Shown here: one piece after another, positions 1-11,149 of the stretch | Numbering within the stretch: the stretch's first letter is position 1 | Layout of the letters: each line of letters begins with the position of its first letter | The notes under the pieces: model-generated | What the model saw: the letters and a program-made list of their open reading frames with translations, nothing else | Database searches by the model: none | Told to the model about the DNA's origin: nothing | Virus genome (UHGV): UHGV-0098625 | Strand: one strand, 5' to 3' | DNA from: a virus | Length of the DNA stretch: 11,149 nucleotides | Made by a program: the position numbers and the translations under genes

Positions 1-203
1 ATGGGGCCAACGCAGCCAAATGTGGAGTCAGACCATTTGGCATGCTCGTGGCGAACCCGCTCGCGTTCCAGTGAGGCGAGAGCGATTTTAAATGCTGTAA
101 GCATGTGTGCTTGATCGTTGTCGAGTCCGAATGGCATTTCATCTCGTGCTGACTCAATACTGGTAATCGTATTTTGTAGCCATTCCATGGTAAAAGTGCT
201 CAT
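1..203 (-). CDS. hypothetical protein, partial (3' end lies beyond the window start)
   Basis: ATG at 203..201 on the minus strand overlaps the stop of the upstream gene (ATGA). Hand translation gives MSTFTMEWLQNTITSIESARDEMPFGLDNDQAHMLTAFKIALASLERERVRHEHAKWSDSTFGCVGP with no stop before position 1. Not in the ORF track because it runs off the edge. Confidence 0.45.
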   Translation of the reverse strand, partial: MSTFTMEWLQNTITSIESARDEMPFGLDNDQAHMLTAFKIALASLERERVRHEHAKWSDSTFGCVGP

Positions 204-571
204 CGTAAAATATCCTCTATACTGGTAAGCCCTTCATTATTTAGCCAGATCATTGCGTCATCCGGCAACTTGCTGTCTGGTTTTGCGTTTTTGAGAGAGG
301 AACTCAGTCGCTTAATCCACATTGTCAGCTCAGTAATGCGCCTGTGTTTGCCTTCCAGCTCAACGCGCAGCCTCCCTACCGTTAGTGCAATATCCTCGTT
401 CTCCTTGTCGCGGCGTTTGACGTATTGCTGGTTTCTTTCCCGTTCATCCAGCAGTGCCAGCACAATCGATGGTGTTACCAGCTCATGGAAAAGGTCCGCG
501 TCAAATCCCCAGTTGTCATGCATTGCCTGCTCTGCCGCTTCACGCAGTGCCTGAGAGTTAATTTCGCTCAC
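200..571 (-). CDS. Ea22-like early-left region protein (123 aa)
   Basis: ORF track 200..571. The N-terminus MSEINSQALREAAEQAMHD.WGFDADLFHELVTPSIVL matches the ead/Ea22-like family as I recall it; the C-terminal half differs. The start codon is GTG (cac at 569..571), overlapping the TGA of the upstream gene. Confidence 0.6.
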   Translation of the reverse strand: MSEINSQALREAAEQAMHDNWGFDADLFHELVTPSIVLALLDERERNQQYVKRRDKENEDIALTVGRLRVELEGKHRRITELTMWIKRLSSSLKNAKPDSKLPDDAMIWLNNEGLTSIEDILR

Positions 572-789
572 TTCGAACCTCTCTGTTTACTGATAAGCTC
601 CAGAACTTCCTGGCAACTTGCACAAGTCCGACAACCCTGAACGGCCAGGCGTCTTCGCTCATCTATGGGATCGCCACACTCACAACAATGAGTGGCAGAT
701 ACAGTCTGGTAGTTCAGACGACGCATTTTTATTGCTGTATTGCGCTGTAATTCTTCGATTTCTGATGCTGAATCAATGATGTCTGCCAT
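568..789 (-). CDS. DksA/TraR-family C4 zinc-finger protein (73 aa)
   Basis: ORF track 568..789. Contains C35-x2-C38-x17-C56-x2-C59, the TraR/DksA C4 zinc-finger spacing. GGAAG-type RBS upstream of the ATG at 789. Confidence 0.7.
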   Translation of the reverse strand: MADIIDSASEIEELQRNTAIKMRRLNYQTVSATHCCECGDPIDERRRLAVQGCRTCASCQEVLELISKQRGSK

Positions 790-842
790 CTTCCATTAAT
801 CCCTGAATTGTTGGTTAATACGCTTGAGGGTGAATACGAATA

Positions 843-865
843 ATAAAAAAGGAGCCTGTAGCTCC
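843..865 (-). terminator. putative intrinsic terminator after the 103-aa gene
   Basis: Plus-strand ggagc-ctgta-gctcc at 851..865; on the minus strand the hairpin is followed by a T-run (rc of taataaaaaa at 841..850). Short 5-6 bp stem. Confidence 0.45.
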
Positions 866-887
866 CTGATGATTTTGCTTTTCATGT

Positions 888-1199
888 TCACCGTTCCTTA
901 AAGACGCCGTTTAACATGCCGATCGCCAGGCTTAAATGAGTCGGTGTGAATCCCATCAGCGTTACCGTTTCGCGGTGCTTCTTCAGTACGCTACGGCAAA
1001 TGTCATCGACGTTTTTATCCGGAAACTGCTGTCTGGCTTTTTTGATTTCAGAATTAGCCTGACGGGCAATGCTGCGAAGGGCGTTTTCTTGCTGAGGTGT
1101 CACTGAACAAGCCCCATGTCGGCAAGCATAAGCACACAGAATATGAAGCCCGCTGCCAGAAAAATGCATTCCGTGGTTGTCATACCTGGTCTCTCTCAT
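888..1199 (-). CDS. hypothetical protein in the orf61 position of the lambda map (103 aa; alternative start at 1169 gives 93 aa)
   Basis: ORF track 888..1199. Starting at 1199 overlaps the stop of the orf63-like gene by 20 nt, whereas the internal ATG at 1169 would not. No family recognised. Confidence 0.55.
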   Translation of the reverse strand: MRETRYDNHGMHFSGSGLHILCAYACRHGACSVTPQQENALRSIARQANSEIKKARQQFPDKNVDDICRSVLKKHRETVTLMGFTPTHLSLAIGMLNGVFKER

Positions 1200-1371
1200 C
1201 TGCTTCTGCTTTCGCCACCATCATTTCCAGCTTTTGTGAAAGGGATGTGGCTAACGTATGAAATTCTTCGTCTGTTTCTACTGGTATTGGCACAAACCTG
1301 ACTCCAATTTGAGCAAGGCTATGTGCCATCTCAATACTCGTTCTTAACTCAACAGGAGATGCTTTGTGCAT
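1180..1371 (-). CDS. lambda orf63-like protein (63 aa)
   Basis: ORF track. Sequence [23 protein letters not shown]...EMMVAKAEADE closely matches lambda orf63 as I recall it, and it sits in the expected place upstream of orf60a/exo. Confidence 0.75.
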   Translation of the reverse strand: MHKASPVELRTSIEMAHSLAQIGVRFVPIPVETDEEFHTLATSLSQKLEMMVAKAEADERDQV

Positions 1372-1532
1372 ACCGCCTCCCGTTTATTATTTATCTTCTC
1401 AGCCAGCCGCTGTGCTTTCAGGGGATTTCGGATAACAGAAAGGCCGGGAAATACCCAGCCTCGCTTTGTAACGGAGTAGACGAAAGTGATCGCGCCTACC
1501 CGGATATTATCGTGAGGATGCTTCATCGCCAT
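1344..1532 (-). CDS. lambda orf60a-like protein (62 aa)
   Basis: ORF track. [60 protein letters not shown] matches lambda orf60a from memory; overlaps the exo stop. Confidence 0.8.
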
Positions 1533-2203
1533 TGCTCCCCAAATACAAAACCAATTTCAGCCAGTGCCTCGTCCATTTTTTCGATGAACTCCGGCACCAT
1601 CTCGTCAAAACTCGCCATGTACTTTTCATCCCGCTCAACCACGACATAATGCAGTCCTTCACGCTTCATACGCGGGTCATAGTTGGCAAAGTACCAGGCA
1701 TCTTTTCGCGTCACCCACATGCTGTACTGCACCTGGGCCATGTAAGCCGACTTTATGGCCTCGAAACCACCGAGCCGGAACTTCATGAAATCCCGGGAGG
1801 TAAACGGGCATTTCAGCTCAAGGCCATTGCCGTCACTGCATAAACCATCGGGAGAGCAGGCGGTGCGCATACTTTCGTCGCGATAGATGATCGGGGATTC
1901 AGTAACATTCACGCCGGAAGTAAACTCAAACAGGGCTCTGGCGTCGTTCTCGTACTGTTTTCCCCAGGCCAGCGCCTTAGCGTTAACTTCCGGAGCCACA
2001 CCGGTGCAAACCTCAGCAAGCAGGGTGTGGAAGTAGGACATTTTCATGTCAGGCCATTTCTTTCCGGAGCGGGGTTTTGCTATCACGTTGTGAACTTCTG
2101 AAGCGGTGATGACGCCGAGCCGTAATTTGTGCCATGCATCATCCCCCTGTTCGACAGCTCTCACGTCGATCCCGGTACGCTGCAGGATAATGTCCGGTGT
2201 CAT
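1523..2203 (-). CDS. exo: lambda exonuclease (Red-alpha), 226 aa
   Basis: ORF track. [69 protein letters not shown]... is essentially lambda Exo. ATGA overlap with the bet stop at 2200..2203. Confidence 0.97.
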
Positions 2204-2985
2204 GCTGCCACCTTCTGCTCAGTGGCTTTCTGTTTCAGGAATCCAAGAGCTTTCACTGCTTCGGCCTGTGTCAGTTCTGACGATGCGCGAATGTCGCGGC
2301 GAAATATCTGGGAACAGAGCGGCAATAAGTCGTCATCCCATGTTTTATCCAGGGCGATCAGCAGAGTGTTAATCTCCTGCATGGTTTCATCGTTAACCGG
2401 AGTGATGTCGCGTTCCGGCTGACGTTCTGCAGTGTATGCGGTATTTTCGACAATGCGCTCGGCTTCATCCTTGTCATAGATACCAGCAAATCCGAAGGCC
2501 AGACGGGCACACTGAATCATGGCTTTATGCCGTAACATCCGTTTGGGATGCGACTGCCACGGCCCCGTGATTTCTCTGCCTTCGCGAGTTTTGAATGGTT
2601 CGCGGCGGCATTCATCCATCCATTCGGTAACGCAGATCGGATGATTACGGTCTTTGCGGTAAATCCGGCATGTACAGGATTCATTGTCCTGCTCAAAGTC
2701 CATGCCATCAAACTGCTGGTTTTCATTGATGATGCGGGACCAGCCATCAACGCCCACCACCGGAACAATGCCGTTCTGCTTATCAGGGAAGGCGTAAATT
2801 TCTTTCGTCCACGGATTAAGGCCGTACTGGTTGGCGACGATCAACAATGCGATGAACTGCGCATCGCTGGCATCACCTTTAAATGCCGTCTGGCGAAGAG
2901 TGGTGATCAGTTCCTGTGGGTCGACAGAATCCATGCCGACACGTTCAGCCAGCTTCCCTGCCAGCGTTGCGAGTGCTGTACTCAT
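2200..2985 (-). CDS. bet: Red-beta single-strand annealing protein, 261 aa
   Basis: ORF track. [261 protein letters not shown] matches lambda Bet. Confidence 0.97.
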
Positions 2986-2990
2986 CCGTT

Positions 2991-3287
2991 TTATACCTCT
3001 GAATCAATATCAGCCTGATGGTGAGCAATGGTTTCAACTATGTACCGGATGTGTTCTGCCATGCGCTCCTGAAACTCAACATCGTCATCAAACGCACGGG
3101 TAATGGCTTTTTTGCTGGCCCCGTGGCGTTGCAAATGATCGATGCATAGCGATTCAAACAGGTGCTGGGGCAGGCCTTTTTCCATGTCGTCTGCCAGTTC
3201 TGCCTCTTTCTCTTCACGGGCGATCTGCTGGTAGTGACGCGCCCAGCTCTGAGCCTCAAGACGATCCTGAATGTAATAAGCGTTCAT
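2991..3287 (-). CDS. gam: Gam, RecBCD inhibitor (98-aa short form)
   Basis: ORF track. [94 protein letters not shown] matches lambda GamS. The upstream frame closes at a stop (3342..3344) with no in-frame ATG, so no long form is encoded. Confidence 0.95.
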
Positions 3288-3362
3288 GGCTGAACTCCTG
3301 AAAATGGCTGTGAAAATATCGCCCGCGAAATGCCAGGCTGATTAGGAAAACAGGAAAGGGGG

Positions 3363-3506
3363 TTAGTGAATGCTTTTGCTTGATCTCAGTTTCAGTATTA
3401 ATATCCATTTTTTATAAGCGTCGACGGCCTCACGAAACATCTTTTCATCGCCAATAAAAGTGGCGATAGTGAATTTAGTCTGGATAGCCATAATTGTTTG
3501 ATCCAT
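3363..3506 (-). CDS. kil: Kil host-killing / FtsZ-inhibiting protein, 47 aa
   Basis: Internal Met of track ORF 3363..3632: [47 protein letters not shown], which matches lambda Kil. GGAG about 10 nt upstream of the ATG at 3506. The 89-aa extended frame is not used. Confidence 0.9.
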
Positions 3507-3639
3507 TTTTTGGGACTCCTGGCTGATTAAGTATGTCGATAAGGCGTTTCCATCCGTCACGTAATTTACGGGTGATTCGTTCAAGTAAAGATTCGGAAGG
3601 GCAGCCAGCAACAGGCCACCCTGCAATGGCATATTGCAT
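3475..3639 (-). CDS. cIII: CIII, FtsH protease inhibitor that stabilises CII, 54 aa
   Basis: Absent from the ORF track (too short). Hand translation from the ATG at 3639 gives [54 protein letters not shown], stop at 3475..3477, AGGAG RBS upstream. Matches lambda CIII and overlaps the kil start in another frame, as in lambda. Confidence 0.9.
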   Translation of the reverse strand: MQYAIAGWPVAGCPSESLLERITRKLRDGWKRLIDILNQPGVPKNGSNNYGYPD

Positions 3640-3711
3640 GGTGTGCTCCTTATTTATACATAACGAAAAACGCCTCGAGTGAAGCGTAATTGGTATGCGG
3701 TAACGCCGCGC

Positions 3712-4080
3712 TCAGGCGGCCTTGATAGTCATATCATCTGAATCAAATATTCCTGATGTATCGATATCGGTAATTCTTATTCCTTCACTACCATCCATTG
3801 GAGGCCATCCTTCCTGACCATTTCCATCATTCCAGTCGAACTCACACACAACACCATATGCATTTAAGTCGCTTGAAATTGCTATAAGCAGAGCATGTTG
3901 CGCCAGCATGATTAATACAGCATTTAATACAGAGCCGTGTTTATTGAGTCGGTATTCAGAGTCTGACCAGAAATTATTAATCTGGTGAAGTTTTTCCTCT
4001 GTCATTACGTCATGGTCAATTTCAATTTCTATTGATGCTTTCCAGTCGTAATCAATGATGTATTTTTTGATGTTTGACAT
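3712..4080 (-). CDS. ea10: Ea10-like protein (lambda ea10/ssb position), 122 aa
   Basis: ORF track. Size, position between cIII and the N-proximal insert, and sequence (MSNIKKYIIDYDWKASIEIEIDHDVMTEEKLHQINNFWSDSEY...) fit lambda Ea10 as I recall it. GAGGAT RBS upstream of the ATG at 4080. Confidence 0.8.
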   Translation of the reverse strand: MSNIKKYIIDYDWKASIEIEIDHDVMTEEKLHQINNFWSDSEYRLNKHGSVLNAVLIMLAQHALLIAISSDLNAYGVVCEFDWNDGNGQEGWPPMDGSEGIRITDIDTSGIFDSDDMTIKAA

Positions 4081-4100
4081 CTATTCATATCCTCATAGAT

Positions 4101-4126
4101 AAAAAATCGCCCTCACACTGGAGGGC
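4101..4126 (-). terminator. intrinsic terminator in the pL operon (tL2-like), just upstream of ea10
   Basis: Plus-strand gccctc-acactg-gagggc at 4109..4126 preceded by aaaaaatc at 4101..4108. On the minus strand this is a GC-rich 6-bp stem followed by GATTTTTTAT. Confidence 0.55.
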
Positions 4127-4232
4127 AAAGAAGATTTCCAATAATCAGAACAAGTCGGCTCCTGTTTAGTTACGAGCGACATTGCTCAGTGTATTCACTC
4201 GTTGGAATGAATACACAGTGCTTATTCGCAGC

Positions 4233-4559
4233 CTACATAATCATTCCGGTTATTATTACCATTTCAATATCACTATCTTTCATAATGATTGGAGTTGAGT
4301 TATCAACTTTACTTTTACTCCATTTTCCTGCATCAGTTTTTACCGCTCCACAATAAGAAAGCCAATCATCATCACAATGTTCTGGAACACTAATTCTGAC
4401 AAGAACTCGTGATAGTGCTTTTTCGATACTTTCATCGCAATTAGCATTTGTGTAATTGCCGTGAGACAATTTCAAATCGTTAACTTCATCTTCATTGGCA
4501 TCAAAAATATAGATTTCAGTCGACTCTGGAACATTTTCATAAACCATTAAAACTTTCAT
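4233..4559 (-). CDS. hypothetical acidic protein, 108 aa (the track's 129-aa ORF begins at an upstream ATG at 4622)
   Basis: ORF track 4233..4622. Preferred start is the ATG at 4559 (MKVLMVYENVPESTEIY...), with GGGG 5 nt upstream and no overlap with the preceding gene. Rich in D/E; AT-rich DNA. No family recognised. Confidence 0.55.
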   Translation of the reverse strand: MKVLMVYENVPESTEIYIFDANEDEVNDLKLSHGNYTNANCDESIEKALSRVLVRISVPEHCDDDWLSYCGAVKTDAGKWSKSKVDNSTPIIMKDSDIEMVIITGMIM

Positions 4560-4606
4560 TTTTACCCCATATTGTTTATGCCAAAAATAAAGGCCGACTA
4601 TGCGTC

Positions 4607-5077
4607 CTAGTAGAATACCCAATTTTCTGTTTCTTGGTTGTGTCCAAAGTTATATTCAATATCTGGTGTTGATGTATCAATATTCTTCATCCCATCAACA
4701 AGAGTTGATACAACAGCCAAATCTTGTTTGATTCTCATTAAATGGTATTTCTTCCGGCGCAATAAACTTTCAATGGCAAGTTTCTTCGTTGGGAATGCAA
4801 AAGATCTTTCTGCATTTTTTGCTACTTTCTTAATTGCATATCTATTTCTCCTTTGTTTCCATTCCTGTAACCACTGATTTGGTACTGGTTTAAAATTAAC
4901 AATCCAATGCGCAGGAACCAACCATGCATAATGGTCTGTCTGATGAAAAGCTATATATTGAAGTGCGAATATTTTTATCCCATCTTCTTCAACTGTCGCC
5001 TGGAATCTCCAGAAAACAGGCATTCCATCATGTTCAGTTTCTGATTCAGGAAAAGGTACGCTCCATGATTTTGTCAT
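4607..5077 (-). CDS. hypothetical protein, 156 aa (basic C-terminal half)
   Basis: ORF track. GAGGTGA RBS immediately upstream of the ATG at 5077. AT-rich DNA. No family recognised. Confidence 0.6.
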   Translation of the reverse strand: MTKSWSVPFPESETEHDGMPVFWRFQATVEEDGIKIFALQYIAFHQTDHYAWLVPAHWIVNFKPVPNQWLQEWKQRRNRYAIKKVAKNAERSFAFPTKKLAIESLLRRKKYHLMRIKQDLAVVSTLVDGMKNIDTSTPDIEYNFGHNQETENWVFY

Positions 5078-5131
5078 ATCTCACCTCAAATAAGTGGTTT
5101 GCTGCGAAAATAAATCCGCTTAAGTTACCTG

Positions 5132-5269
5132 TTATTTATCCCACCAAGTTCCGCATCTATCTATCCAGTTACACCAATCATCGACACTCCATTTTGTTGT
5201 GTCGCATTTTGGCAACTGGCATGAATATCTACCTTCTTTGTAAAGTCGGCGTTTGACTGTCTTGAGCAT
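5132..5269 (-). CDS. putative small Cys/Trp-rich protein, 45 aa
   Basis: Absent from the ORF track. ATG at 5269 preceded by GAGGTGAG, which overlaps the N stop. Hand translation: MLKTVKRRLYKEGRYSCQLPKCDTTKWSVDDWCNWIDRCGTWWDK, stop at 5132..5134. Cysteines at 17, 22, 33, 39 and six Trp. Confidence 0.4.
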   Translation of the reverse strand: MLKTVKRRLYKEGRYSCQLPKCDTTKWSVDDWCNWIDRCGTWWDK

Positions 5270-5277
5270 GGCTCACC

Positions 5278-5610
5278 TCAATCGTAATAAGCTGGAATTG
5301 ATTTTCCGCGTTGCTTCTGGCGGCCTGAGCAAGTCACACCCATTTCACTGCGTGGCTTGCTGTACCATGTGCGCTGATTCTTGCGCTCAATACGCTGCAG
5401 GTTGCTTTCAATCTGTTCGTGGTATTCAGCCAGCACTGTAAGGTCTATCGGATTCAGTGCGCTTTCTACTCGTGATTTCGGTTTGCGATTCAGCGAGAGA
5501 ATAGGGCGGTTAACTGGTTTTGCGCTTACCCCAACCAACAGGGGATTTGCTGCTTTCCATTGAGCCTGTTTCTCTGCGCGACGTTCGCGGCGGCGTGTTT
5601 GTGCATCCAT
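5278..5610 (-). CDS. N: antitermination protein N, 110 aa
   Basis: ORF track. MDAQTRRRERRAEKQAQWKAANPLLVGVSAKPVNRPILSLNRKPKSRVESALNPIDLTVLAEYH.QIESNLQRIERKNQRTWYSKP matches lambda N (arginine-rich N-terminal motif); the C-terminal roughly 25 residues diverge. AGGAG RBS upstream of the ATG at 5610. Confidence 0.93.
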   Translation of the reverse strand: MDAQTRRRERRAEKQAQWKAANPLLVGVSAKPVNRPILSLNRKPKSRVESALNPIDLTVLAEYHEQIESNLQRIERKNQRTWYSKPRSEMGVTCSGRQKQRGKSIPAYYD

Positions 5611-5808
5611 CTGGATTCTCCTGTCAGTTAGCTTTGGTGATTGGATGGCCGGCGCTGAACCCCGGCTTACTGGTTAGAGCGCCCGCACTACCAGTGACGC
5701 TGTCTTGAGGCGCAGATTGGTTACTGCTTGCCATGAGCGCTGTTTATACATTGGTCGAGCATCAGCCTGCTCATTCATCCAATCCCAAAGCCTTCTGCTT
5801 TGAATGCT

Positions 5809-5839
5809 ACCCTTCTTCAGGGCTTAATTTTTAAGAGCG
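5809..5839 (-). promoter_or_regulatory. nutL (boxA + boxB) N-utilisation site
   Basis: Minus strand reads CGCTCTTAAAAATTAA (boxA, 5839..5824) followed by GCCCTGAAGAAGGGT (boxB, 5823..5809). Matches lambda nutL except the last boxB base, which gives a G-U closing pair. Confidence 0.85.
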
Positions 5840-5878
5840 TCACCTTCATGGTGGTCAGTGCGTCCTGCTGATGTGCTT

Positions 5879-5941
5879 AGTATCACCGCCAGTGGTATTT
5901 ATGTCAACACCGCCAGAGATAATTTATCACCGCAGATGGTT
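5879..5941 (-). promoter_or_regulatory. pL promoter with operators OL1, OL2, OL3
   Basis: OL1 tatcaccgccagtggta 5881..5897, OL2 caacaccgccagagata 5905..5921 and OL3 tatcaccgcagatggtt 5925..5941 are identical to lambda OL sites as recalled. Minus-strand -35 TTGACA (5907..5902) and -10 GATACT (5884..5879) with 17-bp spacing. Confidence 0.9.
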
Positions 5942-6090
5942 ATCTGTATGTTTTTTATATAGATTTATTTTTTGCAGGGTTGTGTGGATTGGGAAGGTGA
6001 TCGAGAGATCTGAATTGCGATGTTTAGTGAGTTGTATCTATTAATTTTGAAATAAATACAATTGGTTATGCGTTTTTTGGGGGGCGTTAG

Positions 6091-6120
6091 GCAAAGAAAA
6101 CCCGGCGCAGATGCCGGGTT
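6091..6120 (-). terminator. intrinsic terminator downstream of the rex-slot gene (timm-like)
   Basis: Minus-strand RNA AACCCGGC-AUCUGC-GCCGGGUU followed by UUCUUUG. On the plus strand the same hairpin is followed by GUGGUGG, so it is unidirectional. Confidence 0.7.
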
Positions 6121-6130
6121 GTGGTGGAGA

Positions 6131-7036
6131 TCAATGCTTATTTGGGAGTGCTGGTTTTTTTATCGACTCTAATAGCTCGGAGGCGTTACTAATCTTTTTG
6201 TTCCCAAGGTAATTTGGCAGTTTTTCCATTGCGTAATTATCGTGTAGCCATTTTCTGAACACGCCAAGTGCCTCAATAGGATAAATCCAAGCTGTTATAT
6301 GCTTATTTGCAGCTGACTGCCTGTAATTTTCGGGGAATAAATGTGGGTACTGCACCCTTTCCCCGAATTTCTCAGATAGCCCATTAGCTGTCCAATACTT
6401 TCCCCAGTGAATTCCAACACTTCCATCCAAAGATGTGGTGTCATCCATTGGGAATCCTCCTCCGATCAGGTTCATGGCAATGTCAGCTATCTCTCTGAAT
6501 ACTGCAAAATGAGTTGTCGGTATCTGATCGTTTAGCTTAATCCTTGCTCTATAGTTCTCGAATGAGATATCTATTGAAGCATTTGGGTTGTAATTTGACT
6601 TTTCATAAATCATTCGCTTAAGCGTGTACTCAGCCAAGCGAACAAAATTACCTATTGCGACTGACCTATCAAAATTGGTGGCATCTAGAGCGTAGTAACG
6701 GAGGATAGCCATGCAAACATAGTCAGGATAAGCATGAGTTTCCACGTTTGAGCTATTTAAAACGCGAGTGTATAGCTTTTCGACGTTATGAAACCCTTTC
6801 TCAGCTAAATACGCAGCTACTTTTTGACCTCTGGGTTTGTTTTTCTCTGTGTTCCAGTTTGATGTGAACACCCTCAGTGGCGTGTCATCAATGCCGCATA
6901 ACTTTGCGAGACCGTAGAGAGTTAGGTAAGGAGTTCCATCATTGAGAACGCCCATAGGAATATCATCAGAAACAACCTCTACTACAGGGAAAAGCTGCAT
7001 TTGATGCAGGGATTCGCTATTGCTGTTAATCGACAT
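6131..7036 (-). CDS. hypothetical 301-aa protein in the rexA/rexB position; candidate phage-exclusion / abortive-infection protein
   Basis: ORF track. ATG at 7036 with AAGGAAA RBS; lies 86 nt downstream of the cI stop on the same strand and is followed by the terminator at 6091..6120. AT-rich relative to cI, N and exo/bet. The N-terminal segment (LFPVVEVVSDDIPMGVLNDGTPYLTLYGLAKLCGID) resembles KilA-N/Bro-N-type domains by eye. Function inferred from position only. Confidence 0.85.
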   Translation of the reverse strand: MSINSNSESLHQMQLFPVVEVVSDDIPMGVLNDGTPYLTLYGLAKLCGIDDTPLRVFTSNWNTEKNKPRGQKVAAYLAEKGFHNVEKLYTRVLNSSNVETHAYPDYVCMAILRYYALDATNFDRSVAIGNFVRLAEYTLKRMIYEKSNYNPNASIDISFENYRARIKLNDQIPTTHFAVFREIADIAMNLIGGGFPMDDTTSLDGSVGIHWGKYWTANGLSEKFGERVQYPHLFPENYRQSAANKHITAWIYPIEALGVFRKWLHDNYAMEKLPNYLGNKKISNASELLESIKKPALPNKH

Positions 7037-7122
7037 ATCTTAATGATTTCCTTATTTTTATTGTAGGGATCTTCTTTTTTATTTCCTACATCTAGATGCG
7101 TATAAAGTCTCTTGCTGCGGAC

Positions 7123-7839
<717 letters not shown>

Positions 7840-7846
7840 TTAAATC

Positions 7847-7912
7847 TATCACCGCGAGGGATAAATATCTAACACCGTGCGTGTTGACTATTTTACCTCT
7901 AGCGGTGATAAT
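7847..7912. promoter_or_regulatory. OR3-OR2-OR1 operators with divergent promoters pRM (leftward) and pR (rightward)
   Basis: OR3 tatcaccgcgagggata 7847..7863; OR2 taacaccgtgcgtgttg 7870..7886; OR1 tacctctagcggtgata 7894..7910. pR -35 TTGACT 7884..7889 and -10 GATAAT 7907..7912 with 17-bp spacer. cro RBS AAGGAGG at 7926..7932. Confidence 0.9.
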
Positions 7913-7927
7913 AGTTGCATGTACTAA

Positions 7928-8137
<210 letters not shown>

Positions 8138-8144
8138 ATAACCC

Positions 8145-8176
8145 CGCTCTTACACATTCCAGCCCTGAAAAAGGGC
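8145..8176 (+). promoter_or_regulatory. nutR (boxA + boxB)
   Basis: cgctctta at 8145..8152, spacer cacattcca, then boxB gccctgaaaaagggc at 8162..8176 (5-bp stem, GAAAA loop). Matches lambda nutR. Confidence 0.88.
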
Positions 8177-8255
8177 ATCAAATTAAACCACACCTATGGT
8201 GTATGCATTTATTTGCATACATTCAATCAATTGTTATCTAAGGAAATACTTACAT

Positions 8256-8534
8256 ATGCAACTTACAAGTACTCGCAAGAAAGCGAATGCAATTACAAGC
8301 AACATCCTGAATCGAATTGCTGTACGTGGTCAGCGAAAGGTTGCCGACGCGTTAGGGATTAATGAATCGCAAATTTCGCGATGGAAAGACAGCTTCATCC
8401 CAAAAATGGGAATGCTTCTGGCTGTTCTTGAATGGGGTGTTGAAGACGAGGAGTTGGCGGAACTGGCTAAGCAAGTAGCCAGAATGCTGACAAAAGAAAA
8501 AGCCCCGAAGAACGGCGAATTCTTCGAGGCCTGA
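8256..8534 (+). CDS. cII: CII-like transcriptional activator, 92 aa (not the lambda allele)
   Basis: Track ORF 8196..8534; preferred start is the ATG at 8256 with AAGGA RBS, at the position of the lambda cII start. The conserved core SQISRWK...IPK..MLLAVLEWGV matches the CII family; the N- and C-termini differ from lambda CII. Confidence 0.8.
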   Translation: MQLTSTRKKANAITSNILNRIAVRGQRKVADALGINESQISRWKDSFIPKMGMLLAVLEWGVEDEELAELAKQVARMLTKEKAPKNGEFFEA

Positions 8535-8568
8535 TGTAGAAAGACTGGATCAATCCACAGGAGTAATT

Positions 8569-8730
8569 ATGACAAAACGTCGTAAGAAATACCAGGAAAA
8601 AGAAGAGATTCGACACCCTGATTCACCTGAGGGATTAGTGGTAGCCGCAGCAAATAACAGGGCGTTCGCAGAACGCCTTGTTGGTGTTTACAGACTAGCC
8701 AAAGCAGGAGTGAAACATGGGCGTCGTTAA
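8569..8730 (+). CDS. putative small basic protein, 53 aa
   Basis: Absent from the ORF track. ATG at 8569 with AGGAG 7 nt upstream. Hand translation: [53 protein letters not shown], stop at 8728..8730. Overlaps the O start by 14 nt in another frame. Confidence 0.3.
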   Translation: MTKRRKKYQEKEEIRHPDSPEGLVVAAANNRAFAERLVGVYRLAKAGVKHGRR

Positions 8731-9538
8731 GTTAGCTGATTACAGGCCTCAACTGGAGGTCGTGGAGCATCGCGTGGCAGATACCGAAGATGGTTTCATG
8801 CGCGTTGCTAACGAGATTACCGACAGTCTGCTGATGGCTGATTTAACCGTCCGGCAGTTGAAGGTGATGCTCGCTATCATGCGCAAGACATACGGATTCA
8901 ATAAGCCGATGGATCGACTCACAAACACGCAGATAGCAGCCATGACAGGTATTCATCACACTCATGTTTGCGCTGCCAAGCGCCAGCTTATTGAGCGTAA
9001 ATTCCTCATTGCTGATGGCGTGAAAATCGGAGTGAACAAGGTGGTTTCTCAGTGGATTAGCCAGGACAGCTTAACATTAGCTAAAACAGCTAATAAAACA
9101 TTAGCCAAGTCGGCTAATGGGTATAAGCCAAGTCAGCTAAACACAAAAGACAATATACAAAAGACAATAAATACAAATACCCCCTTACCCCCTAACGGGG
9201 GCGGCGATGGGCAGGTTAAACCTGAACGTCGCAAGGCAGAACGAATCGACTACGAATCCTTCCTGAACGCCTACAACACCGAAGTCGGTGACAGACTTCC
9301 ACACGCTGTTGCGGTCAACGAGAAACGAAAACGCCGCCTGAAGAAAATCATCCCGCAACTGAAAACGCCAAACGTGGACGGTTTCAGAGCGTATGTCAGG
9401 GCGTTTGTGCATCAGGCCAAGCCGTTTTACTTCGGAGACAACGACACGGGCTGGACGGCTGATTTTGATTACCTGCTGAGAGAAGATTCGTTAACGGGAG
9501 TTCGTGAAGGGAAGTTTGCAGACAGGGGGATTGCATGA
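8717..9538 (+). CDS. O: replication initiator, O family, 273 aa
   Basis: ORF track. AGGAG RBS. The N-terminal region ([32 protein letters not shown]) resembles the lambda O N-terminal DNA-binding domain (lambda: LTKRQFKVLLAILRKTYGWNKPMDRITDSQL). Origin-like iterons lie inside the gene. Stop overlaps the helicase start (ATGA). Confidence 0.85.
9057..9180. other. putative replication origin inside O: four iterons plus an AT-rich tract
   Basis: Iterons ttagccaggacagcttaa 9057..9074, ttagctaaaacagctaa 9077..9093, ttagccaagtcggctaa 9101..9117, taagccaagtcagctaa 9124..9140 (each an internal inverted repeat, about 23-bp period), then the A/T-rich 9141..9180 (acacaaaagacaatatacaaaagacaataaatacaaatac). 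Confidence 0.75.
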
Positions 9539-10911
9539 AACAGGATATCGAAGCGAGCGTTATCGGTGGCCTGCTGATTGGTGGATTAACACCAACTGCC
9601 AGTGACGTTCTGGCAACGCTTGAGCCGGAAGCGTTTTCAATTCCGCTCTACCGGAAAGCCTTCGAGGTTATCCGCAAGCAGGCGCGAAACAGAAATTTAA
9701 TCGACGCGCTGATGGTCGCCGAGGCGTGCGGAGAGGAGCATTTCACGTCAATCCTGATGACCAGCAAAAACTGCCCGAGTGCCGCAAACCTGAAGGGATA
9801 TGCCGGAATGGTCGCGGATAACTATCACCGCCGTCTGGTGCTGGAAATCATGGATGAAATGCGTGAACCAATTCAGAGCGGAACCATCGACGCATCGAGT
9901 CAGGCGATGGATGAGCTTGTAAAGCGTCTTTCAGCCATCAGAAAGCCCCGTGACGAGGTTAAACCTGTACGGTTAGGGGAAATCATCACCGACTACACTG
10001 ACACGCTTGACAGGCGTCTGAGGAACGGAGAAGAGTCAGATACCCTGAAGACCGGAATCGAAGAACTTGATGCCATCACCGGAGGGATGAACGCGGAAGA
10101 CCTGGTGATAATCGCTGCTCGTCCTGGTATGGGGAAAACCGAACTGGCGCTGAAGATTGCCGAAGGCGTTGCAAGCCGCGTTATTCCTGGTTCTGACGTC
10201 CGGCGCGGGGTATTGATTTTCTCAATGGAAATGAGCGCATTGCAGATTGCAGAGCGAAGCATTGCCAACGCCGGGAGGATGTCGGTTAGCGTACTGCGAA
10301 ATCCTGCATCGATGGATGACGAGGGCTGGGCACGTGTTGCTAACGGCATGAGTCAGCTTGCAGATTTGGATGTATGGGTAGTCGATGCCTCGCGGTTATC
10401 GGTCGAAGAAATTCGCTCAATCGCAGAACGGCACAAACAGGAAAATCCAAACCTGTCACTCATCATGGCGGATTATCTTGGCCTGATTGAGAAGCCGAAA
10501 GCAGACCGCAACGACCTCGCAATTGCTCACATCTCAGGAAGCCTGAAGGCGATGGCGAAAGACCTGAAAACGCCTGTTATCTCCCTAAGTCAACTTTCGC
10601 GCGATGTTGAGAAGCGACCAAACAAACGCCCGACAAACGCAGATTTGCGTGATTCAGGAAGCATTGAACAGGACGCAGACTCAATCATCATGCTCTATCG
10701 GGAAGCGGTATATGACGAGAACAGTAGCGCCGCGCCATTTGCTGAAATCATCGTGACGAAAAACCGTTTTGGCTCACTTGGTACGGTTTACCAGCGGTTC
10801 TGCAACGGACACTTTGTTGCATGTGACCAGGATGAAGCCAGACAGATTTGCACAGCATCAAATGCACCTGCTGCTCGTGGCAGACGATATGCACAAGGGG
10901 CTGACGTATGA
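9535..10911 (+). CDS. DnaB-family replicative helicase, 458 aa (takes the place of lambda P)
   Basis: ORF track. Walker [17 protein letters not shown], Walker B-like LIMADYLGL, and the IISLSQLSR and [14 protein letters not shown] motifs typical of DnaB-type helicases. Size and position match the P22 gene 12-type helicase. Confidence 0.9.
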
Positions 10912-10991
10912 CCATCTACATCACTGAGCTTGTAACAGGCCTGCTGGTAATCGCAGGCCTTTTTATTTGGGGGAGAGTAAATCGTGGTTGA
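10908..10991 (+). CDS. putative small hydrophobic protein, 27 aa
   Basis: ATG overlaps the helicase TGA (ATGA at 10908..10911); AAGGGG upstream. Hand translation [27 protein letters not shown], one predicted transmembrane segment. Very short, so speculative. Confidence 0.25.
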
Positions 10992-11149
10992 GTTTATGCT
11001 CGTCGCACTCAAATGCGTTGGCGTTGGATGGATTCTTCTAACGTTTTTTATTGTTCTGCATAGCTACATTCGCCTTGTGAATGACGGTAAAGATCCATGG
11101 TATACGTTGTTTGGCGCTGCATTTGTCTGGGTGATTATCGGTGTTATGC
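10984..11149 (+). CDS. putative small membrane protein, partial (runs off the window end)
   Basis: GGGGGAGAG RBS 6 nt upstream of GTG 10984 (in-frame ATG at 10996). Frame stays open to 11149: ..MLVALKCVGVGWILLTFFIVLHSYIRLVNDGKDPWYTLFGAAFVWVIIGVM, with two hydrophobic stretches. Confidence 0.35.
   Translation, partial: MVEFMLVALKCVGVGWILLTFFIVLHSYIRLVNDGKDPWYTLFGAAFVWVIIGVM

Follow-up and report, generated by a model that had tools for sequence, protein, structure and literature searches.

A lambda orf73 orthologue, predicted to encode an early TraR-like regulator of RNA polymerase, in a mosaic lambda-immunity phage

The open reading frame at positions 568..789 on the minus strand of the window (i.e. 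the whole stretch of DNA analysed, 11,149 nucleotides of the virus genome UHGV-0098625) is very probably the orf73 gene of a mosaic lambda-immunity phage or prophage, encoding a TraR-like regulator of RNA polymerase that is expressed early from pL. The assignment of its 73-residue product, a C4 zinc-finger protein, as the orthologue of lambda Orf73, within the TraR branch of the DksA/TraR family, is based on the reading frame, on Pfam and PHROG 54 matches, on identity with the lambda protein, on the conservation of individual residues and on dN/dS. The initial annotation missed that the gene is lambda's orf73 and has already been characterised; for lambda, the gene, its family and its mechanism are in the literature, and existing annotation pipelines name the gene correctly. 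The value of the present results lies in a correct annotation, one which also identifies the window as the early-left region of a mosaic prophage with lambda immunity.

The reading frame is intact, comprising 73 codons, and its ATG is the first possible start codon in the ORF list. Its product, MADIIDSASEIEELQRNTAIKMRRLNYQTVSATHCCECGDPIDERRRLAVQGCRTCASCQEVLELISKQRGSK, has the cysteine spacing C35-x2-C38-x17-C56-x2-C59, and both the ORF list and a count of residues agree with the initial annotation in giving a protein of 73 residues with an exact C-x2-C-x17-C-x2-C signature. On alignment the zinc ligands, C35, C38, C56 and C59, pair with C37, C40, C58 and C61 of TraR; two more cysteines, C36 and C53, are present. 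The Pfam profile PF01258 (zf-dskA_traR) matches residues 33-64, corresponding to profile positions 4-35 of 36, with 36.9 bits (E 3.6e-09) against a gathering score of 24.9, and PHROG 54, 'DksA-like zinc-finger protein', matches residues 1-71 (E 6.5e-26). With chance excluded by these scores, the cysteine signature is, at the level of sequence, to be regarded as a real family motif, and the profile result bears out the membership of the TraR/DksA family that had been claimed.

The NCBIfam model TIGR02419 (C4_traR_proteo, 'phage/conjugal plasmid C-4 type zinc finger protein, TraR family') aligns with residues 3-64 over all 64 of its 64 positions, with a score of 56.2 bits relative to a cut-off of 59.7. 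Lambda Orf73 scores 54.7 bits with the same model, the copy in phage BP-4795 54.9 and F-plasmid TraR 81.0; thus, the whole Orf73 clade, including a proven member, lies just under the cut-off and the shortfall does not set the window protein apart. The significant matches among solved structures were only to E. coli YbiI (2kgo) and to F-plasmid TraR (5w1s, 6n57 and related RNA polymerase complexes), with the TraR match spanning residues 1-64 of the window protein. A single-sequence AlphaFold2 model was poor (pLDDT 57.6, pTM 0.26), with helices at residues 5-30 and 57-70 and short strands between them; the layout of helices and strands in this weak model, together with the length of 73 residues, appears compatible with TraR. 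The published AlphaFold model of lambda Orf73 is TraR-like, with a pLDDT of 93 (PMC8614690).

DksA proper was considered and rejected, the window protein being half the length of DksA and not matching the NCBIfam DksA model, NF033459, at E <= 0.01. The 73-residue protein had no defence-system match in PADLOC, and no Rfam family reached its gathering threshold at 568-789 on either strand. That a small C4 zinc-finger protein is encoded within a regulatory region, and that some database records name its homologs 'transcriptional regulator', could be taken to indicate a sequence-specific DNA-binding regulator of phage promoters. We give this reading a close to negligible probability: no other zinc-finger family competes in the Pfam, PHROG, NCBIfam and PDB searches, DksA/TraR being the sole family matched, and the lambda lytic promoters that have been tested are unaffected by lambda Orf73 (PMC9239242). 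According to the same source, TraR and DksA work without DNA binding (PMC9239242).

A role as a TraR-like regulator of RNA polymerase is consistent with the pattern of conservation. The window protein and lambda Orf73 are of equal length and are identical at 68 of 73 residues (93%), without gaps, the differences in the window allele relative to lambda being H27Y, A29T, I30V, V49A and D62V; they have in common the DxxDxA motif, the C4 site, the ExxRL motif, E64 and the extra cysteines C36 and C53. We aligned 13 sequences, i.e. the window protein, lambda Orf73, four further lambdoid copies, homologs from other phages (of Klebsiella, Yersinia, Mannheimia and Vibrio, orf39 of Pseudomonas phiCTX and a virulent Escherichia phage, an Enterobacter phage also being represented) and residues 1-66 of F TraR. 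D6, A8, C35, C38, I42, E44, R46, C56, C59 and E64 are invariant in this alignment, and D3, S31, G39, R47, G52 and Q60 nearly so, with all five of the substitutions relative to lambda falling at variable positions. The DxxDxA motif of the window protein is D3-I-I-D6-S-A8 and its arginine-pair region, corresponding to the ExxRK/L motif, is E44-R45-R46-R47-L48, in which R46 and R47 correspond to TraR R48 and R49; E64 aligns with TraR E66. Published work assigns each of these motifs a place on RNA polymerase: DxxDxA reaches the active-site region, the arginine pair (TraR R48/R49) touches beta-prime Si3 and the rim helices, and beta Si1 is contacted by the acidic residue in the C-terminal helix (PMC9239242, PMC8614690). 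As judged from the alignment, every residue tied to function is retained in the window protein, including D3, D6 and A8, the four zinc cysteines, R46 and R47, E64, and C36 and C53.

Pairwise Nei-Gojobori comparisons with the copies in lambda, BP-4795 and Stx1_112808 gave dN/dS values of 0.04-0.17, with dS of up to 0.64, which implies that the minus-strand orf73 frame is under purifying selection. The antisense open reading frames at 618..779 (+) and 425..640 (+) were considered and are unsupported, the pattern of synonymous and nonsynonymous change fitting the minus-strand frame.

The surroundings of the gene agree with its proposed placement in an early-left operon. The pL hexamers, TTGACA-17-GATACT, are as in lambda and lie at 5907..5879 (-); the operators oL1 (5881-5896) and oL3 (5925-5940) are exact lambda matches, so that a pattern scan and the lambda operator layout together define a promoter and operator region at 5879..5940 (-). 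A motif search located the nutL boxB, GCCCTGAAGAAGGGT, at 5809..5823 (-) with one mismatch to the lambda consensus. The mismatch is in the final base, T compared with C in lambda, which turns the closing G-C pair of the stem into G-U; the nutR boxB at 8162-8176 is the canonical GCCCTGAAAAAGGGC. All of the genes recognised from pL to orf73, i.e. N, cIII, kil, gam, bet, exo, orf60a, orf63 and orf61, are on the minus strand. The first gene of the operon, a 110-residue open reading frame at 5278..5610 (-), we take to be N, its identity being read from the translation rather than from a tool comparison with lambda N; its placement relative to nutL and pL is as in lambda. Likewise, the 237-residue open reading frame at 7123..7836 (-), flanked by lambda-type operators, is presumably a lambda-type cI repressor, as read from its translation, and the region matching it in related Stx phages is annotated as cI repressor.

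Within the exo-xis block the order is exo, orf60a (DUF1317), orf63 (DUF1382), orf61, orf73 and ea22 (Pfam Ead_Ea22). In lambda, orf73 occupies the same slot between orf61 and ea22, at 30392-30613 on the complement (1716..1937 (-) in the coordinates of the lambda sequence L001), where the reading frame is present though NC_001416 leaves it unannotated; the lambda reference has no annotation at all in the interval from ea22 to orf61. Immediately downstream of orf73 in the window is an ea22-like gene of 123 residues at 200..571 (-), identified as an open reading frame with a match to Pfam Ead_Ea22 (E 8.6e-21), the lambda ea22 product being longer, at 182 residues, than this mosaic form. The GTG start of ea22 and the stop of orf73 overlap as GTGA at 568-571, and the same overlap is found in lambda (L001 1716/1719), which suggests that ea22 may be translationally coupled to orf73.

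The upstream neighbour of orf73 is a full-length orf61 of 103 residues at 888..1199 (-), supported by its reading frame, by PHROG 303 (E 2.7e-42) and by alignment with lambda, in which orf61 has a truncated form of 61 residues. At L001 2036..2348 the 61-residue lambda orf61 is followed by an overlapping frame of 60 residues in another frame, and DNA alignment reveals one extra A in an A-run (A7 in lambda, A6 in the window) after ...SEIKK; the lambda reference copy of orf61 is therefore frameshifted. The truncation of lambda Orf61 had already been noted (PMC8614690). PGAP calls a shorter version of orf61, of 71 residues, in E. coli Br_167_kylling. At gathering thresholds the sole Rfam family in the whole window is RF01804, the lambda cIII thermoregulator element, at 3594-3652 (-) and 88.5 bits, located at the start of cIII.

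Two terminator-like hairpins lie within the pL operon, in the interval from exo to orf73. In the orf61-orf73 spacer, directly upstream of orf73, a pattern scan and folding of the spacer give a terminator-like hairpin with a T-run at 849..867 (-): read from 867 to 849, the stem GGGAGC/GCTCC is followed by TTTTTTATTATT, just upstream of the orf73 ribosome-binding region, and in the folded spacer RNA a U-run comes after a GGGAGC...GCUCC stem. Compared with lambda, the 111 bases preceding the orf73 start contain 4 changes, all of them outside the hairpin and the T-run. A second hairpin, also found by pattern scan, lies within the orf60a/orf63 overlap at 1440..1462 (-), and is identical to lambda at about 31265-31287; we take it to be lambda tL3. 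J02459 annotates no terminators along this stretch, and a literature search for named pL-operon terminators yielded no citable source and no name for the hairpin at 849..867; a literature match to 'TL3' was rejected as lambda tL3, being an unrelated synthetic terminator. Expression of orf73 probably depends on N-modified, termination-resistant transcription past the two hairpins.

As a whole the window is mosaic, with coverage by any one phage record going no higher than 60%, a value reached by Stx2a phages. Its first 2.3 kb are 96.6% identical at the DNA level to phage lambda, with homology beginning at window position 353, inside ea22, implying a mosaic recombination joint within that gene; the N-terminal part of the ea22 product corresponds to Pfam Ead_Ea22 and several PHROGs cover different segments of it. 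The interval between cIII and N, 3712..5077 (-), has three non-lambda open reading frames where lambda has ea10, ral and sieB: a DUF2528 protein of 122 residues (PHROG 646) and proteins of 129 (PHROG 4658) and 156 residues (PHROG 1636). Lambda ea10 is also listed as 122 residues, a likeness to the DUF2528 protein that is one of length alone; PADLOC gave no match for any of the three. A terminator-like hairpin is located in the same interval at 4128..4107.

Directly downstream of cI, in the position of lambda's rexA/rexB, a 301-residue open reading frame at 6131..7036 (-) encodes a BstA abortive-infection defence protein, as identified by PADLOC (BstA, E 1.3e-105) and by PHROG 6287 ('BstA abortive infection system, replication inhibitor', E 6e-133); Pfam gave no match for it. 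Self-immunity of the prophage is conferred by an anti-BstA (aba) DNA element located within BstA genes. A terminator-like hairpin lies beside this gene at 6120..6099 (-). To the right of cro, the module at 8256..10911 (+) differs from that of lambda and resembles Stx2a phages, with a different cII allele (PF05269) and a replication module composed of an O-like initiator of 273 residues (PF04492) and a DnaB-type replicative helicase of 458 residues in place of lambda P.

Such mosaicism, with coverage by the best phage record of no more than 60%, together with the fact that many E. coli prophages are defective, raises the question of whether orf73 is here an inert relic in a decaying prophage, with a reading frame that is intact but no longer used. 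We regard this as extremely unlikely given the low dN/dS and the dS range over which it holds, the retention of all functional residues, and the intact state of the pL operon, operators, cI, N and recombination genes around orf73. The gene region is, moreover, widely kept: three complete E. coli chromosomes carry the 401-base stretch centred on orf73 at 100% identity, and a homologous stretch was found in 3,323 of 5,426 complete E. coli genomes. The exact allele of the window is RefSeq WP_069903704.1, named by PGAP 'TraR/DksA family transcriptional regulator', the gene for which is in a lambda-like prophage adjoining ybhC in E. coli Br_167_kylling.

The function to be expected of an intact, pL-expressed Orf73 has been defined by biochemical and genetic work on the lambda protein. 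In the work of Gopalkrishnan et al. (mBio 2022, PMC9239242), purified lambda Orf73 and DksA competed for E. coli RNA polymerase and, without ppGpp, lambda Orf73 inhibited the rrnB P1 promoter, with a TraR-like IC50 of about 50 nM, and the r-protein promoter rpsT P2. The D3N or D6N substitution results in loss or impairment of activity and D3A/D6A impairs it too (PMC9239242). Expression of lambda Orf73 from pL slows host growth, and the phage yield of lysogens after mitomycin C is 3-4-fold lower when orf73 is deleted in frame or carries D3A/D6A (PMC9239242). That study also describes complementation of a dksA-null strain on minimal medium (PMC9239242). A model by Donaldson and colleagues places lambda Orf73 in the TraR site of RNA polymerase, and their list of hallmark motifs agrees with that given above (PMC8614690).

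Since the window protein is 93% identical to lambda Orf73 and keeps all of the mapped residues, the same mechanism is most likely to apply to it; extended to the window allele, the lambda mechanism would be by far the most likely one. The experiments on lambda Orf73 support the proposal in the initial annotation that a phage protein expressed from pL could reprogram host transcription via the secondary channel of RNA polymerase. The suggestion that its effects would be stringent-response-like stands with respect to inhibition but not with respect to activation, as activation by lambda Orf73 of thrABC, argI and rpoH P3 is weak, if it occurs at all (PMC9239242). The effect of lambda Orf73 would thus be mainly the negative half of the DksA/ppGpp response.

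In a lysogen of the phage, cI would keep pL, and hence orf73, silent. On inactivation of cI, transcription would start from pL and N, acting at nutL, would render it resistant to termination, such that the pL transcript would read through the recombination genes and the exo-xis block, with Orf73 being made early in lytic growth. The protein would act without binding DNA: its N-terminal helix is predicted to enter the secondary channel of RNA polymerase, where DxxDxA (D3, D6, A8) would reach the active-site region, while the zinc-ribbon globular domain (C35, C38, C56, C59; R46, R47) would dock against beta-prime Si3 and the rim helices, with contact to beta Si1 being made by the C-terminal helix (E64). 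Host resources would then be diverted from ribosome synthesis, with a several-fold rise in phage yield.

The sign of the orf73 phenotype is disputed. An earlier study, as reported in PMC9239242 and PMC8614690, found that orf73 lowers phage yield and is pro-lysogenic after infection; the later authors ascribe the discrepancy to differing methods of orf73 inactivation and of lytic induction, and consider that neither the point mutations nor the in-frame deletion which they used should be polar on downstream genes (PMC9239242). Earlier genetics also implicated lambda orf73, with ea22, ea8.5 and orf55, in inhibiting the initiation of host replication, and deletions in lambda and Stx phages lowered host survival and lysogenisation (cited in PMC9239242, PMC8614690). 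On such evidence the primary role of Orf73 might be that of 'bin', which directly blocks the initiation of replication of the host chromosome, or of a pro-lysogenic factor in the lysis-lysogeny decision. We consider a primary role of either type very unlikely. The effect on replication is regarded as indirect by the authors, via inhibition of rRNA promoters or changes in supercoiling (PMC9239242); the DxxDxA and arginine-pair residues retained in the window protein are RNA polymerase contacts; and, with the orf73 stop and the ea22 start overlapping, the earlier orf73 deletions may have had polar effects on ea22. A 'bin' or lysogeny role of Orf73 would be conceivable only if it followed secondarily from the regulation of RNA polymerase.

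Although the mechanism is most likely that of lambda Orf73, there is a slim chance that the five substitutions, notably V49A and D62V, or the two extra cysteines change which promoters respond. Of these two, V49A is in the globular domain and D62V in the C-terminal helix, both of which are RNA polymerase-contacting regions; at position 62 the Enterobacter phage copy also has V, and I and Y occur there in the Yersinia phage and TraR, respectively. The extra cysteines have been suggested by the authors as a possible explanation for the weak activation by lambda Orf73 (PMC9239242). Were the promoter range altered, the result might be, e.g., a restoration of the activation which lambda Orf73 lacks, or a redox-sensitive activity, and lambdoid and Stx prophages would then differ in their tuning of host takeover according to the orf73 allele that they naturally carry.

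Taken with the conserved residues, the analysis suggests that the prophage keeps an intact host-takeover factor, one that would shut down ribosome synthesis on induction. Given that in the Stx-converting relatives the exo-xis genes are tied to the efficiency of induction, allelic variation in orf73 could have modest applied interest. The Orf73 proteins of the Stx phages BP-4795, 2851, Stx2a_WGPS8 and SH2026Stx1 are 98.6% identical to the window protein, with ORF8 of BP-4795 differing at a single residue, E62 in place of V62, and the exo-xis synteny of the window is found in Stx-converting and other lambdoid phages (BP-4795, 2851, Stx2a_WGPS8, Phi24B, 933W).

TraR of the F plasmid (5W1S, 6N57) also has 73 residues and comprises a single helix, a zinc ribbon and a C-terminal helix, the layout predicted for the window protein. 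The two proteins have in common DxxDxA at residues 3-8, the CxxC-x17-CxxC arrangement, the arginine pair and the C-terminal glutamate, and TraR, like lambda Orf73, uses the DksA site of RNA polymerase and is independent of ppGpp. Despite these similarities, TraR is distant in sequence from the window protein (phmmer E about 1e-4), and the five homologs that have been tested were 32-49% identical to TraR (PMC9239242). TraR is without the two extra cysteines of the window protein; it activates thrABC, argI and rpoH P3, in contrast with lambda Orf73; and its gene is in a conjugative tra operon, whereas the window orf73 is in a phage pL operon. The PF01258 domain and an acidic tip motif are common to the window protein and to E. 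coli DksA and YbiI, and the predicted target of the window protein, the secondary channel of RNA polymerase, is also theirs. DksA is, however, approximately twice as long, carries its aspartates on the tip of a coiled coil, in place of which the window protein is predicted to have one N-terminal helix, and requires ppGpp for full activity.

Follow-up and report, generated by a model that had tools for sequence, protein, structure and literature searches.

Three small genes of catalogued, uncharacterised families in the ral/sieB slot of a lambdoid phage appear to be separate early accessory cassettes

In the phage genome UHGV-0098625, whose 11,149-nucleotide stretch analysed here is referred to as the window, the genes that lambda carries between N and ea10 are replaced by three small genes termed orf45, orf156 and orf108. 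On sequence comparison all three are identified as real genes of catalogued families of unknown function, and they assort independently, as single-gene cassettes and not as one module. Their reality as genes, their family membership, their position in the operon, their mosaic independence and their lack of likeness to anything characterised are observed. The explanation that we favour, to which we assign a probability of roughly 0.55, is that they are three independent early-lytic accessory genes, each working by itself on a target in the host, and that orf108 is the strongest candidate for a counter-defence gene.

Table 1. Features of the immunity and early region of the window, in the order in which they are read on the minus strand
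Feature	Position	Strand	Assignment
cI	7836..7123	minus	HTH_3 + Peptidase_S24
rex-slot gene, 301 aa			Follows cI in minus-strand order; rex slot holds defence gene BstA
pL promoter	5879..5907	minus	TTGACA-17-GATACT, 10/12 matches (promoter scan); reads as lambda pL/nutL
Antiterminator N, 110 aa	5278..5610	minus	Pfam N36, E=1.6e-26
orf45, 45 aa	5132..5269	minus	DUF5484, T-even gp55.4 family
orf156, 156 aa	4607..5077	minus	HK97 Gp45 / 933W L0079 homologue, PHROG 1636
orf108, 108 aa	4233..4559	minus	Acidic alpha/beta protein, PHROG 4658; cassette about 4597 to about 4225
12-bp perfect-stem hairpin	4189..4216	minus	Inverted repeat; RNAfold dG -15.4; = lambda about 34040..34013
Intrinsic terminator	4099..4128	minus	8-bp G+C-rich stem 4128..4107 + U-run, dG -12.9
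ea10 (DUF2528), downstream backbone gene	3712..4080	minus	Pfam PF10800, E=1.8e-47

A clean substitution in a lambda backbone

The window covers a lambda-type immunity and early region, the minus-strand part of which is set out from right to left in Table 1. A lambda-like nutL accompanies pL, the genes cIII, kil, gam, bet and exo lie beyond ea10, and the right side of the window holds cII, O and a DnaB-like helicase gene. Alignment with the lambda genome (blastn against NC_001416) matches window 5639..5354 to lambda 35389..35104 at 99.0% DNA identity and window 4221..3600 to lambda 34045..33424 at 98.6% identity. The 1,132 bp between these two stretches (5353..4222) are a clean substitution for the 1,058 bp of lambda 35103..34046, which according to the lambda record hold the C-terminus of N, sieB, orf28 and ral. 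The left mosaic junction falls inside N, at about codon 86 (about 5353/5354), such that residues 1-85 of N are of lambda type and the last ~25 codons lie within the replaced segment; on the other side, the Ea10 protein is 100% identical to that of lambda. Direct alignment therefore bears out the position that an earlier note on this DNA had given for the block, the lambda ral/sieB slot. The note's coordinates for three minus-strand reading frames of 45, 156 and 108 aa between N and ea10 are exact, and the block is AT-rich as described and of foreign character, with 36.1% G+C in 4233..5269 vs 46.5% window-wide and a GC3 of 29% in orf156 and 24% in orf108. What is new here is the exact replacement map against lambda; the ORFs were already catalogued, as were the slot and its mosaicism.

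The slot does carry anti-restriction and exclusion genes elsewhere, as had been stated: among the genes that occupy it in other E. coli prophages are those for Ral, SieB, P22 GP17, a 322-aa hypothetical protein and a nucleotide-modification protein of the Nmad5 family. A tblastn search of a database that excluded the window itself found Ral in lambda and in contigs L004, L012-L015 and L017, and the window contains no Pfam match to Ral. None of the three proteins matches Ral (PF11058) or the SieB Pfam models at E values up to 1, in agreement with the earlier description of them as unrelated to both. Most genes of the early-left operon are described in the phage L genome paper as genes whose 'functions are not known' (PMC8022706).

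The block had also been said to end with a hairpin and an intrinsic terminator. Both structures are real; what fails is their assignment to the block. They fall in the sequence that matches lambda 34045..33424 at 98.6% identity and also occur in 933W, a phage without orf108, so they belong to the conserved lambda backbone and are ruled out as the end of a cassette. The hairpin is unchanged in 933W and in contigs L013, L005 and L031. The terminator is conserved across contexts and has its counterpart in lambda at ~33952..33931, where our own scan finds the same structure at 33931, a site that we take to be the tL2 cluster of Luk and Szybalski.

Three catalogued families without a characterised member

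orf45 passes the Pfam gathering cut-off for DUF5484 (27 bits) with 47.4 bits against PF17583 (E=1.5e-12, profile positions 3-41 of 43) and matches phrog_1871 with E=4e-22. By tblastn its relatives occur in 891 phage records, 881 of them at <60% identity and nearly all T4-like, T2 gene 55.4 included; DUF5484 itself is present in about 880 T-even-type genomes. In T2, gp55.4 is reported to be one of the early-to-middle transcripts (PMC13001434). The orf45 ATG lies 8 nt past the N stop and its Shine-Dalgarno sequence overlaps the N stop codon, an arrangement in which the gene is probably translationally coupled to N. The protein is as rich in Cys and Trp as had been claimed (4 Cys, 5 Trp). T2 gp55.4 lacks these cysteines, and the Bas106 copy lacks one of them; they therefore define no metal site, and a zinc-ribbon reading was ruled out.

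An identical ribosome-binding context had been reported for orf45 and orf156. The two genes do share the exact 10-mer TTGAGGTGAG, placed 2 nt before each ATG (5281..5272 and 5089..5080), and the identity ends there, the preceding base being A in one case and T in the other. Because the shared string is mostly Shine-Dalgarno consensus and at least two matches to it, one mismatch allowed, arose in 28 of 200 shuffles, which places it within chance, we read the two copies as two strong ribosome-binding sites and have discarded them as a signature of duplication.

orf156 is 98.1% identical to HK97 Gp45 and 98.7% identical to the 933W copy (L0079), and it matches phrog_1636 over positions 1-156 of 156 (E=2.2e-111). 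Since both of these proteins are annotated in public records, and orf45 falls in a Pfam DUF, the earlier description of the block as novel finds no support. In Pectobacterium, Brenneria and Rosenbergiella there are full-length orf156 homologues with identities as low as 55%. A library of 1.84 billion proteins holds 84 relatives, and exhaustive profile searching recovers about 70 more distant ones of 130-155 aa. The gene is carried at >=95% identity by ~80 phage records, mostly of Stx phages, and about 11% of complete E. coli genomes (598 of 5,426) contain its DNA.

The protein opens with a beta domain, which is followed by a strongly basic helical centre and then by an acidic tail. The basic C-terminal half of the earlier account is thus correct for residues 71-125 (16 K/R vs 4 D/E, pI 11.1) and wrong for the last 31 residues, which are acidic (pI 4.05). 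This organisation is kept across 65 relatives: an N-terminal beta-hairpin ending in (H/R)-E-T is followed by a central strand-helix, K(R/K)(I/V)xK..SRFAFxTKxxAxxxLxxRKxxQ, and then by the acidic tail, and the centre is basic in every relative, with a median net charge of +9 and a minimum of +5. orf156 has no match in Pfam, PDB, NCBIfam or PADLOC. No member of the family matches Pfam, a profile search of PDB sequences was empty, the PHROGs involved are all of unknown function, and a literature search returned no reported function for any member of the HK97 Gp45 / 933W L0079 family. The predicted structure is poor (pLDDT 56, from 19 close sequences); with the model unreliable, the suggestion that the protein binds nucleic acid is drawn from its charge. 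Among the distant relatives on IMG/VR contigs, whose neighbours were identified with a sub-alignment of the superfamily, the adjoining genes encode SSB, NinG, DUF1376, DUF1367, methylase, KilA-N and integrase proteins. This neighbourhood has the appearance of a temperate-phage early or replication region and supplies general context only; a setting of replication and nin-type genes would fit a role in DNA metabolism or in regulation equally well.

A mechanical list of open reading frames starts the third ORF at a TTG at 4622, yielding 129 aa. All 41 homologues of orf108 begin at the MK(V/I)L methionine, which makes 108 aa the right length, and at that length the protein is acidic as described (pI 4.42). 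It matches PHROG 4658 over residues 1-108 (E=3.3e-38). In the alignment of the 41 homologues, which range from 18 to 81% identity, N38 and G105 are invariant, and the near-invariant residues P11, E12, H33, Y36, N38, T104 and G105 are all polar or turn residues. The acidity is a property of the family, pI being below 5 in 95% of members and the median net charge -11. An AlphaFold2 model built from the same alignment is confident (pLDDT 94.9, pTM 0.86); in it, two N-terminal strands are followed by three helices and then by a C-terminal strand. The predicted fold has no match in the PDB, and the only significant matches in BFVD are to uncharacterised phage proteins; the fold, as modelled, is apparently unprecedented and new here. 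Two possible kinships were ruled out, each with an hhalign probability of 0.2%: that orf108 is a diverged paralogue of ea10, whose product is likewise acidic, and that it is related to orf156.

Relatives of orf108 occur, without an orf156 neighbour, in 105-161 records of virulent phages of the genera Jedunavirus, Krischvirus and Pseudotevenvirus, of other Straboviridae and of Stephanstirmvirinae. A named T4 homologue was sought without success, all of these relatives being annotated as hypothetical. In two T4-like genomes, those of Yersinia phage JC221 and Citrobacter phage Margaery, they lie in the early accessory stretch that runs from rIIB-ndd to the holin gene.

The profile searches that had been proposed for each protein thus place all three in catalogued families and return no characterised homologue. 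None of the three has a match in NCBIfam, or to a defence family of PADLOC-DB 2.0 at E values up to 1. The maximal Kyte-Doolittle values in a 19-residue window are -0.74, 0.56 and 1.10 for the three proteins, all under the mark of about 1.6, and no membrane-like segment is present. A full-text literature search on DUF5484, 933W L0079, HK97 gp45 and related protein accessions gave nothing relevant. The accessory-gene screen of Silas et al. includes ral and abc1, and the orf45, orf156 and orf108 sequences are absent from those of its supplementary files that were available (PMC12373910).

Independent assortment of the three genes

Across 50,697 phage records and 5,426 complete E. coli genomes, no record covers >=80% of 4080..5290, and none of the E. 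coli genomes has the contiguous three-gene block. The frequencies of the single genes are also very different: orf108 DNA is present in 16 of the 5,426 genomes, a figure that orf156 exceeds about 37-fold. In 933W, orf156 is the only gene between N and ea10, and in HK97 the only one between N and cIII. orf45 accompanies it in most E. coli contexts, and in strain SCU-124 an 87-aa gene separates the two.

orf108 keeps other company. The identical protein is found in 785 blocks of the assembly collection, and in five of the six distinct contexts listed, one of them representing 18 further contigs, the gene lies 40 nt downstream of Ral; in contigs L005 and L016 it follows unrelated hypotheticals. 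The boundaries of its cassette are the same behind three different upstream genes: it starts with GCCTTTATTTTTGGCATAAACAATATGGGGTAAAAATG, 38 nt upstream of the ATG, and ends a few bases past the stop. In strain CFSAN061770 the order is Ral-orf108-ea10, and lambda retains 30 nt of the orf108 upstream spacer directly after ral, so that lambda looks like Ral-(no orf108)-ea10. The composite nature of the block and the Ral-orf108 linkage are new here; the adjacency of Ral and orf108 may be mere linkage in a recombination hotspot. The order orf45-orf156-orf108 does recur identically in contigs L020, L030 and L031, with another downstream backbone.

The comparison of gene content at this slot in other prophages, which the earlier note had proposed, thus shows single genes being swapped independently across phage and E. 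coli genomes and goes against that note's picture of an inserted module. We envisage that two or three independently acquired single-gene cassettes replaced sieB-orf28-ral in the N-to-ea10/cIII slot, which is a hypervariable part of the lambda-type early-left operon.

Expression and probable roles

All three ORFs are co-oriented with pL, and past N the first terminator-like site is the one at 4128. In the interval from the N stop (5278) to that site, neither a terminator scan nor a more lenient scan for hairpins with U-tracts found a terminator, and a consensus scan for internal promoters gave fewer hits than shuffled sequences, none of them placed to drive the block, with the qualification that such scans may miss Rho-dependent termination and weak promoters. 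From this layout we infer that the lysogen would not express the three genes and that their products would appear together with N as soon as lytic growth begins. orf45, orf156 and orf108 would presumably be read from pL alone, upon induction or in lytic growth, on an uninterrupted transcript with N.

Under the favoured explanation, each product would most likely be a small, soluble early protein that works by itself, binding a host component to neutralise or redirect it. The most plausible candidate inhibitor, directed at a host defence protein or at one that handles nucleic acid, is orf108, a compact and conservedly acidic alpha/beta protein with an invariant polar cluster of the form H-G-x-Y-x-N / P-E / T-G, and orf156, with its conserved +9 helical centre, would most likely bind nucleic acid or an acidic host protein. 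Early expression, soluble inhibition and counter-defence are all inferred for these proteins. A more specific proposal, which we advance only tentatively, concerns the two larger genes, each on its own: orf108 would represent a new, structurally unprecedented family of small acidic inhibitors whose target is a bacterial immune or nucleic-acid-processing protein, and orf156 would be a new early nucleic-acid-binding factor in host takeover. The cluster H33/Y36/N38/E12/T104 would then be a putative binding or ligand site, and the orf108 family would be common to temperate lambdoid and P22-like phages, typically just downstream of ral, and to virulent Jedunavirus, Krischvirus, Pseudotevenvirus and other Straboviridae.

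It is possible, if somewhat doubtful, that the genes serve an early housekeeping or regulatory role in transcription, replication, recombination or the lysis-lysogeny decision, and not one directed at host immunity. They lie within the pL operon, with N on one side and cIII/kil/gam/bet/exo on the other, orf45 is probably coupled to N, and orf156 has its conserved basic helical region and distant relatives among SSB, NinG, DUF1376, methylase and integrase genes. Lambda Kil and CIII, whose genes are next door, are examples of the many small early phage proteins that have been characterised as modulators of host physiology. Against such a role, the three genes are dispensable on a population scale, being absent from lambda, P22 and many lambdoid phages, and they exchange freely with anti-restriction and exclusion genes, a behaviour typical of accessory and not of core regulatory functions.

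The suggestion that the block is a defence or exclusion module, expressed from the prophage as a functional replacement for SieB that aborts or blocks incoming phages, we consider improbable. The block does replace sieB in the same slot, its low G+C is typical of moron-like cargo, and the same prophage evidently invests in defence, having BstA in its rex slot. These points are outweighed by the co-orientation of the genes with the cI-repressed pL and the lack of a credible internal promoter in our scans, by Kyte-Doolittle maxima of 1.10 or lower, which leave no membrane segment, by the lack of any PADLOC match, and by the predominance of obligately virulent phages among the carriers of the orf45 and orf108 families, a distribution that counts against exclusion since virulent phages form no lysogens. 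It is the same set of features, a pL transcript, soluble products, no PADLOC family and two families found mainly in virulent phages, that favours early lytic host takeover or counter-defence.

The least credible alternative is that basic orf156 and acidic orf108 form an effector with its inhibitor, or a toxin/antitoxin-like pair: their opposite net charges, their adjacency across a 47-nt spacer and the recurrence of the three-gene order in at least three other contigs speak for it, and an obligate pair is refuted by the independent distribution of the two genes (598 vs 16 genomes, with orf156 alone in 933W, HK97 and the many near-identical phage records, orf108 mostly downstream of Ral or of some other gene and in virulent phages without orf156, and the two profiles unrelated).

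Significance

In lambdoid phages, genes of counter-defence and exclusion are naturally exchanged at the N-to-cIII slot, the cargo of which is mostly unannotated. Where that cargo consists of separate cassettes, as here, the genes are to be assayed singly and not as an operon or a toxin/antidote pair. The presence of orf156 in many Shiga-toxin phages and in ~1/9 of complete E. coli genomes means that any function it has bears on the biology of EHEC prophages. orf108 is a well-founded target for anti-defence screens, with a confident model that has no PDB analogue, conserved acidity, usual adjacency to ral and a presence in many virulent phages. The links that family matches draw from the lambdoid slot to T-even-type accessory genes appear to be new here.

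Comparison with known systems

orf108 resembles the acidic anti-restriction proteins and DNA mimics Ocr, ArdA and Arn in being small and conservedly acidic (median net charge -11) and in lying in early accessory regions, usually adjoining the anti-restriction gene ral; it differs from them in its predicted fold, which has no structural resemblance to a solved mimic. With the Ral/SieB region of lambda, a slot known for anti-restriction (Ral) and exclusion (SieB), the block shares its genomic position, flanks that are 98.6-99% lambda-identical and the character of small accessory genes on pL, whereas orf45, orf156 and orf108 match neither Pfam model and are without a membrane segment, which makes the functional analogy putative. 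HK97 Gp45 and 933W L0079 share 98% identity with orf156, and their genes occupy the same place directly downstream of N; those genes are alone there, between N and cIII in HK97 or N and ea10 in 933W, whereas here orf156 lies between orf45 and orf108. Finally, orf45 shares with T2 gp55.4 the DUF5484 core PK.DTTKWSV.DW..ID..G.W at 55% identity. The lambdoid protein has four cysteines, none of which is found in the T-even version, and its gene follows N, whereas that of T2 gp55.4 lies within the nrdH-to-55 accessory run.

Mosaic boundaries and neighbouring features

The N gene is itself mosaic: codons 1-85 retain 99% DNA identity to lambda, but the ~25 codons at its 3' end are part of the segment replaced relative to lambda. 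Many E. coli prophages encode a different N-like protein of 101 aa ahead of orf45, and its C-terminus shares 78% identity with this C-terminal module. Coordinates of the junction and of the other features discussed here are collected in the table.

Features in and around the N-to-ea10 slot
Feature	Window position	Strand	Evidence or detail
Mosaic junction vs lambda	about 5353/5354, within N (5610..5278)	-	DNA comparison with lambda
Spacer preceding orf108	4572..4601	-	matches lambda 34059..34087
Perfect 12-bp hairpin, 4-nt loop	4189..4216	-	dG -15.4
301-aa gene (BstA)	6131..7036	-	PADLOC PDLC02356, E=1.3e-105

The 301-aa gene lies between cI, directly upstream of it, and pL, in the position of lambda rexAB; a terminator-like hairpin (6120..6099) comes after it. 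Its predicted product is, by profile match, a BstA abortive-infection defence protein; Pfam returned no match for this protein.

The 12-bp hairpin stands after the slot and before the terminator, and it lacks a U-run. It has a counterpart in lambda at about 34013..34040, and its sequence is unchanged there, in 933W and in three further contexts, whatever gene stands upstream. It may function in RNA processing or stability, or as a recombination boundary.

Related cargo and relationship to lambda

In an E. coli prophage (NZ_CP185938.1, 3328701-3330216), the N-proximal slot holds a gene annotated as an 'Nmad5 family putative nucleotide modification protein', a further kind of cargo at this position. 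Elsewhere, Klebsiella phage vB_KpM_FBKp34 carries an orf108-family gene (3001..3333) within a phage-borne tellurite-resistance-like cluster that comprises genes for TerC, a TerF-like vWA protein, TerD (two genes) and TelA.

The spacer upstream of orf108 is 93% identical to the 30 nt directly after the lambda ral stop codon. This match suggests that a Ral-orf108 arrangement, with loss of orf108, was either an ancestor of lambda or its partner in recombination.

What the first reader, a model, noticed from the sequence alone, without database searches (positions are those of the whole stretch)
6091..7122. A single 301-aa AT-rich gene replaces rexA/rexB downstream of cI
Between cI and OL/pL, where lambda carries the rexA-rexB exclusion pair, this prophage has one unrelated 301-aa ORF (6131..7036). 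It is on the same strand as cI, 86 nt downstream with its own RBS, and is followed by a clean unidirectional terminator (6091..6120), so it should be expressed in the lysogen from pRM/pRE. Its base composition is visibly lower in G+C than the flanking cI and N genes (about 35-42% in lines I counted by hand, against about half in exo/bet), as expected for a horizontally acquired moron. The N-terminal roughly 60 residues look like a KilA-N/Bro-N-type domain by eye. That is the reported architecture of BstA-type prophage abortive-infection proteins, which also sit next to the repressor gene. I cannot confirm homology from sequence reading alone; it may be an uncharacterised defence gene.
Basis: partly seen in the sequence, partly recalled or inferred. 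Interest (0 to 1): 0.8.

Follow-up and report, generated by a model that had tools for sequence, protein, structure and literature searches.

The report
Known BstA phage-defence gene beside cI
The 301-residue gene that sits where lambda carries rexAB is bstA, a prophage abortive-infection defence gene, and its protein and upstream DNA are identical to the E. coli allele tested experimentally in 2021, so the gene is already known.

Summary
A 301-aa ORF (6131..7036, minus strand) starts 86 nt downstream of a lambda-type cI and is followed by the lambda Timm terminator. It replaces rexAB cleanly: homology to a rexAB-carrying prophage stops at the cI stop codon and resumes at the terminator hairpin.

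The protein matches the BstA profiles (PADLOC 1e-105, PHROG 6e-133) and is 42% identical over its full length to BstA of Salmonella phage BTP1. It is 100% identical to BstA-Ec of E. coli NCTC10963, which Owen et al. 2021 showed to confer phage defence and to carry a cognate self-immunity element (aba). The 149 bp from the cI stop codon to +60 of bstA are identical too. The gene is therefore known and characterised, not an uncharacterised defence gene.

One result appears to be new. In 68 and 53 non-redundant BstA loci from two independent collections, short direct repeats 56 or 57 bp apart flank the start of the gene. This is the geometry of the mapped BTP1 aba. The window has ATCCCT twice, 57 bp apart, at the same offset from a conserved protein motif as in BTP1. 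I predict aba-Ec at 7008..7071.

The parts
7123..7836 (-). cI repressor, lambda immunity type (237 aa). It is the upstream gene of the operon.
   Evidence: ORF. PHROG 'transcriptional repressor'. 98.0% nucleotide identity to lambda cI-cro. The annotated equivalent in phage CL707 is shown.
6121..7122 (-). The exchanged cassette (1002 bp) that occupies the rexA-rexB slot: the 86-nt leader, bstA, and 10 nt after the stop codon.
   Evidence: blastn against the rexAB-carrying prophage L100: homology stops at window 7123 and resumes at 6120.
7008..7071 (-). Predicted aba-Ec self-immunity DNA element (64 bp), running from -35 to +29 relative to the A of the bstA ATG (+1). This is inferred, not mapped experimentally.
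   Evidence: By analogy with the mapped 63-bp aba of BTP1, which spans -29..+34 and has terminal CCCGCC repeats 56 bp apart (PMC8585504). The first repeat copy sits at the same offset (-115) from the conserved MGVLNDG codons in both loci. The family-wide 56/57-bp signal is. The sequence is identical to the NCTC10963 locus, which confers cognate immunity.
7062..7070 (-). Direct repeat copy 1, ATCCCTaCA (exact core ATCCCT at 7065..7070), upstream of the start codon.
7005..7013 (-). Direct repeat copy 2, ATCCCTgCA (exact core ATCCCT at 7008..7013), inside codons 8-11 and 57 bp from copy 1.
   Evidence: ATCCCTRCA occurs only at these two places in the 11-kb window, against 0.21 expected by chance.
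7049..7053 (-). Shine-Dalgarno-like AAGGA, 12 nt before the ATG and inside the predicted aba.
   Evidence: Sequence.
6131..7036 (-). bstA coding sequence (301 aa plus stop codon), the BstA-Ec allele.
   Evidence: The protein is identical to WP_000026554.1, to phage CL707 ABO40695.1 and to the NCTC10963 protein.
6599..6988 (-). N-terminal domain (residues about 17-146), with a helix-turn-helix-like pair at helices 40-47 and 51-59. It is the putative DNA-binding, KilA-N-like domain.
6161..6574 (-). C-terminal domain (residues about 155-292), Pfam BstA_C (PF26567). It is the presumed effector domain and has no solved structural relative.
   Evidence: Precomputed PF26567 hits. Invariant residues R165, E182, D204, S206, G208, W211, W215, H232 and Q240. 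No significant PDB match by sequence or by fold.
6093..6120 (-). Timm intrinsic terminator of the cI operon, shared with lambda (stem 6099..6120 followed by a T-tract).
   Evidence: Annotated as Timm in CL707. It lies in the homologous flank shared with the rexAB prophage.
5879..5941 (-). OL3-OL2-OL1 operators and the pL promoter, which form the downstream boundary of the slot.
   Evidence: Promoter scan found TTGACA-17-GATACT. Operators located. CL707 annotation.

Best explanation
The ORF is bstA, and its product is identical to the E. coli allele BstA-Ec. It lies in the slot between cI and Timm of a lambda-immunity prophage, and I infer that it is transcribed in the lysogen as the second gene of the cI operon from pRM (and from pRE during establishment).

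According to the published work on this family, BstA is made constitutively. When a foreign phage infects, BstA gathers at the replicating phage DNA and blocks its replication. The infected cell dies without releasing progeny, which is abortive infection. The N-terminal domain, which has a helix-turn-helix-like motif, probably binds DNA. The conserved C-terminal BstA_C domain is the presumed effector, and its biochemistry is unknown.

The prophage spares itself through aba, a short DNA element that overlaps the 5' end of bstA and acts as DNA, only on its cognate BstA. I predict that aba of this allele lies at 7008..7071. It would be defined by two ATCCCT copies 57 bp apart that flank the ribosome-binding site and start codon.
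For: What is shown here:
- The protein matches the BstA models: PADLOC 1.3e-105 and PHROG 6287 6e-133, both nearly full length.
- It is 42% identical to BstA-BTP1 over 300 residues.
- It is exactly the protein encoded by NCTC10963 contig CAADJH010000002.1 (L097).
- Window 6977..7125 is identical to the NCTC10963 sequence.
- Primer NW_761, used by Owen et al. to clone bstA-Ec, matches window 7099..7122 exactly.
- The same protein accession, WP_000026554.1, is the E. coli 2012C-4431 homologue listed in their Table S1.

What the paper shows (PMC8585504):
- BstA-Ec protects Salmonella LT2 against Salmonella phages and is somewhat weaker against coliphages.
- A P22 phage carrying the bstA-Ec locus becomes immune to BstA-Ec only.
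- For BstA-BTP1 the paper shows abortive infection, co-localisation with phage DNA, a block of phage DNA replication, and a 63-bp aba whose terminal direct repeats are essential.

Operon context: cI and bstA are on the same strand, the leader is 86 nt with no terminator-like site, Timm follows the gene, and the cassette junction is exactly at the cI stop codon.

The aba prediction:
- In 68 non-redundant BstA loci, 38 have an exact direct repeat of at least 6 nt with spacing 56 or 57 just upstream of the conserved MGVLNDG codons. Control windows from the same loci give 4.6 (binomial p about 1e-26).
- In 29 of the 68 loci, the best self-repeat in the region has exactly this spacing.
- The signal was replicated in 53 viral-contig loci, with 13 and 16 repeats at d = 56 and 57 against about 1.8 per other spacing.
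- In 14 of the 15 loci checked there are exactly two copies, both direct, within 1.5 kb; the window's shorter 6-mer also recurs at unrelated positions.
- The repeat sequence differs between loci, which fits cognate specificity.
Against: - No expression or phenotype data exist for this particular prophage.
- The aba of BstA-Ec has never been mapped. The paper shows only that the locus with its upstream sequence confers immunity.
- The window's repeat is only 6 nt exact (9 nt with one mismatch). On its own it would arise by chance with a probability of about 0.03 at that spacing and position.
- A second repeat, AGGAAAT with 35-bp spacing, also lies in the leader.
- About 45% of the family loci show no exact repeat of 6 nt or more at 56/57 bp.
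- The Shine-Dalgarno spacing of 12 nt is long.
- Abortive infection and the replication block were shown for the BTP1 allele, not for BstA-Ec.
Confidence: 0.9

Rival explanations
1. The gene is bstA, but the ATCCCT pair is a chance repeat. The real aba-Ec would lie elsewhere in the leader or the 5' coding region, or would be defined by other features such as the AGGAAAT pair 35 bp apart or the hairpin at 6995..7009.
For: The repeat is short. A 6-nt match at d = 56 or 57 within a 46-nt range of start positions has a chance probability of about 0.03. About 45% of family loci lack an exact repeat of 6 nt or more at this spacing. The other repeat and a terminator-like hairpin are present in the same stretch. 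The aba-Ec element is unmapped.
Against: The first copy sits at the same offset (-115) from the conserved motif as the functionally proven BTP1 repeat, with spacing 57 against 56. The family-wide peak is confined to d = 56 and 57. Closely related alleles keep a repeat at the same place while its sequence changes.
Confidence: 0.3
2. The gene's main role in this lysogen is something other than phage defence, for example a virulence or fitness factor. The Salmonella homologue was first described as the virulence-associated gene st313-td.
For: The BTP1 record still names the gene st313-td. Owen et al. cite earlier reports linking it to virulence and to anti-virulence. BstA-Ec was weaker against coliphages than BstA-BTP1.
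Against: The identical protein gave strong phage resistance when expressed. The family is tightly linked to prophage repressor genes across many bacterial groups. No mechanism has been proposed for a role in virulence.
Confidence: 0.05
3. bstA is not co-transcribed with cI but has its own promoter in the 86-nt leader. Its expression would then be independent of the lysogenic state.
For: TACAAT, a near-consensus -10 hexamer, directly follows repeat copy 1 (sequence). The leader is AT-rich.
Against: The promoter scan found no sigma-70-like site on the minus strand in 7037..7122. There is no terminator after cI. The cassette junction lies at the cI stop codon. The homologous BTP1 gene is highly expressed in lysogeny, and the paper presumes that bstA shares the repressor's promoter.
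Confidence: 0.1

Closest known systems
BstA-Ec of E. coli NCTC10963 (Owen et al. 2021, PMC8585504)
   Same: The 301-aa protein is identical. The 149 bp from the cI stop codon to +60 of the gene are identical. The gene has the same position after a lambda-type cI, and the same Cro, CII-like, O-like and DnaB-type neighbours.
   Different: The prophage backbone to the left of N differs, because the window is a different mosaic. There is a one-base difference in a C-run after the terminator relative to the published reverse primer.
BstA-BTP1 of Salmonella phage BTP1 (the founding member, with the mapped aba)
   Same: 42% identity over the full length. Both have two domains and both lie directly after the repressor gene. 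In both, a direct repeat flanks the start codon, with the first copy at the same offset from the MGVLNDG codons.
   Different: The repeat is ATCCCT with 57-bp spacing rather than CCCGCC with 56-bp spacing. The aba elements are not interchangeable between alleles. BTP1 has an extra small gene before N.
Lambda RexA-RexB exclusion system
   Same: It occupies the same genomic slot between cI and Timm and belongs to the same operon. Both are prophage-encoded abortive-infection systems expressed in the lysogen.
   Different: There is no sequence relationship. Rex has two genes, a sensor and a membrane ion channel that collapses the membrane potential. BstA is one cytoplasmic protein that blocks phage DNA replication, and it has a DNA-based self-immunity element.
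ORF CL70704 of wild lambda-immunity phage CL707 (GenBank EF120459, cited as Degnan et al. 2007)
   Same: The protein is 100% identical, and the immunity region is 99.8% identical over cI-cro.
   Different: It was deposited as a hypothetical protein, before BstA was described.

Membership tests
BstA abortive-infection family | Full-length sequence homology to BstA proteins | tested here: met
   PADLOC BstA E 1.3e-105 (residues 8-286). PHROG 6287 E 6e-133 (residues 5-301). 42% identity to BstA-BTP1 over residues 2-300.
BstA abortive-infection family | C-terminal BstA_C domain (Pfam PF26567) | tested here: met
   A precomputed PF26567 hit on this exact protein and on 115 of 116 homologues. The local Pfam copy lacks this model, which explains the empty result.
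BstA abortive-infection family | N-terminal KilA-N(-like) DNA-binding domain | tested here: inconclusive
BstA abortive-infection family | Located directly downstream of, and on the same strand as, the prophage repressor gene | tested here: met
   The gene starts 86 nt after cI with no intervening terminator. The same layout is seen in BTP1 and in Klebsiella and Pseudomonas phages.
BstA abortive-infection family | Cognate aba DNA element overlapping the 5' end of bstA, with terminal direct repeats | tested here: met
   This is met at the sequence level only. ATCCCT occurs twice, 57 bp apart, around the ATG, at the BTP1 offset. The family-wide 56/57-bp signal is. Function was not testable here. 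The identical locus confers cognate immunity according to PMC8585504.
BstA abortive-infection family | Confers phage resistance by abortive infection with a block of phage DNA replication | not testable with these tools
   Phage resistance is published for the identical protein. Abortive infection and the replication block are published for BstA-BTP1 only.
Lambda RexAB | Homology to RexA or RexB | tested here: not met
   The PADLOC scan returned only BstA and a weak HTH model. The rexAB segment of L100 has no blastn match to window 6121..7122.

The most novel reading that the evidence does not exclude
The direct repeats 56-57 bp apart around the start codon would be the general architecture of aba self-immunity elements across the BstA family. 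Each element would have two half-sites in direct orientation, whose sequence differs between alleles and sets the cognate specificity. The half-sites would be read by the N-terminal helix-turn-helix-like domain. In alleles close to the window's, a GATCG repeat core goes with 'DEAPLR(M/L)F' in the predicted recognition helix (residues 51-59), and an ATCCC core goes with 'DDTPLRVF'. If this holds, aba could be predicted for any bstA locus, here at 7008..7071. It would also give a testable recognition code for how a prophage marks its own DNA as self.
Probability: 0.55. Interest if true: 0.5.

Novelty: already known. Interest (0 to 1): 0.25.

Why it matters
For annotation, RefSeq still labels this gene 'hypothetical protein' in many E. 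coli records. It should be named bstA, with its leader marked as a probable aba element. About 1.3% of complete E. coli genomes carry it (69 of 5,426).

For biology, the gene itself adds nothing new. The comparative by-product may be useful, because how aba DNA silences BstA is an open question in the 2021 paper. A conserved two-site geometry with allele-specific sequence points to direct recognition at two sites, and it defines simple experiments.

Tried and rejected
- Pfam-A and NCBIfam hmmscan of the protein gave no hits. The local Pfam copy predates BstA_C.
- A Pfam scan of 67 family members gave no KilA-N or Bro-N hit, only scattered noise.
- A profile search against PDB sequences gave nothing significant. 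The best match was a GntR-like HTH at E 0.84.
It was repeated with homologues from the protein search.
- Literature searches for later mechanistic work on BstA or aba found only passing mentions.
- I considered whether the repeats could be a target-site duplication or a relic of common ancestry. I rejected both, because the two copies stay identical within a locus while differing between loci, and the spacing is fixed at 56 or 57 bp.
- I considered Dam GATC sites as the common element of the repeats. I rejected this as a general feature, because the BTP1 aba has no GATC.
- The co-variation between the repeat core and helix residues is not claimed as proof. The two features lie only about 130 bp apart, so they may simply be inherited together.

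Full report
**Observation.**
The window is the early region of a lambdoid prophage. It carries exo, bet, gam, kil and cIII on the left, then N, OL/pL, cI, cro, a cII-like gene, an O-like replication gene and a DnaB-type helicase.

The ORF 6131..7036 on the minus strand encodes 301 aa. It starts 86 nt after the stop codon of cI (7123..7836) on the same strand. The cI-cro segment is 98.0% identical to phage lambda. OL1-3 and pL are present at 5879..5941.

An intrinsic terminator follows the ORF. Its stem is at 6099..6120, followed by a T-tract, with a folding energy of -15 kcal/mol. No terminator-like site lies in the 86-nt leader.

I compared the window with a lambda-immunity prophage that carries rexA and rexB (E. 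coli ETEC1732, L100). Homology stops exactly at the cI stop codon (7123) and resumes at the terminator hairpin (6120). A 1002-bp cassette, 6121..7122, therefore takes the place of rexAB, and the terminator is lambda's own Timm.

G+C of the gene is 41.9%. This compares with 45.7% for cI, 51.1% for N and 52-53% for exo and bet.

**Identity.**
The local Pfam-A and NCBIfam copies gave nothing. The defence and phage libraries were unambiguous. The PADLOC BstA model matched at E 1.3e-105, and PHROG 6287, 'BstA abortive infection system, replication inhibitor', matched at E 6e-133. Both matches are nearly full length.

BLASTP against BstA of Salmonella phage BTP1 gives 42% identity over residues 2-300.

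The protein is 100% identical to several database entries:
- the 'hypothetical protein' CL70704 of the wild lambda-immunity phage CL707, GenBank EF120459;
- RefSeq WP_000026554.1 in E. coli STEC1587 and in strain 2012C-4431, the latter being one of the homologues listed in Table S1 of Owen et al. 2021;
- most importantly, the protein encoded on contig CAADJH010000002.1 of E. coli NCTC10963 (L097), which is the source of the allele those authors call BstA-Ec.

Window 6977..7125, from the cI stop codon to +60 of bstA, is identical to the NCTC10963 sequence. The authors' cloning primer NW_761 matches window 7099..7122 exactly. Newer Pfam releases place the C-terminal half in PF26567, BstA_C.

**What is known about how it works (PMC8585504).**
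BstA is expressed from the prophage during lysogeny. On infection by a foreign phage it forms foci at the phage DNA and prevents phage DNA replication. The infected cell lyses without producing infectious progeny, which protects the population.

BstA-Ec expressed in Salmonella LT2 gave resistance comparable to BstA-BTP1, and it was somewhat weaker against coliphages.

The prophage protects itself with aba. In BTP1 this is a 63-bp DNA element spanning -29 to +34 of bstA, with CCCGCC at both ends. A single-base change in either copy abolishes immunity. The element acts as DNA, and it acts in trans only at high copy number.

Immunity is allele-specific. A P22 phage carrying the bstA-Ec locus with its upstream sequence is immune to BstA-Ec only. 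The aba of BstA-Ec was not mapped. The biochemical activity of BstA and the way aba silences it remain open questions.

**Structure.**
An AlphaFold model was built from 83 homologues. Its mean pLDDT is 85.8 and its pTM is 0.51. It shows:
- a disordered tail at residues 1-12;
- an N-terminal domain at residues 17-146, with three short strands, a helix-turn-helix-like pair (helices 40-47 and 51-59), further strands and two long helices;
- a mostly helical C-terminal domain.

The KilA-N-like label is therefore plausible at the fold level but is not supported by sequence profiles. The tools did not report which residues were aligned.

The C-terminal domain carries the family's invariant polar residues: R165, E182, D204, S206, H232 and Q240. 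It has no recognisable solved relative.

**Locating aba in the window, and a family-wide pattern.**
In the window, ATCCCT occurs at 7065..7070 and at 7008..7013, 57 bp apart. With one mismatch the repeat extends to 9 nt (ATCCCTRCA). This 9-mer occurs nowhere else in the 11 kb. The two copies flank the ribosome-binding site and the ATG.

To test whether this is more than chance, I collected BstA loci from one genome per species and from phage records. I anchored each locus on the conserved MGVLNDG codons and searched the 160 nt upstream of them for direct repeats.

- Among 68 non-redundant loci, exact repeats of 6 nt or more have spacing 56 (16 cases) or 57 (23 cases). Neighbouring spacings have 1-6 cases each.
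- 38 loci have such a repeat, against 4.6 in control windows from the same loci (binomial p about 1e-26).
- In 29 loci the best self-repeat in the region has exactly this spacing, where about 2 would be expected.
- The first copy lies 111-137 nt before the anchor. It is at -115 both in BTP1, whose repeat is functionally proven, and in the window.
- In 14 of the 15 loci checked there are exactly two copies, both direct, within 1.5 kb; the window's shorter 6-mer also recurs at unrelated positions.
- The repeat sequence varies. Examples are CCCGCCA, GATCGCCA, GGTCACCA, CCGCCAG, AAGGAAATCACC and ATCCCT. Within a locus the two copies match.
- An independent set of 53 non-redundant viral contigs shows the same peak, with 13 and 16 cases against about 1.8 per other spacing.

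The 2021 paper mentions the repeat only for BTP1, and I found no later paper that analyses aba. I therefore predict aba-Ec at 7008..7071. On present evidence I rate this prediction at about 0.7.

**A further lead.**
In ST131-type E. coli strains such as ZH063 (L004), the gene is 94% identical in DNA to the window's. Its first 54 nt and its leader, however, are replaced by a different sequence. The protein differs at residues 2-25 and at eight positions between residues 51 and 93.

Across alleles 70-100% identical to the window protein, a GATCG core in the intragenic repeat copy goes with 'DEAPLR(M/L)F', and an ATCCC core goes with 'DDTPLRVF'. These residues lie in the predicted recognition helix 51-59. 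The association appears in two different protein backgrounds. This is what a recognition code would look like. However, the two features are only about 130 bp apart, so joint inheritance is an equally simple explanation.

**Verdict.**
The gene is a known, experimentally characterised defence gene, so the finding as given is not novel. The only new element is the comparative evidence for a conserved two-site architecture of aba, which is a computational prediction.

Noticed in passing
BstA loci L003-L089 and L101-L180; in the window 7005..7070: Across the BstA family, two short direct repeats exactly 56 or 57 bp apart flank the start of the gene. 38 of 68 non-redundant loci have one, against 4.6 expected, and the result was replicated in 53 viral contigs. 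The repeat sequence differs between loci. The 2021 paper describes this only for BTP1.
   Followed up: yes
L004 (E. coli ZH063, ST131 type) 4933..5112, compared with window 6983..7122; also L118, L126, L129, L130: A second E. coli bstA allele is 94% identical in DNA, but its leader and first 54 nt are swapped. Its repeat core is GATC(T/G)CAG instead of ATCCCT. Residues 51, 52 and 56 in the predicted recognition helix change together with the repeat core across several alleles. This could be a specificity code or simple linkage.
   Followed up: partly
window 3700..5100: The most AT-rich stretch of the window (34-38% G+C) lies between N and cIII. It holds three minus-strand ORFs: 4607..5077 (156 aa, PHROG 1636), 4233..4559 (108 aa, PHROG 4658) and 3712..4080 (122 aa, DUF2528). 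All are of unknown function, with no PADLOC hit. Related prophages carry ral and sieB, or an Nmad5-family gene, in this slot, so it is a second site where accessory genes are exchanged.
   Followed up: partly
window 6995..7009 (-): A terminator-like hairpin, CTGCATCAAATGCAG followed by CTTTTCC, lies inside codons 10-16 of bstA and overlaps the second repeat copy. It could be part of aba, an attenuator, or chance.
   Followed up: no
L095 (E. coli PK12, CP074031) 2219..3906: The identical BstA protein, with a leader differing by one base, follows a different repressor (231 aa) paired with an HTH_3-type Cro. The bstA-aba cassette therefore moves between immunity types.
   Followed up: no
window 7065..7071; repeat copies in L004, L012, L023, L118-L134: In the enterobacterial alleles closest to the window's, the repeat cores usually begin with GATC, a Dam methylation site, in both copies. 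In the window only the upstream copy has it. The BTP1 aba has no GATC, so this is not general.
   Followed up: no
E. coli RefSeq records (for example NZ_CP129259.1, NZ_CP024289.1): The same gene is annotated 'hypothetical protein' in many complete genomes and 'BstA C-terminal domain-containing protein' in others. It is present in 69 of 5,426 complete E. coli genomes, always on the chromosome.
   Followed up: partly

Follow-up and report, generated by a model that had tools for sequence, protein, structure and literature searches.

The DNA analyzed here, a stretch of 11,149 nt referred to below as the window, covers the early region only, the remainder of the prophage lying outside it. Its left part is closely related to phage lambda. 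Nucleotide alignment gave 97-100% identity to lambda across the Red genes, cIII, cI, OR, cro, and nutR; the aligned segments lie at 353-4221 (97.4%), 5354-5639 (99%), 5784-6120 (91%), and 7123-8258 (98.2%, with 100% over 7951-8258). The lambda-type Red and early-left genes occupy 1523-3639 on the minus strand (97-99% nt identity to lambda) and consist of exo (1523-2203), bet (2200-2985), gamS (2991-3287, the 98-aa form of Gam), kil (3363-3506), and cIII (3475-3639), all read from that strand. The identity of their products to those of lambda is 98.2% for Exo, 99.6% for Bet, 95.9% for GamS, 97.9% for Kil, and 98.1% for CIII. At Rfam gathering thresholds, the Lambda_thermo element of cIII (3594-3652) was the sole match in the window, leaving none in 8256-10911.

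The immunity region follows the same pattern. The cI repressor is of the lambda immunity type (237 aa, 7123-7836, minus strand) and shares 234 of its 237 residues with lambda CI (98.7%), and Cro (66 aa, 7937-8137, plus strand) is identical to its lambda counterpart at 66/66 residues (100%). OR3-OR2-OR1 with PRM and PR were placed at 7847-7910 by alignment to lambda; OR2 is unchanged, OR3 carries an A>G at 7856, and OR1 a G>A at 7901. A further G>A at 7913, beside the -10 element of PR, is unique to the window, and OL1-3 match lambda exactly. nutR (8145-8176, plus strand; boxA CGCTCTTA, boxB GCCCTGAAAAAGGGC) was assigned from the lambda annotation and lies inside the block that is 100% identical to lambda. 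An earlier note on this DNA had described cI, cro, OL/OR, exo, bet, gam, kil, and cIII as essentially lambda, and the alignments bear this out, with 95.9-100% amino acid identity for the proteins and two single-base changes in OR. On the basis of its lambda-type cI, cro, and operators, the prophage would be assigned to the lambda immunity group (imm-lambda). rexA and rexB were absent from all frames in a tblastn search of the window with the lambda proteins. In the place of rexAB, adjoining cI, is bstA, a putative abortive-infection gene whose product matches phrog_6287 (6e-133) and the PADLOC BstA model (1.3e-105). A candidate aba element of 63 bp (7008-7070) is flanked by ATCCCT repeats, the 6-mer repeat alone being statistically non-significant. 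In BTP1, bstA likewise adjoins the repressor gene (PMC8585504). BstA systems pair a protein encoded downstream of the prophage repressor with a cognate aba element that spans the start of its gene.

The alignment to lambda ends at 8258, the G of the cII ATG, with divergence from 8259, which agrees with the earlier proposal that the lambda-like stretch stops right after the cII start codon. Between 8259 and 10907, the only significant similarity to lambda is a patch of 67% identity within the cII core (8411-8576). The block immediately before the divergence (8159-8258) contains no lambda mismatch and holds boxB of nutR, the tR1 region, the presumed -10 element of PRE, and the ribosome site and ATG of cII. 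It is also shared with Sf6, for which the last mismatch to the window is at 8158. Because lambda and the Sf6-type phages do not differ over 8159-8258, the exchange can only be bounded to this block and not pinpointed within it, and the point of lambda divergence is not necessarily the crossover point.

Downstream of this shared linker, cII encodes a 92-aa activator of the P22-C1/Sf6-gp41 type (8256-8534, plus strand; Pfam Phage_CII PF05269, 1.7e-42). The protein is 97.8% identical to Sf6 gp41 and HK544 CII, 84.8% to P22 C1, and 51.1% to lambda CII, and the region is 99% identical at the nucleotide level to Sf6, HK446, HK542, and Huey. Alignment with lambda CII shows a conserved core (SQISRWK...MLLAVLEWGV) between N- and C-termini that diverge, as had been noted from the first reading of the sequence. 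Codons 4-8 contain TTGCGAGTACTTGT (8265-8278, minus strand), read as TTGC-N6-TTGT and predicted to be the CII/C1 site at the -35 position of PRE; the annotations of P22 and Sf6 place their C1/gp41 sites at the same position. The gene thus combines the Phage_CII domain with a TTGC-N6-TTGC/T-type site in its own 5' end, the two marks of a CII/C1 activator. As this site lies to the right of the lambda divergence, CII and the PRE -35 element would have been inherited together. On the minus strand, AAGTAT (8246-8251) is presumably the PRE -10, and the PRE annotated in the Sf6 record maps to 8246-8274. At the 3' end of cII, a stem of 14 pairs leading into a T tract (8500-8532, minus strand) is a predicted oop-type antisense terminator, corresponding in position to the annotated oop terminator of P22. 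A scan of 8100-11149 for consensus sigma-70 promoters found none, so PRE and the oop promoter Po are assigned by position and homology only.

Comparison of several phages located a second mosaic joint at 8544-8576, between cII and the replication genes. This conserved boundary block (ACTGGATCAATCCACAGGAGTAATTATGAC...) hardly varies among lambda, P22, Sf6, Stx2a_WGPS8, and the window, and corresponds to the 'bsq5 boundary sequence' of Sf6. To its left, the cII part (8259-8543) is 99% identical at the nucleotide level to phages of the Sf6/HK446 type; from 8544, where homology to the HK97 and Stx-phage types begins, the O-helicase part matches these instead (8544-10977). Judged from these alignments, the non-lambda block is itself a composite of a cII part and an O-helicase part, joined at 8544-8576. 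The 53-aa ORF that follows (8569-8730, plus strand) overlaps the start of O. It is 100% identical to Sf6 gp42 and HK544 gp45, and the HK544 and Sf6 records label it as a homologue of HK97 gp53, a putative assignment; it matches phrog_1331 (1.4e-37) and has no Pfam match.

The O-type initiator (273 aa, 8717-9538, plus strand) carries a Phage_rep_O domain at residues 19-113 (Pfam PF04492, 5.8e-33) and matches phrog_345 (3.4e-105). It is laid out as an N-terminal origin-binding domain, a linker encoded by the iterons, and a C-terminal domain resembling that of P22 gp18. The whole protein is 98.9% identical to HK544 O and 49-51% to P22 gp18. With both P22 gp18 and lambda O, the N-domain shares about 40% of its residues; the C-domain shares 61% with P22 gp18, 27% with Sf6 gp43, and 18% with lambda O; in tblastn, lambda O aligned only via its residues 19-152 (42%). 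A repeat search found four predicted origin iterons of 18 nt within the gene (ATTAGCCAAGTCGGCTAA type, imperfect palindromes; 9056-9140, plus strand). Their start-to-start spacing of 20/24/23 is that of lambda and P22, both of which have iterons of about 20 bp in the middle of O or 18 (PMC8022706), but their sequence differs. The pattern, which was built from these four copies, has four occurrences in the window, all of them in this array, against 0.01 expected by chance. The same iterons are present in the Stx2a_WGPS8, STEC1587, HK544, and mEp213 loci; lambda, P22, and Sf6 lack the pattern. Next to them lies a predicted AT-rich unwinding tract (9141-9180, plus strand), recognized from its GC content (20% at 9140-9179) and from two copies of ACAAAAGACAATA[TA]; these tandem 14-mers recur unchanged in P22 (32926-32953), and nucleotide homology to P22 (81%) starts at 9133. 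Relative to P22, the N-domain of O together with the iterons would appear as a separate specificity unit.

The initiator is followed by a DnaB-family replicative helicase of 458 aa (9535-10911, plus strand), whose start overlaps the O stop (ATGA). Pfam recovers the DnaB N-domain (4e-13) and DnaB_C (9.5e-78), and an alignment to E. coli DnaB (PDB 6bbm, E 2e-66) spans the entire protein and shows the ATPase motifs to be conserved (the Walker A segment AARPGMGKT, SQLSR, and a segment of 13 residues). It is 99.3% identical to the HK544 helicase and shares 413 of its 458 residues (90.2%) with P22 gp12, a protein of equal length. P22 gp12 is a DnaB-type helicase known to be active as helicase and ATPase and to support replication without host DnaB/DnaC (PMC8022706, citing Wickner 1984). 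No significant match to lambda P was found by tblastn in the six frames of the window (best E-value 0.074, over 47 residues), and lambda ren gave none in any frame. A value of 25% obtained by global alignment of lambda P with the helicase is meaningless and was superseded by the tblastn search.

At the right boundary (10908-10991, plus strand), a ninA-like ORF of 27 codons is accompanied by a tR2-type terminator found by a terminator scan (stem 10937-10960, T tract). Homology to lambda returns three bases ahead of the helicase stop, at 10908, and continues to 10977 (95.7% nt identity), matching the lambda ren-ninB interval; the boundary is also 90% identical to the Sf6 'bsq6 boundary sequence'/tR2. 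Altogether, alignment with lambda, Sf6, P22, Stx2a_WGPS8, HK544, mEp213, and STEC1587 gives a segment map with breakpoints at 8159-8258, 8544-8576, and 10908-10977. CII and O, at 51.1% and 29.2% identity to their lambda counterparts, are not as close to lambda as the flanking genes. The mosaic outlined in the earlier note therefore stands, including its O-type initiator followed by a 458-aa DnaB-family helicase without lambda P, on which the ORFs, Pfam, and tblastn agree, and its P22 gene 18/gene 12-type arrangement, to which the similarities of the helicase, initiator, and cII to gp12, gp18, and C1 all point.

What kind of replication module this is can be considered by comparison with known phages. 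An O-P module of the lambda type was rejected, there being no P homologue and only 18% identity between the C-domain of O and the P-binding domain of lambda O. The lambda segment cII-O-P-ren occupies the same slot, between nutR/tR1 and tR2/ninB, and resembles the window in a homologous O N-domain, four in-gene iterons, a conserved CII core, and a CII site located in codons 4-8 of cII; however, lambda has the P loader and ren, an unrelated O C-domain, and iterons of different sequence. The P22 segment c1-orf48-18-12 has the same gene order, the same lengths of C1 and gp12, and an identical AT-rich tract and iteron spacing. It differs in the O N-domain and in its iterons (ATTAGCC..GGCTAA versus ATTTACC..GGTAAA), in orf48, which is unrelated to the 53-aa ORF (18.8% identity), and in its immunity region (c2/cro) and recombination genes (erf/abc). 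With the initiator domain, in-gene iterons and AT tract, a gp12-like helicase, and no P loader all present, the module would be classed as P22 gene 18/12-type. It may equally be described as an HK97-type gp53-gp54-gp55 module, since HK97 genes 53-54(O)-55(P) are nearly identical to the whole orf53-O-helicase module, iterons included (97.8% nt over 8544-10939). Similarity to HK97 sets in only at 8544, which implies that cII and the immunity region of HK97 are of another type.

By nucleotide identity, E. coli phages, and not P22, are the nearest relatives. The replication module is about 98% identical to those of HK544, HK446, mEp213, and several Stx phages. HK544 (NC_019767) has a lambda-type cI (98.3% aa identity to the window) and cro (100%), an Sf6-type cII, the 53-aa ORF, O, and the DnaB-type helicase, with gene order and joint matching those of the window, at 98.1% nt identity over 8100-10939. 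It differs in having Erf-type rather than Red recombination genes, in two different small ORFs downstream of cI where the window has bstA, and in one iteron that departs from the pattern. A prophage of E. coli STEC1587 (NZ_CP129259, at tRNA-Thr/proA) is closer still, with 99.9% nt identity and 4 mismatches over 5315-10977, a span covering N, bstA, cI, cro, cII, orf53, O, and the helicase, and with Red genes 98.5% identical; it differs at 4222-5314, the ral/sieB position, where STEC1587 has an Nmad5-family gene, and to the left of 608 and the right of 10977. Sf6 is 99% identical over 8143-8747 (nutR, cII, gene 42, and the first initiator codons), and its annotated bsq5 and bsq6 coincide with junctions of the window. 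Its replication proteins gp43 and gp44 are of another type (27.7% and 32.7%) with 11-bp iterons, and its immunity region is 434-like. The cro-cII joint is present in 16 of 5,426 complete E. coli genomes. A literature search on lambda-immP22 hybrids returned nothing relevant.

In the mechanism proposed here, derepression of the lambda-type PR would lead to an O-type initiator whose N-domain binds the four iterons inside its own gene, and the C-domain of O would bring the hexameric DnaB-type helicase encoded by the phage to the adjoining AT-rich tract. In lambda, P captures host DnaB. Since the phage would use its own helicase instead, host DnaB/DnaC should not be needed, as homology to gp12 suggests; host primase and Pol III would serve replication. 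A three-component system, in which the helicase needs a loader (host DnaC or the product of the 53-aa ORF), is improbable. The 53-aa ORF is indeed conserved with the module and overlaps the O start, but P22 has the unrelated orf48 in this position despite a 90% identical helicase, which disfavors a specific partnership between the 53-aa ORF and the helicase. Moreover, the O C-domain tracks the helicase type (gp18 61% with a 90% identical helicase, Sf6 gp43 27% with 33%, and lambda O 18% with P), which points to direct contact between O and the helicase.

We consider it unlikely that the locus is a defective remnant that no longer replicates or is induced, its arrangement being without current function. 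The GamL leader has a +1 frameshift, so some prophage decay is possible, and lambdoid remnants are common in E. coli, with 4,461 of the 5,426 complete genomes matching some part of the window. However, full-length reading frames without internal stops are present for cI, cro, cII, orf53, O, the helicase, exo, bet, gamS, kil, cIII, and N, GamS is intact, and the STEC1587 relative keeps int, xis, nin genes, and Q beside tRNA-Thr. An assembly chimera or contamination with laboratory lambda, brought to mind by a break as suspiciously neat as the last base of the cII ATG, is hardly credible given the identical joint in the independently sequenced HK544, in the complete STEC1587 chromosome (100% over 7940-8740), and in the 16 complete E. 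coli genomes, the 97-98% rather than 100% identity of the lambda-like parts to laboratory lambda, and the position of the junction in a block common to both parental types, as real homologous exchange predicts.

Very probably, then, the window comes from a natural lambdoid prophage, most likely one residing in E. coli, and represents the early region of a mosaic that combines lambda immunity with P22/HK97-type replication; no feature of the sequence speaks against this reading. Lambda-type Red genes, N/nut sites, and an immunity region (cI, OL/OR, cro) would have been fused to non-lambda genes inside a 100-bp linker (nutR-tR1-PRE -10) common to heteroimmune lambdoid phages, bringing in on its 3' side a cII of the P22-C1/Sf6 type, the 53-aa ORF, and the HK97-type (P22 gene 18/12-like) replication module. 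The mosaic would have been made by recombination at short conserved gene-boundary linkers, namely 8159-8258, 8544-8576, and 10908-10977. Co-transfer of functional modules among lambdoid phages has been described (PMC9836094), which lends general support, replication genes not being discussed there. The mosaic arrangement itself is already known, the same joint occurring in HK544, and the prophage is an ordinary lambda-like one. BstA of BTP1 reportedly blocks P22-type replicons; a prophage with both BstA and such a replicon would therefore depend on a cognate aba, for which 7008-7070 is the candidate. Tentatively, the place of the break might be no accident: the nutR-tR1-PRE(-10) block of about 100 bp might be a preferred recombination linker and, jointly with this, BstA and the P22-type replicon might coexist through the cognate aba. 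If the former were true, immunity would be swapped there while each CII/C1 keeps its own -35 site.

Beyond correct annotation, the significance of these findings is small, and bstA may be the more useful lead for work on phage defence. The window is a clean textbook case of lambdoid modular evolution, in which immunity, cII, and replication are swapped at short linkers while specificity pairs appear to be kept together (the initiator N-domain with the iterons, the initiator C-domain with the helicase, and CII with the PRE site). Lambda immunity in a prophage does not imply lambda-like replication, and this one should be independent of the P-DnaB-DnaK/DnaJ pathway of lambda. The point bears on any extension of lambda genetics to wild E. 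coli prophages, among them relatives of Stx phages with this replication module.

The window (11,149 bases) corresponds to the early region of a lambdoid prophage, with its gene order taken from the ORF listing and from alignment to annotated records. The leftward genes run from an Ea22-like end, a DksA-type zinc-finger ORF and homologues of orf61, orf63 and orf60a to exo (1523-2203), bet (2200-2985), gamS (2991-3287, 98 aa), kil, cIII (3475-3639), an ea10/DUF2528 gene (3712-4080), ORFs of 129 aa (4233-4622, phrog_4658) and 156 aa (4607-5077, phrog_1636) and N (5278-5610, minus strand). The nutL/OL control region separates N from a 301-aa ORF (6131-7036, minus strand) located between OL and cI (7123-7836). 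Beyond OR, the rightward genes are cro (7937-8137, followed by nutR), cII (8256-8534), a 53-aa ORF annotated as an HK97 gp53 homologue (8569-8730), an O-type initiator (8717-9538) and a 458-aa DnaB-family helicase (9535-10911), with the ninA/tR2 boundary to its right.

At the nucleotide level (blastn), lambda matches the window over 353-4221 (97.4% identity), 5354-5639 (99%), 5784-6120 (91%) and 7123-8258 (98.2%, rising to 100% over 7951-8258), is unmatched over 8259-10907 except for a stretch of 67% identity within the conserved core of cII (8411-8576), and returns at 10908-10977 (95.7%). The earlier note would have been refuted had the cII and O/helicase segments proved as close to lambda as the flanking genes, and they are not. 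Its view that the flanking genes are essentially lambda is borne out by amino acid identities of 95.9-100% (CI 98.7%, Cro 100%, Exo 98.2%, Bet 99.6%, GamS 95.9%, Kil 97.9%, CIII 98.1%) and by the operators, OL1-3 and OR2 being identical to those of lambda and OR1 and OR3 carrying one substitution each. Identity is low for CII (51.1%) and O (29.2%); as had been read from the sequence, the CII termini diverge around a conserved core (SQISRWK...MLLAVLEWGV). Lambda P, ren, rexA, rexB, ral and sieB were not found in the window by tblastn in all frames.

The operator substitutions relative to lambda (OR3 A>G at 7856; OR1 G>A, central position, at 7901) are also present in STEC1587, an E. coli strain with a near-identical prophage (NZ_CP129259), while G>A at 7913, beside the PR -10 (GATAATAGT), is found in the window only. 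In the nutL boxB stem, C>T at 5809 would convert the closing pair from G-C to G-U. A one-base insertion relative to lambda at about 3304 (minus strand), in the N-terminal part that only the long form of Gam has, breaks the 138-aa GamL frame and leaves GamS intact, and the STEC1587 record likewise annotates the short form only. The cIII mRNA thermoregulator is kept (Rfam Lambda_thermo, 3594-3652, minus strand, 88.5 bits). N is of the Sf6 type (99.1% aa); compared with lambda N (92.5% overall), its N-terminal arginine-rich part is identical and its C-terminus diverges, lambda nucleotide homology ending at 5354. The segment at the ral/sieB position (4222-5314) is replaced by the 129-aa and 156-aa ORFs, the DNA spanning the latter matching, at 98.6% identity, the region that is annotated L0079 in 933W; the STEC1587 prophage has an Nmad5-family gene there, despite its near-identity elsewhere.

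The proposed switch directly after the cII start codon is exact, 8258 corresponding to lambda 38362, the G that ends this codon. However, Sf6-type sequence can be aligned from 8143 on with a single mismatch at 8158, and lambda without mismatch up to 8258, so both parental types are identical over 8159-8258 and the left exchange is bounded only to this interval. It contains nutR boxB, the tR1 region, the putative PRE -10 (minus-strand AAGTAT at 8246-8251) and the cII ribosome site with its ATG. A predicted CII/C1 site (TTGCGAGTACTTGT, minus strand, 8265-8278, cII codons 4-8) lies just right of the lambda divergence point, and P22 and Sf6 have a CII/C1-type site annotated at the same position. 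The CII activator is passed on along with its -35 site. At the middle junction, HK97/Stx-type homology begins at 8544 and Sf6 homology runs on to 8747; a block here (ACTGGATCAATCCACAGGAGTAATTATGAC), nearly invariant across five aligned phages, carries the label boundary sequence bsq5 in the Sf6 record, and an oop-type terminator lies at 8500-8532 (minus strand). At the right junction, which corresponds to Sf6 boundary sequence bsq6, lambda homology resumes at 10908, 3 bases before the helicase stop, and spans a ninA-like 27-codon ORF (10909-10992, plus strand) overlapping a tR2-type terminator (10937-10960). From 10978 on, the DNA matches mEp213, vB_EcoP-611R6 and HZ41, and not lambda, HK544 or STEC1587, a change of relatives that indicates a further mosaic joint; a small hydrophobic ORF (MLVALKCVGVGWILLTFFIV..., 10997-11149, plus strand) starts after the ninA-like ORF and runs off the window. 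Exchanges are not confined to gene boundaries but occur wherever a shared-sequence patch exists, as indicated by mEp213 cII (L007, the mEp213 locus, 3114-3392), an intragenic chimera of lambda type over residues 1-55 (55/55) and of Sf6/window type from about residue 63 to 92 (32/33 over residues 56-88), with its switch point inside the conserved MLLAVLEWGV core.

Pfam domains support the reading of replication by an O-type initiator and a DnaB-family helicase instead of lambda P: Phage_CII in cII (1.7e-42), Phage_rep_O in O (5.8e-33, residues 19-113), and the DnaB N-domain (4e-13) and DnaB_C (9.5e-78) in the helicase. The whole helicase sequence aligns with E. coli DnaB (PDB 6bbm, E 2e-66), with conservation of the Walker A segment AARPGMGKT, SQLSR and a stretch of 13 residues. 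A P22 gene 18/gene 12-type arrangement was rightly recognized: P22 gp12 has the same length as the helicase and 413/458 identical residues (90.2%), gp18 is 49-51% identical to O, and C1, 92 aa like the window CII, is 84.8% identical. By nucleotide match, the closest relatives of the replication block are coliphages, with HK97 genes 53-54-55 matching 8544-10939 at 97.8%, and HK544, HK446, mEp213, vB_EcoP-611R6, HZ41 and many Stx phages (2851, YYZ-2008, 1717, Nil2 and Stx2a_WGPS8 among them) at 97-98%; the cII segment is 99% identical to Sf6, HK446, HK542, Huey and mEpX2.

Within O, four 18-nt imperfect palindromes (ATTAGCCAGGACAGCTTA, ATTAGCTAAAACAGCTAA, ATTAGCCAAGTCGGCTAA, ATAAGCCAAGTCAGCTAA) form iterons at 9056-9140. 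A degenerate pattern occurs four times in the window, all within this interval (0.01 expected by chance), but, as it was built from the four copies, what is informative is that the rest of the window lacks it and how it is distributed among relatives: it was found in the Stx2a_WGPS8, STEC1587, HK544 and mEp213 loci and not in those of lambda, P22 or Sf6. Start-to-start spacing is 20/24/23, exactly as in the lambda (locus L001, 10358-10444) and P22 (locus L005, 32839-32925) iterons, whose sequences are different; the geometry of the origin is kept, and its recognition specificity varies. Directly right of the iterons is an AT-rich tract (20% GC) containing two 14-mers identical in P22, whose nucleotide homology (81%) starts at 9133, right where the iterons finish. 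Comparison of O by domain (N-domain, 1-113; C-domain, 153-273) with partner type gave 40% and 61% for P22 gp18 (partner helicase 90% identical), 28% and 27% for Sf6 gp43 (33%), and 39% and 18% for lambda O, whose partner, lambda P, is unrelated. From this, we read O as two probable specificity units, the N-domain with its iterons and the C-domain with its helicase partner.

The 301-aa ORF beside cI, where lambda has rexA/rexB, is a homologue of the abortive-infection protein BstA (phrog_6287, 6e-133; PADLOC BstA, 1.3e-105). In prophage BTP1, bstA likewise lies downstream of the repressor, and BstA keeps a P22 18/12 phagemid from replicating unless the 63-bp self-immunity element aba, which spans the bstA start, is present (PMC8585504). 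BTP1 BstA blocks P22-type replicons, and this prophage carries a replicon of that type. A candidate 63-bp stretch across the bstA start (7008-7070), with a direct ATCCCT repeat at both ends, is alike in layout to BTP1 aba, which is bounded by CCCGCC repeats; the hexamer repeat alone is not significant.

An assembly artefact is ruled out by HK544, STEC1587 and complete genomes. Phage HK544 (NC_019767) joins lambda-type cI (98.3%) and cro (100%) to the same cII, 53-aa ORF, O and helicase (97.8-100% aa), differing in its Erf instead of Red recombination. The STEC1587 prophage, at tRNA-Thr/proA, is 99.9% identical over 5315-10977 and also has the Red genes (98.5%). The joint is present in 16 of 5,426 complete E. 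coli genomes (801-bp probe across cro-cII-orf53, the 53-aa ORF; coverage at least 80%). The arrangement is therefore already in databases, and the finding is correct but ordinary, its exact joint being known from a named phage and several genomes. That lambdoid phages are mosaic and pass on functional modules as units is established (PMC9836094), and the title of another paper reports lambda Red as promoting recombination between diverged sequences (PMC2327257).

P22 gp12 is described as a DnaB-type helicase, and iterons are placed in the middle of O/18 in lambda and P22, in works cited in PMC8022706 (Wickner 1984 and others). By homology with P22 18/12, the block is probably an initiator-helicase module, in which O is expected to bind the iterons, with opening of the AT-rich tract and recruitment, through the O C-domain, of the hexameric helicase that the phage itself encodes. 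Lambda-style P-mediated capture of host DnaB has no counterpart here. Being downstream of lambda-type PR/OR and nutR, the module would be kept off in the lysogen by cI of the lambda type and, with N, be expressed by read-through.

Follow-up and report, generated by a model that had tools for sequence, protein, structure and literature searches.

The window analysed here is a stretch of 11,149 nucleotides from the virus genome UHGV-0098625, and constitutes the early region of a lambdoid phage or prophage. Genes for Bet/Exo recombination are present, together with a cIII thermoregulator (3594-3652), a CI-type repressor on the minus strand (7123-7836) and, by family match, Cro (7937-8137) and CII (8196-8534). 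The cIII thermoregulator was the sole match in an Rfam scan of the whole window at the gathering threshold, which gave no match at the origin. Smaller features accompany these genes: the minus-strand ORF at 6131-7036, beside cI and in the place of rexAB, encodes a BstA abortive-infection protein; an oop-type terminator lies on the minus strand at 8532-8500; and a small conserved ORF (8569-8730), for which a Pfam search at E = 1 returned no match, overlaps the start of the O gene. The best single sequenced phage covers 60% of the window, and none matches it fully.

A consensus scan placed a pR-like promoter, TTGACT-17-GATAAT (10/12 matches), on the plus strand at 7884..7912, and cro, cII, O and a helicase gene follow downstream of it. 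This promoter would transcribe O and, in doing so, run through the origin; by analogy with lambda (PMC5043065), it may also have a role in activating it.

The O-like replication initiator gene (8717..9538 in the list of ORFs, plus strand) contains the origin and encodes 273 amino acids. Its product matched the Pfam family PF04492 Phage_rep_O (E 5.8e-33, residues 19-113), TIGR01610 (residues 21-113) and PHROG 345 "replication initiation O-like" (E 3e-105), and it is 51% identical to P22 gp18 and, over the N-terminal 134 residues, 42% identical to lambda O. On the basis of the domain models, residues 1-113 (8717..9055, plus strand) are predicted to form an iteron-binding winged helix. Searched by sequence against the PDB, the O protein had no relative even at E = 1, and no solved structure of an O-family protein emerged in this way. 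The AlphaFold (AF2) model of O, obtained from an alignment of 30 sequences, is weak (mean pLDDT 52.5, pTM 0.31) and gives a coarse two-domain pattern only. At moderate confidence, its N-terminal block contains helices at residues 45-60, 70-77 and 81-93 and a beta hairpin at 97-106, a predicted layout matching that of a winged helix, in which the assignment of the recognition helix is tentative. Residues 108-175 have pLDDT values below 50 and are flanked by two better-predicted blocks.

The second of these blocks, which is helical in the model, corresponds to the C-terminal domain (about residues 176-273; 9242..9535, plus strand), presumed to recruit the helicase. The C-terminal 119 residues of O matched no Pfam family at E = 1; in PHROG, they weakly resembled families labelled "DnaD-like helicase loader" (E 3e-8). 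The next gene (9535..10911, plus strand) stands at the position of lambda P and encodes a DnaB-family replicative helicase of 458 amino acids, with matches to Pfam DnaB_C (E 9.5e-78), to the DnaB N-domain and to TIGR00665/TIGR03600. Its counterparts are labelled "P: replicative DNA helicase, similar to DnaB" in HK97 and "gene 12" in P22.

Iterons, A+T-rich tract and inverted repeat within O

The repeat search in the O gene identified one family, with four 18-nt copies. The iterons are built as a dyad-symmetric 17-mer, TTAGCC-N5-GGCTAA, in which a 5-bp spacer separates two 6-bp arms. ITN1 (TTAGCCAGGACAGCTTA, 9057-9073) has two arm mismatches relative to the perfect 6+5+6 palindrome, and it begins at the second position of codon 114, right after residue 113 at which the Phage_rep_O and TIGR01610 models end. 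ITN2 (TTAGCTAAAACAGCTAA, 9077-9093) and ITN3 (TTAGCCAAGTCGGCTAA, 9101-9117) are perfect palindromes and both begin at codon position 1, while ITN4 (TAAGCCAAGTCAGCTAA, 9124-9140), again with two arm mismatches, begins at codon position 3. The start-to-start spacing is 20, 24 and 23 bp, and the locus thus fits the ori-lambda type, which has a fixed array of at least four dyad-symmetric iterons, each ~17-19 bp long. When up to two mismatches were allowed, the motif TTAGCYN5RGCTAA had six matches in the whole window against 1.19 expected, a number attained in 0 of 200 shuffles, and four of the six cluster within 84 bp.

Directly to the right of the iterons lies an A+T-rich tract of 40 bp (9141..9180), the presumed DNA unwinding element, with 22.5% GC and with 26 A and 5 T on the plus strand. 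It ranks in the lowest 0.7% by GC among the 40-mers of the window, and the lowest-GC 40-mer of the O gene falls in this region; it is not the A+T maximum of the window, GC being lower at 5930-6060. The tract opens with CACAAAAGACA-TAT-ACAAAAGA, as does the A+T-rich region of lambda, and contains a tandem 14-mer, ACAAAAGACAATAT/ACAAAAGACAATAA, at 9143-9156 and 9157-9170.

Further to the right, a G+C inverted repeat, CCCCC-TAAC-GGGGG (9188..9201), lies inside the interval homologous to the annotated origin of P22, and by this homology the origin probably extends to 9201. The role of the repeat is uncertain. It reappears in most homologues, it is replaced by GTCATC-N4-GATGAC in two of the surveyed loci (L065, L080) and it is missing from three (L056, L067, L084); in close relatives, point changes break it. 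Tested singly as a conserved DNA element it was not significant, since 54 of 300 shuffles equalled it. The repeat encodes P-P-x-G-G, and a reason for it at the protein level is possible.

The initial annotation had placed the iterons and a 40-bp A/T-rich tract entirely inside the O coding sequence, in the linker between the N- and C-terminal domains. Both elements are indeed enclosed by the ORF, with the tract at 9141-9180: the iterons encode residues 114-142 and the A+T-rich tract residues 142-155, with a 10-residue peptide next, so that the origin is inside a gene with a phage O N-terminal domain and comes directly after that domain. The linker placement also agrees with our data, as the N-domain models stop at residue 113, the length of the iteron-coding segment differs among homologues (86-176 nt) and the low-pLDDT stretch spans this segment. 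This fits iterons sitting in DNA that codes for a tolerant interdomain linker, which we tentatively describe, from the model, as disordered. The four inverted-repeat iterons of ~17-18 bp stood as four 6+5+6 copies; the ~23-bp spacing given for them was an approximation of the exact 20/24/23.

Relation to the HK97, P22, lambda and plasmid origins

As judged from sequence, the origin is the HK97 version of an ordinary lambda-like phage origin, inside the initiator gene O. Over the 1 kb at 8600-9600, the nucleotide identity to HK97 O with its flanking sequence is 98.6%. In a three-way alignment, the iterons, the A+T-rich tract and the inverted repeat of HK97 were identical to those of the window, and the few point differences fall outside the origin and are of no substance. 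The gene order is also common to both, with a small ORF followed by O (gp54) and a DnaB-type helicase (P, gp55), and the HK97-derived locus L016 has a helicase with 99.3% identity to that of the window. The near-identity of O, iterons and helicase places the window in the HK97-type O/helicase module. No rep_origin is annotated in the HK97 record. Among the papers searched in full text, none gives the exact iteron sequences of HK97 or P22.

This module is known and very common, with nearly unchanged copies in hundreds of phages and prophages of E. coli and Salmonella. Over the same 1 kb, nucleotide identities of 98.5-99.0% were found for HK97, Nil2, the Stx phages 1717, 2851 and YYZ-2008, HK544, HK446 and mEp213, as well as for SPN9CC, ST104-type and several P22-like Salmonella phages; inducible Stx phages reach 98.9% over this origin region, and a total of 196 phage records match it. 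The O gene is present at a coverage of at least 80% in 395 of 5426 complete E. coli genomes, and 752 of its 756 places in E. coli are chromosomal. Compared with the window, N-domains in the phage collection show identities of 95% or more (51 records) or below about 65%, with nothing between, and the N-domain is therefore a discrete class. Casjens and colleagues treat HK97 as a separate prototype of replication specificity and give ST104 as 98% identical to HK97 (PMC2629481).

P22 offers the annotated counterpart. Anchored on the A+T-rich tract, its rep_origin in gene 18 (NC_002371.2, 32840-32984; annotated as "similar to phage lambda") corresponds to positions 9057-9201 of the window without gaps: the left end is exactly the start that the initial annotation had given (9057), and the right end takes in the inverted repeat. 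The architecture and the coordinates relative to the gene are those of the window. In addition, the 57 bp at 9139-9195, comprising the A+T-rich tract and CCCCCTTACCCCCTAA, are perfectly identical, in genes whose proteins are 51% identical overall, and the helicases of P22-type loci are ~90% identical to that of the window. The differences lie on the left: the P22 arms are TTTACC..GGTAAA, compared with TTAGCC..GGCTAA in the window, the iteron segment is 53% identical, the N-domain is ~40% identical and the recognition helix begins with MAPTKCST instead of IHHTHVCA. The origin specificity is therefore expected to differ, and the window shares with the P22 18/12 module the architecture, the A+T-rich tract and the helicase type, but not the specificity. 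It has been reported that P22 gene 18 holds four ~20-bp repeats unlike those of lambda, and that such proteins vary with origin specificity (Casjens and colleagues, PMC8022706). When lambda carries P22 genes 18/12 as a hybrid, neither the ori-lambda-directed inhibition nor the dnaB-grpD55 block affects it (PMC3349717). The replacement of P and host DnaB by a phage helicase is a known feature of the P22-type module.

In lambda, O dimers bind four inverted repeats and open a 40-bp A+T region, and transcription activates the origin (PMC5043065). The RefSeq iterons of lambda, at 39034, 39054, 39078 and 39101, match those of the window in spacing (20/24/23) and in register (6+5+6); the origin is likewise intragenic and directly after the Phage_rep_O N-domain, and the pR-cro-cII-O operon context is the same. 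The A+T region opens with CACAAAAGACACTATTACAAAAGA in lambda and with CACAAAAGACAATATACAAAAGA in the window, the two sharing the opening motif given above. In contrast, the lambda arms are TCCCTC..GAGGGA, the C-terminal half of lambda O is unrelated to that of the window (14% identity), and the next lambda gene, P, is a loader that hijacks the host DnaB, whereas the window encodes a complete DnaB-family helicase. The locus is thus outside the strict lambda O/P module, defined by a P-type loader and TCCCTC..GAGGGA iterons.

An iteron-type origin in O, organised as ori-lambda with different iterons, was what the initial annotation had proposed, together with a distinct initiator/origin specificity and a comparison of the iterons with those of other phages. 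The comparison with lambda and P22 bore out this reading: the locus aligns base for base with the P22 gene 18 rep_origin, it also aligns with the four annotated lambda iterons, the geometry is common to all three and the arm sequences differ from both. The distinct specificity is supported as well, both by the separate listing of HK97 (PMC2629481) and by the association of arms and N-domains across the loci surveyed below. The arrangement is that of the textbook lambda origin, and its differing specificity had been recognised before.

The theta plasmids P1, F, R6K, RK2 and pSC101 also place a replicon-specific array of initiator sites beside an A+T-rich unwinding region, with the initiator encoded adjacent (PMC5043065). 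Plasmid iterons, however, are direct repeats bound by monomeric Rep and lie outside the rep gene, whereas those of the window are inverted, presumably dimer-bound and intragenic (PMC5043065). The locus is accordingly not a plasmid iteron origin, and the analogy is functional only.

Iteron classes and proposed exchange of origin modules

A viral-contig scan yielded 80 loci with O homologues 48-100% identical to that of the window. All 80 carry palindromic 17-mers at -86, -66, -42 and -19 from the A+T anchor, and at these fixed positions the arm sequences form at least six classes, each with its own start of the putative recognition helix. Class A, to which the window and HK97 belong, has TTAGCC..GGCTAA arms and the helix start IHHTHVCA. 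Class B is that of P22, with TTTACC..GGTAAA and MAPTKCST. Class C (L059, L060, L066) combines GTTACC..GGTAAC / GGGAAC with ISRPKA, and class D (L068-L070, L074, L081-L084) GTCACC..GGTGAC with LPRQKVN. Class E (L076-L078), with TTAGC(G/T)..GCTAA in up to seven copies and the helix start KHHTHCST, has the outer TTAGC in common with class A. The lambda class has TCCCTC..GAGGGA and LPVKRCN. Residues 79-86 (IHHTHVCA) are invariant in class A down to an N-domain identity of 54% and are different in each other class.

Across these related loci, the arm class tracks the N-domain and not the C-domain. In seven loci (L045, L049-L054), a C-domain with 97-100% identity to that of the window is combined with a P22-type N-domain and P22 iterons; conversely, four loci (L056, L063, L065, L067) combine class A iterons with a C-domain of 42-54% identity. 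The crossover points coincide with the near-universal sequences ACACAAAAGA and CCCCCTTACCCCC, which flank the A+T-rich tract, and variants of the tract are shuffled relative to both flanks. The C-domain, for its part, tends to follow the downstream DnaB-type helicase as far as sequence comparison can tell: across the loci, which are related and hence non-independent, the identities of C-domain and helicase are correlated (Spearman 0.78; the corresponding value for the N-domain is 0.47). The correlation has exceptions, among them P22, with a C-domain 56% identical to that of the window and a helicase 90% identical.

We propose, with a confidence somewhat short of an even chance, that the O-gene origin is a scaffold of fixed geometry in which three sub-modules reassort independently, namely the N-domain with the iterons, the A+T-rich tract, and the C-domain, usually with the helicase. 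Exchange would occur at the junctions ACACAAAAGA on the left and CCCCCTTACCCCC on the right, and the arm/helix pairs (IHHTH/TTAGCC, KHHTH/TTAGC(G/T), MAPTK/TTTACC, ISRPK/GTTACC, LPRQK/GTCACC and LPVKR/TCCCTC) would constitute a readable recognition code. If such a code holds, it could serve the design of mutually orthogonal origins. Defence systems able to sense origin hairpins might be a further influence on the diversity of the iterons.

The conservation of the iterons can be separated from that of the protein. In eight class A homologues, the N-domain shares with that of the window 54-62% of its residues, 62-68% of its nucleotides and 41-49% of its third codon positions; in the same homologues, identity to the window is 85-94% over the 48 arm positions and 55-75% over the 5-bp spacers. 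As the codon phases of the iterons are 2, 1, 1 and 3, they are read in three reading frames and encode different peptides, which indicates selection at the level of the DNA. When 36 class A iterons were combined in a profile, T1, G4, C5, G13, C14 and A17 were invariant and the information peaked in the arms and was lowest at the centre, as would be expected if a symmetric dimer bound the site.

Proposed initiation, alternative readings and significance

Taken together, the locus is very probably the theta-replication origin of a lambdoid phage or prophage with an HK97-type module (O-like initiator and phage DnaB-family helicase), and it would work as in lambda. The functional steps are drawn from homology to lambda and P22, and we infer O binding, unwinding, helicase recruitment and origin firing on that basis. 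O dimers would bind each of the four dyad-symmetric iterons (9057-9140) through the N-terminal winged helix, with the recognition-helix start IHHTH (residues 79-83) probably reading the TTAGC arms. The four bound dimers would form a bent nucleoprotein complex, upon which the A-rich tract at 9141-9180 could open on negatively supercoiled DNA, aided by rightward transcription from pR. The C-domain of O would then recruit the DnaB-type helicase that the phage itself encodes in the next gene, where lambda goes through P and the host DnaB, and host primase and polymerase would take over. As the iterons lie in linker-coding DNA between the two domains, the DNA-binding domain and its sites are physically linked and inherited as one specificity unit. 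Among the observations that count against the origin reading, ITN1 and ITN4 are imperfect palindromes, and the A+T-rich tract is not the least stable DNA of the window.

The repeats could in principle be a by-product of a peptide repeat in the linker, with selection on the protein and without a function of the DNA. Indeed, ITN2 and ITN3 are in one frame and encode LAKTAN and LAKSAN; ITN1 and ITN4, however, are in the other two frames and encode the unrelated ISQDSL and YKPSQL. In addition, the conservation of the arms is far above the background of third codon positions, a peptide repeat does not need their dyad symmetry, and the other classes alter both arms together while keeping the palindrome. 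On the basis of reading frames and arm conservation we rejected this explanation, to which we assign a negligible probability.

It is also very unlikely that the palindromes act mainly as nucleic-acid hairpins, either in the mRNA (translation or stability) or as signals in single-stranded DNA, including those for host defence sensors, and not as duplex sites for O. The 96-nt iteron region as single-stranded DNA does fold much better than its shuffles (-17.5 kcal/mol, z = -5.3), on the minus strand ITN3 has the score of a terminator-like hairpin, and a 2026 preprint proposes that the OLD defence protein senses hairpins of the lambda iterons (10.64898/2026.07.10.737580). Hairpin potential, however, follows automatically from dyad symmetry; the stems are of 6 bp only, and each class A locus has two imperfect ones among its four. 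Moreover, the arms co-vary with the O N-domain, which a pure hairpin would not require, and the homologous lambda sites bind O dimers as duplex DNA (PMC5043065). A hairpin role is thus possible as an additional property rather than as an alternative. We consider it similarly improbable that the window holds a relic, that is, a copy in a defective prophage, or that such phages initiate elsewhere, so that the repeats no longer serve as an origin. The incomplete match of the window to any sequenced phage and the mostly chromosomal, prophage-borne occurrences in E. coli would be coherent with this, but O and the helicase are intact ORFs, the region is nearly identical to that of the viable phage HK97 and of inducible Stx phages, and the iterons are kept under evident selection across diverged lineages.

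With the origin of an HK97-type module as the preferred reading, the biology contains nothing unexpected and opens no new question. The gain is one of annotation, since the origin is fixed for a very common prophage replication module, including that of many Shiga-toxin phages, and the HK97 record and its relatives could receive a rep_origin feature transferred from P22. Beyond this, the comparison across the family, with its fixed geometry, six arm classes, co-varying helix and conserved junctions, illustrates modular exchange and could guide binding experiments.

A segment shared with P22 and the inverted repeat beside it

The segment at 9139-9195 is perfectly identical over 57 bp to the corresponding segment of P22 (3423-3479 of the P22 locus, L004), whereas elsewhere the O genes of the window and P22 are only about 50% identical in protein. 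The identity extends to all the synonymous positions of the block, against a third-position identity of 41-49% between diverged N-terminal domains. Such conservation could derive from a constraint on the unwinding element or, alternatively, from repeated recombination at this junction. In other lineages the A+T tract is present as different variants, which are shuffled relative to both flanks.

Immediately to the right of the A+T tract, and still inside the stretch that corresponds by homology to the origin annotated in P22, lies an inverted repeat (CCCCC-TAAC-GGGGG, 9188-9201). Its C5/G5 stem is kept in most homologues, with variable loops, and at the same offset the loci L065 and L080 carry another palindrome, GTCATC-N4-GATGAC. 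No inverted repeat was found at this offset in L056, L067, and L084, and taken singly the repeat of the window is not significant, being equaled in 54 of 300 shuffles. In lambda, a palindrome is located to the right of the A+T region: the repeat could be a similar DNA element, or it could merely reflect the P-P-x-G-G hinge of the encoded protein.

Variation among the O homologues

In two IMG/VR contigs (L077 and L078), seven iterons of the TTAGC type are present versus the four of the window, and the O linker is longer by 27 amino acids. This shows that iteron number and linker length are both free to vary. The O protein of L039, otherwise of the HK97 type, contains a 24-aa in-frame duplication in the N-terminal domain, which may be genuine or may have arisen during assembly. 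Lastly, two O homologues (P0006 and P0007) are 97-99% identical to the protein of the window, yet they are much longer (474 and 446 aa) and bear the additional domain PF16532 of Pfam. Gene fusion, or a frameshift in the gene calls, may account for them.

Regulatory elements and small ORF of the early region

The Rfam scan of the window identified a single family, the cIII thermoregulator (Lambda_thermo), with a full-length match on the minus strand at 3594-3652 (88.5 bits versus a gathering score of 50). A strong terminator-like hairpin is present at the end of cII (8500-8532, minus strand), in the same position as the oop terminator of lambda and P22; the scan gave no match to the OOP family. 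A 53-aa ORF (8569-8730, plus strand; phrog_1331) occupies the position of HK97 gp53 and P22 orf48, overlapping the O start by 14 nt.

A BstA gene adjoining cI

The product of the 301-aa ORF at 6131-7036 (minus strand) is BstA, which acts in abortive infection (PHROG 6287, E = 6e-133; PADLOC BstA, E = 1.3e-105); no Pfam match was obtained for it. The ORF lies beside the gene for the CI repressor, where lambda has rexAB, and is followed immediately downstream by A+T-rich DNA (5930-6060). As the PHROG label describes BstA as a replication inhibitor, this prophage is equipped with a defence gene directed at other phages' replication.
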